Below, piece after piece: positions 1 to 64,000 of a DNA stretch of 64,000 nt. Source of the DNA: Eubacteriales bacterium. Lineage in GTDB: Bacteria; Bacillota; Clostridia; Oscillospirales; CAG-272. The notes under the pieces were generated by a model. It searched no databases, was not told where the DNA came from, and saw only the letters and a program-made list of their open reading frames with translations. The DNA lies in assembly GCA_045603085.1 (NCBI GenBank), contig JAZULL010000100.1, positions 1,808 through 65,807 of the forward strand, in the 5' to 3' direction. Numbering within the stretch: the stretch's first letter is position 1; every line of letters starts with the position of its first letter. Position numbers and translations under genes: made by a program.

Positions 1-701
1 GACTGGTTCATGCGCACAATGGGAGATATGATACTGCGCGCAAACGTCACAGCCAGCAGCAATGCCAGCAAAATAAGGATCAGGGCGATCCAGAAAAACT
101 GCGTTTTCAGGGTATCCACTGTGGCACTGAGCGGCGTCAGCTCGCTGTTGAGCATGATGACGTACGGCGTCTCTCCCTCGCGGCAAACGTCCACGCGCAC
201 CATACTCATACGCTGGGCCTCTCCCCGGGGACTGACGGGCTTGTGCGCCCCGAGGCTGTCCGAGATCTCGATCCTGCCGCCCGACAGCGGAATGACGGTG
301 GTATAGCTCCCGTTTGAAGCGACCGATTTATTATACAGCTCGGATAACGTTGCGCCGTTGATATGGTGCAGGTAGCAGCCCTCGGCCACGTCGGCGTTGG
401 CAATCTCAACCGCGCGGTTGGTGGACTCGATGCGGAACACGCGGATGCACACGCCGTGCTCGGCCGCGTATTGATACACCAGCCCGTCCAGCTCGTTTTC
501 GTCCTTGTGGAGACTTTGCTCAATGACCTCGGTCAGATTCTGCATCTCGTTCATTTTGGCAGTGCGGTAAAAGAAATTGAGCAGCATGACCTGAAAGACC
601 CATAGCACCGCCAGCATCATGGTCATAAAGATCAGAAAATACAAAAGCAGCTTGATGGTTACGCCCGGATAAGAGCGTTTCTGATGTGGCTTCTCACTCA
701 T
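1..701 (-). CDS. sensor histidine kinase, N-terminal portion (gene continues beyond window start)
   Basis: The minus-strand frame is open from ATG at 701 down to base 1 (checked codon by codon). It is absent from the ORF track because no stop lies in the window. The translation MSEKPHQKRSYPGVTIKLLLYFLIFMTMMLAVLWVF... shows a TM helix, a ~150-aa extracytoplasmic segment and a second TM helix (FFWIALILILLALLLAVTFA). Its ATG overlaps the stop of the upstream response regulator (ATGA). Confidence 0.7.
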   Translation of the reverse strand, partial: MSEKPHQKRSYPGVTIKLLLYFLIFMTMMLAVLWVFQVMLLNFFYRTAKMNEMQNLTEVIEQSLHKDENELDGLVYQYAAEHGVCIRVFRIESTNRAVEIANADVAEGCYLHHINGATLSELYNKSVASNGSYTTVIPLSGGRIEISDSLGAHKPVSPRGEAQRMSMVRVDVCREGETPYVIMLNSELTPLSATVDTLKTQFFWIALILILLALLLAVTFARSIISPIVRMNQ

Positions 702-1393
702 TTGACTTCTTCAAAGCGGTAGCCCATGCCGCGCAGGGTGACAATGTAGGCGCTGTATCTGCCAAGGCTCTTGCGCAGCAGCTTGATATGGGTGTCCAGC
801 GTTCTGGCATCGCCGTAAAAATCATAGCCCCAGACCTCGCTGATCAGCTTTTCACGCGACAGCGCGATGTTGCGGTTTTCCAGCATGTAAAAGAACAGAT
901 CGTATTCCTTGGGAGACATATCCACGCGCTGGCCGTCGATATATACGATGCGCGCGGTCAGATCGGCGCGCAGTCCGCCGCCGTCCAGCTCAATGATCTG
1001 ATTTTGCGGTCTTGCCGCAGTCTCGGTATTTCTGCCCACGCGCTTCATGACCGCCTCGATACGGAGCATGAGCTCCTTGGGCGAGAACGGCTTGACAACG
1101 TAGTCGTCAATCCCCAGCTCAAAGCCGTTGATCTTGTCGTATTCTTCTCCTCTTGCGGACAGCATGATGATGGGCGTCTGTGTGATCTTACGGATCTCGC
1201 GGCACGCCGAAAAGCCGTCCAGCTCGGGCATCATGATGTCCATGATGATCATATCAAAGGTCTTTTCGCGGCACTGGTAAACGGCGTCCATGCCGTCAGC
1301 CGCCTCGGTGACCTTGTGCCCTTCAAATTCTGCATACTTGCGGATAATGGCGCGGATTCTGGACTCGTCGTCCACAACTAAAATATGATACAT
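698..1393 (-). CDS. OmpR/PhoB-family response regulator
   Basis: Receiver motifs MYHILVVDDESRIR and DIMMPELDG, plus a C-terminal winged helix (LSPKEYDLFFYM...LRGMGYRF). GGAGGG lies 7 nt upstream of ATG 1393. The ORF-track start at 1483 is an upstream extension without an RBS. Confidence 0.9.
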   Translation of the reverse strand: MYHILVVDDESRIRAIIRKYAEFEGHKVTEAADGMDAVYQCREKTFDMIIMDIMMPELDGFSACREIRKITQTPIIMLSARGEEYDKINGFELGIDDYVVKPFSPKELMLRIEAVMKRVGRNTETAARPQNQIIELDGGGLRADLTARIVYIDGQRVDMSPKEYDLFFYMLENRNIALSREKLISEVWGYDFYGDARTLDTHIKLLRKSLGRYSAYIVTLRGMGYRFEEVK

Positions 1394-1514
1394 ATAACGT
1401 CCCTCCTGTCCACATTTCATCTTCATTATAAAGAATCTTTGTGACAGTTTCATGAAGATATCATAAATTGTCGTTGAATTCAAAAAAATCCGTCAAAAGA
1501 CGGGACGTTTTTAC

Positions 1515-1543
1515 TTGTGTTTTTCACGGTTATTTGATATAAT
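1515..1543 (+). promoter_or_regulatory. sigma-A-type promoter candidate (TTGTGT-17 nt-TATAAT)
   Basis: TTGTGT at 1515-1520, a 17-nt spacer and TATAAT at 1538-1543, about 30 nt upstream of the AAGGAGG RBS and GTG start at 1574. Confidence 0.5.
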
Positions 1544-1573
1544 AGAACCAATAAATATAAGGAGGACGCTGAC

Positions 1574-2392
1574 GTGGTGGATTTCAAGCAATATTTTCCT
1601 GACGGCATTCCGGTTGCAAGACCCGTGCCGCTCTCGGTCTGCCGCGTGCTGCGCCCTTATCTTCTGGAGCGCGCGGGCATTACAGTTGACGGAGTCAACA
1701 CCGGCTCGGTGGTCATGCTGGCCGTGCCCTATGCCGTGCCGCTGGAGAGGCAGACCGTGTCATGCTATGCGGTGGCAAAGGACTACCACTCCTATTTTGC
1801 ATCGCTGTTTACAGAGGTACTGGCCAAGCTGCGCGCGGATTTTCCCGATCACGTCTTTGCGGGCTTTGCCGATCACTCCCCCATTGACGAGGTGCACGCC
1901 GCCTGCGTCTCGGGGCTTGGCGTGATGGGCGAGCACGGTCTTTTGCTGACGCGCGAGCACAGCTCCTACGTGTTCCTTGGTGAGATCATCACCACGATTC
2001 CCACCGACAATCTCCCCTGCGAGGTGGCAGGCTGTCAAGGGTGCGGTGCATGCCGCCGCGCCTGCCCCGTGGGGCTTGACAAGCGGCTGTGCCTGTCCGA
2101 GCTGACCCAGAAAAAAGGCGCACTTGACGACGCCGCGCGTGCCCGCCTGCAGGATCACCCCTACGTCTGGGGATGCGATATCTGCCAAGAGGTCTGCCCC
2201 TACACCAAGGCGGCCAAAAATGCCGGAACGCTTTACACCACCGTTCCGTATTTTAAGGAGGATCTGCTGCCCTGCCCTGATATCGCCGCCATTGACGGCA
2301 TGTCGGACGAGCAATTCTCTGCCCGCGCGTATGCCTGGCGCGGTCGCGATACCATTCGAAGAAATATTCTGATCAAGGAGGAGCGTCAATGA
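1574..2392 (+). CDS. QueG-like epoxyqueuosine reductase family 4Fe-4S protein (short form)
   Basis: 272 aa. It has the pattern YAVAKDYHSYF...GLGVMGEHGLLLTREHSSYVFLGEIIT, two Cys clusters (CQGCGACRRACP and WGCDICQEVCP) and a GTG start after AAGGAGG. Its stop overlaps the addB ATG. Confidence 0.6.
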   Translation: MVDFKQYFPDGIPVARPVPLSVCRVLRPYLLERAGITVDGVNTGSVVMLAVPYAVPLERQTVSCYAVAKDYHSYFASLFTEVLAKLRADFPDHVFAGFADHSPIDEVHAACVSGLGVMGEHGLLLTREHSSYVFLGEIITTIPTDNLPCEVAGCQGCGACRRACPVGLDKRLCLSELTQKKGALDDAARARLQDHPYVWGCDICQEVCPYTKAAKNAGTLYTTVPYFKEDLLPCPDIAAIDGMSDEQFSARAYAWRGRDTIRRNILIKEERQ

Positions 2393-5300
2393 TCACGTTT
2401 GTATTCGGCCATTCGGGCTGCGGTAAATCCGATTATATTGAGCAATGCATCCGCGACGGTGCGGCAAACGGTCAGCGCGCCATCCTGATCGTGCCCGAGC
2501 AGGAGGTCTACTCAGCCGAGCACCGCCTGCTCTCTACTCTGCCTGCCGGCGCAGGCTTGCGCTTTGAAATTCTCAGCTTTTCCCGCCTTGCCGAGAAGGT
2601 ATTCGGCATTTGCGGCGGCGTAGCTGCCGAGCCCATGAGCGCAGCGGCCCGCTCACTCTACATGTGGAAAACGCTTCGCTCTCTCTCGGGTATGCTGGAG
2701 CAATACAGAAACACCGAGGACGTCTCTCTCCCCGCGCTGATGCTGGGCGCGACCGAGGAGCTTCGCGCGACAGGCATCACCCCTGCCGAGCTGGAGCAGA
2801 CGCTTGAGAAAATGGATAAGAGCTCTCCGCTCTATAAGAAAATGCGCGATATTTCCCTTGTGTGGTCCTGCTTTGAGCTTTCCCTGGAGCAGGGCTTTGG
2901 CGGTGACCCCGCAGACAAGCTTTCCTTATTGGCAGACGCCCTGGAGAGATTTGACTTCTTTGCGGGATGCCACGTCTATATCGATTCGTTTACCAGCTTT
3001 ACCGCGCCCGAATACCGTGTCCTGCGGCAGATCTTTGCCACCGCCGAGGGCGCGACCGTGACGCTCTGCCTGCCCGACGCCAAGAGTGCGCCGCCTCACA
3101 TGGAAGAGATCCGTCAGACCTATCTGCGTCTTGCCCGCGCCTGCCGCGAGCTGGACGTCCCCACCGATCACGTCACGCTTTATCAAAACATCCGCGCCGC
3201 GCACCCCGCATTGGTTGCGCTGGAGCAAAAGCTTTGGAATTTTTCTGCCGATCCTATGGAAAAGACGGGCGAGCAGATGCCCGTTTCGATGTTTGTCTGC
3301 GACACCCCCTACGCCGAGGCCGATGCCGCCGCTCTGCATATCGTGGAGCTGATGAACGGGGGCTATGCCCCCGGTGAGATTGCTGTGGTCGTGCGTGACG
3401 TTGAGGCTTGGCGCGGCATTCTGGATCGCGCGATGGAGCAATATCACGTCCCCTACTTTCTCTCGCGCCGCACCGACGTTTGCAGCTACCCCGTGGCAAG
3501 GCTTTTGCAAAGTGCTTTGCGCTGTGTTTGCACGGGCTACCGCCGCGCCGACGTCATGACACTTCTGCACACGGGTCTTTGCGGTGTGGAAAACGCCGAC
3601 ATGGATCGCTTTGAGGACTACTGCGAGACCTGGAACATTGGCGGCTCTCGCTTTTTCGCCGACGTCTGGACTATGAATCCCGACGGTTACGCCGAAGCTA
3701 TGTCCCCGCGCGCCGTGGAAATTCTGGCCGCGGCCAACCGCGTACGCCATGCAGTCATTCTCCCCTTGCAGACGCTGGAGATCAGACTCCGTGCCGCGCG
3801 CGTCGTGCCGGACATGTGTGCCGCGGTGTGGGAATACCTGCAAGCCCTGCAGGTACCTGAAAAGCTTGCCGATCTTGCCGCCACTCAGCTCTCGCTGGAT
3901 CACGTGCGCGAGGCCGGCGACACGGTTCGCATTTACGATTTCATCTCCGAAATACTTGCCGAGCTGGCAACCCTGATGCAAGACGAAACGCTGACTCCTG
4001 CCGAATTCTCGCAGGCGCTCTCGGTCATGATGGCCAAAAGCGATATGGGCTCGGTGCCCTCGGTGCAGGATTGCGTTATGATCGGCTCAGCTGCCACCAT
4101 GCGCGTTGACCGCGTCAAGGTCTCGCTTTTGCTTGGTCTGAACGAGGGGGAATTCCCCGCCGCCGTGACCGACTCCGGTCTGCTTTCCGAGCACGACAAG
4201 CTGACGCTGGGCGAGCTGGGTCTTGCGATGCACAACACCAAGGAGATCCGCTCTGCGGCCGAGCTCTTCTACGTTTACCGCGCCATGACCAAGCCCGAGC
4301 GACTGCTCTATCTGTCACGCTGTGAGAAAAACACGGGCGGTAAGGATAACTCACCCTCGGTGGCATGGCAACGTGTTCTGTATCTCTTCCCCGATTGCGC
4401 ACCCGTGCACGTGCACCTGCCCACGTCCCGTCCCGCAATGGCGGATGGCGACGCGCCCGTACACCTGCCCGCGCTCTCTCCCGAGGCCGCACGTGCTCTG
4501 CTTGGCGACAAGCTTTACTTAAGCAAATCCAAAATTCAGGTGTTTGCAAGCTGTCCTTACCGCTTTTTCTCGGAAAATATTCTGAATCTGCGCGAGCGTG
4601 CTCCCGCAACCGTCAGCTATGCCGACGCGGGCTCGTTTATCCACTACGTGCTGGAGCACTTTATCAAGGCCTGCATGGGTGAGGACGGCCGCGTGCACCC
4701 GCTTGACGAGGCTGAAACCGAAGCCTTGGCTGACAGCATTATTGCGGTTTATATCCGCGCTGTCTGTCACAGCGACACAGAGGCTGTCCCCGCATCGCTC
4801 ATGCATCGCTTTTGCAAGCTCCGCGAGCTGGCTCTGGCTTTGCTCAAGACCCTGATGAGTGAGTTTACGCAGGGTCTGTTTATCCCCGTGGCATTTGAGC
4901 AAAAGATCTCGGAATACGATCCCGCCTCTCCCTCTCCCATGCTGCTGCCCGTGGGCGATTCCCCCCTGCCCGTGGTGTGCATCGGCGGCACGGTCGACCG
5001 CGTGGACCTGTGGCGGCACGAGGGTAAAACCTACCTGCGCATCGTGGACTATAAGACCGGCTCTAACAAATTCAAGCTGGAGGATGCCTACAACGGCAGC
5101 GACATTCAGCTTCCTCTCTACCTCTTTACCGTCTGCGCGCCCGAAAACGCGCGGCTGTACGACAAGGATGGGCAGGTCGTGCCCTCTGCGGCACTCTATT
5201 TTTCGGCATCCGAGGAAAACGGCGTTCCACAGCCATTTTCCAGCGGCATCATTCTTGCAGAGGACGGTGTGCCCACCGCCATTGACCCCGAGGCAGACCC

Positions 5301-5496
5301 CACCAAGAAAAAGGCCGGCACACTCTACTGCACTGCAGAGGAGTTTGCCGAGATCAACAGAAATATTCAGAATACGGTGCGCGATATCGCCGCGCAGATG
5401 TATAGCGGCATCATCGAAAAGCGCCCCTGCAAGCAGGCCTGCGGCTTTTGCCGCATCAAGGACAGCTGTGACGTGGCTGTCAAAAACAACTTTTAA
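2389..5496 (+). CDS. addB: helicase-nuclease complex AddAB, subunit B
   Basis: 1035 aa. N-terminal P-loop GHSGCGKS; C-terminal RecB-type nuclease (VDRVDL...VDYKTG) bracketed by Fe-S cysteines (FASCPYRFF ... CKQACGFCRIKDSC). It is followed directly by addA. Confidence 0.9.
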   Translation: MITFVFGHSGCGKSDYIEQCIRDGAANGQRAILIVPEQEVYSAEHRLLSTLPAGAGLRFEILSFSRLAEKVFGICGGVAAEPMSAAARSLYMWKTLRSLSGMLEQYRNTEDVSLPALMLGATEELRATGITPAELEQTLEKMDKSSPLYKKMRDISLVWSCFELSLEQGFGGDPADKLSLLADALERFDFFAGCHVYIDSFTSFTAPEYRVLRQIFATAEGATVTLCLPDAKSAPPHMEEIRQTYLRLARACRELDVPTDHVTLYQNIRAAHPALVALEQKLWNFSADPMEKTGEQMPVSMFVCDTPYAEADAAALHIVELMNGGYAPGEIAVVVRDVEAWRGILDRAMEQYHVPYFLSRRTDVCSYPVARLLQSALRCVCTGYRRADVMTLLHTGLCGVENADMDRFEDYCETWNIGGSRFFADVWTMNPDGYAEAMSPRAVEILAAANRVRHAVILPLQTLEIRLRAARVVPDMCAAVWEYLQALQVPEKLADLAATQLSLDHVREAGDTVRIYDFISEILAELATLMQDETLTPAEFSQALSVMMAKSDMGSVPSVQDCVMIGSAATMRVDRVKVSLLLGLNEGEFPAAVTDSGLLSEHDKLTLGELGLAMHNTKEIRSAAELFYVYRAMTKPERLLYLSRCEKNTGGKDNSPSVAWQRVLYLFPDCAPVHVHLPTSRPAMADGDAPVHLPALSPEAARALLGDKLYLSKSKIQVFASCPYRFFSENILNLRERAPATVSYADAGSFIHYVLEHFIKACMGEDGRVHPLDEAETEALADSIIAVYIRAVCHSDTEAVPASLMHRFCKLRELALALLKTLMSEFTQGLFIPVAFEQKISEYDPASPSPMLLPVGDSPLPVVCIGGTVDRVDLWRHEGKTYLRIVDYKTGSNKFKLEDAYNGSDIQLPLYLFTVCAPENARLYDKDGQVVPSAALYFSASEENGVPQPFSSGIILAEDGVPTAIDPEADPTKKKAGTLYCTAEEFAEINRNIQNTVRDIAAQMYSGIIEKRPCKQACGFCRIKDSCDVAVKNNF

Positions 5497-5511
5497 GGAA
5501 AGGAGATCAGT

Positions 5512-8500
5512 ATGGCACGCACCTGGACACCGGCGCAAAGCGCCGCTATGCAGTATCAAGACACCTCGCTCCTGGTCTCCGCCGCGGCAGGCTCGGGCAA
5601 GACCGCGACTCTGACGCAACGCATCATCAATCAGATCACCAATGACGAGAGCTGCACGCTGGAGCGTATGCTGATCGTCCCCTTCACCCGCGCGGCAGCC
5701 GCAGAGCTTCGTTCCCGCATTGCCTCTGCACTGACCGAGGCCATTGCGCGCGATCCCTCCAACCGCCACCTCAACAGTCAGCTTCTGCTTTTACCGGGCG
5801 CACACATTCATACCATCGACGCCTTTTTCGGCGAGCCGGTACGCGCCAATTTCGAGCGCCTGGGGCTCAATGCAAGCCTGCGCATGGCGGACGACGGCGA
5901 GGCGGGCGCGGTGGCTACCGCCATCATGGAGGAGGTCATGGAGTCGTTTTACGAGGACTGCCGTGACACAAAGGACGGTGTGCTGGGACTGTCCCGCGAG
6001 AGCACCTTCCTGCGCTTTGTGGAAACGCTGGTCTCCTCGCGTGATTTCTCTGCTCTCTTGCCCACGCTGATCTCACTTTACGGCAAGCTGGTTACCTCTG
6101 AGGCCGGCGTGGAGCGCATCCTGGAGATGGCCGAGCGACTCCGGGCTGAGGCCGAGAACGATTTCTTCGAATCCCTTTGGGGCAAGCAGCTGCGCGATCA
6201 CACGGTCAATTCCCTGCTGGCGCTGGAGCAGAAATTCCTCAAGGCCGGGGAGCAGATCGTCGATGATCCCGTCTGCGGAGCCTCCTTTGCCATGATGTTT
6301 GAAGCCGACGCCGCACGCTGCGGTATGATCGCGCATGGCCTGCAAAACGGCAAATATACCGATGCGACACAGGTCTTTGCCGCACATCCCCCCGTTAAAA
6401 AGCCAACCGTCAAGAAGGATCAGAAGACCCCGCTTTGCGAGGAATTTGAGGCCTTCCGTAAAAAGCTGAACGAAAAGATCAGGAAAATGACCGAGGATTT
6501 CACGGTCGATCCCGCCGAGATCCGTGCACAGCTGCTGGCCACGGCTGATATCTGCCACACGCTCCACCGTATTATGTCGGAATTCGAGGTGCGGTATGCA
6601 GAGGAGAAAAAGCGCCTTGGCATTTGCGAATTTGCGGATATGCCGCGCTTTATGCTCAGGCTTTTGCAAAACCCCGACGGCTCGTACACCGACCTTGCCA
6701 AGTCCTATCAGGAAAAATTCGACTGGGTCTATATTGACGAATATCAGGACGTCAACCAGCTGCAGGACAAGATCTTTGCCATCATAGGCGGCGACCACCG
6801 CTTTATGGTGGGCGACATCAAGCAGAGCATTTACGGCTTCCGTGAGGCCGATCCCTCGATCTTTTCGGGCTACCGCCGTGCCTTTGCCACGCTGACGCCA
6901 AAGGATCTGGACAATCCCCCCGCGACCGATCTTGGCTGCGTGCTGTTTATGTCCGAAAACTTCCGCTGCGACAAAAACGTGATCGATTTCACCAACATGG
7001 TGTGCAGCTATATCTTTTCGGCCTGCCCCGAGACCATCGGCTACCGCGCCGACGACGATCTGATCCACAGAAAGCAGACGCCCGAGGGCTATCGCAGTCC
7101 GCTTGTGCGCGTTATGATCACACAGCCCACAGATGCCGACGAGCACGACGAGGACGAGGACGACGCCGACACGGGCGACCTTGATACCGAAACGGTAGCG
7201 GCGGTCAATGAGATCATTCGTCTTTTGCGCGAAGAAAAAAAGGCTGACGGCACCCCCATTCTCCCCTCAGATATTGCCATTCTTTCCCGTACCAAGGCGC
7301 CCTTGACCGTATTTGCCAAGGCGCTGGGTGACGCGGGCGTTCCCGTATCCATGCAATCGGGCGGTCAGCTTTACGGAAAAAGACGCTATAAATTCTGGCT
7401 CTCGCTCCTGGACGTCATCGACAATCCCTCGCAGGATATTCCGCTGGCTTATCTGCTGACCGAGCCGCAGACCGACGCCCCTGCGCCCTTTGCGCCCGAG
7501 CAGCTGGCCCGCGTGCGACAGCACGCCCCCGCAGGGCACTCGCTTTACGGTGCGCTGGAGCTTTACGCCGAGGACGGCGAGGACGGCGCGCTCGCCGCGA
7601 CCTGCAAGACCTTCTGCACCTGGCTGCAAGCCCTGCGCGATATGTCCGCAAGGCTTGGCGCGGATGCCCTTTTGACCTATCTTGCGCAGGACACGTATCT
7701 TGCGCCCTTAGCGGACGGAGAGATCTTCCTCTCGCTTTATGAAAGTGCCCGACAGTTCACCAAAAAGAACTGGAACGGACTTTACGGCTTTGTTCGCGCA
7801 CAGCATCGCGCGGCATCCTCCGACGGAGGCTCGTCCGAGGCCTCCTTGGCGGGCGGCGGTGTTGCCATTATGACGGTGCACCATTCCAAGGGACTGGAGT
7901 TCCCCGTGTGCTTTATGGTCAAGTGCGGTAAGCAATTCAACCGTAAGGACAGCCAGAAGGTACTGATCTACGACAAGGATATGGGAATCGGCATCAAGCT
8001 GACCGACGGGGGCGGCAAGAAGAACACACTTCTGCGCCGCGCCATGTCGCTGGGTAAGATTCACACCGGCACCGAGGAAGAAATGAGAACACTTTACGTT
8101 GCGCTGACGCGTGCGCGTGAGCGACTGTACGTGACCGGTAAGATCGGCAAAAGCTACGAAAAGACGTGGCGCGAATGCTGCATGAGCAGCCCTGCCGATA
8201 TCCTGCAAGCGCCTGACAATCTGACCTGGGTGCTTTGCGCCATGGCCACCTCGGACAAGGCAAAGGAGTGCGCTACCGTGGAGCTCTTTGACAAGGGGCA
8301 GGTTACTCTTGATCATTACACCCATACCGTGACCGAGCTTGCCGCAAAGCAGGAGCGACACAGCACCGATAAATATGCTGCGCTGATGGAGCTTGCCCGC
8401 ATGCAGAGTGAGCACACCTCGCTGCTCTGGCGCATTCCCGCCAAGGCCGCAGCCTCCAAGCTCTCCCCCAACATGCTGGACACCGACTTCTGCTTTACCG

Positions 8501-9168
8501 AAGAGGGGGGAGCAGATCGCGCCGAGGTGCAATCCCGGGAGGCGCTGGAGCGCAGACTTGCGCAGATGCACTCCGAAAAGCCGGATTTCTTTGCGCTGAT
8601 GGCCGAGAACACCAAGCCCACGGCCGCCGAGCGCGGCACGGCGGCGCACCTTTTCCTGCAATACTGCGACTTTGCCCGCGTGGCCGAGCACGGCATTGCC
8701 GAGGAAATGGAACGGCTTGTGCGCGAGAGATTCATCACACCGCGCGCATCGAAAATTATCGACCTGCGCGCCCTGCAGACCTTCTTTGACAGCGCATTCT
8801 TTGCGCACGTCAAGGACGCGAAAAAGGTCATGCGCGAGGTGCACTTCAACAGCTTTGTGCCGCTGGAGGATTTCACCAACAATCCCGAGATCAGATCGGT
8901 GGTTGCGGGCAAGCACTTGCACGTGCAGGGCTCGATCGACCTGCTCTTGATCGGGCAGGACGGCAGTATTACGCTGTGCGATTACAAGACCGACCGCCCC
9001 ACCCCCGAGGAGCGCCGCGACCACGCGCTGTATCGCGATCGTATGATACAGACCCACAAGGACCAGCTGACGCACTATGCCCGCGCCGTCCGCGAGCTGT
9101 TCGGCCGCGAGCCCGACCGCGCATACGTATTCTCGCTGACACTCGGAGAGGCGATTGAGTTGGCTTGA
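5512..9168 (+). CDS. addA: helicase-nuclease complex AddAB, subunit A (UvrD-type helicase plus RecB nuclease)
   Basis: 1218 aa. Helicase motifs AAAGSGKT, YIDEYQDVN and TVHHSKGLEF...YVALTRARE; C-terminal nuclease GSIDLL...CDYKTD. Confidence 0.92.
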   Translation: MARTWTPAQSAAMQYQDTSLLVSAAAGSGKTATLTQRIINQITNDESCTLERMLIVPFTRAAAAELRSRIASALTEAIARDPSNRHLNSQLLLLPGAHIHTIDAFFGEPVRANFERLGLNASLRMADDGEAGAVATAIMEEVMESFYEDCRDTKDGVLGLSRESTFLRFVETLVSSRDFSALLPTLISLYGKLVTSEAGVERILEMAERLRAEAENDFFESLWGKQLRDHTVNSLLALEQKFLKAGEQIVDDPVCGASFAMMFEADAARCGMIAHGLQNGKYTDATQVFAAHPPVKKPTVKKDQKTPLCEEFEAFRKKLNEKIRKMTEDFTVDPAEIRAQLLATADICHTLHRIMSEFEVRYAEEKKRLGICEFADMPRFMLRLLQNPDGSYTDLAKSYQEKFDWVYIDEYQDVNQLQDKIFAIIGGDHRFMVGDIKQSIYGFREADPSIFSGYRRAFATLTPKDLDNPPATDLGCVLFMSENFRCDKNVIDFTNMVCSYIFSACPETIGYRADDDLIHRKQTPEGYRSPLVRVMITQPTDADEHDEDEDDADTGDLDTETVAAVNEIIRLLREEKKADGTPILPSDIAILSRTKAPLTVFAKALGDAGVPVSMQSGGQLYGKRRYKFWLSLLDVIDNPSQDIPLAYLLTEPQTDAPAPFAPEQLARVRQHAPAGHSLYGALELYAEDGEDGALAATCKTFCTWLQALRDMSARLGADALLTYLAQDTYLAPLADGEIFLSLYESARQFTKKNWNGLYGFVRAQHRAASSDGGSSEASLAGGGVAIMTVHHSKGLEFPVCFMVKCGKQFNRKDSQKVLIYDKDMGIGIKLTDGGGKKNTLLRRAMSLGKIHTGTEEEMRTLYVALTRARERLYVTGKIGKSYEKTWRECCMSSPADILQAPDNLTWVLCAMATSDKAKECATVELFDKGQVTLDHYTHTVTELAAKQERHSTDKYAALMELARMQSEHTSLLWRIPAKAAASKLSPNMLDTDFCFTEEGGADRAEVQSREALERRLAQMHSEKPDFFALMAENTKPTAAERGTAAHLFLQYCDFARVAEHGIAEEMERLVRERFITPRASKIIDLRALQTFFDSAFFAHVKDAKKVMREVHFNSFVPLEDFTNNPEIRSVVAGKHLHVQGSIDLLLIGQDGSITLCDYKTDRPTPEERRDHALYRDRMIQTHKDQLTHYARAVRELFGREPDRAYVFSLTLGEAIELA

Positions 9169-9184
9169 CAAAATCATAATAAAA

Positions 9185-9277
9185 GGACCGTCGAGGACGC
9201 CGGTCCCTACAGAAAAAAGTGTTGCCATCTATACGGCAATTCATTTCTGTTGTAGGGATCGACGTCCTCGACGGTCC
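9185..9277. terminator. long imperfect inverted repeat between convergent genes (likely bidirectional terminator / REP-like element)
   Basis: Left arm GGACCGTCGAGGACGCCGGTCCCTACAG (9185-9212) pairs with the right arm CTGTTGTAGGGATCGACGTCCTCGACGGTCC (9247-9277). The ~26-bp stem has one mismatch and one G-U, with a ~34-nt loop. On the minus strand it is followed by TTTTATTATGATTTT. Confidence 0.6.
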
Positions 9278-9300
9278 GTTTCACAATCATGCACGGCATG

Positions 9301-10158
9301 CTACATCGGCAAAACGCCGATGGGCAAAAGCGTTTGATAAAGATCAAGCAGGGCTTCCCTTTCTTGAACGTTGGCAATGCCCACGCGCACGGTGGGAAGG
9401 GCGGCAGGATTTGGCAAGCAGCTCGCGAGCGTCGCGGCGGCGCGCAAGGCGCGCGCATTGCGCACTGTCAGCACGATCTGTGTAAGACATCCGCTCTGTT
9501 GCAGATATGCAAGCAGGGCGCGCCACGCATCGACGTGGGTAAAATCCGATTCCACGTACAAAACCGAGCCGCGCTCGGCGCACAGCTTACCCAGCACGCG
9601 CAGGGTCTGCGCGCTCAGATGGTCATGCTCAACGGCTGTCAGCGTCTCCCTTTCGACTTCGCAAAGCCGTTTTGCCGTATATGGGTTGGGTCTGACAAAG
9701 CTTTCGATCTGCACCGTCACGCCAATTGCCTGCACCGGTGCATGCAACAGCCGCATCATCAGCTCGGTTGTGGGAGTGGCATAATAGGCTCGCCCCAGAT
9801 GCAACGTGCAAAGCTGCTCTCGCGCGGGGGGGATAAATGCGATCTCACAAACCGCCGGAAGGCTTGGGGCTTCCCCCTGCCCCGTCAGCGCGTATGCCAC
9901 GGCGTGCCAGAGACCGTCACAGCTCTCGGGGCAGATCGGGATCTCGCGCCCCAGCAGCTCCCCGATCAAGTCGGCATCGGATTTGAGGACGGGATGTCCC
10001 TTACACAGCGGCATGCAAGAGGCGTACGCATAAAATCTATCATAGTCCGAGCCCACGTCAAGCAAATTTTGCGGCACGCCGCAGGCGATCATGAGCGGCG
10101 TTCTGTCCGCGGTCTGCATCAGCAGCTGCCAGATATTTGTCGGCTTACGCATGCACAT
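9301..10158 (-). CDS. hypothetical protein (285 aa), no confident family assignment
   Basis: GGAAGGAGGG lies 6 nt upstream of ATG 10158 and the composition is protein-like. The overlapping plus-strand ORF 9289-10299 is R/H/Q/G-rich and looks like a shadow ORF. There is a faint resemblance to the central part of glucuronate-isomerase/amidohydrolase-type proteins, but the N-terminal metal-binding His motif is missing. Confidence 0.55.
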   Translation of the reverse strand: MCMRKPTNIWQLLMQTADRTPLMIACGVPQNLLDVGSDYDRFYAYASCMPLCKGHPVLKSDADLIGELLGREIPICPESCDGLWHAVAYALTGQGEAPSLPAVCEIAFIPPAREQLCTLHLGRAYYATPTTELMMRLLHAPVQAIGVTVQIESFVRPNPYTAKRLCEVERETLTAVEHDHLSAQTLRVLGKLCAERGSVLYVESDFTHVDAWRALLAYLQQSGCLTQIVLTVRNARALRAAATLASCLPNPAALPTVRVGIANVQEREALLDLYQTLLPIGVLPM

Positions 10159-10312
10159 CCCTCCTTCCTGACCCTTATTGTATCATACCGCGCCCGAATT
10201 TGCAAGTTTTGGGCGTTAAAATGTGAATTTTTCCGAAAATATTGCCCACATCTCTATACAAATTCCGAAAATTGTGATATAGTTATACTATCTATATAAT
10301 ATGGAGAAGTAT

Positions 10313-11128
10313 ATGCTTTGTGATTTACACACGCACACACGCCACTCGTTTGACGGCGACCCTGCCGCCACGGCACACGCCATGGCCAAGGCCGCGCTGG
10401 ATGCGGGCGTGGGAGTGCTTGCTCTGACCGACCATTGCGAGGTCAATGGCCAGGTGGAGGGTATTTACGAATATTTTGACCAAAAGGCGTCCTTTGACGA
10501 GGTAAACGCGGCGCGCGATGCTTATGCAGGTAAGCTGACTCTGCTTCGCGGCATTGAGCTGGGACAGCCCATGCAATATCCAAAGGAGGCCGAGCAGGCG
10601 CTTGCGGCACACGACTATGATTTCGTTATCCTCTCGGTACACAATCTGCCCGCCGTTCCCGATTTCTATCTTTTGCGCATGGATCTGATGTCCGCGCGTC
10701 AGCAGCATCAGCTGTTTGACCGCATGCTGGACGAAATACTACGCTCAGTGGATTTTCCCGGCATCAGCACGCTGGCACATCTGACCTACCCCTGCCGTTA
10801 CATGGGCAAGGCGGGTGCGGACTTTGACATCACCGAGCACGTGCCCAAGCTGACCCGCCTTTTTGAGCGCATGGGAAAGCTGGACGTGGCCTTGGAGGTC
10901 AACGTTTCCACGCTGTGGAAGGGGCTGGGCTTTGCCATGCCCGACCGCCGCGTGCTCGAGCTTTACAGATCGGTCGGCTGCTCTATGGTCACGGTCGGCT
11001 CCGACGCGCATGCGCCAGAAAACGTGGGTCGCAGCATCGCCGACGGCTATGCCCTGCTTGCCGAGTGCGGATTTGACCGCATCCGGGTCAAGTGCCGAAA
11101 CGGACAAATTCAAATTCCTATTCAATAA
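10313..11128 (+). CDS. PHP-family phosphoesterase (histidinol-phosphatase-like)
   Basis: MLCDLHTHTRHSFDG, LTDH and SDAHAPENVG motifs. GGAGAAG lies just upstream of ATG 10313. The ORF-track start at 10301 sits directly on a TATATAAT box and has no RBS. Confidence 0.8.
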   Translation: MLCDLHTHTRHSFDGDPAATAHAMAKAALDAGVGVLALTDHCEVNGQVEGIYEYFDQKASFDEVNAARDAYAGKLTLLRGIELGQPMQYPKEAEQALAAHDYDFVILSVHNLPAVPDFYLLRMDLMSARQQHQLFDRMLDEILRSVDFPGISTLAHLTYPCRYMGKAGADFDITEHVPKLTRLFERMGKLDVALEVNVSTLWKGLGFAMPDRRVLELYRSVGCSMVTVGSDAHAPENVGRSIADGYALLAECGFDRIRVKCRNGQIQIPIQ

Positions 11129-11141
11129 AAGAGGTTTTATC

Positions 11142-12755
11142 ATGGAACTGACTTTCTTTTCTCTGCTCTACCCGAGCGAGCAATCTCAAAAGGATCATTT
11201 TTCCGGCAAATACCTGCCCGATATTGATACGTATACGCTCTCTGAGCTGGGTCTTTTGGAGGCCTTTGATCTCAAAAACAGCCGTGTGGAGGAGTATTTC
11301 ACCATCGATCCCGCCGTCATGCGCTACCGCAACGAAATGTTTGCCGACATGCTTCGCTGTCCCGCGCTGGGTGAGACCCTGAATGCACTCATACCCATTC
11401 TTTCGGATATCATGGAGCTTCGCCGTCTGGAGAGCGACAGCGGCGACACCAGCGATTACCTTTCCAGCATGACCGAGATCGAGCTTTACATCTCCTGCAT
11501 CGAGCTTTTACACCAGGGCTTGAGCGCGGCGCGTCCCTACATCAAGGGCGCGGCCTTTACCACGCTTGCAGACCGCATCGCGGAGCTTGCGGATTCGGAT
11601 TACTACCGCGAGCTCAACGCCCGCCTTGCCGAGCTGACAAAGCGCGTGCGCGACATCAAATCGGTGACCATCGGCGTCAATCTGGACGCCCAGCTTCGCC
11701 CCGTGCATGCGGGCGTTCTGTCCATCAACCCCGAGCCCTTTAAATCGGGCGACGTGATCGACAAGATCCTGCGCCTGAACTTCAAGAATGACCGGTACAC
11801 CTGCATTGCCAACCTCGTTCCCTTTGGCAAGAAGCAATCCGAGAACCAGAAAATGGCACTCTCGCTGGCATTCAACTCCGCCATCAACGACGTTTACAGC
11901 GACTCGCTGCGCTCCTGGAAAAAGATCGTGCAGTCCTACGTTCTGGAAAACGCCGACTTTTTGCTGGGACTGATGCCCGAGATCGAATTTGTGACCAAGG
12001 CATCGGCCATGCAAAAGGCACTTTCCGAGCGCGGATGCGTGCTGACCGTGCCCGAGATCCGTCCCATGTCCGAGCGCACCTTTGTGGCCTCCGACCTCTA
12101 TAACCCCTGCGTGGCGCTAAAGCTTAGCAAGGATGAGACGGTCGTGCCCAACGACGTGGAATTTGACAAGGACGGCGTGATGATCTGGGTACTGACCGGC
12201 CCCAACCGCGGCGGTAAATCGGTTATCACCTGCGCCATCGGTCTTGCGCAGGTCATGATGCAGCTGGGCATGTACGTGCCCGCACAGCATGCGCGTATCA
12301 GCCCCTGTGACGCCATCTACACCCACTTTCCCACCGGTGCGGACGACACCATTGACAAGGGTCGTCTTGGCGAGGAATGTGCAAGACTTGGCGAGATATT
12401 TGACAACGTCAGTGCCGATTCCCTTGTCCTGCTTGACGAATCCCTGTCCTCGACCGGCTCTTACGAGGCGTCGTATATCGCCGCAGAGGTGCTGGCAGGT
12501 CTTGCACGCGTCGGCTGTCGCTGTCTGTTCTCCACCCACCTGCATGAGCTGGCGGCTGAGATCGACCGACTCAACGCAGAGTCGATTGCCGCAGGCGGCT
12601 CGCGCATTGACACGCTGGTTGCGGGTATTGAGGGAGAGGGCAAGAGATCCTTCAAGATCGTGCGCGCCAAGCCCGACGGAAAGTCCTACGCGCGTGACAT
12701 CGCGCAGCGTTACGGTCTGACCTTTGACAGCATCTTGGAAAAAATCAGTAAGTAA
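11142..12755 (+). CDS. MutS-family ATPase paralog (domain V type, no mismatch-binding or Smr domain seen)
   Basis: Walker A GPNRGGKS, Walker B LLDESLSSTG and the MutS signature FSTHLHELA. AAAAGAGG RBS before ATG 11142. The ORF-track start at 10863 overlaps the upstream gene. Confidence 0.8.
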   Translation: MELTFFSLLYPSEQSQKDHFSGKYLPDIDTYTLSELGLLEAFDLKNSRVEEYFTIDPAVMRYRNEMFADMLRCPALGETLNALIPILSDIMELRRLESDSGDTSDYLSSMTEIELYISCIELLHQGLSAARPYIKGAAFTTLADRIAELADSDYYRELNARLAELTKRVRDIKSVTIGVNLDAQLRPVHAGVLSINPEPFKSGDVIDKILRLNFKNDRYTCIANLVPFGKKQSENQKMALSLAFNSAINDVYSDSLRSWKKIVQSYVLENADFLLGLMPEIEFVTKASAMQKALSERGCVLTVPEIRPMSERTFVASDLYNPCVALKLSKDETVVPNDVEFDKDGVMIWVLTGPNRGGKSVITCAIGLAQVMMQLGMYVPAQHARISPCDAIYTHFPTGADDTIDKGRLGEECARLGEIFDNVSADSLVLLDESLSSTGSYEASYIAAEVLAGLARVGCRCLFSTHLHELAAEIDRLNAESIAAGGSRIDTLVAGIEGEGKRSFKIVRAKPDGKSYARDIAQRYGLTFDSILEKISK

Positions 12756-12765
12756 GGAGTACACC

Positions 12766-13245
12766 ATGGATAAGATTTTGAAAGCATTGGAAGATAACGC
12801 CACGCTGACCCCCGAGCAGCTGGCTGTCATGTTTGATAAGGAGCAGGGCGAGATCAAGGATCTGATCCGCAAGTATGAGGCTGACGGCGTCATTCTCGGC
12901 TACAAGGCCATGATCGACTGGGACAAGACCGACCGCGAGTACGTGACCGCACTCATCGAGGTCAAAATGACCCCCCAGCGCGACCGCGGCTTTGACCGTG
13001 TGGCAGAAAAGATCTACAACTACCCCGAGGTGCAGAGCCTTTACCTGATGTCGGGCGGCTACGATCTTTGTCTGGTCATCGAAGGCAGAACCATGAAGGA
13101 GGTGGCCTACTTTGTGGCGCAGAAGCTTGCGCCCATTGAGTACGTCATTTCCACCGCAACCCATTTCGTACTGCGTAAGTACAAGGACAAGGGTGTCATT
13201 TACGGCGCAGAGGAGATCGACGAGAGAGGCATCAGCGATATATGA
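12766..13245 (+). CDS. Lrp/AsnC-family transcriptional regulator
   Basis: 159 aa with an N-terminal HTH (ILKALEDNATLTPEQLAVMF) and a RAM-like C-terminal domain (ALIEVKMTPQ...YDLCLVIEG). AAGGAG precedes ATG 12766. ATGA overlap with the downstream aminotransferase. Confidence 0.8.
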   Translation: MDKILKALEDNATLTPEQLAVMFDKEQGEIKDLIRKYEADGVILGYKAMIDWDKTDREYVTALIEVKMTPQRDRGFDRVAEKIYNYPEVQSLYLMSGGYDLCLVIEGRTMKEVAYFVAQKLAPIEYVISTATHFVLRKYKDKGVIYGAEEIDERGISDI

Positions 13246-14408
13246 ACTACGACAAGCTACTTTCCCGCACAGTTTCGGAGCTAAAGCCGTCGGGCATCCG
13301 TAAATTCTTCGACCTTGTCGGAGAAATGACCGACGTGACCGCTCTGACGGTAGGTCAGCCGGACTTTGTCACGCCGTGGCATATCCGTGAAGCAGGTATT
13401 GAGAGCCTGGAGCGCGGCAAGACCTATTACACCTCCAACGCAGGTAACCTTTCCCTGCGCGCCGAGATCAGCAGATATCTGAAAAGAAGATTTGACCTTG
13501 ACTATGCTCCCAAGGATGAGATCGTGGTCACGGTTGGCGGCAGCGAAGCCATTGACATTGCCATCCGCGCCATCGTGGAGCCGGGCGACGAGGTCATTAT
13601 CCCCATGCCGTCCTTTGTGTGCTACGAGCCGATCGTGCGCATGGCAGGCGGCGTACCGGTCATCATCAACACCACCTACGAAAACAAATTCAAGCTGACC
13701 GCCGCCGAGCTGAAGGCTGCCATCAGCGAAAAGACCAAGCTGCTGGTGCTCCCCTATCCCAACAACCCCACGGGCGCGATCATGGATCGGGATGATCTTG
13801 AAGCCATCGCGGCTGTACTGCGCGGCACCAATATTGCCATTCTGTCGGATGAGATCTACGCCGAGCTGACCTATGACCAAAAGCACGTTTCGATCGCGAC
13901 GTTGCCCGGTATGTGGGAGCGTACCGTGCTTGTCAGCGGATTTTCCAAGGCATACGCCATGACCGGCTGGCGACTGGGCTACCTCTGTGCGCCCGCACCC
14001 TTGGCAAAGCAGATGCTCAAGATCCACCAGTACGCCATTATGTGCGCACCCACCACGGCACAGTTTGCCGCCGAGGAGGCACTTCGCAACGGCGACGCCG
14101 ATATTGAATACATGGCCGAGGAATACAACCGCCGCCGCAGATACATCTATGCGGGGCTGGCCAACATCGGCATTGAGTGCTTTGAGCCCGAGGGCGCGTT
14201 CTACATCTATCCCTACATCGGCAAATTCGGACTTTCCAGCGAGGAATTCTGTTCAAGACTTTTGCTGGAGCAGAAATGTGCCATCGTTCCCGGCACGGCA
14301 TTCGGTGAATGCGGAGAGGGCTTTGCCCGTATTTCCTATGCGTACAGCGTCAAGCACATCACGCAGGCGCTGGAGAAGATCGAGGCGTTTGTCAAGACTT
14401 TGAAATAA
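13242..14408 (+). CDS. class I/II pyridoxal-phosphate-dependent aminotransferase
   Basis: 388 aa. NPTG motif (YPNNPTGA) and PLP-lysine region SGFSKAYAMTGWRLGY. Confidence 0.88.
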   Translation: MNYDKLLSRTVSELKPSGIRKFFDLVGEMTDVTALTVGQPDFVTPWHIREAGIESLERGKTYYTSNAGNLSLRAEISRYLKRRFDLDYAPKDEIVVTVGGSEAIDIAIRAIVEPGDEVIIPMPSFVCYEPIVRMAGGVPVIINTTYENKFKLTAAELKAAISEKTKLLVLPYPNNPTGAIMDRDDLEAIAAVLRGTNIAILSDEIYAELTYDQKHVSIATLPGMWERTVLVSGFSKAYAMTGWRLGYLCAPAPLAKQMLKIHQYAIMCAPTTAQFAAEEALRNGDADIEYMAEEYNRRRRYIYAGLANIGIECFEPEGAFYIYPYIGKFGLSSEEFCSRLLLEQKCAIVPGTAFGECGEGFARISYAYSVKHITQALEKIEAFVKTLK

Positions 14409-14418
14409 GGAGAACGAT

Positions 14419-14739
14419 ATGGAAGACATATTGGGTGGCATTTTGGAAGTCGTATTTGAGATCGTGGCAGAATTTCTGTTTGAGTTTTTCTTCCCACATC
14501 TCTCGCTTTACCCGCTTTTCCCGAAAAAGGAGCGCTCCAAAAAAGCGAGAATTCTGCTTCAATGCATCTGCTACGTTCCCGCTGTCATCGCCATTCTCGC
14601 ACTCTTTTCCCCTCTCGTTTGCTTAATATTCGGGCTCTCTCAGTCTGCAGTGCTGTTCTGCTGTATTCTGGCCGGCATCAACTTAGCGTTTGTCGCGGTT
14701 GTGTTCGTTATGAATCTGGCATTCAAAAGAAAAGAATAA
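14419..14739 (+). CDS. small hypothetical membrane protein (106 aa)
   Basis: AAGGAG lies 6 nt before the ATG. Two to three hydrophobic helices are visible, and an intrinsic terminator follows. Confidence 0.55.
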   Translation: MEDILGGILEVVFEIVAEFLFEFFFPHLSLYPLFPKKERSKKARILLQCICYVPAVIAILALFSPLVCLIFGLSQSAVLFCCILAGINLAFVAVVFVMNLAFKRKE

Positions 14740-14743
14740 CCAA

Positions 14744-14774
14744 AAAGCCAAATCCTTGTGGGTTTGGCTTTTTC
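14744..14774 (+). terminator. intrinsic terminator
   Basis: 12-bp stem AAAGCCAAATCC / GGGTTTGGCTTT with a TTGT loop, followed by T residues. Confidence 0.75.
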
Positions 14775-14836
14775 TATTCCCGGGCGCTTTCTCTTGTATA
14801 TTTTCTCCAATAAAATTTTGTTTTTCTTTTTATCTA

Positions 14837-14865
14837 TTGACAATATAATGAATATATAGTATCAT
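14837..14865 (+). promoter_or_regulatory. promoter candidate (TTGACA-17 nt-TATCAT)
   Basis: TTGACA at 14837-14842 and TATCAT at 14860-14865, in an AT-rich gap upstream of the gene at 14931. Confidence 0.4.
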
Positions 14866-14930
14866 GTTAATAGCGATGGTACATATTTCGATATTTCGTA
14901 TCATTTATCAAACCTAAAAGGAGACAGACC

Positions 14931-16382
14931 ATGAAAAAACTTTTAGCTCTTATTCTGTTCGCAACCCTTTGCATCGGTTGCCTGTGCGTCGGTATTTCGG
15001 CCGAGGACACCGAATACACCGCTGACACCTGGGCAAACGCCGAGCTCAAGGGCTTGTTCTTCCAGGACGGAGAGTACATCTACTCTGACCTTGCCGAAAA
15101 TTATGAAGCTTGGTGGTGGGAGGACTACGTTGAAGAAATCGACGAATATCCCATTGCCGCTTACGTCAACATGCGCGGCTTTGCAATGTCCGCTGACGGC
15201 AAGTTTGCCTACATGGGCACTCTGAACGGCGGTACCGGCGTTCGCGGCGTTGTCGTTCTCAACACCGCTACCGGTTGTATTACCGACCTCTACTACAAGT
15301 ATGACGGCGAAAACGGCCTTGCAGGCTCTGCTTTCTCTTATGCCAAGGGCATTGATGCAGACGATCGCGGCTACGTTTACACCGGATTTGCTTTCTCCAA
15401 CAACTACAACCTGCTCAACCTCGGCATTGCCAAGCAGCTGGAAAACGGCAAGCTGGAAGAGGTTTACTACGGTGCTGTTTATGACAACGGTCAGGTTCCC
15501 GGTGACTCCGCCGGCACCAAGGTTGGCGTGAATGGCGTTGAGGTTGCCAAGATCGGCGACAAGTACTACTGCTTCGTGATGTCCAACTACCAGCACGACG
15601 CTCTGTACTGCTTCGACGTAACCGATCCTGCCGCTCCCGTTCTCAACAAGGACTTCGGTATTGACGGCGTGATCGATTTCAACGATGCAGACTGCACCAT
15701 CGACATTGACGGCAAGCATCTGGACGAGGGTCAGTACCTCGAGGTAGATACTGACGGTACCGTTTGGCTGTGCGCCTCCCTTAAGGAAGGCGGCACCGGC
15801 ATTATCAAGATCGATGCTACCGGTATCACCTGCCTTGGCTACACCGAGCACGAAAGTGCTTACTGCATTTCTCACTACGGCAACTTCCTGCTTGTTGGTC
15901 TTAAGAACGGCACGGCCATCAACGTGCTGGACGATTCCACTATGGAGCAGGTAGCAACCATTGAGATTCCCGATGCAGACCGCGTTACCCGTATCCGCGT
16001 AATCAACGACACCCTGTACGTTTGCGGCGCAGGCGCTGACTCCATGCCCTACAACACCATCTATGCAGCTCCCCTGACCGCCGAGGCGCAGGCTGCTCTG
16101 GATGCACAGGTTGCAGTGCTCGACGCATTCCAGCAGACCGACGTGTCCCAAGAAGAGACCACCGAGGATCCCACCGAGGATACCACTCCCGAGGAAACCA
16201 CCGAGGCTCCTCCCATAGGCGAACAACCCACCGAGACTGACGACGTCACCACCGAGGCTCCCTCAGGTGAAGGAACAACCGAGGCTCCCAAGACCGAAAA
16301 GGCTTGCGGCGGCATCGTGGGTGCTGGCGTTCTGGCCATCATCGCGCTTGGTGCATGTGCCGTTACTAAGAGGAGAGATTAA
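14931..16382 (+). CDS. exported, C-terminally membrane-anchored surface protein (possible beta-propeller) with a Thr/Glu/Pro-rich stalk
   Basis: Signal peptide MKKLLALILFATLCIGCLCVGISA. Blade-like segments recur (YVYTGFAF, YYCFVMSN, VWLCASL, FLLVGLKNG, LYVCGAG). The stalk runs TTEDPTEDTTPEETTEAPP...TTEAPK, and the C-terminus has a TM helix plus KRRD. Confidence 0.7.
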   Translation: MKKLLALILFATLCIGCLCVGISAEDTEYTADTWANAELKGLFFQDGEYIYSDLAENYEAWWWEDYVEEIDEYPIAAYVNMRGFAMSADGKFAYMGTLNGGTGVRGVVVLNTATGCITDLYYKYDGENGLAGSAFSYAKGIDADDRGYVYTGFAFSNNYNLLNLGIAKQLENGKLEEVYYGAVYDNGQVPGDSAGTKVGVNGVEVAKIGDKYYCFVMSNYQHDALYCFDVTDPAAPVLNKDFGIDGVIDFNDADCTIDIDGKHLDEGQYLEVDTDGTVWLCASLKEGGTGIIKIDATGITCLGYTEHESAYCISHYGNFLLVGLKNGTAINVLDDSTMEQVATIEIPDADRVTRIRVINDTLYVCGAGADSMPYNTIYAAPLTAEAQAALDAQVAVLDAFQQTDVSQEETTEDPTEDTTPEETTEAPPIGEQPTETDDVTTEAPSGEGTTEAPKTEKACGGIVGAGVLAIIALGACAVTKRRD

Positions 16383-16412
16383 TTCCCTTTAATAACCTAA
16401 ACCACCACGGAT

Positions 16413-16441
16413 GGCGTGATGCTCCACAGGAGTATCACGCC
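16413..16441 (+). other. stem-loop downstream of the surface-protein gene (no U-tract)
   Basis: GGCGTGATGCT / AGTATCACGCC forms an 11-bp stem with a 7-nt loop. It is not followed by a T run. Confidence 0.5.
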
Positions 16442-16615
16442 ACGATATAAATCCCTTGCAGGATTTGCGATATACGCTGACGCGTGCGATATATCTTCGA
16501 TGCGATATGCCCTGCGGGGCGTCAGGGGATTTATATCATATCGCGCCGAGCATAGCGAGGCATATCGCAACCGAGTATAGCGAGGTTATATCGCATTCGC
16601 AAAGCGAATATATCG
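16442..16615. repeat. cluster of short GCGATAT / ATATCGC dyad repeats plus a 25-nt-period direct repeat
   Basis: GCGATAT occurs at 16467, 16486 and 16502. Its complement ATATCGC occurs at 16538, 16562 and 16588, with a variant at 16604-16615. GATATAAATCCC (16444) is complementary to GGGATTTATATC (16525). The direct repeat ATAGCGAGG(n)ATATCGCA lies at 16552 and 16577. Confidence 0.7.
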
Positions 16616-16627
16616 TCTGACAGAAAA

Positions 16628-16665
16628 AAGAGAGGACATTTCGGTTTTCCGATTTGTTCTCTCTT
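16628..16665 (+). terminator. intrinsic terminator (extended hairpin plus T-rich tail)
   Basis: AAGAGAGGACA / TGTTCTCTCTT stem enclosing an inner TCGG-TTTT-CCGA, followed by TCTGCTTTT. Confidence 0.65.
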
Positions 16666-16824
16666 TCTGCTTTTAATAGGGAGGACTTATTTCCGTGGCT
16701 TTTTTGTGACTACGCAAAATTTTTCGGAAAAATTTCTCAAAACCTAGAACTTTTTGCAAAAAAATCCGACTATATAGATAGAGGGTAATACAACCAACGG
16801 TAGGAAAATTATTTCTCTACCCTC

Positions 16825-16853
16825 TTGACAAACAGTTTGATATGTTGTATTAT
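16825..16853 (+). promoter_or_regulatory. sigma-A-type promoter (TTGACA-17 nt-TATTAT) of the GntR-ABC operon
   Basis: TTGACA at 16825-16830, an exact 17-nt spacer and TATTAT at 16848-16853. Confidence 0.65.
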
Positions 16854-16874
16854 TGTATTAGTACAATAGTACAA
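16845..16874. promoter_or_regulatory. 30-bp dyad-symmetric operator candidate overlapping the -10 box
   Basis: TTGTATTATTGTATTAGTACAATAGTACAA has 13 of 15 positions self-complementary (checked pairwise). It lies directly upstream of a GntR-family gene. Confidence 0.55.
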
Positions 16875-16893
16875 GAAACGGAGGGACACAACC

Positions 16894-17259
16894 GTGATCA
16901 ATCTCACCCCCCAGTCGTCCGTATCGCAGCAGCTGCTTTACAAATACCGACTGGACATTACAAACGGGAAATATCCGCCCGGAAGTCAATTCCCCACGGT
17001 GCGCGCGCTGGCTTACGAGGAATCGGTCAATCCCAACACCATGCAAAAGGTGCTGACCCTACTCGAGCAGGACGCCTTACTGATCAGCCACGGCACCAAG
17101 GGCAGATTTGTCACCGAGGACACAGCCGTCATCGCGCACGTAAGACTTCTTTTGCAGAACGATTATCTGCAAAGAGTCAGAGAGAGCGCGCGACAGCTTG
17201 GCATTACCAAGCAGCAATTTATGCAATTTTTAGAAGAAAGTGAGGACATAGACGTATGA
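16894..17259 (+). CDS. GntR-family (YtrA-like, short) transcriptional regulator
   Basis: 121 aa with winged HTH FPTVRALAYEESVNPNTMQKVLTLLEQDALL. GTG start after ACGGAGGGA. ATGA overlap with the ABC ATPase gene. Confidence 0.85.
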   Translation: MINLTPQSSVSQQLLYKYRLDITNGKYPPGSQFPTVRALAYEESVNPNTMQKVLTLLEQDALLISHGTKGRFVTEDTAVIAHVRLLLQNDYLQRVRESARQLGITKQQFMQFLEESEDIDV

Positions 17260-17972
17260 GCCAACCGATTTTAGTGTGCGAAAAGCTCACCAAGAGCTAT
17301 AAACGGGGCAAGCCTGTGCTCAACGAGCTGGAATTTGTTGTCCAGCCCGGCAAGATCGTGGGACTTCTCGGCCCCAACGGTTGCGGAAAATCCACCCTGC
17401 TCAAGCTGGTGGCGGGACTGTTGCAGCAGGACAGCGGCAGTATTCTGATCTGCGGGCAGGAGCGCAGCGAGAAAACCAATTCCCTGGTTTCTTTTCTGCC
17501 CGAGCGTCCCTATTTCTCGTCGTCTATGTCTGTCAATGCCATGATGGACTATTTCGGCGACTTTTACGAGGACTTTGACCGCGAGCTGGCGCTGACCATG
17601 CTCTCCGATCTTGGCATTGACCCGAGGGCGCGCATGCGCACGCTCTCCAAGGGCACCAAGGAAAAGGTACAGCTGATCCTTGTCATGGCGCGCCGCGCAA
17701 AGCTTTACCTGTTGGACGAGCCGATCGGCGGCGTTGACCCCGCGGCACGCGATTACATTCTCAAAACCATCATTGGTAACTATAACCCCGAGGCCTCGGC
17801 CATCATCACCACGCACCTGATTGCGGACGTGGAGAGCGTGCTGGACGATTTCGCCTTTGTGGACGGCGGAAAGATCGCCATGTGCGGCGACGCCGACGAG
17901 GCGCGTGAGCAACACGGCAAGACCTTGGATGAGCTTTTCAGGGAGGTGTTCAGATGTTCAAGAAATGCTTAA
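17256..17972 (+). CDS. ABC transporter ATP-binding protein
   Basis: Walker A GPNGCGKST, signature LSKGTKEKV and Walker B LYLLDEP. Confidence 0.92.
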   Translation: MSQPILVCEKLTKSYKRGKPVLNELEFVVQPGKIVGLLGPNGCGKSTLLKLVAGLLQQDSGSILICGQERSEKTNSLVSFLPERPYFSSSMSVNAMMDYFGDFYEDFDRELALTMLSDLGIDPRARMRTLSKGTKEKVQLILVMARRAKLYLLDEPIGGVDPAARDYILKTIIGNYNPEASAIITTHLIADVESVLDDFAFVDGGKIAMCGDADEAREQHGKTLDELFREVFRCSRNA

Positions 17973-18925
17973 AATACGATCTGCGTGCCTTTGGCAAGAT
18001 CTGGCTGATGGCGGCGGGCATTGCCCTGTTGCTTGGTGTGATCTGCTCGCTGGGCGTCGGTCTCTTCTCCTTCTCGCTCATCTATGAAGTCTACACGTCA
18101 TCGCTCGTTGATTCATATACCCCCGGCCTGCTGTTCTATACCCAAATGTTTTTAGGCGCGATATGCGCCATGCTGATGACCGCAGGCTCGCTGGTCATGG
18201 TGCTGGGCACAAGCATTGCCAACTACGTGCGCTATTACACCCACCTCTTTACCGACCAAGGATACCTCACCTTTACCCTGCCCGTCAAGCGCTCCACCAT
18301 TTTCTGGTCCAAGACGGTCAGCGCGTACCTCTATAATCTCGGTGCGATCACGGTCACCTCGATCATGGGCATTCTGTCGGCACTTGGCGTAGCATGCGGC
18401 ATTGTGGCGGGCGTGTTCTACGTTGGCATGATGCAGACCGGTATGACGCTGCTCGAGCTGCTGCAGACCTTTGATTGGGCAGATTTCGTGGAGATCTGGA
18501 ACGTTATCAAGAACTGGATCCTCAACGATCTCGGCTTGATCAACGTTTTCCGCATCTTGTTTATTTCGCTGTTGCTGGGTATCGTATATCTGGCGGCAGA
18601 TTTCGCTTCGATCATGACCGGTTATTTCTGCATCACCATCGGTGCGACGCTGTTCCGCAAGCTCAAGCTGCTGAGCGCTCTGGTCTGCTACTACGTGGTC
18701 AACAACGTGCTGGCTGTTCCCGCCGTGTATTTCGGCACGTACTATTTCATGTTTGCAGGCATGCTTGGCACGATTGCCATTCCCCAGCTGTTTGAAAACG
18801 TGCATATCGGCATGAGCGTGATCTATCTGATCCTTGCGATCATGGCGGTTATGTTTGTCACCATCGGTCTTGCCATGGCGTTCTTCTCAATCTGGCGCCT
18901 GGACAAGAAGCTCAATCTTGCGTAA
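17954..18925 (+). CDS. ABC transporter permease-like multi-pass membrane protein
   Basis: 323 aa with at least 6 hydrophobic helices. It overlaps the ATPase gene by 19 nt. No specific family was recognised. Confidence 0.7.
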   Translation: MFKKCLKYDLRAFGKIWLMAAGIALLLGVICSLGVGLFSFSLIYEVYTSSLVDSYTPGLLFYTQMFLGAICAMLMTAGSLVMVLGTSIANYVRYYTHLFTDQGYLTFTLPVKRSTIFWSKTVSAYLYNLGAITVTSIMGILSALGVACGIVAGVFYVGMMQTGMTLLELLQTFDWADFVEIWNVIKNWILNDLGLINVFRILFISLLLGIVYLAADFASIMTGYFCITIGATLFRKLKLLSALVCYYVVNNVLAVPAVYFGTYYFMFAGMLGTIAIPQLFENVHIGMSVIYLILAIMAVMFVTIGLAMAFFSIWRLDKKLNLA

Positions 18926-18938
18926 AGGAGGTGCAGAT

Positions 18939-19979
18939 ATGAAAAACTTCAAGAAATTATCCGCGCTTCTCATCGCTCTTTTCATGATCCTCTCGCTTTG
19001 TCTGCCCGTGCTTGCGGCAGATTACCCCACCGAGGAAATTGACGAAGCCGTTGTTTGGTCGTACGACGAGACCACGGGCGAGCTGACTCACGGCGAGGTG
19101 GTATACGAGGAATATTTTATCTCCTCGGGCTTCTGGGTGATCGGTGACCGATACAGATACAAGGAAACGGTCTACATGGAGCTCTACAATCTCCAGGATC
19201 ATACCGTATCGCAGTTCATCCCCGATGCCACAGTGCCCTCCGTACGCTCCGACATTGCGTTTGTCAGTTACTCCGCCTATTCCGGTGACGGTGACTTGCG
19301 CATATTCGTCACACCCGAGGGTAAGGCAGTCATGGATGCCTTTGAAAACGGACAATACACGTCTTATCAGTTTGCAGAGTATAAATCCCAGAGAGTGGAT
19401 CTCTCAAAAGATTTCATAACGGATATTGAAAACCGCGAGCCAAACCTGACACTGGACGTCAGAACGCTTCGCAATGCGACCAAATACAAGATCCTGGGCA
19501 TTGATGCAACCGGAAACTTCGCGCACATCATGGGCGCGGTTTATCAGACCGTGGACGGTCACGGCTACGTTTACGTAGACTACGATGCTCTTGAGAGCAA
19601 TATGCTGGACGCCGACGGTACGTTGTCCTACCGTGGGGGTGAGGTGCCCGCATACACATTGGATGCCGCAATGGTCGGAGACCTGATCGTGCAGGCACAA
19701 AACTGCAAGAATGTCAGCCCTCGGGTGTACTCGGCAAACGACTTTGAGGACGACGACCTCGACATAGATCAGACCCCTGCGCTGATTCTGTTTGCGCTGA
19801 TGCTCTCGCCGTTCTTATACGTCGCTCCCCTGCTGTTCTTAGTGCTGGGCATTGTGATGTGCTCGATCAAAAAGATTCCCGGCAGAAAGCGCTGGGGCGG
19901 CCTTGTCGCCGTTTCCTGCCTGTGGCTGGCCTGCTCGGTTGCCATTACGGTGCTGTGCATCGTGGCGATGGTGATTTAA
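18939..19979 (+). CDS. exported protein with two C-terminal TM helices, operon partner of the ABC transporter
   Basis: AAAGGAGG precedes ATG 18939. Signal peptide MKNFKKLSALLIALFMILSLCLPVLAADY. The C-terminal hydrophobic segments are ALILFALMLSPFLYVAPLLFLVLGIVM and LVAVSCLWLACSVAITVLCIVAMV. Confidence 0.7.
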   Translation: MKNFKKLSALLIALFMILSLCLPVLAADYPTEEIDEAVVWSYDETTGELTHGEVVYEEYFISSGFWVIGDRYRYKETVYMELYNLQDHTVSQFIPDATVPSVRSDIAFVSYSAYSGDGDLRIFVTPEGKAVMDAFENGQYTSYQFAEYKSQRVDLSKDFITDIENREPNLTLDVRTLRNATKYKILGIDATGNFAHIMGAVYQTVDGHGYVYVDYDALESNMLDADGTLSYRGGEVPAYTLDAAMVGDLIVQAQNCKNVSPRVYSANDFEDDDLDIDQTPALILFALMLSPFLYVAPLLFLVLGIVMCSIKKIPGRKRWGGLVAVSCLWLACSVAITVLCIVAMVI

Positions 19980-20034
19980 TAGAAAAAGACCGAACCCACG
20001 GGGCTGATGAATTAGCGACAAAACCAAATATTAC

Positions 20035-20067
20035 AAAAGCAGAAGTCTTTCGTGGCTTCTGCTTTTT
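20035..20067 (+). terminator. intrinsic terminator
   Basis: GCAGAAGTC / GTGGCTTCTGC stem flanked by an A run and a T run (AAAAGCAGAAG...CTTCTGCTTTTT). Confidence 0.7.
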
Positions 20068-20105
20068 CATATCATAAGACGTGCCGGAGCGTCCTATGTA
20101 AAAAA

Positions 20106-20143
20106 ACGGAGTCTGCTATATCAAACAGACTCCGTAATTTTTA
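20106..20143. terminator. intrinsic terminator (usable in both directions)
   Basis: 10-bp stem ACGGAGTCTG / CAGACTCCGT with a 10-nt loop, preceded by AAAAAA and followed by AATTTTTATT. Confidence 0.7.
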
Positions 20144-20235
20144 TTATTCAGTTGTTCTTCCGTTAATCTATCAGACCCATGGGTTCGGTCTTTTTTGTTA
20201 TATCATGATCGGCACGTTTGTAAGGCAACGACACC

Positions 20236-21159
20236 TCACAACGACCGCTCGTACAGATAATCCTTGACGCCGCGGTGAAACCACAGCATATACACGCAAA
20301 ACAGATCCAGCAGGATGGCTACCACCAACGCGCCCGTTACGAATATGCCCGCCTCGGTGGGCATGAAGCGCTCGACAACCGTGATTGAGCCGTCCATGTT
20401 GGTTACGTGTTCAAAGCCAAGCCGAGTGCCCGGCAGATAATTCGGAATCTGCAACGCCACCAGAGCCGCGCTGAGCACGTGGCGGACAATACTGACCACG
20501 CGCGACCAGACCGCACCGCGGAACAAATACACGGTCAACACAACAAACAATGCAATGTTGATCAGCCCCGGCAGAAGCATTTGCGTGCTTACGTAGGTCA
20601 AGCCCATATCCAGCACAACCATAAAGCCCATGACGACGCTGTAAAAGATCAGAAAGGTTTTGCCAAGCCGCTCCCGCTTCTCTTCCCTGTGGGCAATCTC
20701 CAGCATCTCGGGGCTGTAGTCGGTATTTTCGGGTCCGCGCTCGCAAAACTCGGCAAAGGTCTCGCCCTTGTAAGGTGCGGCACCGTGCGAGGTGATCTTA
20801 GCCCCCAGCATTTCGGCCAGTCGCTCGGCCGACAGCGTGTCGTTGGTGGAGGCCTCGGAAAGCTTATCCTTGGCCTTGCTCAGCCGCAAATTCTGCTCGG
20901 CCACGCGACCGCGCCAGCCTGCCAGCACGTCCCCACACTTCTCGGGATTCTCCAGCATGAGTGCAATCTCGTCCAAGGTAAACTCGGCGCGGCGCAGCTC
21001 GGACACCACAGCCAGCTCGCGCAGATTATGATCCGAGAACACCAAATATTCCCTGCCGCGCTCCCAATACCTTTCGGGATGCACAAGGCCTCGCTCGCAA
21101 TATAATCTCACGGCACGCTCGGTCAGCCCCGAGCGTGCGCAAATCTCTTTCATTTTCAT
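20236..21159 (-). CDS. MerR-family transcriptional regulator with a C-terminal multi-pass membrane domain
   Basis: HTH MKEICARSGLTERAVRLYCERGLV...FSDHNLRELAVVSELRRAEFTLDEI, a coiled-coil linker, then about 4 TM helices. ATG 21159 follows GAAAGGA. The ORF-track start is a TTG at 21165. Confidence 0.8.
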   Translation of the reverse strand: MKMKEICARSGLTERAVRLYCERGLVHPERYWERGREYLVFSDHNLRELAVVSELRRAEFTLDEIALMLENPEKCGDVLAGWRGRVAEQNLRLSKAKDKLSEASTNDTLSAERLAEMLGAKITSHGAAPYKGETFAEFCERGPENTDYSPEMLEIAHREEKRERLGKTFLIFYSVVMGFMVVLDMGLTYVSTQMLLPGLINIALFVVLTVYLFRGAVWSRVVSIVRHVLSAALVALQIPNYLPGTRLGFEHVTNMDGSITVVERFMPTEAGIFVTGALVVAILLDLFCVYMLWFHRGVKDYLYERSL

Positions 21160-21180
21160 GGTCAAAGTCCTTTCAAATCA

Positions 21181-21210
21181 AAATGGGATGACGTTCTGTC
21201 ACCCCATTTT
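21181..21210 (-). terminator. intrinsic terminator of the nagB operon
   Basis: The minus strand reads AAATGGGGTGAC-AGAAC-GTCATCCCATTT followed by TGATTTG (stem with one mismatch). Confidence 0.6.
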
Positions 21211-21236
21211 ACAATCTTACCTTGGGAAAGTTTCAA
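21206..21236 (-). promoter_or_regulatory. promoter candidate with a 19-nt spacer (TTGAAA-19-TAAAAT) carrying a partial dyad, upstream of the merR-family gene
   Basis: The minus strand reads TTGAAA CTTTCCCAAGGTAAGATTG TAAAAT. The spacer contains CTTtCC-caa-GGtAAG. The -10 box overlaps the 5' arm of the terminator hairpin. Confidence 0.4.
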
Positions 21237-21264
21237 TAGGTTTGACCCATTGTTTACAGAAAAT

Positions 21265-21822
21265 TCATCTTCTGTCACTCTCGGGATAGACCGCGCGGCT
21301 GCCGCCCACGAATTTGGGACGGGTGCGCGCACAAAGCACGCTTGCAGCCCCTACGGTATTCTGTGCGATGCGCACGGGGACGGCTACGTGTCGCAGATGC
21401 ATGCCGATCAGCGTGCCGCCGATATCCATGCCCGCATGCGCCTTGATATACTCGACCGCAACGGGCTCTTGCATGCCCGCCCATGCCGCTGTGGCAAACG
21501 ATCCGCCCGCCTTGGGTTGCGGGATGACGCAAACCTGCTCCAGCCCATACCGCTCTGCGCATGCTCTCTCCACGATCAGGGCGCGGTTGAGATGCTCACA
21601 GCACTGTGCGGCCAGATACACGCCGCGCTCCATGCAGGCCTTGGCAACAGCCTCATATACGGCATTGGCCACCTCGGGTGCGGATGCGTGGCCGATCTGC
21701 CCTCCCGCGATCTCGGACGAGGAGCAACCGACCACAAGGATCTGTCCCTCTTTTACCCCTGCGGCGTCCAGCAGCTCGCAAACTGCCAGCTCCGCCTCTT
21801 TTCTGATCTGTGCGATTTCCAT
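21265..21822 (-). CDS. UPF0340 / TIGR01440-family protein
   Basis: 185 aa with the pattern ILVVGCSSSEI.GG.IG and AAQCCEHLNRALIVER, as remembered for YwlG-type proteins. Confidence 0.6.
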   Translation of the reverse strand: MEIAQIRKEAELAVCELLDAAGVKEGQILVVGCSSSEIAGGQIGHASAPEVANAVYEAVAKACMERGVYLAAQCCEHLNRALIVERACAERYGLEQVCVIPQPKAGGSFATAAWAGMQEPVAVEYIKAHAGMDIGGTLIGMHLRHVAVPVRIAQNTVGAASVLCARTRPKFVGGSRAVYPESDRR

Positions 21823-21823
21823 A

Positions 21824-22546
21824 TCAGCCCTCGTAAGCGGCGGTGTCGCAGATCAGCGTCACGTCGGCGTGCAGATTCAGGAAGGACGCGGGACAGGAAG
21901 TGCTGACCATACCCGAAAGCATGGCCTTGACAGCCTCGTGCTTGCCCTTGCCGTTGGCCAGGATGATGATCTTCTTAGCCGAGAGGATGGTGCCCATACC
22001 CATGGTCAGCGCCAGCGTGGGCACTTGATCAATGCTCTGGAAGAAACGTGCATTGGCCTCCACCGTGTCGGCGGTCAGCTCGGTCACGTGGGTTGCGGGA
22101 TACAGCGCCTCGGCGGGCTCGTTGAACGCGATATGACCGTTTCTGCCAATGCCCAGCACCTGAATATCCGCACCGCCCAGCTCGCGCACAAATGCCTCGT
22201 ATCTTGCGGCCTCTGCGGCGGCATCCTCGGCGTCGCCGTTTGGCACGTGGGTGTTGGCCTTATCCACGTTGATATGGTCAAACAGCTTGGTGTTCATAAA
22301 GTAGCGGTAGCTCTGCTCGTTATCGGGTGTGATGGGATAATACTCATCCAGATTGACCGTGGTCACAGCCGAGAAATCCAGCTCGCCCCCCCGATATTTG
22401 GCAATCAGCTCGGCGTACATGCCCTCGGGGGTGGATCCTGTTGCCAGACCCAGCACACAGTTGGGCTTATTCTTGACAACGTCAGCCACGATATCGGCGG
22501 CGACGCGGGACATTTCGGAATAGTCGTTACAGCAAACAATTTTCAT
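21824..22546 (-). CDS. nagB: glucosamine-6-phosphate deaminase
   Basis: LGLATGSTPEGMY, TTVNLDEYY and GIGRNGHIAFNEP motifs. Confidence 0.92.
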   Translation of the reverse strand: MKIVCCNDYSEMSRVAADIVADVVKNKPNCVLGLATGSTPEGMYAELIAKYRGGELDFSAVTTVNLDEYYPITPDNEQSYRYFMNTKLFDHINVDKANTHVPNGDAEDAAAEAARYEAFVRELGGADIQVLGIGRNGHIAFNEPAEALYPATHVTELTADTVEANARFFQSIDQVPTLALTMGMGTILSAKKIIILANGKGKHEAVKAMLSGMVSTSCPASFLNLHADVTLICDTAAYEG

Positions 22547-22570
22547 GATTCAATCCTCCAAATCTACGGC

Positions 22571-23824
22571 TTACCACTGATCACTCTCATCCTCGGGAAT
22601 GACCTCCTTGATGGCGGCGATGGCACATTCGATCATGCTGTCGTCGGGCTCAAGCACGGTAATGTGCTGCAGCCAGACGCCGGGCAGAGAGATCAGACGG
22701 GTCAGGAAATTGTCGTATCTGCCTGCCAGCTTGAGCAGCTCGTAGCCAATGCCCATAACCAAGGGGAGCAATACTAAGGATATGCCGGTACGTACCAGAG
22801 TGGGAAGAACGGTATGAATGGGAGCCAGCATCTCTTTCATGGTGCCGCCGAAAGCGGCAACAAAGGTGGGCTCGATAAAGAAGGAAACGAACACGTTGAC
22901 CAGCACCATCAGAATCAGGAAGGACGTGCCGCAGCGAGGATGGAATCTTCTCTGCTTGCGCACGTTCTCCACGGTCAGCTCAAGGCCGGCCTCATAGCAG
23001 AAGATCGACTTATGCTCTGCACCGTGGTATTGGAAGGTGCGGCGGATGTCCTTCATCAAGGAAACTGCCGCCATGTAGCCAACCACGATGGCGATCTTGA
23101 ACACACCCTCGATCAGCGAGCGGATAAAGGACTCAAGGATCATATTCTCGGGCTTGAGCGCGGGGATCAGACCTACGATCAGGTCGTAGAGTGCGGTGGG
23201 CACGAACTTGAACAGCACGATGGCCAAACCCAGACCCAGTACAACGCCAAGGATCATGACCAGCGTGGTGGTCAAAGACGCGCCGTCCACCTTCTTTTCC
23301 TTCTTGCCCTTCTCTCCCTCGGACTTGGGGGCTTCGGGTACGGTGACGGGATCTTCGATGGCAGGAGTCTCCTCTACGGTGGGAGTTTCCTCTACGGCGG
23401 GGGTAGGCTCGGGTGCGGAAATTTCCTCGGCTACGGGTGCTTCTTCCTGCACAGGCTCTTGCTCTGTGGCGGGCACTTCGCCCTTTCGAGCGGCTTTTTT
23501 TGCGGCCTTAGCGGCCTTTTTGGCCTCGGCCTCGCGGCGCATCTCCTCCTCTGCCTCCTCAAGACCTGCGATCTCGGCAGAGCGCATCAGGCACTTGTAG
23601 CCCTGGATCATGGACATGGCGAAGTTATACACGCCGCGCACTACGGGGATCTTGGTGATCAGAGGGGTATTGGTGGCGTTCTGCTTAATCTCAAGTACAA
23701 TTTCACCCTCGGGATTGCGCACCGCCATGGCTGTCTTTTTGGGTCCTCGCATCATAATACCCTCCATCAGGGCCTGGCCGCCGATGGAAGTCTTTTTGCA
23801 AGGAGGACATTTATCTTTTTTCAT
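22571..23824 (-). CDS. DUF1385 (YqhQ-like) membrane protein with an internal low-complexity insertion
   Basis: IGGQALMEGIMMRGP N-terminus and the HGAEHK motif before the TM helices. GGAGG lies 7 nt before ATG 23824. A charged/Pro-rich insert of about 95 aa is present. Confidence 0.75.
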   Translation of the reverse strand: MKKDKCPPCKKTSIGGQALMEGIMMRGPKKTAMAVRNPEGEIVLEIKQNATNTPLITKIPVVRGVYNFAMSMIQGYKCLMRSAEIAGLEEAEEEMRREAEAKKAAKAAKKAARKGEVPATEQEPVQEEAPVAEEISAPEPTPAVEETPTVEETPAIEDPVTVPEAPKSEGEKGKKEKKVDGASLTTTLVMILGVVLGLGLAIVLFKFVPTALYDLIVGLIPALKPENMILESFIRSLIEGVFKIAIVVGYMAAVSLMKDIRRTFQYHGAEHKSIFCYEAGLELTVENVRKQRRFHPRCGTSFLILMVLVNVFVSFFIEPTFVAAFGGTMKEMLAPIHTVLPTLVRTGISLVLLPLVMGIGYELLKLAGRYDNFLTRLISLPGVWLQHITVLEPDDSMIECAIAAIKEVIPEDESDQW

Positions 23825-23927
23825 ATATCTACCTCCAAATAAGGAATATGACATAATATATCACGTTACATAATAGCATACGTTTATTAACATGATATGA
23901 ATTATTTGCACCTTTTTCGTTTTCTGC

Positions 23928-23956
23928 TTGACTTTCGGAAGATTTTGGGATATAAT
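23928..23956 (+). promoter_or_regulatory. sigma-A-type promoter (TTGACT-17 nt-TATAAT) of yajC
   Basis: TTGACT at 23928-23933 and TATAAT at 23951-23956. Confidence 0.65.
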
Positions 23957-23993
23957 AGTTTCGTATGTGAAAACTCTCAATGGAGGATAAAAA

Positions 23994-24323
23994 ATGAATT
24001 TTTCGGCATTATTGAACCTGTTTGGCGGTGAAGGCGGCAGCGGTCAGATAATCATTACCATCATCATGGTGGTAGCATTTATCGCAATTTTCTATTTCTT
24101 TATGATCCGCCCCCAGAAGAAGCAGGAAAAAGAAGTCAATGAAATGCGTAACAGCCTCTCTGTTGGTGACGAGATCACCACCATCGGCGGCATCATCGGT
24201 AAGGTCGTCAGCATCAGAGAAGAAACTGTTGTCATCGAGACCAGCCATGACCGCACCAAGATCCGTTTGCTCAAGAGCGCGATCAGTAAGGTTGACGTCA
24301 AGGCAGAGGACGCACAGAAGTGA
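23994..24323 (+). CDS. yajC: preprotein translocase subunit YajC
   Basis: 109 aa with a single TM helix, then FFMIRPQKKQEKE...L..GDEI.T.GGI.G.V. Confidence 0.88.
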   Translation: MNFSALLNLFGGEGGSGQIIITIIMVVAFIAIFYFFMIRPQKKQEKEVNEMRNSLSVGDEITTIGGIIGKVVSIREETVVIETSHDRTKIRLLKSAISKVDVKAEDAQK

Positions 24324-24395
24324 CATAAAAACGGCTCCGTACTCATATAGTATTACCAAAACACGGTAATATTATGGATACGGAGGCGTTTTTTT

Positions 24396-24896
24396 ATGAA
24401 TACAAACAGCAAGGGGCGTTCCCTTTTACCCATGCAGGCGCGCACGCGCGAGAAAACCCGCCCCGAAAGCGGCGGGCTTGTGCGCGGCGTTTTGTACGGT
24501 CTGGCATTTTGCGCGGTGACCGCCTTGGCATCTTTGCTTGCCGCGGCGGCTATTGCCTACGCCTCGCCCGACCCCGACGCGCTGACCCTGCCGCTGGGCT
24601 TTGGCGCAATGGTGCTGTCCTGTCTGGCGGGCGGGCTGGGCGTGGGACTTGGATGCCGCTCGGGCGTGCTGGTCAGTTCCCTGCTTTCGGGCTGTGCATT
24701 TGTGGGGCTGAGCCTTTTGCTGAGTATGTTTTTTGGCAGCGATCTGCGCCAATCCTTGACGCTGGGGCTTGGACTTGGCGCGTCCTTCGGCATTCGCGCG
24801 GGGCTGATTGCACTCTTTTGCGCGGCGGCCATCCTGACCGCACAGATCAAGGACAAATTCTCAAACCGTCCGCACGGCAATCGACGGCATCATTGA
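24396..24896 (+). CDS. Gly/Leu-rich polytopic membrane protein (YrzE/TIGR04086-like, tentative)
   Basis: 166 aa. GGAGG RBS and four very hydrophobic G/L/A-rich helices. Its position after yajC resembles B. subtilis yrzE. Confidence 0.5.
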   Translation: MNTNSKGRSLLPMQARTREKTRPESGGLVRGVLYGLAFCAVTALASLLAAAAIAYASPDPDALTLPLGFGAMVLSCLAGGLGVGLGCRSGVLVSSLLSGCAFVGLSLLLSMFFGSDLRQSLTLGLGLGASFGIRAGLIALFCAAAILTAQIKDKFSNRPHGNRRHH

Positions 24897-24910
24897 TAAG
24901 GTATAAAGAA

Positions 24911-24934
24911 CGCACCTGCCTTGTGGCAGGTGCG
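24911..24934. terminator. bidirectional intrinsic terminator
   Basis: Perfect 10-bp stem CGCACCTGCC-TTGT-GGCAGGTGCG. The plus strand continues CTATTTTATT and the minus strand continues TTCTTTAT. Confidence 0.8.
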
Positions 24935-24939
24935 CTATT

Positions 24940-25983
24940 TTATTGATCGTAATATGCAGATTCAATATCATAATCCTCAACGCGGAGGTCGCCGGGATCA
25001 AACCACAGTTCAATACCGCCACCTTCGGGGTACCAACCCTCACCGCTTGTAAGCGATCCGGGAACCTTGGGAGTGCCCCAAGCACCCAAAACGTTGCCTT
25101 CCTGTTCCTGACGGTCAATGTAACAGACCAGCATGACAACCTTGAGGTTATCCGAATCAATTCCAAGGCCGTCCAAGCTATTGACTCCCAGCTTGGCAAG
25201 TGCATCACCCGCCAAGGTTTCCCACGGAATGGCAAGCTCGGCGATCCAGCCCGTGCCGTCTTGCTTGACTTTGGTCACGCCCTTCAGGCCGCCCTCCTTG
25301 GAGGATAATACATAATCGACAGTTGACGCGGCATCGTCTTTGATGCACTGCGCGGTCAGATTCACAGAGCCGTCCTCTTGCACTCCAAAGGAATAGAATA
25401 CAGCGCGCTCATACTCACCGCTTTGGCCGAAAACTCCGCCAAGATCCAGCTGAATCTGGAAGGCGTCACCGTTGTACGTATCGGTTGCGCTGTACGCGGG
25501 GGTTATGTCGCGCACGTCAAAGGCAATATACATATACTGAGTGTCACAGCTGACGTACATGGTAAAGCCGTCGCTCTCACCGATCTCACCCATCCAAGGG
25601 TCAAGATTGCTCGCATCAAAGTCTTGTTTCCAGCAATCGATCCATGACCACTCACTCAGGTCACCGTCCAAGACAAGCTGGGGGGCAGGTTCAATGCAAT
25701 CGGGCGGGTAGGTGTCGGTTTCACAGCCGACCGTGTCGTCAACGGGATAATCAACGGGCGGCTCGGTCGCGATCTCTGTCCAGGTTTCGATGTCGATCGC
25801 AACGTCGGTCTGCACGTCCGGATAGGGCTCGACGGGGGGAACCAAGATCACGTCGTCACCATGATCAACGTCCACACCGTAATTTCCAAAAATCTCCGCA
25901 ATCAACCCGTTGCCCATATCACAGCCCGCAAAGCAGGTTGCGCACAGCGCAAGAAATATTCCAAATGCAACTATTTTTTTCAT
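24940..25983 (-). CDS. lipoprotein paralog P1 with a CBM9/DOMON-like beta-sandwich region
   Basis: Signal peptide plus lipobox FAGC. Mature N-terminus CDMGNGLIAEIFG. DGDLSEWS...YMYIAFDVRD...GDAFQIQLDLGG resembles family-9-like carbohydrate-binding domains. GGAG RBS. Confidence 0.8.
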   Translation of the reverse strand: MKKIVAFGIFLALCATCFAGCDMGNGLIAEIFGNYGVDVDHGDDVILVPPVEPYPDVQTDVAIDIETWTEIATEPPVDYPVDDTVGCETDTYPPDCIEPAPQLVLDGDLSEWSWIDCWKQDFDASNLDPWMGEIGESDGFTMYVSCDTQYMYIAFDVRDITPAYSATDTYNGDAFQIQLDLGGVFGQSGEYERAVFYSFGVQEDGSVNLTAQCIKDDAASTVDYVLSSKEGGLKGVTKVKQDGTGWIAELAIPWETLAGDALAKLGVNSLDGLGIDSDNLKVVMLVCYIDRQEQEGNVLGAWGTPKVPGSLTSGEGWYPEGGGIELWFDPGDLRVEDYDIESAYYDQ

Positions 25984-26007
25984 GCAAAGCTCCTTTCTTT
26001 CCGGGGG

Positions 26008-26763
26008 TTATCCCTCGGTGGTCTCTTCAACAGCAGGTGCATCGGTCATATCCTCGACGGGCAGAGTTTCGGGCGGCATGGGATAGATATCGTCAATGTC
26101 ACCCTCCGTCAGATCCCCCTCAACCGCCTCCAGATTCACGGTCAGCGACTGCATCATGACCCAGCCGTCAAGCTGTACCTCTGTCGCATTGACGTACAGA
26201 TAGACCTCGTTATAGCCAACGCTCAGAGAATCCAACGGAATTTCAAGGAAAAAGCTGTGCAGGTAGTCGCCTTGGATCGGGTCATGGCCCCCGGGAAGAT
26301 CTGACCATGAAAAATCATACTTGCCGCACGCGCTGTCCGGAATGTTACATTCATAGCTGATGGCCTCGGAGTAGTAATACGCCGCATAGGCCTTGATGAC
26401 CAGCGTAGCACCGGGTGCATAAGGCACCGACAACGATCCGTTCCAATCAAGCAGATCCTCATAGCTCATCAGCTCTCTGACACTGCCGTCTGCGTACGCC
26501 ACGTAGGCAGTCAGATATTCCATCTCGGAAAGCTTGGGGATCACATATTCGATATCGGTCCATATTTCGGTCCACGTTTCGGGTATGGTTTCAACAGGCA
26601 TGGGTGCGGGCTCGATCGGATCGACCAACACGTCTCCACCGGGCACGTAGTTCCCTACGTTGTCTCCAAAGATCTCTGCGATCAGGCCATTGCCCATATC
26701 ACAGCTGCATAGAAAGGTCAGACACAAAGCTGTCAGAATACATACTGCAATAATTCTTTTCAT
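26008..26763 (-). CDS. lipoprotein paralog P2
   Basis: Lipobox LCSC. Mature N-terminus CDMGNGLIAEIFG. C-terminal module ...IPLDSLSVGYNEVYLYVNATEVQLDGWVM. AGGAG RBS. Confidence 0.8.
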   Translation of the reverse strand: MKRIIAVCILTALCLTFLCSCDMGNGLIAEIFGDNVGNYVPGGDVLVDPIEPAPMPVETIPETWTEIWTDIEYVIPKLSEMEYLTAYVAYADGSVRELMSYEDLLDWNGSLSVPYAPGATLVIKAYAAYYYSEAISYECNIPDSACGKYDFSWSDLPGGHDPIQGDYLHSFFLEIPLDSLSVGYNEVYLYVNATEVQLDGWVMMQSLTVNLEAVEGDLTEGDIDDIYPMPPETLPVEDMTDAPAVEETTEG

Positions 26764-26789
26764 ATAAGTGCTCCTTTTCTGATCGTATT

Positions 26790-27527
26790 TTATCTGATTC
26801 CCTCGGCCTTGATAACCTCCAGCTCGCAGAAGCGGTAGGTAAATCCTGTTTGCTCATTGTGCGCCCAGAGATAGATGTGCTGTGCACCAAGCTCCAGCTC
26901 TTCGGCAGGAATCGAAACGTAGAACGCGGCCGCATACGTACCGCCCACCTGCTCTACCCGTTCTGTAATCCCGGGTGTTGCCTCGGCGGAGAAAGACTCA
27001 CTGTAAACCGGCTCGGAATCCTTATCAAAGGAATAGCCGAACTGCATGTCGTCCACGCCTACCATCGCGATCCATCCGCCGTAGGAGATGGAAAGATCAC
27101 CCTCCAGCACAACGCCGGCCCGATCGGGCTCGTCGCGGGTATCATCATAATAATAATTTTCGGTCATTCCTTCGCCACCGTCTAAAAATTGTACGTCAAT
27201 ACAGTTGATCACGACGTATACAGCCATAGGCTCTTGTACGGGTGGCAGGGTGCAACAATCGTCTTCCCACGTTGTCTCATCACCCTCGGTCCAAATTTCG
27301 GTTTCGGTCGCGATTTCGGTCTCGGGATAGTAGTACCCGCCATGGTGATCGGGATCGGTGCACTCGCAGATAAAACGGTCGGTATCTGTGGTGGGCATCT
27401 CGATCACGGCATCAACTTCCTTGTATTGCTCTCCGAAAAGCTCTGCGATCAGTCCTCCGCTCAAATCACAGGAGGCCAGCATGACACACAGCAGTACGAC
27501 TGCAAGAAAACCGGCTAATTTCTTCAT
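26790..27527 (-). CDS. lipoprotein paralog P3
   Basis: AGGAGG precedes ATG 27527. Lipobox LASC. Mature N-terminus CDLSGGLIAELFG. Contains the CECTDPDHHGGY motif. Confidence 0.8.
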   Translation of the reverse strand: MKKLAGFLAVVLLCVMLASCDLSGGLIAELFGEQYKEVDAVIEMPTTDTDRFICECTDPDHHGGYYYPETEIATETEIWTEGDETTWEDDCCTLPPVQEPMAVYVVINCIDVQFLDGGEGMTENYYYDDTRDEPDRAGVVLEGDLSISYGGWIAMVGVDDMQFGYSFDKDSEPVYSESFSAEATPGITERVEQVGGTYAAAFYVSIPAEELELGAQHIYLWAHNEQTGFTYRFCELEVIKAEGIR

Positions 27528-27540
27528 AAGCTCCTCCTTT

Positions 27541-28128
27541 TTAAGATTCTTGGGTTGTACTCGGATCGGCACTCATCTCGATCTGAATACGGTCAAACAT
27601 GACCCAGCCGTCCAACGCGTGGCCTACGGCGTCCGCATGCAGAGCGATCTCGTTCTCGCCGATCATCAGCACGTCGGTCGGCACGGTCAGGTCAAAGCGG
27701 ACGATAAAGTCCGCCTCCACGTCGTCGGACACCTCTCCGTCATCCTTGTTGATTCTGCGGGAGGTGACGTTATCATAGTCAACCTGTCCGTCGGGGGTTC
27801 TGTAGTAAAAATTCACGCTGTCCGATTCATTGAAAAACGCGTATCCGACAATGTGAAGTGAGCTGACGGCATCCGTACAGGTAAGGTACAAGTCCCATGG
27901 CTGTGTCGGCTCCTCTGTGACAAGCATTTCGGTCTGTCCGTCCTTGTAGGTCACCTCGACGTACACGTAGGTGGACGCCACCAGCTTGGGCACCGGCAGA
28001 TTGGGATCTGCCGTCAGGTGCACCGTGGAATCCTGCTCCTCACCCGTTTGGGGCGCAAGTGCTTGGCATCCGGTCAACAAAAGTGCGCAGATAACGGACA
28101 AAAGCAACATATAGCGCGGTTTTTTCAT
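27541..28128 (-). CDS. lipoprotein paralog P4 (lacks the GLIAEIFG motif)
   Basis: AAGGAG precedes ATG 28128. Lipobox LTGC. C-terminal module ...VPTDVLMIGENEIALHADAVGHALDGWVM is shared with P2. Confidence 0.75.
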   Translation of the reverse strand: MKKPRYMLLLSVICALLLTGCQALAPQTGEEQDSTVHLTADPNLPVPKLVASTYVYVEVTYKDGQTEMLVTEEPTQPWDLYLTCTDAVSSLHIVGYAFFNESDSVNFYYRTPDGQVDYDNVTSRRINKDDGEVSDDVEADFIVRFDLTVPTDVLMIGENEIALHADAVGHALDGWVMFDRIQIEMSADPSTTQES

Positions 28129-28162
28129 GGCGTTTATCTCCTTAGCCATGGGATTACTTTGT

Positions 28163-29104
28163 TTAATTGGGGGAAACGGCGATCATCTCATAGGGGTACA
28201 GGATCAACACCAAGGACGGATCAATACTGTACGACTTGATCTCGTTTCCGTTTTTATCCATATCTACGTAAGTAATGTCGATCACGGCGTAGAGCTTTTC
28301 TTTTGACAAGTCAAGCTCGGCAAGCGTAGCGCCCACGTTTCGCTCCAGATCCGCGATCAACAGATCCCATTTCAATCCAAACTCTGCTGTCCAGCCGATC
28401 TGCACGATCTTCGCGCCCTCGATCTGGGTCTTCACGCGCACACCGCCAATGACCGCTTTTTGATTTTCCGAGCCGTCACGGGATGTATAGAATTTTTCCC
28501 CGTCGTCGTGCATATCGCCCGGCGCACGTACCGCCACGTCAAAGCAACCGGTTTCGCATTTCCCAAACGTGTACGACACCGGCTTCAAGGCCTCCGAGCC
28601 GGATTGACACAGCTCTCCCAGATCCAGCGTGATCACAAAATGATCTCCGTCATACGATCCTATTTCAGAATTTGCAACGGTACGGTCAGAAACGTCAAAT
28701 CCAAAATAAAGGTATTCACTATCCGTTACCGTATACACGGTAAAGCCATCCTCATCGGTCAGCTCTCCTTCGGTTGCCAGCAAATCATCCTTTGCAAACG
28801 TGCGAGAAAATGCATTCTCCACGTCATTCCAATCCGTCAGATCCTCTCCATTCGGCGTAAGCTGTTGGATATGGACATCGGGCAATGCAGGGGTGGTCAC
28901 GGGATAGCCTTCATGGTGATAGGGGTCGGTGCATTCGCACTTGGTGTTCCAACCACCGTCGGTCGTGTAAATCTCGCCGACCTGGGGATCGATCTCCAGG
29001 CTTTGGCCAAACATCTCACCAATCAGTCCTCTTGAAAAGTCACAGGAGGTCAAAACGGTCAGGCAAAGTACGGTGGATGCGAAAATACACAATGCTCTTT
29101 TCAT
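28163..29104 (-). CDS. lipoprotein paralog P5 with a CBM9/DOMON-like region
   Basis: AGGAGG RBS. Lipobox LTSC. Mature N-terminus CDFSRGLIGEMFG. Contains the CECTDPYHHEGY motif, and LTDW...YLYFGFDVSD...GDHFVITLDLGE parallels P1. Confidence 0.8.
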   Translation of the reverse strand: MKRALCIFASTVLCLTVLTSCDFSRGLIGEMFGQSLEIDPQVGEIYTTDGGWNTKCECTDPYHHEGYPVTTPALPDVHIQQLTPNGEDLTDWNDVENAFSRTFAKDDLLATEGELTDEDGFTVYTVTDSEYLYFGFDVSDRTVANSEIGSYDGDHFVITLDLGELCQSGSEALKPVSYTFGKCETGCFDVAVRAPGDMHDDGEKFYTSRDGSENQKAVIGGVRVKTQIEGAKIVQIGWTAEFGLKWDLLIADLERNVGATLAELDLSKEKLYAVIDITYVDMDKNGNEIKSYSIDPSLVLILYPYEMIAVSPN

Positions 29105-29137
29105 GAGAATGCCTCCTTACAGAATATTTTTTGTTTT

Positions 29138-29851
29138 TTAGATCTTAGCCTTTTTGATTCTTCTCTTCATCTTGGTCAGATCGCGCAGCATCTTGAGTGT
29201 GTCGCGCACTAAGTTGACCGAGGATTCGCGGTGGTTGATGATCTTGACGGGAATTTCATGAATGGTCATGCCGTACTTGACCGCCCACAGAATGGCTTCA
29301 AAGTCAAATGCGAAGCGATCCACCTCGCATCTGGGGAAGATCTTCTTGACGGCATCCTGCGTGAACGCCTTGCATCCGCACTGGGAATCCGACAGCTTAA
29401 AGCCACCCGCAATACACAGCACCTTGATATAGGTCTTGCTGGCCAGCTTACGGATAAAGGTGTAGCCCTCGTAGCCGTCCTTGGAGAGATTGCGCGAGCC
29501 GATCACCATATCGGCCTCGGGGTGCTCCAGGAATGCATCTCTGACGCGCGCGATAACGTCTGTGCCGTAAGCCAGATCGGCATCGGTGAACATGACGTAA
29601 TCGCCCTTGGCGGCCAGCATGGCGGTGCGGACAGCATAGCCCTTGCCGCGGTTCTGCTCATAGCCAACCACACGAACCGAGGGCAGGTGCAGCTGCTCTA
29701 CCAGCTTATCACAGCCGTCCTTGGAGCCGTCGTTGGCAAAAATGATCTCATAATCCTCAAAATTGGCCTGCATGTATGCGGACAGCTGTCTTGCGGTGTC
29801 CTCAATGATGCTCGACTCATTATACATGGGAATGCAAAGTGAAAATTTCAT
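29138..29851 (-). CDS. family-2 glycosyltransferase (polyprenyl-phosphate sugar synthase-like, soluble form)
   Basis: 237 aa. SLCIPMYNE, FANDGSKDG and FTDADL (DxD) motifs. Confidence 0.8.
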   Translation of the reverse strand: MKFSLCIPMYNESSIIEDTARQLSAYMQANFEDYEIIFANDGSKDGCDKLVEQLHLPSVRVVGYEQNRGKGYAVRTAMLAAKGDYVMFTDADLAYGTDVIARVRDAFLEHPEADMVIGSRNLSKDGYEGYTFIRKLASKTYIKVLCIAGGFKLSDSQCGCKAFTQDAVKKIFPRCEVDRFAFDFEAILWAVKYGMTIHEIPVKIINHRESSVNLVRDTLKMLRDLTKMKRRIKKAKI

Positions 29852-29877
29852 GACGTTAATATCCTTTTTATTTTTCT

Positions 29878-30699
29878 TTATTTTCTGTATACGTAAAGCA
29901 GCATATCTACTTGGGTCGTCAAGCTTTCAAGACCGTCCAGCTTGGCGCGGTCAAGGGCGGCGGTACGCCAGTAATAGGGGGTCATGGAAAACAGCGCCTG
30001 AATGTCGTTCTGCCCCTTGACCGTGATCTCAAAGGTGATGCGGCAGGTCTCGACGTGCACAAGGTCTGTGGGCAGGTCGGCACGCTCGGCGTTCTCGTAT
30101 GTGTTCTGATACATCGCCTGCTTGAGCCCCATCAGGTGTCGCTGTCCCGCTCCCAGAAGGAAGAGGTAGCCGCCGTCGGTCAGCACACGCTCATATTCCT
30201 GCTCGGCACACGGTGCGAAGATATTGAGCACACCCTGCACGCTCGCATCTGCCACCGGCATGGCGTACACCGAGGCTACGGCATAAGCGGCGGCGTCCAG
30301 CCCCAGCCTTGCGGCATCCTTTGCGGCGCGCGCACAGCCGAATTTGGAGAGGTCAAAGCCGATCATGCGATATCCCTTGGCCGCTATGCGGTTGGAATAC
30401 CAGCCCTGTCCGCAGCCCGCGTCGATCAGCGTCGCGCCTGCGGGCAGATATTTCTGCACCGTCTGTTCCAGCGCCTGGGCGGCGGGCGCGTAATAGTCCT
30501 TTTCCAGAAAGCTTGTCCGCGCGGCTATCGCCTGCTTGGAGTCGCCTCCGGGGGCATGTCCTGCGGCGAGGTTAACGTAGCCTTCCTTGGCCAAGTCAAA
30601 GCTGTGCTTGCCGCCAAGGCAAAGCAGTCGGTTGCCGTCCACGGCAAGGCCGTTCTTGCAAACGGGACACACCAATTTATCGGTCAGTTTGTGTATCAT
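29878..30699 (-). CDS. RlmA-like 23S rRNA (guanine-N1)-methyltransferase
   Basis: N-terminal Zn ribbon CPVC...C..GKHSFDLAKEGYVNL followed by the SAM motif LIDAGCGQGWY. Confidence 0.7.
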   Translation of the reverse strand: MIHKLTDKLVCPVCKNGLAVDGNRLLCLGGKHSFDLAKEGYVNLAAGHAPGGDSKQAIAARTSFLEKDYYAPAAQALEQTVQKYLPAGATLIDAGCGQGWYSNRIAAKGYRMIGFDLSKFGCARAAKDAARLGLDAAAYAVASVYAMPVADASVQGVLNIFAPCAEQEYERVLTDGGYLFLLGAGQRHLMGLKQAMYQNTYENAERADLPTDLVHVETCRITFEITVKGQNDIQALFSMTPYYWRTAALDRAKLDGLESLTTQVDMLLYVYRK

Positions 30700-30701
30700 G
30701 T

Positions 30702-31301
30702 TCAGTCCTTATCTTCTCTGCCCACAAGGGTGAGATATTCCTCATAGGTCATCAGCATGCGAAGCGCGTCCAACAGCGCGTTGGCACTCATACCCGCGGG
30801 CAATCCGCAGGCGAGTGCGATCTCATCGCGGCGGGCACGGCTGTTGTCACCACCCGACAAGCCGTCGCGGTAAAAATCAGTCTTGGAGAGCGGATTTTGG
30901 CGGTAACGCGCGTCCGCATCATTTGTCGCGTAAGGGGCAAACAGCCCACGCAGCAGGTCGGCATCCATGCCCTCCACGCCAAGCAGCCCCTGCGCACCCG
31001 GCGCGGTCTTGCGGCGTTCCTTGCCCTTGATCTGGGGCACGTACAGCTGGATCAGCCGATCCTTGGGGATCATGCCCGTGATATGCGAGCGAATGACCTT
31101 GCCGCCGCCGTCGCTGTCGGTCAGCAGAATGATCATGCTCCTCTCGGCAAGCTTGCGGAGCAGCTTTGCCAGATCCTGATTTTTAAATATACCAAACCCC
31201 TCGGTGGAAATGATCTGCGCCTTTATGATCGAGTCCAGCTTGATCTTATCATATTTCCCTTCCACAATGACGGGGTACGGAATGACAAGCTTATCTGCCA
31301 T
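30702..31301 (-). CDS. Toprim-domain protein (DUF4093 / RNase M5-like)
   Basis: VIVEGKYDKIKL and LTDSDGGG motifs. AAGGAG lies 5 nt before ATG 31301. The ORF-track GTG start at 31307 lies inside the RBS. Confidence 0.7.
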   Translation of the reverse strand: MADKLVIPYPVIVEGKYDKIKLDSIIKAQIISTEGFGIFKNQDLAKLLRKLAERSMIILLTDSDGGGKVIRSHITGMIPKDRLIQLYVPQIKGKERRKTAPGAQGLLGVEGMDADLLRGLFAPYATNDADARYRQNPLSKTDFYRDGLSGGDNSRARRDEIALACGLPAGMSANALLDALRMLMTYEEYLTLVGREDKD

Positions 31302-31310
31302 AAGCACTCC

Positions 31311-32189
31311 TTAAAACAAATAGTAGCACAGCACCGCAAGTCCAAGTATGATACGGTACACGCCAAACGGCGCAAAGCCGTGCCGTGCGGAAAAATCCAT
31401 TAAAAATCTGATTGCAAGGCGGGAGGTCACGTACGCGACTGTGCCTGCGACCATCAAAGCCACCGCAGCCTCGTATGGCATGCGCAGGCCGTTTTGCAGC
31501 ATAAACCCGGCAAAGCCCAACGTTTTGATACCGCATGCACCCGCCATAATGGGGATGGCCATGAAAAAGGAAAACTCTGCGGCGTCCGCGCGGTCAAGTC
31601 CCAGCAGCATACCGCCAAGTATGGTGGAGCCGGAGCGCGACGTACCCGGCACCAGCGAAAGCATCTGAAATGCGCCTATACCAATTGCCTTGCCAAAGGA
31701 CATCTGCCCGATATCGGTGCGCGCAGTCACCTTTCCCTTGCGGACGCGCTCGATCACAATGAACAGCACGCCGTACAGAATCAGTGCAAGTGACACAACA
31801 AGGCCATTATACAGCAATCCGTCCATATCCTTGCCGGTCAGCCGCTCAAGGATCGGGTCTGCCAGCACACCCGCAAGACCTGCGGGAATACAGCCAACCA
31901 CCACCCGCGCCCAAAGCGCAAGCGTTTTCTTTGCCGATTCCCTATCCCCGATTTTGGGAAACAGGCGGCTATGATAGGTACTCACCACCGCTAAAGCCGC
32001 GCCCAGCTGGATGGCCACCAAAAACAGCTCCCTGAATTCGGATGCGAACTGCACGTGCACGTCCGCGCCCACGTTCAGCGTCAGAAATTGCTCCAGCAGG
32101 ATCAGATGTCCCGTTGAGCTGACGGGTAGCCATTCGGTCAAGCCCTCAAGTATGCCGTAGATCAGCGATTTCAGCAGTAAAATTCCCAC
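31311..32189 (-). CDS. uppP: undecaprenyl-diphosphate phosphatase
   Basis: 292 aa, polytopic. EWLPVSSTGHL and PGTSRSGSTI motifs. Confidence 0.9.
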   Translation of the reverse strand: MGILLLKSLIYGILEGLTEWLPVSSTGHLILLEQFLTLNVGADVHVQFASEFRELFLVAIQLGAALAVVSTYHSRLFPKIGDRESAKKTLALWARVVVGCIPAGLAGVLADPILERLTGKDMDGLLYNGLVVSLALILYGVLFIVIERVRKGKVTARTDIGQMSFGKAIGIGAFQMLSLVPGTSRSGSTILGGMLLGLDRADAAEFSFFMAIPIMAGACGIKTLGFAGFMLQNGLRMPYEAAVALMVAGTVAYVTSRLAIRFLMDFSARHGFAPFGVYRIILGLAVLCYYLF

Positions 32190-32197
32190 AAAGCTCC

Positions 32198-33499
32198 TCA
32201 GAGTGAATCGGGTCTGCGCTTGTCAAAGCCCTTGGGGCTTCCCGCGCGCATGATGTCACCCTCGCGTATTTCAAAGGGTACGCGGCACCAGAAAATCATG
32301 GAAGGGTGCGGTGCCGAGGGCACGGGCGTACCGTCGGCGGCGTAAAGCTCGCAAACCTCAAAGCCCTTGCCGATCTTGCCGGGAGAGATGACCTCTGCCC
32401 TCTCGCCCACGCTGACCTTGTTTCTCTGCACAAAGCGGTACAGCCTGCCCTGCTCTGTCTGCATGGCTACGCCCGCCGCTTCAAGCGCACTTGCTTCTTC
32501 TTGATTATATTCCGTTGCGGTTGCGAAATATGCTTTCTCACGCATATATCCGCATTCCCCCAGCAGCTGGGGATTGTTCATGGGATCGTCTAAGTAAAAT
32601 CCCGTGCCGTAGGTGCGGTGCGAGACGCTCTCCAGCTCCGAGAGCCAATCGGGATCGAACTCGTAATGCTCGGGGTCTGCCGCGTAAGCATCCATGGCCA
32701 TGCGGTAAACGTTGGTGACCACGGCGGTATAATACGCGCTCTTCATTCTTCCCTCGATCTTGAAGGAATCAATGCCGCTCTGCATCAGGAGCGGTATGCA
32801 ATCGATGGTGCACATATCCTTGGAGGACATGATAAACGTGCCGTACTCGTTCTGCTCGATCGGAATGGGCATTTCGGGACGCTTCTCCTCCACCAGCACG
32901 TAGTTCCATCTGCAGGGCTGTGAGCAGGTGCCGCGATTGCCGTCGCGCCCGTTGAGCGCGTTGGCCAGCAGACATCTGCCGCTGTACGACACGCACATCG
33001 AGCCGTGCACAAATGCCTCCAGCTCTACGTCGTCTGGCAGAGCCTCTCTGATGGCCCTGATCTCCGAAAAGCTCAGCTCGCGCGCCAGCACCAGTCTCTT
33101 GGCGCCCAACGCCGCCCATGCGCAAGCCGCGGCGGGGCTGATGATGCTCGCCTGGGTGGAGACGTGGATCTCCATATCGGGCAGCATTTCCTTGACGGTT
33201 GCCAGCACACCCATATCGGCCACGATCATGGCGTCGATGCCATAGTCCCTGATCTCGGAAAAGAACTTGCGAAGCAAGGGGTATTCTGCCGTGCGCGGCA
33301 TTGTGTTGACGGTCAGATACAGCTTTTTGCCGCGAGCGTGGGTGTACTCCACAGCCTCTTTGAGTTCCTCGTTTGTAAAGTTATCTGCCGCAGAACGCAT
33401 ACCAAACATCTGTCCTGCGCAGTATACGGCGTCCGCGCCGTACAGCAGCGCCGCCTTGAGTTTTTCAAAATTCCCCGCCGGGGATAACAGTTCAGGCAT
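32198..33499 (-). CDS. U32-family peptidase-like protein
   Basis: MPELLSPAGN start and the signature EAFVHGSMCVSYSGRCLL. GGAGA precedes ATG 33499. Confidence 0.85.
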   Translation of the reverse strand: MPELLSPAGNFEKLKAALLYGADAVYCAGQMFGMRSAADNFTNEELKEAVEYTHARGKKLYLTVNTMPRTAEYPLLRKFFSEIRDYGIDAMIVADMGVLATVKEMLPDMEIHVSTQASIISPAAACAWAALGAKRLVLARELSFSEIRAIREALPDDVELEAFVHGSMCVSYSGRCLLANALNGRDGNRGTCSQPCRWNYVLVEEKRPEMPIPIEQNEYGTFIMSSKDMCTIDCIPLLMQSGIDSFKIEGRMKSAYYTAVVTNVYRMAMDAYAADPEHYEFDPDWLSELESVSHRTYGTGFYLDDPMNNPQLLGECGYMREKAYFATATEYNQEEASALEAAGVAMQTEQGRLYRFVQRNKVSVGERAEVISPGKIGKGFEVCELYAADGTPVPSAPHPSMIFWCRVPFEIREGDIMRAGSPKGFDKRRPDSL

Positions 33500-33575
33500 A
33501 TTCATCTCCATATACGGGAATTTTGCATCTATCTATATAGACGCCAAATACATGCAAAAAGTTCCCTTGATTTGA

Positions 33576-34034
33576 TTATTTTTGAAAATTTTCTTTTTCC
33601 TTACGCTTTTTCTCGGCGCGCTTTTCCAACGCGGGACGAATGACCTGCGTAAACAGCACCACACCGATCATGACACAGATCGAAAGACATGGCCACACGA
33701 TATAACCCTTGGTGGTCAGACACAGCACCAGCACAAAGATCAGAAGCGACAGCACAAACAGCGCGACCAGCCCCAGGGTGACCATATTGCGCTTTTTCTG
33801 CTGCTGTGCGCGGTACGCCTGCACCTCGCTGTTGTTGGCATCGGCATTCTCGGCAGCCATTTTTTCAAGCCGCGCGATCTCCTTGGAATACCGTTCAAAC
33901 AGCTCGTCCGCATCGCGGAAGCCGTGAATCTTCTGAAGCAGCGAGAGCGAGCGGTAATACTCGTGCACCGCGCAGGGCTCAGGCTGTGTAGCGTCGAGAT
34001 ATATCTGCAATTTTTCGTCTTCGGTATAACTCAT
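33576..34034 (-). CDS. hypothetical membrane protein (152 aa)
   Basis: AGGAG RBS. Soluble N-terminal helical part, two TM helices and a Lys-rich tail. Confidence 0.55.
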   Translation of the reverse strand: MSYTEDEKLQIYLDATQPEPCAVHEYYRSLSLLQKIHGFRDADELFERYSKEIARLEKMAAENADANNSEVQAYRAQQQKKRNMVTLGLVALFVLSLLIFVLVLCLTTKGYIVWPCLSICVMIGVVLFTQVIRPALEKRAEKKRKEKENFQK

Positions 34035-34130
34035 GAACTTCTCCTGTCAAAAAAGCATAGTTTTTTCCATTATATCATATTTTGAAGAAAATCTCAATAG
34101 GGTTTTGCAAAAATCCCTTATATATCATAG

Positions 34131-34165
34131 AAAAAAAGCCCTTTGCGCATGCAAAGGGCTTTTTT
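34131..34165. terminator. bidirectional intrinsic terminator
   Basis: AAAAAAAGCCCTTTGC-GCAT-GCAAAGGGCTTTTTT. Confidence 0.8.
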
Positions 34166-34173
34166 CTTGGCGG

Positions 34174-34968
34174 TTACTCGGGGAGATATTCGGCAAAGGG
34201 CAGTCCGGGCCACTCAAAGATCTCCTCAACCTTCTCGTAGTGATAATAGAACTCGCTCTTGGGGTCATCGCTCGGAGTCATCAGATACCGGCCGGGGGCA
34301 AAGCCCTCTTGCTCGGTCATGATCCAAACGTAGGTGTCCTCCAACCCGCTGATATAGTCCAGCTCGTAAATATCGGAATAATAGGCATAGCCGATGATCT
34401 CGCTGACGGGAGCCTGATCGTCATACACCACGCCGTAATTGAACACGAAATCGCAGTTTTTCCAGTTGTAGTAGATGCGGTAGAATTCGCCATCCTCGGG
34501 AATGGTCAGCCTCAGACAAATATCAATGTCCTCGGAAATGCTGATCGAGCCGCCCCAGCCTGCCAGATAATCCACAGCGTCCTGCACGCAGGAGAATTCC
34601 TCTCCGTCATCCGTACGGCAAATGGTATAGCCAAAGTCATATCTGCCGTCGTAGCACTTAGTCATGCCGTCATACGACGTACCAACCTCGATCAGATTGA
34701 GATAGGGGTTATTGGGATCGTCATCCGCAAAATCGTCGCGGCCAAGCTGATCATTTCCCTGCTCGCCGGAGTCGGTGGGGGCTTCGGTGGGAGTCTCGGT
34801 CTCGGTTTCGGTGGGGGTTTCGGTCGGGGTCTCGGTCGGGGCTTCGGTAGGCGCCTCGGTGGTGGGTTCGGGGGTGGTCTGTTCGGGGGTCTTGCCCTGA
34901 TCGCAGGCAACAAGTGCCAGCATCAGCACTGCGCAAAGCAGAAGGGATACAATGCCGGTCTTTCTCAT
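34174..34968 (-). CDS. hypothetical lipoprotein with a (TE[AT]P)n linker
   Basis: Lipobox LVAC and linker TTEAPTEAPTETPTETPTETETETPTEAP. The Cys/Tyr/Asp-rich globular part was not recognised. Confidence 0.75.
   Translation of the reverse strand: MRKTGIVSLLLCAVLMLALVACDQGKTPEQTTPEPTTEAPTEAPTETPTETPTETETETPTEAPTDSGEQGNDQLGRDDFADDDPNNPYLNLIEVGTSYDGMTKCYDGRYDFGYTICRTDDGEEFSCVQDAVDYLAGWGGSISISEDIDICLRLTIPEDGEFYRIYYNWKNCDFVFNYGVVYDDQAPVSEIIGYAYYSDIYELDYISGLEDTYVWIMTEQEGFAPGRYLMTPSDDPKSEFYYHYEKVEEIFEWPGLPFAEYLPE
34774..34869. repeat. imperfect 12-nt tandem repeat (about 8 units) inside the lipoprotein gene
   Basis: Units run GGTGGGGGCTTC / GGTGGGAGTCTC / GGTCTCGGTTTC / GGTGGGGGTTTC / GGTCGGGGTCTC / GGTCGGGGCTTC and onward. 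They encode TEAP/TETP on the minus strand. Confidence 0.8.
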
Positions 34969-35051
34969 ACTTACCTCCTTATCCGGTATTCTGTCTTTTT
35001 ATTATATCATTTTTACAGACTTCTGTCAATTGACTTCCGAAATATCCCGAA

Positions 35052-35088
35052 GAAAAAAAGAATACCCGCACACCTTGCGGTGTGCGGG
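35052..35088 (-). terminator. intrinsic terminator of the ispH-S1 gene
   Basis: CCCGCACACC-GCAA-GGTGTGCGGG on the minus strand, followed by TATTCTTTTTTTCT. Confidence 0.85.
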
Positions 35089-35105
35089 AAACTATTCTTA
35101 CTGAA

Positions 35106-37118
35106 TTATTCAGCGTCGGTAGCCTCGACTACTTCCTCTTCAGCCTCCAGCTCAGCCTTTGCCTCCTCCAGCAGTGCGCGGATGGAGAGGTTGACCTTCT
35201 GCTTCTCGTTGTCGATGTCAACGATCTTGGCATCAACGGTCTGACCGATCTGCAGAACCTCTTCAGGCTTGTTGATTCTGGTCATAGCGATCTGAGAAAT
35301 GTGGATCAGGCCGTCTACACCGTCAACGATCTCTGCAAATGCGCCGAAGGGCATCATGTTCACGATCTTAACGGATGCAACGTCACCTACTGCATAAGTA
35401 TGTGTGAAGATGTACCAGGGGTTGGTCTGCTCGGTCTTGTAGCCCAGAGCAATTCTCTTCTTTTCCTTATCAAAGCTCTTGACGTAAACAGTCAGCACGT
35501 CGCCGATTGCAACAACGTCAGCAGGAGACTTGATTCTCTTCCAGGACAGCTCAGACTGGTGAACCATACCGTCAACGCCACCAAGGTCGATGAACGCGCC
35601 GTAAGAGGTCAGGCTCTTAACGGTACCGGTGTAGGTCTTGCCCTCTTCGATCTCGTTCCAGAAAGCTTCCTCACGAGCCTTGCGCTCGTCTCTCTGTACC
35701 AGGCGGATAGAGCCCTTAGCTCTCTTGCCCTCACGGATCTCAATGATTCTCAGCTTAACGGTGGTGTTCAGAAGGGTGTTCAGGTCGCCTTCCTTCGGAA
35801 CGCCGGTCTGGGATGCGTGTACGAATACACGGTTGCCCTCAACGGATACGATGATGCCGCCCTTAACGACCTCGATGACAATGCCTTCCAGCACTTCCTC
35901 GGTGTCCTTAGCTGCTACGATCTTGTACCAGCTCTTGTCGGAATCAACGCGCTTCTTGGACAGTTCAGCAACTCCCTCGATGTCGCTGACACGAATGACA
36001 AAGGCATCTACCTTGTCACCTCTGTGGAATCTGTCAGTCAACTTTTCGGGAGAATCATCAACTTGCTCGGCCTTGATGTAACCCGTAACGCCTGCGCCGA
36101 GGTCCAGCTGGATCTCTGCATCGGTAACGTATTCAACGGTTCCGGTAACGACATCTCCTGTATTTAAAGTTTTGAGTGATGATTCCAACAGCTCTTCAAA
36201 GTTTTCTACAACTTCGCTCATGGTTTTTTCTACCTCCTCAATTATATCGCGCGGTGTTGAGGCACCTGCCGCGATCCCCACCCTTTGGTGAGTAAACGGA
36301 CCATACGCAGAAAGCTGTGCGGCACTTTCAACCATATAGGTATCGGGACACGCGCTCTTACTGATATGGTACAGTTTTGTCGAATTTGAACTGCTCCGAC
36401 TTCCTATCACAATCATGCAATCACACGCGCTCGCAAGGCTTGCAACCTCTTTCTGGCGAATTTCCGTGATACTACATATTGTATCAAAAATTATCGGATT
36501 TGTATATAGTTTTTTGATAAATTCTTTTGTTTTCAACCATTCGCCCAATTTTTGGGTGGTTTGAGCTACCATAATTGGTACTTTTGCGCATACGTTTTGC
36601 CATTTTTCGGGAGTCAGGATACGCTCGAGCTCTTCAAGGTCAGAAAACACGATTTTTTCGCCGTCAAAGCGCGAGAGAAAGCCAACCACCTCGGGGTGAT
36701 CCGCCGCGCCCAGCACGTACAGAACGTGCTCGGGGGAGTTGTGCTCCGCCACGATATGATGGATCTTGCGCACAAACGAGCAGGTGCAATCCACAAAGGA
36801 AAAACAGGGATTTTTCGCATGGCACTCGGCCAGCCTTTGCTCGGTCTGCTTTGTCATACCGTGCGCGCGCACGAACACCTTGACGGGGGCACTCTTGCAG
36901 GCCTCGGTACAAAGTCGATCCAGATCCTGTTCGCTCGCCACAAGAACGCCCTGCGCCTCCAGACGTGCGATATAGGTATCGTTATGGATCAGCCTTCCCA
37001 GCGTGAAAATGCGCGTACCGGGCGCATGCTCGGCGATCTCGCGCTCAATGGCCTCGGCCGCGCGACCCACGCCAAAGCAAAAGCCCGCGTGCTTGGCCAC
37101 GATCACTTCTCTGTTCAT
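35106..37118 (-). CDS. ispH: bifunctional 4-hydroxy-3-methylbut-2-enyl diphosphate reductase / ribosomal protein S1-domain fusion
   Basis: 670 aa. N-terminal LytB part (HAGFCFGV...) followed by four S1-like repeats (GDVVTGTVEYV, GIVIEVVKGG, YTGTVKSLTSYGAFIDL, ASVKIVNMMPFGAFAEI). Confidence 0.9.
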   Translation of the reverse strand: MNREVIVAKHAGFCFGVGRAAEAIEREIAEHAPGTRIFTLGRLIHNDTYIARLEAQGVLVASEQDLDRLCTEACKSAPVKVFVRAHGMTKQTEQRLAECHAKNPCFSFVDCTCSFVRKIHHIVAEHNSPEHVLYVLGAADHPEVVGFLSRFDGEKIVFSDLEELERILTPEKWQNVCAKVPIMVAQTTQKLGEWLKTKEFIKKLYTNPIIFDTICSITEIRQKEVASLASACDCMIVIGSRSSSNSTKLYHISKSACPDTYMVESAAQLSAYGPFTHQRVGIAAGASTPRDIIEEVEKTMSEVVENFEELLESSLKTLNTGDVVTGTVEYVTDAEIQLDLGAGVTGYIKAEQVDDSPEKLTDRFHRGDKVDAFVIRVSDIEGVAELSKKRVDSDKSWYKIVAAKDTEEVLEGIVIEVVKGGIIVSVEGNRVFVHASQTGVPKEGDLNTLLNTTVKLRIIEIREGKRAKGSIRLVQRDERKAREEAFWNEIEEGKTYTGTVKSLTSYGAFIDLGGVDGMVHQSELSWKRIKSPADVVAIGDVLTVYVKSFDKEKKRIALGYKTEQTNPWYIFTHTYAVGDVASVKIVNMMPFGAFAEIVDGVDGLIHISQIAMTRINKPEEVLQIGQTVDAKIVDIDNEKQKVNLSIRALLEEAKAELEAEEEVVEATDAE

Positions 37119-37756
37119 GCCTCGTCCCTCTTCTCGCTCATGAATTGCTCGCCCAGCGTGCAGATGCGGTCAAACACCTTTTCGGTAATGGCCGTGTATT
37201 CCGCCGTGCCCGAAAGACCTGCGCTGTATTCCTCATACGTCATAGGCTTGCCGATCACGATATCCAGTCTGTGGCCAAGCTTATATTTGTAATCCTTCAT
37301 GCAAAGATAGCACGGCAAAACCGTCGCACGTGTGCGCGAGGCGATCATGCCAATGCCGTGGTGGATCTCGGTTTCTCTGGGGTTGACGCCCACGTTACGG
37401 TGTCCCTGCGGAAAAATACCCACGCATTTCCCTTCCTTGAGCAGGGCAATGCTCTTCTTGATGGCAGATACGTCCAAGCCGCCGCGGTCCACCGGGAATG
37501 CTCCCAGCCCCTTGATCAGCCAGTTCAACAGAGGTACACGGAACAGCTCCTTTTTGGCCATAAAGTGCGGTTGCTGCTTGCTTGTGGCGGCACAAAGAAA
37601 GATGGGATCGGCAAACACGGTATGGTTGCTGCAGATAATATAAGGCCCTTCGGACGCTGCAGGCTCATGCTCTGCCCCATGCACGCGAACGCGAAGCAGC
37701 CACATAAAGGGCTTACGCAACGTGCCCTGAAACACTCTGTAAAAGCCGCTCTTCAT
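37115..37756 (-). CDS. plsC: 1-acyl-sn-glycerol-3-phosphate acyltransferase family protein
   Basis: HX4D motif CSNHTVFAD and the GIFPQGHR motif. ATG 37756 avoids overlap with cmk, whereas the ORF-track start at 37828 overlaps it. ATGA overlap with ispH. Confidence 0.8.
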   Translation of the reverse strand: MKSGFYRVFQGTLRKPFMWLLRVRVHGAEHEPAASEGPYIICSNHTVFADPIFLCAATSKQQPHFMAKKELFRVPLLNWLIKGLGAFPVDRGGLDVSAIKKSIALLKEGKCVGIFPQGHRNVGVNPRETEIHHGIGMIASRTRATVLPCYLCMKDYKYKLGHRLDIVIGKPMTYEEYSAGLSGTAEYTAITEKVFDRICTLGEQFMSEKRDEA

Positions 37757-37757
37757 A

Positions 37758-38441
37758 TCAAAGGTTCTCCAGCTTATCGCCAAGGCGTTCCTTGATAAAC
37801 GCCAGCAGGCTCTCAAGGCTCTCTTCAAAGGTCAGACCCGAGTTATCGTACATCACGGCATCCTCTGCGGGAACGGCGGGGGCAATATCGCGGCCTGCGT
37901 CCTGTGCGTCGCGTGCCATCATTTCCTCCATGACCTGCTCCAGCGTGACGTCCTGACCCTTCTCTCGCAGCTCCAGATATCTGCGCTTGGCGCGGGTCTC
38001 GGGAGATGCGGTCATAAAGATCTTGAGGTCTGCATTGGGCAGAATAACTGTACCGATGTCGCGGCCGTCCATGATCACGCTGTTCTTGCGCGCGATCTCC
38101 TTCTGCGTCTCCAGCAAAAATGCTCTGACCTCGGGGATCTTGGAAACGGTGGAGGCGTACATGGAGATCTCGGGCTCGCGGATGCGATCACCGGGATTGA
38201 CGCCGTTGAGATAAATATTCTGCACGCCATTCTCAAATCTGACCTCGATGTGGATCTCGGGCAACAGCGCGCACACAGCCGCCGTGTCCTCGGCGGCAAA
38301 GCCGCGGTCACGGACGTAAAGCCCCACCGTGCGATACATCGCACCGGTGTCCACGTATACGATGCCAAGCCTCTTGGCAATGGCCTTGGAAAGTGTGGTC
38401 TTACCGGCTCCGCCCGGTCCGTCTATAGCAATCTGAATCAT
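37758..38441 (-). CDS. cmk: cytidylate kinase
   Basis: IAIDGPGGAGKTT P-loop, YVDTGAMYR and MDGRDIGT motifs. Confidence 0.92.
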   Translation of the reverse strand: MIQIAIDGPGGAGKTTLSKAIAKRLGIVYVDTGAMYRTVGLYVRDRGFAAEDTAAVCALLPEIHIEVRFENGVQNIYLNGVNPGDRIREPEISMYASTVSKIPEVRAFLLETQKEIARKNSVIMDGRDIGTVILPNADLKIFMTASPETRAKRRYLELREKGQDVTLEQVMEEMMARDAQDAGRDIAPAVPAEDAVMYDNSGLTFEESLESLLAFIKERLGDKLENL

Positions 38442-38457
38442 AGTAAGCTCCTTGAAA

Positions 38458-39717
38458 TTAATAATCGGTAGCGGCGCTCTGGCCTGCTAAGTGCCCGGTG
38501 GAAAACGCGATCTGCAGATTAAAGCCGCCCGTGTAGGCGTCCACGTCCAACACCTCGCCTGCAAAATACAAGCCACCCACCAGCTTGGACTGCATGCTCG
38601 CGGGATTGATCTGGCCGACGTCCACACCGCCCTTGGTCACGATGGCCTCGTCGATGGGGCGGAATCCGTACAGCTTGATCGGAAAGGCCTTGAGCAATGC
38701 GCCCAGCGCATGCCTCTCGGCGGCTGTGACGGAATTGACCTTCTTGCGCGGGTCAATGCCCGAGCAGGACACCACGGTCTCGATCATCTTCTGCGGCAAA
38801 AGGTCGCCAAGACTGTTAAGAAAATCCTTGTTCTGATATTTTGCGAAATCCGAAAGCAGGCGCGCATCCAGCGTTTTTTCGTCGAGCGCGGGCTTGAGAT
38901 CGATATATGCGGTATATTTGCCCTGTGCGATATCCGGCAGATGTGCCGAGGCGCTCAGGATCATGGGGCCGGTCAGCCCGAAATGCGTGAACATCATCTC
39001 GCCAAAGTCACGGTAGACCACCTTACCCGAGGCGTTATCCTTGACGGACAGCCCCACGTTACGCAGGGACAGCCCCTGCATATCGCGACACACGTGCCCT
39101 TCGCAGGTAATGGGTACGAGTGAGGGGAGTAGACGGGTGACCTTGTGCCCTGCCTGCGCGGCCAGCTTGTAGCCGTCGCCGTCCGAGCCGGTCAAGGGAT
39201 AGGACTTGCCGCCCGTGCACACAATGACGCGGTCAAATTCATAAGGCTTGTCGGTATACAGACCGTGAACGCAGCCGTCGTCGATCAAGAGCGACTTGAC
39301 GCGCTCGGTGACGACCTTGACGCCCGCGTCCTGCACGGCGCGCTTCATGGCGTTCACAATATCAATGGCCTTATCCGACTCGGGGAAAACGCGGTTGCCT
39401 CGCTCGGTTTTGAGCGGCACGCCGAGATCCTCGAAAAAGGCCTTGGTGTCGGCCGTGGTAAACGAAGCCAGCGCGGCATAGAGAAAGCGTGGGTTGGTGG
39501 GCACGTTGGAAAGGAAGGTGTCACGGTCGCAATCGTTGGTGACGTTGCATCTTCCCTTGCCCGTGATGCGGAGCTTTTTGCCAAGGCGGTCGTTACGCTC
39601 AAACAGCATGACCGCAGCTCCCATATTGGCGGCAGACACGGCTGCCATCATACCTGCGGCACCGCCGCCCACAACCGCTACGCGGATGGGTGAATAATCG
39701 GTATATTCCATACTCAC
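38458..39717 (-). CDS. HI0933/YhiN-family FAD-dependent oxidoreductase
   Basis: VAVVGGGAAGMMAA dinucleotide-binding motif, KLRITGKGRCNVTN and the C-terminal GGFNLQ.A...G. Confidence 0.8.
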   Translation of the reverse strand: MSMEYTDYSPIRVAVVGGGAAGMMAAVSAANMGAAVMLFERNDRLGKKLRITGKGRCNVTNDCDRDTFLSNVPTNPRFLYAALASFTTADTKAFFEDLGVPLKTERGNRVFPESDKAIDIVNAMKRAVQDAGVKVVTERVKSLLIDDGCVHGLYTDKPYEFDRVIVCTGGKSYPLTGSDGDGYKLAAQAGHKVTRLLPSLVPITCEGHVCRDMQGLSLRNVGLSVKDNASGKVVYRDFGEMMFTHFGLTGPMILSASAHLPDIAQGKYTAYIDLKPALDEKTLDARLLSDFAKYQNKDFLNSLGDLLPQKMIETVVSCSGIDPRKKVNSVTAAERHALGALLKAFPIKLYGFRPIDEAIVTKGGVDVGQINPASMQSKLVGGLYFAGEVLDVDAYTGGFNLQIAFSTGHLAGQSAATDY

Positions 39718-40577
39718 TGCTGGGTCTTGTCGTAAATATCGTATTCGTCCCAGATGACCTCAAGCTGGCGCAGTCTTTCGGTGACCTGATCCTGGCAGGC
39801 GCGGGAGACCGCAACCACCAGCGCGTTGATCACGCTCAAAGGGGCGACCAGCGAATCTACAAAGGAGGCCATATCGCTCTGTGCGACCAGCAGCTGGTCG
39901 GCACTTACGGCCAAGGGGGACTCGACGCTGTCGGTCAGACAAATGACGTCCGCACCCTGCTTGTGCGCATACTCGGTGGCCTTGATGATTCTCTTGGAAT
40001 ATCTGGGGAAGCTGATGGCGATCAGCGTGTCCTTATGGTTGATGTTGAGCATTTGCTCAAATACCTCCGCACCCGACGAGGTCTGCACAAATCTGACGTT
40101 GCCGAAGATCATGCGCAGGGAGTGGTCGAGAAAGCTTGCCAGCGAGGAGGAGGAGCGAACACCTAAAATGTAAATATTCTCGGCGCCTACGATGTGCGAA
40201 ACAGCCGCGTCAAACGCCTCGCGGTCAATGCCGTCCAGTGTCTTGCGGATCTTTTCCGCATCGGATTCCAGCACCTTGGAGAGCACGTCGCCCTTGCCGA
40301 TCAGATTGTTGGTGACTTCAATACGCTGGAAGGAGGTCAGCTTGGTGCGGATCAGCTCCTGCAACGATTTCTGGAACTCGGGATATCCCTCGTAGCCCAA
40401 CTCAATAACAAAACGTACCACAGTAGATTCGGACACACCGACAGCCTGCCCCAGCTTGGAGGCCGTCATATAAGCCGCCTTGTCGTATTCCTTCAGAATA
40501 AATTTGGCGATCAGCTTCTGTCCCTTGGAAAAGCCCTGCATGTTATCTTCAAGCAGTCTCAAAATATCTCTTTTCAT
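39714..40577 (-). CDS. MurR/RpiR-family transcriptional regulator
   Basis: N-terminal HTH (SKLGQAVGVSESTVVRFVIELGYEGY) plus a SIS domain (IYILGVRSSSSLA). Confidence 0.85.
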   Translation of the reverse strand: MKRDILRLLEDNMQGFSKGQKLIAKFILKEYDKAAYMTASKLGQAVGVSESTVVRFVIELGYEGYPEFQKSLQELIRTKLTSFQRIEVTNNLIGKGDVLSKVLESDAEKIRKTLDGIDREAFDAAVSHIVGAENIYILGVRSSSSLASFLDHSLRMIFGNVRFVQTSSGAEVFEQMLNINHKDTLIAISFPRYSKRIIKATEYAHKQGADVICLTDSVESPLAVSADQLLVAQSDMASFVDSLVAPLSVINALVVAVSRACQDQVTERLRQLEVIWDEYDIYDKTQQ

Positions 40578-40635
40578 GTCCCTTCCCTTTCAGATCAGCA
40601 AAAAAATAGGGGATGCTCATAGAATACCAATCTTA

Positions 40636-40664
40636 ATTATACACCTTTTTAAATTTTGTGTCAA
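40636..40664 (-). promoter_or_regulatory. consensus sigma-A promoter (TTGACA-17 nt-TATAAT) of the RpiR operon
   Basis: The minus strand reads TTGACA CAAAATTTAAAAAGGTG TATAAT. Confidence 0.7.
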
Positions 40665-40722
40665 GGCTTTTTGCAAGTCTCAGATGGTGAAATTGCAAAT
40701 AGCAAATTGACAGTAGCAAAAC

Positions 40723-40751
40723 AAACAGGACCGTTGTTCACGATCCTGTTT
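40723..40751 (-). terminator. intrinsic terminator after the GNAT gene
   Basis: ACAGGATCG / CGGTCCTGT stem (one mismatch) followed by GTTTTGCT on the minus strand. Confidence 0.55.
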
Positions 40752-40762
40752 TGTCATTTGTA

Positions 40763-41338
40763 TCAAGCCCTTTGGTATTCCCTTGCCAGCATGGAATACG
40801 TGCCCACGGTGCGGTACGCGCCCTTGACCAGCATGGCCTCGCGGCGCTCTCCCTCAAAGCTCATGCCAAGACGCTCCAGCAAAAGTTTTGAATGCTCGTT
40901 CCCTTTCAGGTACTTGGCCTCGATGCGGTGCAATTTCAGGGCGACAAAGCCAAATCTCAGCACCTCGCGCGCCGCCTCGGTGGCATAGCCTTGGCCGCCG
41001 AAATCGGGATGGAACACGTAGCCGATCTCACCCGAATCATTGGGAAAATCAAATCTGGTAAAGCCGCAAGAGCCGATCACGCGCCCGCTCTTTTTCTCCA
41101 CGACAGCCCAGTTGAAATAATCCCCCACGCTGTATCTCTGCCCCAGATAGCGCAGATAATCCACGGTGAAGGCGGGGGTAGGATGCGGCGTCCAGGTCAG
41201 AAACTCGGTCACATCCTCGCGGCAGGAATATGCATATACGTCATCCGCATCGCTGACCAGCATTTTGCGCAGGATCAGCCGCTCGGTCTCCAAGGTGGGA
41301 ATCTTTGAAAATATGCGATAGATACTCTCTTTTCTCAT
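40763..41338 (-). CDS. GNAT-family N-acetyltransferase (RimJ/RimL-like)
   Basis: ETERLILRKM, IGSCGF and GGQGYATEAAREVL motifs. GGAGAAGG precedes ATG 41338. Confidence 0.85.
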   Translation of the reverse strand: MRKESIYRIFSKIPTLETERLILRKMLVSDADDVYAYSCREDVTEFLTWTPHPTPAFTVDYLRYLGQRYSVGDYFNWAVVEKKSGRVIGSCGFTRFDFPNDSGEIGYVFHPDFGGQGYATEAAREVLRFGFVALKLHRIEAKYLKGNEHSKLLLERLGMSFEGERREAMLVKGAYRTVGTYSMLAREYQRA

Positions 41339-41491
41339 ACGTCCTTCTCCATGTGTAATTGTATTCATTATAACGGAGACCGCCGCCTTTTGCAAGTTTT
41401 TTCGCAAAATTCCCGAAAATATTATCTACGGGCATGACAAGCGGCTAAGTTTGTGATATAATAGATGAGATATCACCGAAAGGAGAACGCG

Positions 41492-41878
41492 ATGCATCAG
41501 CTGGAAAACGTTTTAGTCCCTGTCATGCTGGGAAATTCCATACAAGCCCCTCTGCTTGCGCGCCGTCTTTGGCGAAAATATCGCGTGGTCTCCCACGTGT
41601 TTGCATCTCACCCCTTCTGGCTGTGCCACCTTTTACACTACGTGCGCGTAGTGCGCCTGCCCGACTACATGCAGGGAGAGTTGCTTTGGTGCGATTTGCG
41701 CGAATTTGCCGAGCAATATCCCGATCTTTTGTTTTGTCTGATCCCCTGCGACGATGCGGCTCGGCATTTCTGCTATGCACATGCCACCGAGATCGAGCCC
41801 TACTATATGACGGTGCTGCCCGAGCAGCTGAGCGCCGACACCCTGCCCTATCTTTGTAAGGAGGAGCTCCCTATATGA
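41492..41878 (+). CDS. hypothetical protein (128 aa) translationally coupled to the second murE
   Basis: AAAGGAG lies 7 nt before ATG 41492. ATGA overlap with murE at 41875. No family was recognised. Confidence 0.55.
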   Translation: MHQLENVLVPVMLGNSIQAPLLARRLWRKYRVVSHVFASHPFWLCHLLHYVRVVRLPDYMQGELLWCDLREFAEQYPDLLFCLIPCDDAARHFCYAHATEIEPYYMTVLPEQLSADTLPYLCKEELPI

Positions 41879-43368
41879 AGCTTTCAGAGCTGTTACAGCA
41901 TATTCCGCACGTCGACGGCACACAGCTGACCTACGTCAAGCCCTATCCCGTGCCCGACGCGGATATCTCCTATATTTGCCACGACTCGCGCAAGGCGGGC
42001 CCCGACTGTCTGTTCGTTTGCATTCGCGGCTACGTCAGCGACGGACATGCCTGGGCCGCCGCGGCCTATCAGAACGGCGCGCGCGCCTTTGTGGCCGAGC
42101 AGCCGCTGGATCTGCCCGACGACGCCTTTGTGGCCTGCTGTCCCGACACCAGAATTGCCTTGGCCGCGCTGGCCGCCGCCATTTACGGGCATCCCACCGA
42201 TAAGCTGCACGTCATCGGCATCACCGGCACCAAGGGAAAGACCAGCACCGCACTCATGATCCACCGCATGCTGGACGCCATGGATCAGCCCGGCGGTTAC
42301 ATAGGCACAAACGGCGTGGATTTCTGCGGCCGCCACTACGCCACGGTCAATTCCACCCCCGAGAGTCTGGATCTGCACGATTACATGGCGCAGATGGTGG
42401 AAAGCGGCGTCAGATACGTGGTCATGGAGGTGTCCTCGCAGGCGCTCAAGCTGTCGCGCGTGTACGGCATTCCCTTTGAGATCTGCGTGTTTACCAATCT
42501 CTATCCCGACCACATCGGCGGCGTGGAGCATGCCGATATGGCAGAATACATGGCTTGCAAAAAGGCCTTGTTTGACTTCCCCGACATCCGTCACATCATT
42601 GCCAACCGCGACGACCCCGCCTTTGGATATATGACCGCCGACACGGGTGCCCCCGTCACCACCTACGGCCTGCAGGCTGCATGCGATTGGCATGCCGACA
42701 ATTTGTCTGCACAGCTTTGCTACCGCGTGCCCGGTACGGCCTTTTGCGCACACACCCCCGACGGCATTGACCTGCCCATGCAGATCCCCTTCCCGGGCGA
42801 TTACAGCGTCTACAACGCGCTTTGCGCGCTGGCTGTGTGCGATAAGCTGGGACTGGACGTCAAGGCCTGCGCCGCCTCCTTAGCGCACGTGCGCATTGCG
42901 GGTCGCTTTGAGCCGGTCTTCCTTGCAAGCCGACCCGACACCACGTTTATCATTGACTACGCGCACAACGGCGCTTCGCTTCGCGCCGTGCTGACCTCAC
43001 TCAAGAAATACAAGCCGCGCAGACTGATCTGCCTGTTTGGCTCGGTGGGCGGCCGCACGCAGATGCGCCGCGGCGAGCTGGGCGCGGTGGCAAGCGAGCT
43101 TTGTGATCTTTCGATCCTGACCTCAGACAACCCCGGCAACGAGGATCCGAGTGCCATTCTTGCCGACATTGCCGCGGCCTTTACCCACGATCGCTACGTC
43201 TGCATCCCCGACCGCCGCGAGGCCATTGCCTACGCCGCCAAGATCGCCAAAAAGGGCGACGTGGTAGTGCTGGCCGGCAAGGGACACGAGACCTACCAGC
43301 TTGTCCGCGGCAAGTATCTCCCCTTCTCGGAGCGCGAGATCTTGCTGGAGATAGACCGAACACTGTAA
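41875..43368 (+). CDS. murE: Mur ligase, MurE-type paralog outside the dcw cluster (DNPG instead of DNPR)
   Basis: 497 aa. ITGTKGKTST P-loop, MEVSSQAL, DYAHNG and TSDNPGNEDP (43126-43137). Confidence 0.8.
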   Translation: MKLSELLQHIPHVDGTQLTYVKPYPVPDADISYICHDSRKAGPDCLFVCIRGYVSDGHAWAAAAYQNGARAFVAEQPLDLPDDAFVACCPDTRIALAALAAAIYGHPTDKLHVIGITGTKGKTSTALMIHRMLDAMDQPGGYIGTNGVDFCGRHYATVNSTPESLDLHDYMAQMVESGVRYVVMEVSSQALKLSRVYGIPFEICVFTNLYPDHIGGVEHADMAEYMACKKALFDFPDIRHIIANRDDPAFGYMTADTGAPVTTYGLQAACDWHADNLSAQLCYRVPGTAFCAHTPDGIDLPMQIPFPGDYSVYNALCALAVCDKLGLDVKACAASLAHVRIAGRFEPVFLASRPDTTFIIDYAHNGASLRAVLTSLKKYKPRRLICLFGSVGGRTQMRRGELGAVASELCDLSILTSDNPGNEDPSAILADIAAAFTHDRYVCIPDRREAIAYAAKIAKKGDVVVLAGKGHETYQLVRGKYLPFSEREILLEIDRTL

Positions 43369-43373
43369 ACAGA

Positions 43374-43405
43374 ATCCCCCCTCTGCCATGCGGCAGAGGG
43401 GGGAT
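43374..43405. terminator. bidirectional intrinsic terminator
   Basis: Perfect 14-bp stem ATCCCCCCTCTGCC-ATGC-GGCAGAGGGGGGAT followed by CGTTTTATT. Confidence 0.85.
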
Positions 43406-43434
43406 CGTTTTATTATACTCGGATTATACTCGGA

Positions 43435-44538
43435 TTACTTTCTGGTGCCGGACTTGAACATGGACAGCATATCGTCCAGATCATCGTCGGGAGTGCTGGT
43501 CTTGGGCTCTTCCTTTGCAGGAACTGCCTTAGCCTCTCTCTTGGGCTCCAGGGAGATCTTACCGGGATTCTTGTTGTCATCCTTCTTATCGAAGCCGGTA
43601 GCGATGATGGTGATCTTCATCTCGTCTTCCAGTTCAGGATCGAAGCCTACGCCCCAAATAACGCTTGCGTCGGGATGTGCCTCGTTGGCGATCATGGTGG
43701 AAGCCAGATCCACGTCCTCCAGACCTACGTCGGGAGATACCATGATGCTGATCAGAACGCCGCGAGCGCCCTTGATGGAGGACTCGAGCAGCGGGCTGGA
43801 GATAGCAGCGCGAGCTGCCTGCTCTGCCTTATCCTTACCGGTAGCCGAGCCAAGACCCATGTGTGCATAGCCTGCGCCCTTCATGACGGAGGTAACGTCA
43901 GCAAAGTCAAGGTTGATGAACAGGGACTCGTTTACAAGGTCGGAAACGCTCTTAACACCGCGGTGCAGAACGTTATCGGCGATCTCGAATGCGTTGGCAA
44001 GGGTGATTCTGGTGTCGGTAACCTGCTTGAGCTTTTCGTTGGGGATTACGATCAGAGAGTCAACGTACTGGCTCAGCTCGGCAATACCGGCCTCAGCCTG
44101 TGCTGCTCTGCGAGCACCCTCAAATGCGAAGGGCTTGGTTACGATACCAATGGTCAGAATGTCCATCTCGTGTGCAACACGTGCAACAACGGGAGCCGCA
44201 CCGGTGCCGGTACCGCCGCCCATACCTGCGGTTACGAACACCATGTCGGTGCCCTGCAGGAACTTCTTAATCTCATCAAGGGATTCCTCTGCTGCACGTG
44301 CACCGATCTGAGGATTGGAGCCTGCGCCGAAACCCTTGGTCAGCTTTTCGCCGATCACCAGCTGGGTTGCTGCTTCGGATCTGCGAAGTGCCTGTCTGTC
44401 AGTGTTAATGGACACGAATTCTACGCCGCGGATGTGGCTGGAGATCATTCTGTTAACAGCGTTATTTCCGCCGCCGCCAACACCGATAACCTTAATATTT
44501 ACGCCACAATCATAGGTATCGTCATGTTCAAAAGTCAT
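43435..44538 (-). CDS. ftsZ: cell division protein FtsZ
   Basis: GVGGGGNNAVNRM, GGGTGTGAAPV and the C-terminal peptide DDLDDMLSMF. GGGAGGG precedes ATG 44538. Confidence 0.95.
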   Translation of the reverse strand: MTFEHDDTYDCGVNIKVIGVGGGGNNAVNRMISSHIRGVEFVSINTDRQALRRSEAATQLVIGEKLTKGFGAGSNPQIGARAAEESLDEIKKFLQGTDMVFVTAGMGGGTGTGAAPVVARVAHEMDILTIGIVTKPFAFEGARRAAQAEAGIAELSQYVDSLIVIPNEKLKQVTDTRITLANAFEIADNVLHRGVKSVSDLVNESLFINLDFADVTSVMKGAGYAHMGLGSATGKDKAEQAARAAISSPLLESSIKGARGVLISIMVSPDVGLEDVDLASTMIANEAHPDASVIWGVGFDPELEDEMKITIIATGFDKKDDNKNPGKISLEPKREAKAVPAKEEPKTSTPDDDLDDMLSMFKSGTRK

Positions 44539-44736
44539 TTGTTTTGCCCTCCCGAAATTTATATCAGTATTTTTATTTTTTTGGCCGTAAAGCACAAGAC
44601 CTTGTGTCCCGTGGGCAAAATGAGCCCAACATGTGCTTTATATATATAATATAACAAACTTTCAAATAATTCAAGAGGTTTCGCAAAAAAACTTTCAAAA
44701 ATTTATGAAAAATTCACATTTTTCCCTCGCTAAAGA

Positions 44737-44766
44737 CTACGACATTGTCGTATGACAATGTCGTAG
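44737..44766 (-). other. perfect 13-bp hairpin between ftsQ and ftsZ
   Basis: CTACGACATTGTC-GTAT-GACAATGTCGTAG begins 4 nt after the ftsQ stop. It is followed on the minus strand by TCTTTAGCG, a weak U-tract. Confidence 0.6.
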
Positions 44767-44769
44767 CGG

Positions 44770-45678
44770 TTATTCCCATATTTCGTCCAGGTCAATTTGG
44801 TCTGCAGGGCGCACGTAAGGCACGCTCGCACCCACGTCCACGATATATTTCTGTCCTGCATCGGTGGGCTTTTCGGCAAGCATCTGCTTGGCCAGCGTCA
44901 TTTTCTGCGCAAACTCGGTGGCATTTTTGACGCGTCCGAATCGGATCTGCCACGTGCTGTTCACCGTCACGCGCACGTCAAACTTGTTCTCCAGCGAAAC
45001 GGCTGTCAGCGAGTCGGCATAGTCCGACTGAGCCAGATAACCGAGAAATTCGGTGATATAAGCGAAGTCGGCTTCGGTTTTAGTGCTCTCCTCGTCCTCC
45101 TCATCGGTAAAGCGCAGCGAGCTCGCTCTACCCGGTTGGGTCTTGGAAAGCTCGGGCTCGGGCAACGAGAGCCTGACGTATCCGCGCTCGGCATAAGGGG
45201 TGCTGTCCTGCCCTGCATCCACAATGCGCAGATCCCCCGCCACCAGCATCCAACCTGCATGCGGCTTACCGCTCAGCTCGGTCTCATACGGGAAATAAAA
45301 CAGCGGAGCTTGCTCCTTTACGCTGACGCGCAGCGTGCCCGGGAAGGCATAGCGCACCTCTGCACTCTCCAAGTACAGCAGCTTGTCCAGCAGCTGCTGC
45401 TCACCGCGTCCCAGCACGGCAGGCAGTATCGGATTGAGGGCACGCGATTGCAGAGCGTCTGCGATTTCTTCATTGGTATAATGCGAATCGTTTTGCTCAA
45501 CCTCCACCCGCAAGACCGGGAATAGCACGAGCACAAGCAAGAGCAGTGCAAGCACGGCCAGCACACCGCCAAGCACGGCAACCCTTTTGATCACGGTCTG
45601 CTTTTGCTCGGGCGTATAATTCTTGTGCGGCAACCGCTCCAAAACGGCCTCCCACCATTGCTTCAGCTTCTCCATCAT
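44770..45678 (-). CDS. ftsQ: cell division protein FtsQ/DivIB (POTRA)
   Basis: Single TM helix VAVLGGVLAVLALLLLVLVLF, a POTRA-like region and position between murG and ftsZ. ATGA overlap with murG. Confidence 0.8.
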   Translation of the reverse strand: MMEKLKQWWEAVLERLPHKNYTPEQKQTVIKRVAVLGGVLAVLALLLLVLVLFPVLRVEVEQNDSHYTNEEIADALQSRALNPILPAVLGRGEQQLLDKLLYLESAEVRYAFPGTLRVSVKEQAPLFYFPYETELSGKPHAGWMLVAGDLRIVDAGQDSTPYAERGYVRLSLPEPELSKTQPGRASSLRFTDEEDEESTKTEADFAYITEFLGYLAQSDYADSLTAVSLENKFDVRVTVNSTWQIRFGRVKNATEFAQKMTLAKQMLAEKPTDAGQKYIVDVGASVPYVRPADQIDLDEIWE

Positions 45679-46814
45679 GCGCGTGTTCCCTTCTTTTGCA
45701 GAAGCTTTTCCACCTCTTCCAGAATATCGCGGTTGGCATCGGGGCAGGAGAATTTGGCAATATTGGTACGCAGGAACATACGTTTTTCATCGTTTTCCAA
45801 AAGCTCGGTCACACGGGCCTGCAGACCGCCATCCGCATAATCGCTTTCACGGGCATATACCGCCGCGCCGGCATCTCCCAGAGCCTTGGCATTCTTGTAC
45901 TGATGGTCGTCTGCCACGTTGGGAGACGGGATCAGGATAGCCGCCTTATGCATCAGCGCAAGCTCGGAGACCGTCATAGCTCCCGCGCGGGAAATGACGA
46001 TATCGGCCGCCGCCATCTGCTCGGGCATATCGTATATGTATTCCGAAACGCGCACGTTTTCAAGGCTGTCAAGGCCCGCCTGCGCATATTTCTGCTTGTA
46101 TTCCTCGTAATAATTCTTACCCGTTGCAGTCACGAAGAGCACGTCGGGGTTGTCCTTAGCCATAGCAGAGATCATCTCGAACACGTATCTGTTGACCATC
46201 ATCGCACCGCGGCTTCCGCCCACAGCCAGCACTGCCTTGCGGTATTTGCCCGCAACGCCGAGCTGTTCTCTGGCCTTCGCCCCGTCGCAGGTGCGGAAGC
46301 CGGACAGCAGAGGGTTGCCCACAACGCGCGTTTTTTCGGGTCTTGCGAACCTTTGCGCGGCATCCGGGAAGTTGACAAGGATGGTATCCACCTTGTCCCT
46401 GACCTGCATCAGCGCCTTTCCGGGCAGGGCGTTTGATTCATGCACCAACGTAGGTACACCCATGCGCGAGCCTGCTGCCAGCAGCGGCCAGCTTGCATAA
46501 CCACCCGTGCCGATAATGATATCGGGGCGGAATTTCCCGATCAGCTTTTTGGCCTGGCGCTGCGAGACTGCCATCAGCACAGCCGTGCGGACGTTACCGG
46601 GATGGAAGATGGGAGAGCGCATGCCGCAGATGTCGATGCTGTAAAGCTCTTTGTACTGCGTGCGCGAGATCAGCTCCTTGGCCTTATCCGAGCGCTCGGT
46701 GGATGCGGCAAATGCAATGTTTGCATCCGGATATTTACTCTTGATTGTATCGGCAATCGCAATGGCGGGATTGACGTGTCCTGCCGTGCCGCCGCCTGTG
46801 ATCAGAATATTCAT
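45675..46814 (-). CDS. murG: UDP-N-acetylglucosamine--N-acetylmuramyl-(pentapeptide) pyrophosphoryl-undecaprenol GlcNAc transferase
   Basis: ITGGGTAGHVNPAIAIA and SRAGAMTVSELA motifs. Confidence 0.93.
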   Translation of the reverse strand: MNILITGGGTAGHVNPAIAIADTIKSKYPDANIAFAASTERSDKAKELISRTQYKELYSIDICGMRSPIFHPGNVRTAVLMAVSQRQAKKLIGKFRPDIIIGTGGYASWPLLAAGSRMGVPTLVHESNALPGKALMQVRDKVDTILVNFPDAAQRFARPEKTRVVGNPLLSGFRTCDGAKAREQLGVAGKYRKAVLAVGGSRGAMMVNRYVFEMISAMAKDNPDVLFVTATGKNYYEEYKQKYAQAGLDSLENVRVSEYIYDMPEQMAAADIVISRAGAMTVSELALMHKAAILIPSPNVADDHQYKNAKALGDAGAAVYARESDYADGGLQARVTELLENDEKRMFLRTNIAKFSCPDANRDILEEVEKLLQKKGTRA

Positions 46815-46826
46815 AGCGTTCTCCCA

Positions 46827-48116
46827 TTACTTTTTTTGATAAGAATACCGCGAGATCGAGAGAATAATACCCATCTCAAAGATCTGCAGGGCGAGTGCCG
46901 TACCTCCCGAAGAGAAGAACGGCAAGGAAATGCCCGTGTTGGGCATGGAATTGGTCACAACCGCGATGTTAAGCAGGGTCTGCAGTGCGACCTTGGTGGT
47001 CAGACCGTAGACGGTCAGCGCGCAGAAGCGATCGGGAGCATTGGCCGCGATCTTATAGCCGCGCCACACCAGCAAAATAACAAGTGTCATGAAGATCAGC
47101 ACGCCAAGCATGCCAAGCTCCTCACAAAGAATGGTAAAGATAAAGTCGTTCTGGGGCTGAGAAACGTAACCGTATTTCTGCTGGCTCATGCCGAGTCCTC
47201 GCCCGAAAAAGCCACCCGAGCCGATGGCGTAGAGTCCCTGTAGGGTCTGCCATGCCTCACCCAGCGGGTCGACCTTATCAATATTGATCCAGGTGTCAAT
47301 TCTCTTTCTGGCATACTCCGAGAACAGCAGTACCACGCTGACCAGCGAAACACCCACCGCGCCAAGGGCCGCGAACCACTTGAGCTTAGTGCCGCCCAGA
47401 TACATGACCGTGATGCCCAGAATGCCCAGAATGATCAGACCCGACAAATGCTTTTCCAGCATAACAAGTCCGCAGATGATGCCGATGATGATAGCAGGGC
47501 CAAGCACACCGTAGGTAAAGTGACCGCCGAATTTCTGCACCGTATTGATCTCTTTTTGATATTTGGACATAAACAGCGCCAAGAACATGATCAAGGCCAT
47601 TTTGGCAATTTCGGAGGGCTGGATGGTAATAAATCCGCCAATCGAGATCCAACGGTTTGCGCCGCCGAACACCGTGCCGTAAATCAGCACAGCCACCAGA
47701 AGCACGACCGAGCCCGCATAGGCGCAAATAGCAAAGAACTTCCAGAACCAGGGGCGTGCCAGCAGAACAAAGGGAACCGTCATAGCCATCGCCAGCGCCA
47801 GATACATCAGATGCCTTTTGATAAAATAGGTGGAGTCGTCGTGATACTGCGCGGCGTAGATCGAGCTTGCGCTGTAGGCCATGATAATGCCGTACAGAAT
47901 CAATCCTGCCACGATCAGCAAGAACCATACGTCAATGCCGCCGCGGGTCAGCACACCCGGCTCGGGCAGAGGCTCGCCGTGAATTTTCTTTTGATAGATG
48001 GGATCCTCAGGCTCAAGCAGAGCGTCCTGCTTTTCGTTGAAGCGGTCGCCAAGCTCCTCGCCCTTCAGCTTCAGGGCGCGCTTGAATCTCTCCCAGTACA
48101 CTTGATACTTTTTCAC
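46827..48116 (-). CDS. ftsW: FtsW/RodA/SpoVE-family peptidoglycan polymerase
   Basis: 429 aa, polytopic. QPSEIAKMALIMFLA, and SSGGTALA near the C-terminus. Confidence 0.9.
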   Translation of the reverse strand: MKKYQVYWERFKRALKLKGEELGDRFNEKQDALLEPEDPIYQKKIHGEPLPEPGVLTRGGIDVWFLLIVAGLILYGIIMAYSASSIYAAQYHDDSTYFIKRHLMYLALAMAMTVPFVLLARPWFWKFFAICAYAGSVVLLVAVLIYGTVFGGANRWISIGGFITIQPSEIAKMALIMFLALFMSKYQKEINTVQKFGGHFTYGVLGPAIIIGIICGLVMLEKHLSGLIILGILGITVMYLGGTKLKWFAALGAVGVSLVSVVLLFSEYARKRIDTWINIDKVDPLGEAWQTLQGLYAIGSGGFFGRGLGMSQQKYGYVSQPQNDFIFTILCEELGMLGVLIFMTLVILLVWRGYKIAANAPDRFCALTVYGLTTKVALQTLLNIAVVTNSMPNTGISLPFFSSGGTALALQIFEMGIILSISRYSYQKK

Positions 48117-48148
48117 GGTCTCACCTCCTCTTTATGAATATAATCGGT

Positions 48149-49192
48149 TTAAATCAGGACAGTCAGTCCGGCGACCACGCACAGAAGTGCGGTCACGATG
48201 CAAAAGATCAGCACGATCTTTTTCTCGCTCCAGCCGCACTTTTCAAAGTGATGGTGCAGGGGCGCCATTTTGAAAAGTCTTTTGCCGTGCGTCAGCTTGA
48301 AGTACAGGATCTGGAACAGGCTGGACAGCATTTCGGCTACGTACACAAAGCCCGCGATGATGACAGCCAGCTCCATGTGCGCCATGAATGCACAACCCAT
48401 CAGCACGCCGCCGATAAACAGCGAGCCGGTGTCCCCCATGAACACACGGGCGGGATAATGGTTGAACAAAAGGAATGCACAAACAGCGCCAAACAGCGCC
48501 GCGCTGACCACGCCAAGACCGCTGTTCTCTGCGATCACGGCCATGATGCAAAGGAAAAGCGTTACGACCGCTGTGATGCCCGAGGCAAGGCCGTCGATGC
48601 CGTCGGTCAGATTGGTGGCATTGACAAAGCCTGCGATGACCACGATATAAATGGGATATGCAAGCCAGCCGAGCCCAATGCTGATATTGGTAAAGGGGAT
48701 GAGCAGATCGGTGTGCAGATTGCCGGTAATGGCCATCATTGCCACGTAAGCCGCCGCAAATACCAGCTGCAAAAACAGCTTCTGCCATGCGCGCAATCCC
48801 TGATTCTGCTTCTTGAGCAGCTTGCAATAGTCGTCCACAAAGCCGATGGCGGCATTGAAAACGCCGAGCAGCAGCGTCAGCGCAAGCGGGATCAGCGTGC
48901 GCGAGGATTCACTTCCCCCAAGCACCAGACACAGCACCGACCAGACCGCCAGCACCAGCAAAAACGCGGGGATAAAGCCGATACCGCCCATGGTGGGGGT
49001 TCCTTGCTTGTTCCCGTGCCACGCAGGTCCCAGCTCATAGATGCTTTGTCCGATCTTTTTGGCTCTGAGCACGGGGATCAAAAAATACAAGGTGACTGCA
49101 CTGATCACAAATACCGCAAACGCCACAAGCAGGGATTCTGTGGCAATGGCTTCATTCATACCCATCTGACTTCCAAACAACTTAAAAAGCAT
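48149..49192 (-). CDS. mraY: phospho-N-acetylmuramoyl-pentapeptide transferase
   Basis: GTPTMGGIGF, NATNLTDGIDGLA and MGDTGSLFIGG motifs. Confidence 0.93.
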   Translation of the reverse strand: MLFKLFGSQMGMNEAIATESLLVAFAVFVISAVTLYFLIPVLRAKKIGQSIYELGPAWHGNKQGTPTMGGIGFIPAFLLVLAVWSVLCLVLGGSESSRTLIPLALTLLLGVFNAAIGFVDDYCKLLKKQNQGLRAWQKLFLQLVFAAAYVAMMAITGNLHTDLLIPFTNISIGLGWLAYPIYIVVIAGFVNATNLTDGIDGLASGITAVVTLFLCIMAVIAENSGLGVVSAALFGAVCAFLLFNHYPARVFMGDTGSLFIGGVLMGCAFMAHMELAVIIAGFVYVAEMLSSLFQILYFKLTHGKRLFKMAPLHHHFEKCGWSEKKIVLIFCIVTALLCVVAGLTVLI

Positions 49193-49208
49193 TTTTCTCT
49201 CCCTCGTT

Positions 49209-50636
49209 TTATCTGTTCAAATAATCCTTTGTCATCTCGTAAACCTGCTCAAGCGCGACACCGCGGCTGGCCTTGAACAGCACCGCGTCACCGCCCTGCA
49301 AAAGCTCGCAAAGCTTGCCGGCGGCCTCTTGCTTTGCATTCTCGCCCTCAAAGGCGTAAACCCTGCAGGCGTTGCCTGCGCCTTTGGCAATTTCGGCGCC
49401 AAGCTCGCCCACCGTGATCACCACGTCAGCCATGGTTGCGGCAAGCGCACCCGTCGCGCGATGCATCTGCACGGTATTCTCACCAAGCTCCAGCATATCG
49501 CCAAGCACCGCAATGCGGCGACCTTCGATTTGCAGAGCATGCAGAGTTTCCAGCGCGGCCTTCATGGATTCGGGACTTGCATTATAGCAATCACACAACA
49601 GCGTTGTATTCCCCACGCGCTCGATCTGCTGGCGCATGGGCATGCCCGAAAAGGCCAGAATCCCCTCCCTTATCTGTGCATCGGACAGATGGAAGATCTT
49701 GCCCGTGACAGCCGCGAACATAGCCGCCATGACCATGTGGCGCCCCAGCGCGGGCACTACGATATCGGCACGGACCTCATGTCTTGTATGCAGATCAAAA
49801 ACGGTACGCCCGTCCGCGGTATAGCGGATGTTTTCCGCGCGCACGTCAGCCTCGGGATTATCGATGCCGATATACAGAGTTCTTCTGCCCTCGGCATACT
49901 TCCCTGCCAACAGCGGCTCATCGGCGTTGAGCAGCAGATATCCGCCGTGTCGCAGACCTTCCGCCACCTCCAGCTTGGCCCGAGCGATATTTTCACGCGT
50001 GCCGAGGTGCTCAAGATGCGAAGAGCCGATATTGGTGATCATGGCCACGGTGGGACACGCCGTGCGGCTCATGCGCGAGATCTCCCCCAGCGCACTCATA
50101 CCCATTTCGAGCACGGCGGCACGGTGGTGTGCACCTGCCTCCATCAGCGACATGGGCATGCCGATCTCGCTGTTGAAATTACCCTTTGCGGCATACAGAT
50201 TCAGCCCCTGATCCAGCACCGACGCCACCATGGTCTTGGTGGTGCTCTTGCCTACGCTGCCCGTGATGGCAACCGTTTTCATGGGGTCGTTCTGTCCGAA
50301 TTTTTCCACTCTGTAATTCTTGGCCAGCTTGCAAAAGGCCGCCACGCTGTCCTCTACCACAGCCGCTCCCACGGTTTTGGCATGGATGTCCTGCGGCACG
50401 TACTCGCAAAGAATGCATCTGCATCCCGCCGCGATGACCTGGCCGATATAATCGTGTCCGTCCACGCGCTCACCGCGAATGGCAACGAACATGGTATCCT
50501 TGTCTGCTTCTCTGGAGTCGGTGCAAATATATGAAAATTCCACGCCTGCATTGCCCGTAAAATCGTACAGCTCGCCGCCACAGTATTCTGCCGCCTGCGC
50601 AAGATTCATCGGTTGCATTCCAAGCCTGATTTTCAT
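49209..50636 (-). CDS. murF: UDP-N-acetylmuramoyl-tripeptide--D-alanyl-D-alanine ligase
   Basis: ITGSVGKSTTK P-loop, DCYNASPESM and position between murE and mraY. ATG 50636 follows GGGAGAG. Confidence 0.9.
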   Translation of the reverse strand: MKIRLGMQPMNLAQAAEYCGGELYDFTGNAGVEFSYICTDSREADKDTMFVAIRGERVDGHDYIGQVIAAGCRCILCEYVPQDIHAKTVGAAVVEDSVAAFCKLAKNYRVEKFGQNDPMKTVAITGSVGKSTTKTMVASVLDQGLNLYAAKGNFNSEIGMPMSLMEAGAHHRAAVLEMGMSALGEISRMSRTACPTVAMITNIGSSHLEHLGTRENIARAKLEVAEGLRHGGYLLLNADEPLLAGKYAEGRRTLYIGIDNPEADVRAENIRYTADGRTVFDLHTRHEVRADIVVPALGRHMVMAAMFAAVTGKIFHLSDAQIREGILAFSGMPMRQQIERVGNTTLLCDCYNASPESMKAALETLHALQIEGRRIAVLGDMLELGENTVQMHRATGALAATMADVVITVGELGAEIAKGAGNACRVYAFEGENAKQEAAGKLCELLQGGDAVLFKASRGVALEQVYEMTKDYLNR

Positions 50637-50642
50637 AGTCAC

Positions 50643-52160
50643 TCACTCTCCCTGTTCGCGTTTCTTCGGTTGCGGCGGCCTGAGCTGCTCCATCGCCTCT
50701 TGCACGATGGCGCGCTCGTCAAAGGGTTGCCTGCCGTTTTGATTGATCTCGTAATTTTCGTGCCCCTTGCCCGCAAGCAGGATCACGTCATGCTGTCTTG
50801 CATGCTCAATGGCGTGCCGGATGGCACTTTTTCTGTCTCTGATGACGCGGTAATGTGCCCGTCTGTCCACACCGCGCAAAATATCTGCGATAATATCGTC
50901 GGTCGACTCTGTGCGGCTGTTATCCGCAGTAATGATCACAAAATCCGCCATACGCGAGGCGATCTGCCCCATAGCGGCTCTTTTTCCCTTGTCACGGTCG
51001 CCACCGCACCCGAATACCAGCACGATGCGCTGATTTCTGAGCCTGAGTCTGTGCACCGCGCGGAGCAGATTCTCCAGCGCGTCGGGGGTGTGGGCATAGT
51101 CGATCAGCACCGTAAAGTCTGCCGACTTTCCCAGCGGCACACGCTCCATCCTTCCCGGCACGGGCGAAATCTGCGGCATGTATTCCTTGATTTTTCGGGC
51201 ATCCACACCCAAGATCAGCGCACCTGCCGCGGCTTGTAACGAATTGATAACGGCAAACTGTCCGCTCATGGGACAGCTGATGCGCGCATGCGCGTTAGCC
51301 GAAACCAAGCGGTACCGCACACCGTCAAGCGTCATACCGATATCCCGGGCACAAAAATCCGCTACGGCTGACCCTGCCGAGCAGGTGTATGCCGTGCAGA
51401 CGGTGCTCCCCACAAGGCTCCCCAGCCTTTGGTCGTCTATATTGAGCAGCACCTTATCGCACATGCCGATCAGCGTCTGCTTGGCTGCAAAATAGGCCTC
51501 CATGCTGCCGTGAAAATCCAGATGGTCACGGGTCACGTTGGTAAAGATCCCCAGGTCAAAATGCAGAGGCGCACATCGCTTTTGCGCCAGCGCGTGTGAG
51601 GTGACCTCCATGATCACCAGCTCTGCCCCCTCGTCTGCCATACGGGCCAGCATGGGATACAGCCGGGCGGGATCGGGAGTGGTCATATTAGCATTTCCCG
51701 ACACGTCCCGCTCTATCTCGCCCCGCGGTGTTGCGCACTTGACCGTGCCGATCAGGCCGCACGGAATGCCACAGCGGCAAAGCAGCTCGTAAAGCATCCA
51801 GGAAACCGAGGTTTTTCCGTTTGTTCCGGTCACGCCCACAAATCGAAGTCGCCCCCCGGGGTTACCGTACCATGCGTCGTAAAGCCGTGCCACGGCGTCA
51901 CGGGTGTCGGGAACCGAAGCTGTGGGCAAGCCCTCGGGAATCTCTCCCGAAAAGTCCTGCTCGATGATGGCGGCGCAGGCGCCGCGCTCCTTTGCACTCT
52001 CCAAGAACAGATGTCCGTCATTTCGCGTGCCGCGCAGGCAGACAAACAGCTGTCCCCTCTCAAGCTTGGCGGTATCGGTGCAAATGCCGCCAACCGTAAT
52101 ATCCTGCATCCCGTCGGGGCAGATCAGCCCCGAGCGGGCGCAAAGCTCGGAAAAATTCAT
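50643..52160 (-). CDS. murE: UDP-N-acetylmuramoyl-L-alanyl-D-glutamate ligase MurE (dcw copy, DNSR motif)
   Basis: VTGTNGKTS, TNVTRDHLDFHG, DYAHTPDAL, FGCGGDRDKGKR and ADNSRTES (50913-50924). GGAGG lies 5 nt before ATG 52160. Confidence 0.9.
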   Translation of the reverse strand: MNFSELCARSGLICPDGMQDITVGGICTDTAKLERGQLFVCLRGTRNDGHLFLESAKERGACAAIIEQDFSGEIPEGLPTASVPDTRDAVARLYDAWYGNPGGRLRFVGVTGTNGKTSVSWMLYELLCRCGIPCGLIGTVKCATPRGEIERDVSGNANMTTPDPARLYPMLARMADEGAELVIMEVTSHALAQKRCAPLHFDLGIFTNVTRDHLDFHGSMEAYFAAKQTLIGMCDKVLLNIDDQRLGSLVGSTVCTAYTCSAGSAVADFCARDIGMTLDGVRYRLVSANAHARISCPMSGQFAVINSLQAAAGALILGVDARKIKEYMPQISPVPGRMERVPLGKSADFTVLIDYAHTPDALENLLRAVHRLRLRNQRIVLVFGCGGDRDKGKRAAMGQIASRMADFVIITADNSRTESTDDIIADILRGVDRRAHYRVIRDRKSAIRHAIEHARQHDVILLAGKGHENYEINQNGRQPFDERAIVQEAMEQLRPPQPKKREQGE

Positions 52161-52219
52161 GAAAGCCTCCAAGAGAACTGATTTTTCTTTGGCTTCCTTG
52201 ATTTTTCACTTCCTTGATT

Positions 52220-54514
52220 TTAATCGTATTCGATATCGTCGCTGACCGTATTGTCACGGAAATATACCGTGACGGTCGTGCCGATCTCCACCTCGGTGCC
52301 GGGCGCGATCGACTGATCGTAAGCCGTTGCGGCCGTACCGCTCATATAGTTATAAGTGCCCGAGATCTTGATATTGAGGTTGCTGTTTGCCAGCAGCTGG
52401 CTGGCCGCAACAGCGGTCTTGCCGCTCAGATCGGGAACCTTGACCGTCTGTTTCTCCATGGAGCGCTCGGTGTACAGAATCAGCGTAGCACCGTCCTTTT
52501 CCACGGCTGTGCCTGCGGCGGGAGACTGGGCGTATACGTGGTCTCCGTTGCCGATGATCTGAACCTCAAATCCTTCGCTCTCTGCCACGCCGCGTGCGGC
52601 ATCCGGAGGCCAGTAGGTCACTGCGGGAGCCTTGACTGCCATTTTTGCAAGCTCGGCATCGGTATAAACCGCTTCCACGCCGAGGTACGGCAGAATGGTT
52701 TCCAGCAGGCTTCCCACGTAAGGAGCGGCGACGACCGAGCCGTACAGTGTGCCCTCTGTGGGCTGGTCCACCATGATCAGCGCGATGTATTGCGGATCGT
52801 CCGCGGGCGCATACGCCACGGTGGAGCAGATATATTTGCCGTCGATCAGCTCTCCGTTTTCATCGCGAAGGTCCTTTTTCTCGGACGTACCCGTCTTGGC
52901 GGCTACGCGATAGCCTGCAACGTAGGCGTTCTTAGCACCGCCGTTGCCCGAAACACCCTCCTCCAGAATCTTGGAGATGGTCTGGCAGGTAGCGGTACTG
53001 ATGACCTGACGCTTGATTTCGGGATCAAAGGTCTCGATGACGTTTCCGCTCTGATCCTTGACACTTCTGACCAATCTGGGGGTGACCAGATAACCGCCGT
53101 TTGCCACAGCGGCAATGGCCGTTACGTGACCAAGCACCGAGATCTTGAAGTTCTGTCCGAAGGAGGCGGTTGCAAGATAGATGTCCGCGCTCTCGAACAT
53201 ATCCTTGTTCCAAAAGGTCACACCCTCAACCGTGCTTCCCTCACCCGGCAGATCGATACCGGTCTTGGAGAAATAGCCGAAGGATTTGAAATACTTGTAA
53301 AAATCACCCGCGCCGATGCGTGCACCCAGCTTCATCAGCCAGGGGTTACAGGATTGCTGAATGCCCTCGGCAAAGGTCAGCGTGCCGTGACCCTGCACCT
53401 TATGGCACTTGATCTTATGTCCGTTGACGATATGGTAACCCGGACAGAACGACGTCTCGGACAGTCCCACCAGCTTTTCCTCCACCGCCATGGCGGCTGT
53501 GATGATCTTGAAGGTCGAGCCGGGCATGTAAACCTCGGTGACCGCCTTGTTGTTCCAGGTGGTCAGCAACAGCTCCTGCTGCAGCTTTCCATACTCCTCG
53601 CTTTCCTGATCAAGTCCGCTCTCCTCCAGCGCCTTAAGACTCTCTTGGTTGAGCTTCCAAGGATCATTGAGATCAAAATTGGGATAGACCGAGATGGCCA
53701 GAATATCACCCGTGTTGACGTCCATGACGATGCCGCATGCGCGGTTTTCGCCGCCCGACTCCAGATACGCTGCCTTGACCTGCTCGTCAAGCGCGTTCTG
53801 CACGAACACGTCGATGGTGGTATACAGATCGTAGCCCGACACAGCGGGAACGTAGCTTTCGTAATCGTATGGCATTTCGTTGCCGTCCGAGTCGCGGGCG
53901 GTCACGTATTTGCCGTCCTGACCCTTGAGATACTGCTCATAGGTGTATTCCAGACCGTAGATGCCCACGCCATCGCTGTTGGTAAAGCCGATGGTATGTG
54001 CCGCCAACGTTTCGTAGGGGTAGCTGCGGGTGGCGGTGGCTTCTAAGAAGATCATGTCCTCCAGCGCATTTTCCTTGATAAATTCACGGATCTGCTTGGC
54101 AACCTCACCGGGCACCTTGCGCGCAATGGTTCTGTCCAGATACTGCGTCTTGCCTGCCTGCAGCTGTACGTCGTCATAGCTGACACCCTCCAGCAGCCGG
54201 GAAAGACCGTAGGAGATCATATCGGCGTAATCCACGCCGGTATCATTACTTGCGGACTTGATGGCCGAGGGAGAAATGAACACGCGGTAGGTGGTCACGT
54301 TACTGGCCAGCAGGATGCCGTTGGCATCGTAGATCGCGCCGCGATCGGCCTCGATCACGGTCTCGGTGGTGATCTGACTGATGACCTTTCCCTGATATTT
54401 TTCGTATTCCACAGTCTGCAAAATCAGGATGCGGAGCAATAAAAACACAAAAACCAGCGATATCCCGAAGCCGAGTACCGCTGCTCTTTTTAAGGTTCTG
54501 GTATCTGTTGTCAT
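52220..54514 (-). CDS. class B penicillin-binding protein (FtsI/SpoVD-type) with two PASTA domains
   Basis: TM anchor, then the STFK (GSTFKIITAA), SxN (QQSCNPW) and KTGT motifs, and two C-terminal PASTA-like repeats. ATG 54514 was chosen because the TM helix follows it. Confidence 0.9.
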   Translation of the reverse strand: MTTDTRTLKRAAVLGFGISLVFVFLLLRILILQTVEYEKYQGKVISQITTETVIEADRGAIYDANGILLASNVTTYRVFISPSAIKSASNDTGVDYADMISYGLSRLLEGVSYDDVQLQAGKTQYLDRTIARKVPGEVAKQIREFIKENALEDMIFLEATATRSYPYETLAAHTIGFTNSDGVGIYGLEYTYEQYLKGQDGKYVTARDSDGNEMPYDYESYVPAVSGYDLYTTIDVFVQNALDEQVKAAYLESGGENRACGIVMDVNTGDILAISVYPNFDLNDPWKLNQESLKALEESGLDQESEEYGKLQQELLLTTWNNKAVTEVYMPGSTFKIITAAMAVEEKLVGLSETSFCPGYHIVNGHKIKCHKVQGHGTLTFAEGIQQSCNPWLMKLGARIGAGDFYKYFKSFGYFSKTGIDLPGEGSTVEGVTFWNKDMFESADIYLATASFGQNFKISVLGHVTAIAAVANGGYLVTPRLVRSVKDQSGNVIETFDPEIKRQVISTATCQTISKILEEGVSGNGGAKNAYVAGYRVAAKTGTSEKKDLRDENGELIDGKYICSTVAYAPADDPQYIALIMVDQPTEGTLYGSVVAAPYVGSLLETILPYLGVEAVYTDAELAKMAVKAPAVTYWPPDAARGVAESEGFEVQIIGNGDHVYAQSPAAGTAVEKDGATLILYTERSMEKQTVKVPDLSGKTAVAASQLLANSNLNIKISGTYNYMSGTAATAYDQSIAPGTEVEIGTTVTVYFRDNTVSDDIEYD

Positions 54515-54738
54515 GTTGCTCTTATCCCCCGTTATTTTGCCGCTGCCCTTTAAAAAACGGCCGCGGACGCTACGTGTCCGTCTCCTGCTCAGGCAAGAGT
54601 CGAAGCACTCTCCCTTTTGCATGTAAAGGGATCTGCGCCCGCCGCCTTTTGTGTCCGATATCCATTATATCGGATGATCATTATCCTGTCAATGTCAATC
54701 TATGAAACGCCCAAATCTTTTATGCAAAGCCTTGCGAC

Positions 54739-55617
54739 TTAATCCTCAATAATTCCAATCGCGCTGAGCAGATTCGACAAACCTTTGCCAAATTCGCCCT
54801 TTGTTTCATAAACCTCTACGCTGTTCTCGCTCTCGGTGCTCAGCACCTGTGCGCTGACGTAATCGGAGCGCACCATGTTATATTCCTCCACCGCTATGCG
54901 CTCGATCTCCAGCACGTCGTTCTTGAGTGCAAGCTCGGTATTCAGCATCGTATACTGCTTGTCAAGTGCATTCAGCTCTTCCTGCAGAATGCTCGCTTCT
55001 CTTACGGACAGGCTTACCATGACCGAGCTGCCAATGATCATCAGGCAGGAAAGTGTGACGGCCAGCATCGCGCCAAGCACGCCTGCAGGCATCTTTCCAA
55101 CCTCGGTTTTGACCACTCTCTCTTCCTTTTCAATCGGGAACCACTCTCTGGACAACTCACCCAGCTTTTCTGTCGCGGGGCTTTCCAGATATCTGCGCAC
55201 CGACTGCGGCATCTGTTCGGTCATTGTAAGCCACAGGGCTTTTTTTGGCGGTTGCCCTCCCGTAGCTTCGGCTTTATTGTCTGCCTTTGTCGGCATTTCG
55301 GTTCTGAAGTTGTAGTTTGGCATCTTGTAAGAGCGCTGATCGTGATAGTAACGGACGAAGTCATCCGCCGTCATGTATCTCTCGCCCTTGTAAAGACCCG
55401 TGCGGTACTTATCCGCCTTACCGTCCGAAACCTTCTCGGCCATGATATAGGCACCGGGTGCCATGGCATGCGAGAGTGCCTCGTTGCGCTCCTGACGCTT
55501 GGCGTCAATGCGCACGTGCGCGGCGATGCCTCTGTTCTTATAGCGACGGCACAATGCCTTGACGTATTCCGCGCACTCGGTATACGCCGGCTTGCCCGCT
55601 TGCATGATCTGATCCAT
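54739..55617 (-). CDS. FtsL-like bitopic division protein with a long N-terminal cytoplasmic extension
   Basis: AGGAGG lies 5 nt before ATG 55617. The TM helix GVLGAMLAVTLSCLMIIGSSVMV sits near residue 180, followed by a coiled coil and IERIAVEEYNMV. It occupies the ftsL slot between rsmH and the PBP. Confidence 0.65.
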   Translation of the reverse strand: MDQIMQAGKPAYTECAEYVKALCRRYKNRGIAAHVRIDAKRQERNEALSHAMAPGAYIMAEKVSDGKADKYRTGLYKGERYMTADDFVRYYHDQRSYKMPNYNFRTEMPTKADNKAEATGGQPPKKALWLTMTEQMPQSVRRYLESPATEKLGELSREWFPIEKEERVVKTEVGKMPAGVLGAMLAVTLSCLMIIGSSVMVSLSVREASILQEELNALDKQYTMLNTELALKNDVLEIERIAVEEYNMVRSDYVSAQVLSTESENSVEVYETKGEFGKGLSNLLSAIGIIED

Positions 55618-55627
55618 CGGGTCCTCC

Positions 55628-56569
55628 TTATAGTTTTTCGGCTACACGCAATTTGGCACTGCGCGACCGAGGGTTGATTTCAAGCTCTTGCGCACTTGGC
55701 AAGATGGGTTTGCGGCTGATGATATCCACCAGCGGCTTTTTGCCGCACACGCACACGGGGAAATCACGCGGGCAGGTGCAGCCGGACGCCAAGGATGCAA
55801 AGGTCTGCTTGACCAATCGATCCTCCAGCGAATGGAAGGTGATGATGGCGATCCTGCCACCCGGCTTCAGTAGCGATACTGCATCGCGGATGGTGGGCTC
55901 GATCACCGAAAGCTCCCCGTTGACCTCAATGCGGATGGCCTGGAAGGTACGCTTGGCGGGATGGTGTCCCCCTTCCTTTGCCGCCGCGGGCATAGCGTTC
56001 TTAATAATTGTAACCAATTCGCCCGTGGTGCGGATGGGCTGCTTTTCCCTCTCCTGCACGATGCGGGACGCAATACGGGGGGCAAAACGCTCCTCCCCGT
56101 AATCGTAAATAATCTTTTTGAGCTGCTGCTCGGTATAGGTATTGACCACGGTATAAGCGTCCAGCTTATCCTCGCGGTTCATTCTCATATCCAAAGGGGC
56201 GTCCGCCATATAGGAAAAACCGCGGTCGGCGGTATCCAGCTGATAAGAGGACACACCAAGGTCAAGCAGCACGCCGTCTACGCCCTCGATTCCCAGCTCG
56301 CGGCAAACGCGCGCCATATCCGAGAAATTACTGTGCACCACCTGCGCGTGCTCGCCAAACTTGGCAAGACGCTCGGTCGCAACTCCTACGGCGGTCAGGT
56401 CGCGGTCAAGTGCGATCAGCTTTCCGGTCGTCAGATGTAAGGCGATCTCATGCGAGTGGCCTGCGCCTCCGGCAGTACCGTCTATATAAGTGCCGTCCGG
56501 CTTGATGGCCAGCGCGTCCATACATTCATGCAAGAGGACGGATACGTGCGAAAAATTTACCTGTTCCAT
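55628..56569 (-). CDS. rsmH: 16S rRNA (cytosine1402-N4)-methyltransferase
   Basis: HVSVLLHE, DGTAGGAGHS and LLDLGVSSYQLD motifs. Confidence 0.95.
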   Translation of the reverse strand: MEQVNFSHVSVLLHECMDALAIKPDGTYIDGTAGGAGHSHEIALHLTTGKLIALDRDLTAVGVATERLAKFGEHAQVVHSNFSDMARVCRELGIEGVDGVLLDLGVSSYQLDTADRGFSYMADAPLDMRMNREDKLDAYTVVNTYTEQQLKKIIYDYGEERFAPRIASRIVQEREKQPIRTTGELVTIIKNAMPAAAKEGGHHPAKRTFQAIRIEVNGELSVIEPTIRDAVSLLKPGGRIAIITFHSLEDRLVKQTFASLASGCTCPRDFPVCVCGKKPLVDIISRKPILPSAQELEINPRSRSAKLRVAEKL

Positions 56570-56571
56570 GA

Positions 56572-56994
56572 TTACAACCCGTAAAGCTCGAGCTTGGCAC
56601 GCAGGTCTTCCTGGCTCTCGCTCGCAATTTCCTGCTCATACAGCGCTTCCGACCAGATCTCGGCACAGTCGCAGTTGCCAACCACGACGGCGTTCTTTTG
56701 GATCTGTGCATAATCCAGCAGCGCCTGGGGCAACAGTATTCTTCCCTGTGAGTCGGGCGTTACCTTAGCCGCATTTCTGTGCAGATAACGCAGTGCCGGC
56801 TCGGCTATTTTTCTTTCCTGCTGCTTGATGGGTGCGATATACGCCTCCCAGCCCTCCATCGAGAACACCTTGAGTCTGGGGCCGCGGATATCACGTGCCA
56901 CGATCATCTCTTCGCCCAACTCCTCGCGGTGCTTTGCGGGGATAAAAAGTCTGTTTTTGGCATCTACACTGTGTCTGTATTCACCTGTCAGCAC
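56572..56994 (-). CDS. mraZ: transcriptional regulator MraZ
   Basis: Two SpoVT/AbrB-like halves (VDAKNRLFIP and DSQGRILLP). GTG 56994 follows AGGAGG by 9 nt and gives MLTGEYRH. The ORF-track start at 57045 has no RBS. Confidence 0.9.
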   Translation of the reverse strand: MLTGEYRHSVDAKNRLFIPAKHREELGEEMIVARDIRGPRLKVFSMEGWEAYIAPIKQQERKIAEPALRYLHRNAAKVTPDSQGRILLPQALLDYAQIQKNAVVVGNCDCAEIWSEALYEQEIASESQEDLRAKLELYGL

Positions 56995-57023
56995 GTCAGC
57001 GGTCCTCCTCTCGGTAAAATTCA

Positions 57024-57073
57024 GGGGCGACAAACGGGGCGACATTCAACATTTCGCCCCACATTGCCCCACA
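57024..57073 (-). promoter_or_regulatory. candidate MraZ operator: GTGGGG direct repeats plus inverted GGGGCGAC repeats
   Basis: The minus strand reads ATGTGGGGCAATGTGGGGCGAAATGTTGAATGTCGCCCCGTTTGTCGCCCC. Two TGTGGGGC boxes lie 10 bp apart and two oppositely oriented GTCGCCCC boxes lie 12 bp apart, immediately downstream of the -10 box. Confidence 0.55.
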
Positions 57074-57085
57074 TCGGGTAACTAT

Positions 57086-57114
57086 ATTATAAACTTATTA
57101 CTTAGAAATAGCAA
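57086..57114 (-). promoter_or_regulatory. dcw-cluster promoter (TTGCTA-17 nt-TATAAT)
   Basis: The minus strand reads TTGCTA TTTCTAAGTAATAAGTT TATAAT. Confidence 0.65.
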
Positions 57115-57175
57115 GAGGGGGACGCGCATTTTTTTAAAAAACCGTTCTGTTTTTTTGTATCTTTTGCGAAAAATA

Positions 57176-57203
57176 ACGGGTGCAATCTTAAACTTGCACC
57201 CGT
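57176..57203 (-). terminator. intrinsic terminator of the GerA-family gene
   Basis: Perfect 10-bp stem ACGGGTGCAA / TTGCACCCGT. The minus strand continues TTATTTTTCGC. Confidence 0.75.
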
Positions 57204-57343
57204 GTTTTTACTAATACCCGTCAATTCTTACATTTATTCCCAATTTTTTATTTTTACGATATTTCCCGCAAAAAGAAATGGCGGAAAAGAACGGGAAATA
57301 GTACGACAAGCACCGATCCCCCACCCTGCGCGAGAGGCAAATT

Positions 57344-58801
57344 TCACTGCGCGTCACGCTCGTGTCGCGCATGAATGTTGCTCTGCTTTTTGCGGCGGAC
57401 AAGCAGGGTCAGCAGCGCGCGGCCGTCGAATGGGATCAGCGGATAGAGATAATGCCGCTTGCCGTTGACCGTTTTGTTGGTGGCCAGCAGTACCGCGATC
57501 AGCACCGTGCCAATGGCATATCCCCAGACGCCTCCGATGGCGGTCATGATCAAAAGTCCGATGCGCATGAACTTAAAGGCATAGCCCAATTCATACGAGC
57601 GCTGGGTAAAGGTTGCGATGGCCACGAATGCCATATACAGGATGACCTCGGGGATCAGCCAACCGATGCCCACCGCGAAATCACCCAAAATCAAACCGCC
57701 CACGACAGAGAGCGAATTGGACAGCATGCTGGGCGTATTGAGCGAGGCCATGCGCAGGCCGTCAATAATAAATTCGGTCAGCAACAGCTGTGCGATCAAC
57801 GGAATTCGCCCGGGCTCCTGCGGAATGATAAAGGCCAGCCAATCGGGAACGACCGCGGCATTCTGTACCAGCAAATACCACGTCGGCACCAAAAACAGCG
57901 ACAACGCAAATACGGCATAGCGGATGACGCGGATATAAGTGCCGGTCAGAGGGGTAAAATAATAGTCGTTGGTCTCCTGCATGAAGTCGAAAATACTGAC
58001 CGGCAGGATCATAACCTGCGGAGAGTTATCGCAAAAGATCAGCACACTTCCCTCCAGCACCTGCGCCGCGGCGGTGTCGGGGCGCTCGGTGTAGCGGATC
58101 TTTGGAAAGGGATTATACCACCGCGTTTTGACAAGGCACTCTGCCAAGGATTGATGTCCCAGCGTCAGCGCATCGGTATCGATCGCGGCAAGACGCTTTT
58201 GCATCATGGCCACGTATTCGGGATTGGCCTTGCCTGCCAGATAGCACAGCACAACGTCGGTTTTGGACTGCTTGCCGATCGAAAAATACTGCATGGTCAG
58301 ATCGGTATCGCGCACACGGCGACGAAGCAAGGCGGTATTGAAGATCAGTGTTTCTACAAAGCCGTCGCGCGAGCCCACCATAACGCGGTCGCCCTCGGGC
58401 TCCTCGGTGGAGCGGGCGGGATAGGTCCGCGCGTCCACGATAATGGCCTGCGGGCCAAAGGCGGAGCCAAGGATCAGCGACGCGCCCGAAAGCACCATCT
58501 GCACCATAAGATCGATATCCCCCGTGACCTCTGCCTCCACGTGGGGCACGTTATATTCCATGAAGCGCTCGGCCGAGGATTTGTGTCCGTCGGGCGGGGT
58601 CTGCATGGAGTCCAGAGAGAGAAAATGCATCATCAGCTTTTGCATCGGTGTGCCGTTTACAAAGCCGTCGATATAATAAAGCGTCATTTCGTCCTGCCCG
58701 ATGCGGAGCACCTTACGAATGACGTCGAAGTTGTCATCGGGATGCAAGAGGCTATCCAACGTCGCCACGTTGACCCGATAATTTTCACCCAGTTTACCCA
58801 T
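57344..58801 (-). CDS. GerA-family spore germination protein (GerAA/SpoVAF-like)
   Basis: 485 aa. A soluble N-terminal domain (LYYIDGFVN...) is followed by about 5 TM helices (PLIAQLLLTEFIIDGLRMA...). Confidence 0.8.
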   Translation of the reverse strand: MGKLGENYRVNVATLDSLLHPDDNFDVIRKVLRIGQDEMTLYYIDGFVNGTPMQKLMMHFLSLDSMQTPPDGHKSSAERFMEYNVPHVEAEVTGDIDLMVQMVLSGASLILGSAFGPQAIIVDARTYPARSTEEPEGDRVMVGSRDGFVETLIFNTALLRRRVRDTDLTMQYFSIGKQSKTDVVLCYLAGKANPEYVAMMQKRLAAIDTDALTLGHQSLAECLVKTRWYNPFPKIRYTERPDTAAAQVLEGSVLIFCDNSPQVMILPVSIFDFMQETNDYYFTPLTGTYIRVIRYAVFALSLFLVPTWYLLVQNAAVVPDWLAFIIPQEPGRIPLIAQLLLTEFIIDGLRMASLNTPSMLSNSLSVVGGLILGDFAVGIGWLIPEVILYMAFVAIATFTQRSYELGYAFKFMRIGLLIMTAIGGVWGYAIGTVLIAVLLATNKTVNGKRHYLYPLIPFDGRALLTLLVRRKKQSNIHARHERDAQ

Positions 58802-58885
58802 AGTTTTTCGTCCTTTTTTGTATTCAAGGATAGTTTGGGAGAAAACGAGAAAATCATGTCAAGTAAAAATTGGGCAAGAAACAAA

Positions 58886-58917
58886 TTTCGCCCGCCTTTT
58901 CTCAAAGGCGGGCGAAA
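58886..58917 (-). terminator. intrinsic terminator of the SDR gene
   Basis: 12-bp stem TCGCCCGCCTTT / AAAGGCGGGCGA. The minus strand continues AAATTTGTTTCTT. Confidence 0.7.
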
Positions 58918-58929
58918 GCTATTTTTCAC

Positions 58930-59694
58930 TCAACCGTTCAGCTTCTGCTGATTGCACCAGATCTTCATGACCATCCTTGTCGGCAGGATCCATGCCAAAA
59001 ATCTGGCTCTTCTGATGGCGTGGCCGCAGACCGAGACGTCGCGTCCGCGCTTCATATCCTTGATGGCGCGCGTGATCACCTGCTCGGCTGTGTAATATCT
59101 CGCATAATATTTCACCGTATCATCGGTCACCGCTCTGTCGAAAAACTCGGTCTTGACCCAGCCCGGACAGACCGCCATGACGCGGATTCCCCTGCTCTTC
59201 AGCTCTACGTTCAAGGATCTTGAAAAGCTCAGCACAAATGCCTTGGTCGCGCCATACACGCCGATATACGGAACAGGCTGGAATGCCGATTGGCTGTCGA
59301 TCTGATAGATCTGCCCGCCCTTTTTCATATACGGCAGCGTGTGATACGTGATGGCCATGAGTGCGGTGGCGTTGAGCGTGATCATCTGCTCCTGCTCCTC
59401 GAGCGCAATATCGGTAAATGCGCCGAATCTGCCAAAGCCGCTGCCGTTGACCAGTACGGCCACCTCGGGGTTGTGCTCTGCCAGCAGGTCGCGGTATGCA
59501 TCCAGCGCCTCCTTTTTGCAAAGATCCAGCGCAATGGCTCTGACGCGGGCGCGCGTCTGCTTGCCGATCTCGACCAGTCTTTCCTCGCGGCGCGCGATCA
59601 GCCAAAGCTCATCGTAAACGTCCAGCGCGTCAAGGCGCAGGGCAAATTCCTTGCCCATGCCGGACGACGCGCCCGTAATTACTGCTATTTTCAT
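58930..59694 (-). CDS. short-chain dehydrogenase/reductase
   Basis: TGASSGMG cofactor motif and the YGATK catalytic motif. Confidence 0.9.
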   Translation of the reverse strand: MKIAVITGASSGMGKEFALRLDALDVYDELWLIARREERLVEIGKQTRARVRAIALDLCKKEALDAYRDLLAEHNPEVAVLVNGSGFGRFGAFTDIALEEQEQMITLNATALMAITYHTLPYMKKGGQIYQIDSQSAFQPVPYIGVYGATKAFVLSFSRSLNVELKSRGIRVMAVCPGWVKTEFFDRAVTDDTVKYYARYYTAEQVITRAIKDMKRGRDVSVCGHAIRRARFLAWILPTRMVMKIWCNQQKLNG

Positions 59695-59702
59695 GCTTCA
59701 CC

Positions 59703-60944
59703 TCACAGAATGATCTGCTCGGGCAGACCGTTTACGTACTTGGGGTATCTCTCGCCCTCGATCAGAGGACGCAGATATTCTAAGCATGCATCGGTAATGC
59801 CGTTGTGCTCTGCATTGATATACGCGTCCGGCACGCGCTTGATCTTGTTGGCGATCTCGTGCACGTCGGCGCAGTCGATCTCGTATGCATAGGGTGCACC
59901 CGAAACACGGCGGTACAGCATCATCTTGCCGCTCTCACCCTGCTCTGCCGCAAGTGCCGCCGCACGGCCGACACATACCGACTCTGCAATATCGGTTGCA
60001 GACACCAAGTGTGCTGCACAGCGCTGGCACACGTTGAGCTCAACCGAGCGCACCTTACAGCCGATCTTCTCGCGCACGGCATATTCCAGCGCCTTGCCCG
60101 TACCCGCCAGATACTGGTGACCGAACACGTCCTTGACGCCGCTCTGTGCGCCTGCGCCCACGTAAGTGCCGTCGGCAAAGCGAATGCCCTCGGAAACCGC
60201 TACCACAACGTTGGGATGACGTTCAAGAGCCGCCTTGGTGCTTGCGATAAATTCATCCATGCAGAAGGGCTTTTCGGGCAGGTAGACCAGATCGGGCTCC
60301 TCGCCGTTTGCAAGTCTGCCAAGGGCGGCCGAAGTGGTCAGCCAGCCTGCGTCACGACCCATGATCTCCACAATGGTGACGGCCTTGGTGGTATACACGG
60401 CCGCATCGCGAATGATCTCGGACACGGTGGTGGCTACGTACTTAGCCGCAGAGCCAAAGCCGGGGGTGTGGTCGGTGCCCTCCAGATCGTTGTCAATGGT
60501 CTTGGGCACGCCCATCACACGCATGTCGTAGCCCGACGCCTTGACAAAGGCAGAGAGCTTGGACACAGTATCCATGGAGTCGTTACCGCCGATATAGAAG
60601 AAATAACGGATGTCGTATTTTTTGAAAATAGCCAGCAGCTGCTCGTAGAACGCGGGATCATCCTCGTGCTTCGGCAATTTTTTGCGGCAGGAGCCGAGTG
60701 CGGCTGCGGGGGTCAGCTCCAGCGCGGACAGCTTTTCCTCGTCCTCGGCGAAAAATCCAAGGTCTACAAGGCGTTCCTGCATCAGTCCCTCGATGCCGTT
60801 GCGCATGCCGTACAGCTTGCCGATGGCGCCGTCTCTTTGGTTGATTTCGATCACGCCGCGGATGACACCCGCCAGCGTTGCATTGATGGCCGCGGTCGGT
60901 CCGCCCGACTGTCCGACAACTGCGTTTCCGTATAATTGATTCAT
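59703..60944 (-). CDS. pfk: 6-phosphofructokinase (long ~415-aa clade; ATP versus PPi dependence not decidable here)
   Basis: GQSGGPTAAINA, IGGNDS, PKTIDND and MGRDAGW motifs. AGAGGGA precedes ATG 60944. Confidence 0.88.
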   Translation of the reverse strand: MNQLYGNAVVGQSGGPTAAINATLAGVIRGVIEINQRDGAIGKLYGMRNGIEGLMQERLVDLGFFAEDEEKLSALELTPAAALGSCRKKLPKHEDDPAFYEQLLAIFKKYDIRYFFYIGGNDSMDTVSKLSAFVKASGYDMRVMGVPKTIDNDLEGTDHTPGFGSAAKYVATTVSEIIRDAAVYTTKAVTIVEIMGRDAGWLTTSAALGRLANGEEPDLVYLPEKPFCMDEFIASTKAALERHPNVVVAVSEGIRFADGTYVGAGAQSGVKDVFGHQYLAGTGKALEYAVREKIGCKVRSVELNVCQRCAAHLVSATDIAESVCVGRAAALAAEQGESGKMMLYRRVSGAPYAYEIDCADVHEIANKIKRVPDAYINAEHNGITDACLEYLRPLIEGERYPKYVNGLPEQIIL

Positions 60945-60983
60945 ATTAATTCCCTCTGCTTTCATACAAAGTTTGCTATCATT

Positions 60984-61012
60984 AGTATACCATATTGCAA
61001 TAAAATTGTCAA
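60984..61012 (-). promoter_or_regulatory. promoter candidate for pfk (TTGACA-17 nt-TATACT)
   Basis: The minus strand reads TTGACA ATTTTATTGCAATATGG TATACT. Confidence 0.6.
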
Positions 61013-61118
61013 CGCGAAAGACACCTGCAAAAAAACTTACAAAGCTTTTACAAAATTGTTTTATAAATCGTAAAACTTCGAAATGGTTTTTGACGACTTA
61101 TATATCGAAGACACATGC

Positions 61119-61148
61119 TTGACAAGCGACTTTGCGGCATGTTATAAT
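61119..61148 (+). promoter_or_regulatory. promoter candidate (TTGACA-18 nt-TATAAT)
   Basis: TTGACA at 61119-61124 and TATAAT at 61143-61148, followed by the GGGAGG RBS and ATG 61181. Confidence 0.6.
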
Positions 61149-61180
61149 ATAAACAGCACACTCAGGGAGGCAGATCATTC

Positions 61181-62542
61181 ATGAAAAAGCAATTCTTGCG
61201 AATCGTTACTCTTTTAGTATGCAGTATCATGCTGGTTTCCTGCAATCCCCGGCAATCCGATCTTCCTATGGCAGAGCAGATCTCCCAAAAAGCGGATCAG
61301 GCAATGTCACGCGTCAAGAGCTACCGCACGGACATGGAGATGCACTACTCCTTTTTTGTCGATGACACAAAAATGAGGGGCACGTTAAATGGCATCCTGA
61401 TTGAGGATCAGGGTAAGGGCCGGGGAGATTACTATTACTATTCCGAAACGTCTCACAGTCTGACGGTTGGCTCTATTCACAATCCAACCAAAACAAGGAT
61501 TCTGAATGCATATTATGATGGAACAGCATTCTCGTCAGTCACGCAGGGCAAAACCATTATCAAGCTCTGCTCTCCCATGTCCGCATCCGGCTACCGAAAA
61601 TATCAGCTGCAGCACAGCGCGGTCGCAGACGTGGATTATACCAATTGCAAAAACGTCTCGTACTCCACCTCCGAGGACGGATACACGCTGACTTATTCGG
61701 GATACGACCCGCAGGATCTTTTGGAGCTGCTTTCCAACTCGGGGCTTGACGAGCAGACCCTTGGCGCGGCTCCCGATGACATGAACGTTGTTTTGGAGAT
61801 CGACGATCAATATCTGCCTATCAGTATTTCCATGGAAATGGTATTCGTAGCCTCATCCCCCATAAAAGAGCCTCCTACGTTTGAAATCTACATGGAATTC
61901 TCTGAATTCAACCAAGCACAGCGCATTACCAATACCATTGAGCTTGAGGATTACACGAAAATTCCCGATCTGCGCTTGCTGGACGGGCTGGAGAAATTGA
62001 TTTATGACAGAATCAAGTCGCGCGAAAGCTCCTTTACCTATGTGACCAATGAGGAGTTGAACACCAAAACGACCGTCCGCAAAAGCAACATGCAAGGCGG
62101 CGGTACCTGCTACAACACAAAAGACGGATTTGAATGTGACATACTGATCTCCTCCGAGTCGGTCAACCGCATCGACGTTGAATACAGCAACGGAGAGCTT
62201 AATCTGTTTAACGGCAGAAGATACGATGATCAAAAGATGGACGACGAGCAAGCGCAGGAATACGTATATTCCCTGCTCGCGCTGGGATATGATCCCGCCA
62301 GCGTCGTCAATATTGAAAAAACCAAGCACGGTTATCTGGTCACCATGCTCTCTACAAAGAGCAGCGCACCTGCGCAATCGCTCTCTCAGTCCGGTATCCA
62401 ATACGACTCGGGAACATACACCATAGAGTTTGTCATCAAGTGGGGAAAGCTCTCCTCTGTGACAAGTAATTTCTTCGCAAACTGCTCCTTAAGCGGCGTC
62501 TCTTTAACGTATGAGAGCGTCACATCGGTGGCATTTGACTAA
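61181..62542 (+). CDS. hypothetical lipoprotein (453 aa), A/T-richer than its neighbours
   Basis: Lipobox MLVSC. No catalytic motif was recognised. Sampled 60-nt lines give 22/60 and 23/60 G+C, against 40/60 in the adjacent pfk. Confidence 0.75.
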   Translation: MKKQFLRIVTLLVCSIMLVSCNPRQSDLPMAEQISQKADQAMSRVKSYRTDMEMHYSFFVDDTKMRGTLNGILIEDQGKGRGDYYYYSETSHSLTVGSIHNPTKTRILNAYYDGTAFSSVTQGKTIIKLCSPMSASGYRKYQLQHSAVADVDYTNCKNVSYSTSEDGYTLTYSGYDPQDLLELLSNSGLDEQTLGAAPDDMNVVLEIDDQYLPISISMEMVFVASSPIKEPPTFEIYMEFSEFNQAQRITNTIELEDYTKIPDLRLLDGLEKLIYDRIKSRESSFTYVTNEELNTKTTVRKSNMQGGGTCYNTKDGFECDILISSESVNRIDVEYSNGELNLFNGRRYDDQKMDDEQAQEYVYSLLALGYDPASVVNIEKTKHGYLVTMLSTKSSAPAQSLSQSGIQYDSGTYTIEFVIKWGKLSSVTSNFFANCSLSGVSLTYESVTSVAFD

Positions 62543-62557
62543 AATTTCCAACAAGCA

Positions 62558-62581
62558 AAGCCCCTGCTGCGGCAGGGGCTT
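62558..62581 (+). terminator. intrinsic terminator
   Basis: AAGCCCCTGC-TGCG-GCAGGGGCTT followed by TCTCTCGCCTTTTTT. Confidence 0.75.
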
Positions 62582-62672
62582 TCTCTCGCCTTTTTTGGGG
62601 GGTATTGTGTCAAGCCATGGGTGAATTTTTGTCAAAAAAACAAGTTGACAAGGTCGGCTAAGGAGTGGTATA

Positions 62673-64000
62673 ATGAGAATGGTATTGGCAATTTGGTCTC
62701 ATACTAATTCACACGAAAGCGGGGTGACTCTCTTGCGCAAGGAAGAAAACAACGAGCCGGACGAGCTCGAAGAGAAGGAACAGAAAAACGCTTATCAACA
62801 AAAACCACCCGCCCCCCGACAGTGTGACGACGAGGACGAGCAAGAGAAAGCCGAGCGCGAGCTGGACGAGCAGTTTGAGCGCGAGGAGGAGGAGCAGGAG
62901 CGCGAGGTTGAGCAGGACGAGCAGGCTTTGGCCGAGGACGAAATGCCCGATTCCTACGAGGAGATCATCGAGGACACCTTCGAGAGCTTAGAGGATCTGC
63001 TTGACAACAAAAAATACGCCGATTTTGTGCGTGAGCTGGAAAAGCTCAACCCGATCGACGCCGCGGATTTCTTTGAAAATCTGCCGCCCAAGCGAATTCC
63101 CGCTGTGTTCCGTCTGCTCAAAAAGGACAGCGCGGCCGAGGTTTTCGCCGAGCTGGATGCACCCATTCAGGAGCGTATCATTTCCGCCATGACAGACCGA
63201 GAGATCGCTGTCATCGTGGAGGATCTGTTCCTTGACGACGCGGTTGACATGCTGACAGAGATGCCTGCCAACATTGTGCGCCGCATCAAGAAAAACACCA
63301 CGCCCGAGACCCGTGCGCAGATCAACCGTCTGCTTGCCTACCCCGAGGACAGTGCGGGTAGCGTGATGACCTCCGAGTTTGTGGATCTTCGCAAGTCCAT
63401 GACGGTATCCGAGGCCATCAAGCACATCAGACAGACCGGTATTGACAAGGAAACCGTCTACACCGCGTACGTCATTGACGAGAGTCGCATCCTGGAGGGT
63501 ATCGTATCCTTCAAGGATCTGCTGTTCTCCGGTCGCGACGAGCTGATCGGCGACATCATGGAGCCCAATATTATTTATGCAAACACGCTCGACGACCAGG
63601 AAACGGTTGCCGATATCATTGCAAAGTACAATCTGTTATCTCTACCCATCGTGGACCGTGAGCTGCGTCTGGTCGGTATCGTAACCGTCGACGACGCGCT
63701 GGACGTCATTGAAGAAGAGACCACAGAGGACATCGAAAAGATGGCGGCAATTTTGCCGACCGACAAGCCTTATATGCGCACGAGCGTTTGGGAGAACTTC
63801 AAGAAGCGTATTCCGTGGCTGCTGCTTCTGATGCTGACCGCGACCTTTACCGGCACCATCATCACCATGCTGGAGGGCAAGATCGACGCGCTGGATTTCC
63901 CTCTTGTGCTGTCGCTCTCGGCATTCATCCCCATGCTGATGAGTACGGGCGGTAATGCGGGCGGACAGTCGTCGGTCACGGTCATTCGTGCGCTCTCGCT
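62673..64000 (+). CDS. mgtE: magnesium transporter MgtE, 5' portion (continues past window end), with an acidic N-terminal extension
   Basis: The frame is open from the stop at 62646 to the window end, so it is absent from the ORF track. AAGGAG lies 7 nt before ATG 62673. It shows the MgtE N-domain (DAADFFENLP...AEVFAELD), two CBS domains and the first TM region PMLMSTGGNAGGQSS. Alternative starts are GTG 62724 and TTG 62733. Confidence 0.85.
   Translation, partial: MRMVLAIWSHTNSHESGVTLLRKEENNEPDELEEKEQKNAYQQKPPAPRQCDDEDEQEKAERELDEQFEREEEEQEREVEQDEQALAEDEMPDSYEEIIEDTFESLEDLLDNKKYADFVRELEKLNPIDAADFFENLPPKRIPAVFRLLKKDSAAEVFAELDAPIQERIISAMTDREIAVIVEDLFLDDAVDMLTEMPANIVRRIKKNTTPETRAQINRLLAYPEDSAGSVMTSEFVDLRKSMTVSEAIKHIRQTGIDKETVYTAYVIDESRILEGIVSFKDLLFSGRDELIGDIMEPNIIYANTLDDQETVADIIAKYNLLSLPIVDRELRLVGIVTVDDALDVIEEETTEDIEKMAAILPTDKPYMRTSVWENFKKRIPWLLLLMLTATFTGTIITMLEGKIDALDFPLVLSLSAFIPMLMSTGGNAGGQSSVTVIRALS

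Follow-up and report, generated by a model that had tools for sequence, protein, structure and literature searches.

We describe a short peptide, located behind the lipobox cysteine of a set of clostridial lipoproteins, that is under selection at the protein level, is carried on three unrelated binding folds and is absent from the family databases searched. The peptide heads four of the five genes of a tandem array within the window, by which we mean the whole 64-kb stretch of DNA that was analysed.

The array occupies positions 24940-29104 of the minus strand, with five consecutive co-directional ORFs (P1 to P5), every one of which has a lipoprotein signal peptide. The genes are separated by 24, 26, 13 and 34 nt going from P1 to P5, and each is preceded by its own AGGAG-type Shine-Dalgarno site. 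P1 (24940-25983, 347 aa) comprises an N-terminal module, an acidic disordered linker and a body with a predicted CBM9 fold. P2 (26008-26763, 251 aa) has the N-terminal module and a linker, followed by a predicted Ig-like beta-sandwich (residues 77-212) and an acidic tail. P3 (26790-27527) is 245 aa in length counted from the ATG behind AGGAGG, and joins the module to a body distantly related to those of P2 and P4. P4 (27541-28128, 195 aa) has a P2-type body and lacks the motif; its ORF is open to 28149, but the ribosome binding site favors the ATG at 28128, which lies 8 nt after AAGGAG. P5 (28163-29104, 313 aa) combines the module with a P1-type, CBM9-like body.

Upstream of P5, a minus-strand family-2 glycosyltransferase gene (29138-29851) lies 33 nt away with no intervening terminator, and forms the constant left border of the array in all the related genomes. 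The constant right border in these genomes is a small multi-pass membrane protein, here encoded downstream on the plus strand (24396-24896) and adjoining yajC. Between this ORF and the convergent P1 lies a GC-rich hairpin terminator (24911-24934, inverted repeat I4), the sole terminator-like site from UppP to the end of the array. A U32 peptidase gene at 32198-33511 is a conserved housekeeping neighbor.

The signal peptides of P1-P5 start with MKK or MKR, followed by 14-17 hydrophobic residues and then the lipobox, which is FAGC, LCSC, LASC, LTGC and LTSC, respectively. The lipobox consensus is [LVI][ASTVI][GAS]C, placed after a charged n-region and a hydrophobic h-region (PMC5817068). All five have the features of a type II signal peptide, with Phe at -3 in the FAGC of P1 being a tolerated variant, and from these sequences we infer that P1-P5 are lipid-modified. 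Neither lgt nor lsp is found within the 64-kb window. The ORF calls contain all that the initial annotation had described of the gene layout, namely the five minus-strand genes with their AGGAG-type sites, short gaps and lipoboxes.

Directly behind the lipobox Cys, four of the five genes have the pattern C-D-x-[GS]-x-G-L-I-[AG]-E-[ILM]-F-G. The peptide is CDMGNGLIAEIFG in both P1 (25885-25923, residues 21-33) and P2 (26665-26703), CDLSGGLIAELFG in P3 (27432-27470) and CDFSRGLIGEMFG in P5 (29006-29044), all on the minus strand, with all four copies located by six-frame scan and repeat finder. These are exactly the peptides originally read from the DNA. In P4 the sequence from the lipobox Cys is CQALAPQ. 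A six-frame scan of the 64-kb window reveals no further copy beyond the four, and the 42-nt stretch encoding the motif is the top direct-repeat family of the repeat finder, with 64-83% DNA identity.

The amino acids of the motif are fixed while its codons turn over. Comparing P1 with P2, synonymous sites are near saturation (6/8.0 differ) and none of the 31 non-synonymous sites has changed. An earlier list of codon differences between these two was correct in giving only synonymous changes, but there are six such codons rather than five, a second att/atc having been overlooked. The N-termini give the consensus C-D-[LMF]-[GS]-[NG]-G-L-V-A-E-L-F-G. Gly+5 and Leu+6 are invariant in 38/38 unique N-termini, encoded by all four and by three codons, respectively, and Asp is found at +2 in 97% of motif copies. 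Conservation drops sharply at +12/+13, and the second Gly (+13) is variable. The value of pN is 0.17 for the motif versus 0.60 for the linker, with similar pS (0.60 versus 0.72), and dN/dS is 0.16 for the motif, 0.52 for the linker and 0.33 for the signal peptide. A repeat search of the window revealed no long stretches of identical DNA. Because codons have turned over under fixed amino acids, both between P1 and P2 and among the 38 N-termini, recombination by itself is an insufficient explanation, and the original proposal of protein-level selection rather than recent gene conversion is upheld.

The signal peptide is almost as well conserved as the motif, and N-terminal modules have visibly been shuffled by recombination, both in sister strains and in other species. 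Chimeric N-termini in sister strains have breakpoints on both sides of the motif; P0001 has a P1 body under a P2-type signal peptide, and in P0003 and P0067 the signal peptide is of the P1 type. Across species, one spacer is combined with various signal peptides and bodies. Given the dN/dS of the signal peptide, common ancestry and recombination of the 5' module as a whole may therefore account for part of the conservation.

The bodies fall into separate families. P1 aligns with P5 from end to end (28% identity over 318 aa, E 1e-27), and the bodies of P2 and P4 align with E 2e-16. The similarity of P1 to P2, and of P3 to P5, is confined to the N-terminal 65-75 residues. When bodies only are compared, P2/P4 are homologous to P3 by hhalign (97.8% probability, E 8e-13), and profile comparison finds P1/P5 unrelated to P2/P4 and to P3. 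The initial annotation called the five proteins paralogs. There is kinship within P1/P5 and within P2/P3/P4, but by alignment and profile comparison these are two unrelated body families. Judged by sequence, the part common to the array proteins is a portable N-terminal module.

P1 matches Pfam CBM9_1 (PF06452) with 26.1 bits (cutoff 23.4, E 9e-6). In the AF2 model its body (residues 105-340) has pLDDT >90, and the best Foldseek match to this is the CBM9 of 1i82 (E 2.8e-7, TM 0.66), with TM 0.60 for 7nwo and 7nwn. Profile and modelled fold thus both indicate that the P1 body is a CBM9 beta-sandwich, with carbohydrate binding predicted. P5 has no direct match to the CBM9 profile, and resembles the family via its homology to P1. 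Xylanases are the usual carriers of appended family 9 carbohydrate-binding modules; unlike these classical members, the modules of P1 and P5 stand alone and would be lipid-anchored. The P2 body is also modelled with pLDDT >90, and its PDB matches are limited to weak ones with generic beta-sandwiches.

At least 10 MAG assemblies of related Clostridia from the ruminant gut have the array at the identical place in the chromosome, with differing gene number and body type. Elsewhere P4-type bodies do carry the motif (L019 6178-7035, L020 1055-1846). The same genomes contain a second array, in which the motif variant CDMEFGGLVGELLG heads SBP-like lipoproteins (family D), and both arrays are found together in JAZNCE (L042/L050 and L054), JAZOVZ (L002/L019 and L055) and JAZUSJ (L027 and L052). 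Family D protein P0119 matches the SBP_bac_8 profile with 37.1 bits (cutoff 27), P0120 falls slightly under the cutoff at 26.2 bits, and several members have precomputed PF13416/PF01547 matches. The signal peptide of family D is different and the distance from Cys to core varies from 3 to 9 residues. Since the core is kept despite this, the core itself appears to be the conserved element, and it is found on three unrelated bodies, i.e. the CBM9 fold, the Ig-like sandwich and SBP_bac_8.

A pattern scan with inspection of neighborhoods, as first suggested from the sequence, places the motif beyond this locus and species, in many relatives and at a second locus in an unrelated family. Its distribution is nevertheless narrow; matches are limited to ~47 protein clusters among 1.84 billion, which all seem to come from a single uncultured lineage, and other lipoproteins encoded in this genome lack the motif. 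Pfam, NCBIfam and PDB sequences give no match over residues 1-35, so the motif, unfamiliar at first reading, is covered by no curated N-terminal family in these databases. Some array paralogs do without it (P4 in the window, and two SBP-like genes in each of L053 and L054), showing that it is not needed for the function of the body. In distant homologs of the CBM9-like and SBP-like bodies, the motif is missing and the N-terminus is an ordinary signal peptide or that of a plain lipoprotein. As lineage markers, related contigs contain the SpoIIIA operon and the window contains AddAB, typical of Firmicutes; no outer-membrane genes are seen in the 64-kb window.

In AF2 models of P1 and P2, residues 27-32 form two turns of helix at low confidence (pLDDT about 45-55), unpacked from the body and followed by the disordered acidic linker. 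The module may be pictured as beginning with a type II signal peptide and the lipobox Cys; next come an amphipathic helix of two turns, bracketed by Gly and with the core G-L-[VI]-[AG]-E-[LI]-[FL]-G, and a long acidic, disordered linker rich in Pro, Thr and Trp. Within a single uncultured lineage of spore-forming gut Clostridia, duplication and recombination would have placed it on no fewer than three binding folds that are extracytoplasmic and mutually unrelated (CBM9-like, Ig-like beta-sandwich and solute-binding protein), with the genes in tandem arrays at two constant positions of the chromosome. Lgt and Lsp would lipidate and expose the Cys, with the motif lying outside their recognition. 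The short helix would then remain at the outer face of the membrane, where its L6/V7/L10/F11 face could touch the bilayer interface or a shared membrane partner, with small residues at +8 and +12 permitting close packing, and the acidic linker would lead the binding domain across the cell wall to the outside. With the helix at the membrane and the linker carrying the body, the motif would be a secondary membrane-proximal contact or docking element of a specific subset of substrate-capturing lipoproteins. Our preferred reading, held tentatively and with less than even confidence, is that a portable anchor-and-stalk module has the motif as its conserved head, where it forms such a contact or docking helix. 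It is rather doubtful, though conceivable, that the helix is a recognition tag by which a monoderm Firmicute recruits CBM9-, Ig- and SBP-like lipoproteins to a common membrane partner or envelope pathway; if true, this would be a conceptual Gram-positive counterpart of the lipoprotein export signal (LES)/Sus arrangement of Bacteroidota. No partner, pathway or co-occurring gene was found for the motif.

Mycoplasma (Vpma, Vsp, Vlp and Vsa) and Borrelia (Vlp and Vsp) have multigene families of variable lipoproteins in which the 5' ends are conserved. Like the Vpma/Vsa-type families (Vpma is mentioned in PMC9501237), the array has tandem lipoprotein genes with conserved signal peptides and first mature residues and divergent bodies, modules reshuffled by recombination, and a variable gene number at a fixed locus. 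It differs in that every gene is preceded by an RBS of its own, the bodies are binding domains that are folded and not related in fold, and SBP-like proteins encoded at a second locus carry the motif too. No site-specific recombinase is found between UppP and yajC. The genes are co-directional, with no significant inverted repeats and no inversion or single expression site found. Long in-frame tandem repeats are also missing, the acidic linkers holding 2-5 copies of 6-18 nt units. Despite the shared 5' end, we therefore reject assignment to the phase-variable type.

Other N-terminal signals are also only partly similar. Asp at +2 recalls the Lol-avoidance signal of Enterobacteria, but that is a one- or two-residue rule, leaving the conservation from +5 to +12 unexplained, and is meaningful only given Lol sorting to the outer membrane. 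The class III signal of type IV prepilins, G/[FMLIV]xxxE, needs a hydrophobic stretch behind it, about 20 residues in length. The motif has Glu at +4 from the invariant Gly, but an acidic disordered linker follows, and this assignment was rejected. The LES is a charge motif of 3-5 residues, K-(D/E)2 or Q-A-(D/E)2, in which position is critical, and it works in diderms, where lipoproteins are flipped across the outer membrane (Lauber et al. 2016, PMC5080379). Like the LES, the motif is a short conserved peptide straight after the lipobox Cys, restricted to a subset of lipoproteins, mainly surface proteins that capture glycans or, here, are predicted to, and transferable between unrelated bodies. 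In contrast to LES, the array core is an eight-residue amphipathic, Gly-bracketed segment whose spacing varies, and its lineage is one of spore-forming Clostridia, the 64-kb window showing no outer-membrane genes. Neither LES sequence is present after the Cys, where acidic residues are limited to D+2 and E+9 and do not cluster, and identity with LES was rejected on sequence. OspA-type spirochaete lipoproteins have a disordered N-terminal stretch behind the lipid anchor that contains localization information (PMC2987989). The array module likewise has a disordered tether, but places a discrete conserved helix before it, whereas Borrelia tethers have no conserved sequence motif.

The motif might alternatively have no function, being the best-preserved piece of an inherited 5' module homogenized by recombination among tandem paralogs, as in the variable lipoprotein families. 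The near-equal conservation of the signal peptide, the chimeric N-termini with breakpoints flanking the motif, the one spacer shared by various signal peptides and bodies, and the narrow lineage distribution are all consistent with this. We nonetheless consider it unlikely, given the near-saturated synonymous sites under fixed amino acids, the lower dN/dS of the motif than of the linker, the lack of long identical DNA tracts in the window, and the retention of the core in family D with another signal peptide and spacer. Were the motif a mere family heirloom, the finding would shrink to a lineage-specific lipoprotein gene family.

A dedicated, undescribed LES-like pathway, for which the motif would be a sorting or export tag sending glycan-binding lipoproteins to a particular envelope location, seems less probable still. 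Its place directly behind the putatively lipidated Cys, the Asp at +2, its conservation across unrelated bodies and its restriction to some lipoproteins only, each with a predicted binding domain, would fit such a role. However, the motif is hydrophobic and amphipathic, unlike the charge-based K-(D/E)2 of LES (PMC5080379). The spacing from Cys varies in family D, and candidate machinery was not found beside either array. SpoIIIA and AddAB are Firmicutes-typical, and since the window shows no outer-membrane genes, a second membrane to serve as sorting target is not known. Least likely, we think, is a processing site, at which a protease would cut in or near the motif to shed the binding proteins or mature the N-terminus. 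Lipoprotein shedding occurs in Firmicutes, and the Gly-rich flanks (G-N-G, F-G-G and the terminal G) resemble flexible, protease-accessible sites, but no known cleavage signal is matched, double-glycine leader spacing does not fit, the Gly at +13 is variable, and neither array has a linked peptidase gene.

The lipobox is generally held to be sufficient for the placement of lipoproteins in monoderms. A discrete, selected post-Cys peptide on some lipoproteins would suggest an added level of organization at the Gram-positive membrane surface, for docking, retention or release, and this is especially apt because unrelated binding folds share the peptide. The motif would also supply a portable tag for protein display on such cells. 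As for the arrays, they resemble a repertoire for substrate capture that is diversifying rapidly in an uncultured ruminant-gut lineage.

Five co-directional open reading frames (ORFs) lie in tandem on the minus strand at 24940-29104, separated by intergenic gaps of 13-34 nt. An AGGAG-type site precedes each gene, and all five encode a canonical type II signal peptide ending in a lipobox. These are P1 (24940-25983, lipobox FAGC), P2 (26008-26763, LCSC), P3 (26790-27527, LASC), P4 (27541-28128, LTGC) and P5 (28163-29104, LTSC). In four of the five the lipobox leads directly into a 13-residue peptide, C-D-x-[GS]-x-G-L-I-[AG]-E-[ILM]-F-G, the exception being P4. By ORF, ribosome-binding site, lipobox and six-frame scan, the array, lipoboxes and motif reported in the initial annotation are thus real. 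The six-frame scan placed the motif nowhere in the window beyond the four array copies, and it is missing from the other lipoproteins predicted there (34174-34968, 61181-62542 and P4). Its 42-nt coding stretch is the top direct-repeat family of the window found by a repeat finder, with DNA identity of 64-83%. The start of P3 is most likely the ATG at 27527, behind AGGAGG, and not the GTG at 27572, and that of P4 is most likely the ATG at 28128, 8 nt after AAGGAG; mechanical ORF calls (26790-27572 and 27541-28149, minus strand) overextend both.

The sole terminator-like site is a hairpin at 24911-24934, after P1; there is none within the array, and none between the upstream glycosyltransferase gene and P5. 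No Rfam element was found in the window. Elsewhere in it, sizeable plus-strand ORFs at 14931-16382, 9289-10299 and 17954-19979 match nothing in Pfam at E ≤ 1e-5; among them are one for a 483-residue protein that begins with a signal peptide, and two lying 3' of an ABC ATPase.

The five proteins had been taken as paralogs of one family, but BLASTP and profile comparison separate the bodies of P1 and P5 from those of P2, P3 and P4. All-against-all BLASTP aligns P1 with P5 over the full length (E = 1e-27) and P2 with P4 over the body (E = 2e-16), while the region common to P1 and P2, and to P3 and P5, is confined to the first 65-75 residues. Profile comparison with the N-termini removed shows that the P2/P4 body is homologous to that of P3 (probability 97.8%, E = 8e-13), and finds no relation of the P1/P5 body to either. 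No NCBIfam model matches any of P1-P5. The Pfam model CBM9_1 matches P1 slightly over threshold, and the AF2 model of P1 has the CBM9 fold, with pLDDT > 90 at residues 105-340 and 1i82 as the closest fold in the PDB (E = 2.8e-7, TM 0.66). That of P2 is a confident beta-sandwich at residues 77-212, for which the PDB yields only weak and generic Ig-like matches. Both models show a helical signal peptide, a short, low-confidence helix at residues 27-32 (LIAEIF) and, after it, an acidic, disordered stretch of 40-70 residues.

Short repeats in the linkers (25768-25810, 26548-26582 and 27279-27325, minus strand) encode E-T-[EW]-[IT]-W-T/E-like units. This acidic, Trp-containing stalk may itself be a distinct feature of the module. 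P3 and P5 share, in their linkers, a mini-motif C-E-C-T-D-P-x-H-H-x-G-Y (27334-27368 and 28905-28939, minus strand, 83% DNA identity), also present in the homologous protein P0097; judged by its sequence, this Cys/His-rich knuckle could bind a metal.

The window and the related loci together supplied 38 unique N-termini, along which we compared selection. Amino-acid entropy stays low between -20 and +12, then rises sharply to 2.2-3.0 bits at +13 and beyond. C0, G+5 and L+6 are invariant, with D+1 at 97% and E+9 at 95%, and yet G+5 is encoded by all four of its codons and L+6 by three. By the method of Nei and Gojobori, pS and pN are 0.60 and 0.17 in the motif, 0.57 and 0.28 in the signal peptide, and 0.72 and 0.60 in the linker; the signal peptide is thus also unusually conserved. 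Between P1 and P2 the motif differs at 6.0 of 8.0 synonymous sites and at none of 31 non-synonymous sites. The initial annotation was therefore correct to infer that the motif is kept by selection on the protein. Recent gene conversion, and a recombination site acting at the level of DNA, are both ruled out by near-saturated synonymous sites and the absence of long identical tracts.

Lipobox and motif are both retained in homologues of P1 with identity as low as about 40%; beyond that, homologues of its body start with an ordinary Sec signal peptide and lack the motif. In a scan of 185,579 species-representative genomes with a degenerate DNA pattern encoding the motif, matches at lipoprotein N-termini came exclusively from uncultured 'Eubacteriales/Clostridia bacterium' metagenome-assembled genomes (MAGs), usually several per contig; where a source is stated it is the gut of yak, cattle or sheep. 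Matches in about 20 Chloroflexota contigs (among them L003, L004, L009 and L017, also L056 and L057) are chance look-alikes, since CDDVEGLVAELLG is internal in a conserved enzyme that has no signal peptide there (translated context …HRAHGHFLAY-CDDVEGLVAELLG-RRTGVVGG…, also given as HRAHGHFLAY...RRTGVVGGVGGTQHLH), and the leftover matches lie in random frames. In a metagenome collection the pattern found such lipoprotein genes from a single assembly project. An exhaustive HMM search of 1.84 billion representatives with a 44-residue N-terminal profile gave 47 clusters at E ≤ 1e-3, a count that probably underestimates the reach of the core motif because the profile includes the signal peptide. 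The same profile, used in a word-indexed homologue search, returned short fragments only.

Weak HMM matches led to lipoproteins of about 500 residues belonging to an extracellular solute-binding-protein (SBP) family. Their N-termini read ...FAAC-DMEFGGLVGELLG, or CNLAEFEFGGLVGELLG, CDFGSLGGGGLVGELLG and CDTQSGLVGEVLG. The core G-L-V-G-E-L-[LF] is kept among members with 27-69% identity, through synonymously varied codons, behind a different signal peptide and with a spacing of 3-9 residues from Cys to core. In distant homologues the lipoprotein N-terminus is plain. The SBP-like genes are grouped in a separate tandem array of four to five paralogs, only some of which carry the motif. The site of this array is fixed: it lies upstream of the SpoIIIA operon, between RsfS and a lipoprotein of about 1,260 residues with CotH/LTD/Fn3 (Fn3_assoc)/RCC1 domains, and has no adjacent ABC permease. 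The island occupies L053 3438-15540, L054 295-15503 and L055 1902-15507, in the same MAGs as the first array (JAZNCE, JAZOVZ and JAZUSJ). It contains one to three paralogous secreted proteins of about 525 residues, anchored in the membrane at the C-terminus and lacking any Pfam domain, followed by the SBP-like lipoproteins; a linker of the latter, EETWIEETWIE, is similar in style to those of the first array.

Purifying selection acts on a discrete, Gly-flanked core that is carried by three unrelated extracytoplasmic binding folds. The motif is neither private to this locus and species, being present in related species and on a third, unrelated fold, nor an annotated N-terminal domain, as there is no match in Pfam, NCBIfam or a PDB sequence search. 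On the present evidence it does not go beyond two arrays and a single uncultured lineage.

The first array is a hypervariable island whose position within a housekeeping region is fixed. It occupies this position in every related contig, with two to seven lipoprotein genes of varying body type, bordered by UppP, RNase M5, an RlmA-like methyltransferase and a family-2 glycosyltransferase (GT2) on one side and by a small membrane protein, YajC and a DUF1385 protein on the other. P4-type bodies of other species carry the motif that P4 of the window lacks. P0001, a 93% ortholog of P1, has a P2-type signal peptide, and P0003 and P0067 combine a P1-type signal peptide with a P2-type spacer. In these sister-strain orthologs, P1 bodies with a P2-type signal and P2 bodies with the P1-type signal, the junctions lie at the motif. 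Across species, spacers such as IRNEYDYGYVEPP occur after different signal peptides and before different bodies, and the distinctive signal peptide MKRIALFFLIACLCCSFVAC precedes different spacers. Such shuffling of signal peptides, spacers and bodies points to frequent recombination among array members, with breakpoints flanking the motif; the swapped orthologs are evidence of exchange between adjacent array genes.

The GT2 gene (29138-29851, minus strand) lies just 5' of the array, and its product has only generic polyprenyl-phosphate-sugar-synthase-like matches in NCBIfam. Its protein identity across related MAG species is 94-97%, against 70-80% for its neighbours. With pS of about 0.47 and pN of about 0.03 this reflects extreme purifying selection, and therefore GT2 is not a recently co-transferred partner; nor is it specific to the motif, as the second array has no flanking glycosyltransferase. 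Between yajC and the array, convergent with P1, a plus-strand gene (24396-24896) encodes a small multi-pass membrane protein rich in Gly. Synteny of this gene extends to all related contigs, at just 48-63% identity, and it has no match in Pfam or NCBIfam.

Spacing and context exclude a prepilin-type signal and a double-glycine leader, and an N-glycosylation sequon is excluded by Asn at +2 with no following S/T. The closest functional analogue is the lipoprotein export signal (LES) of Bacteroidota, K-(D/E)2, which likewise follows the cysteine, on glycan-capturing lipoproteins (PMC5080379); the present motif does not have this defining sequence, and no outer membrane is evident here. A review of surface display in monoderms lists the lipobox as the sole lipoprotein determinant (PMC5817068). 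The genetic architecture resembles that of variable lipoprotein families with conserved 5' ends, but their recombinase, inversion sites and long repeats are absent. We class the motif with post-lipobox N-terminal signals or tethers and with conserved-5'-module lipoprotein families. Of the undescribed system first proposed, a selected motif extending beyond the locus and species stands; no mechanism is demonstrated.

No partner or machinery was found adjoining either array. The core is carried by a subset of the lipoproteins of one lineage only. That it truly serves as a tag recognised by some undescribed partner or pathway is doubtful. A mere heirloom of the family, itself functionless, is rather improbable. 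A sorting tag for a pathway not known is unlikely, and a processing or shedding site more so. The core is always near the predicted lipidated cysteine and always followed by a long acidic linker. Its hydrophobic (L+6, V+7, L+10, F/L+11), small (A/G+8, G+12) and acidic (E+9) positions would fit a two-turn amphipathic helix, in line with the low-confidence AF2 prediction. We tentatively favour a membrane-proximal contact or docking element, because a lipid-tethered helix could act only at the membrane surface. Such an element would position the stalked binding proteins on either the bilayer itself or a shared membrane partner.
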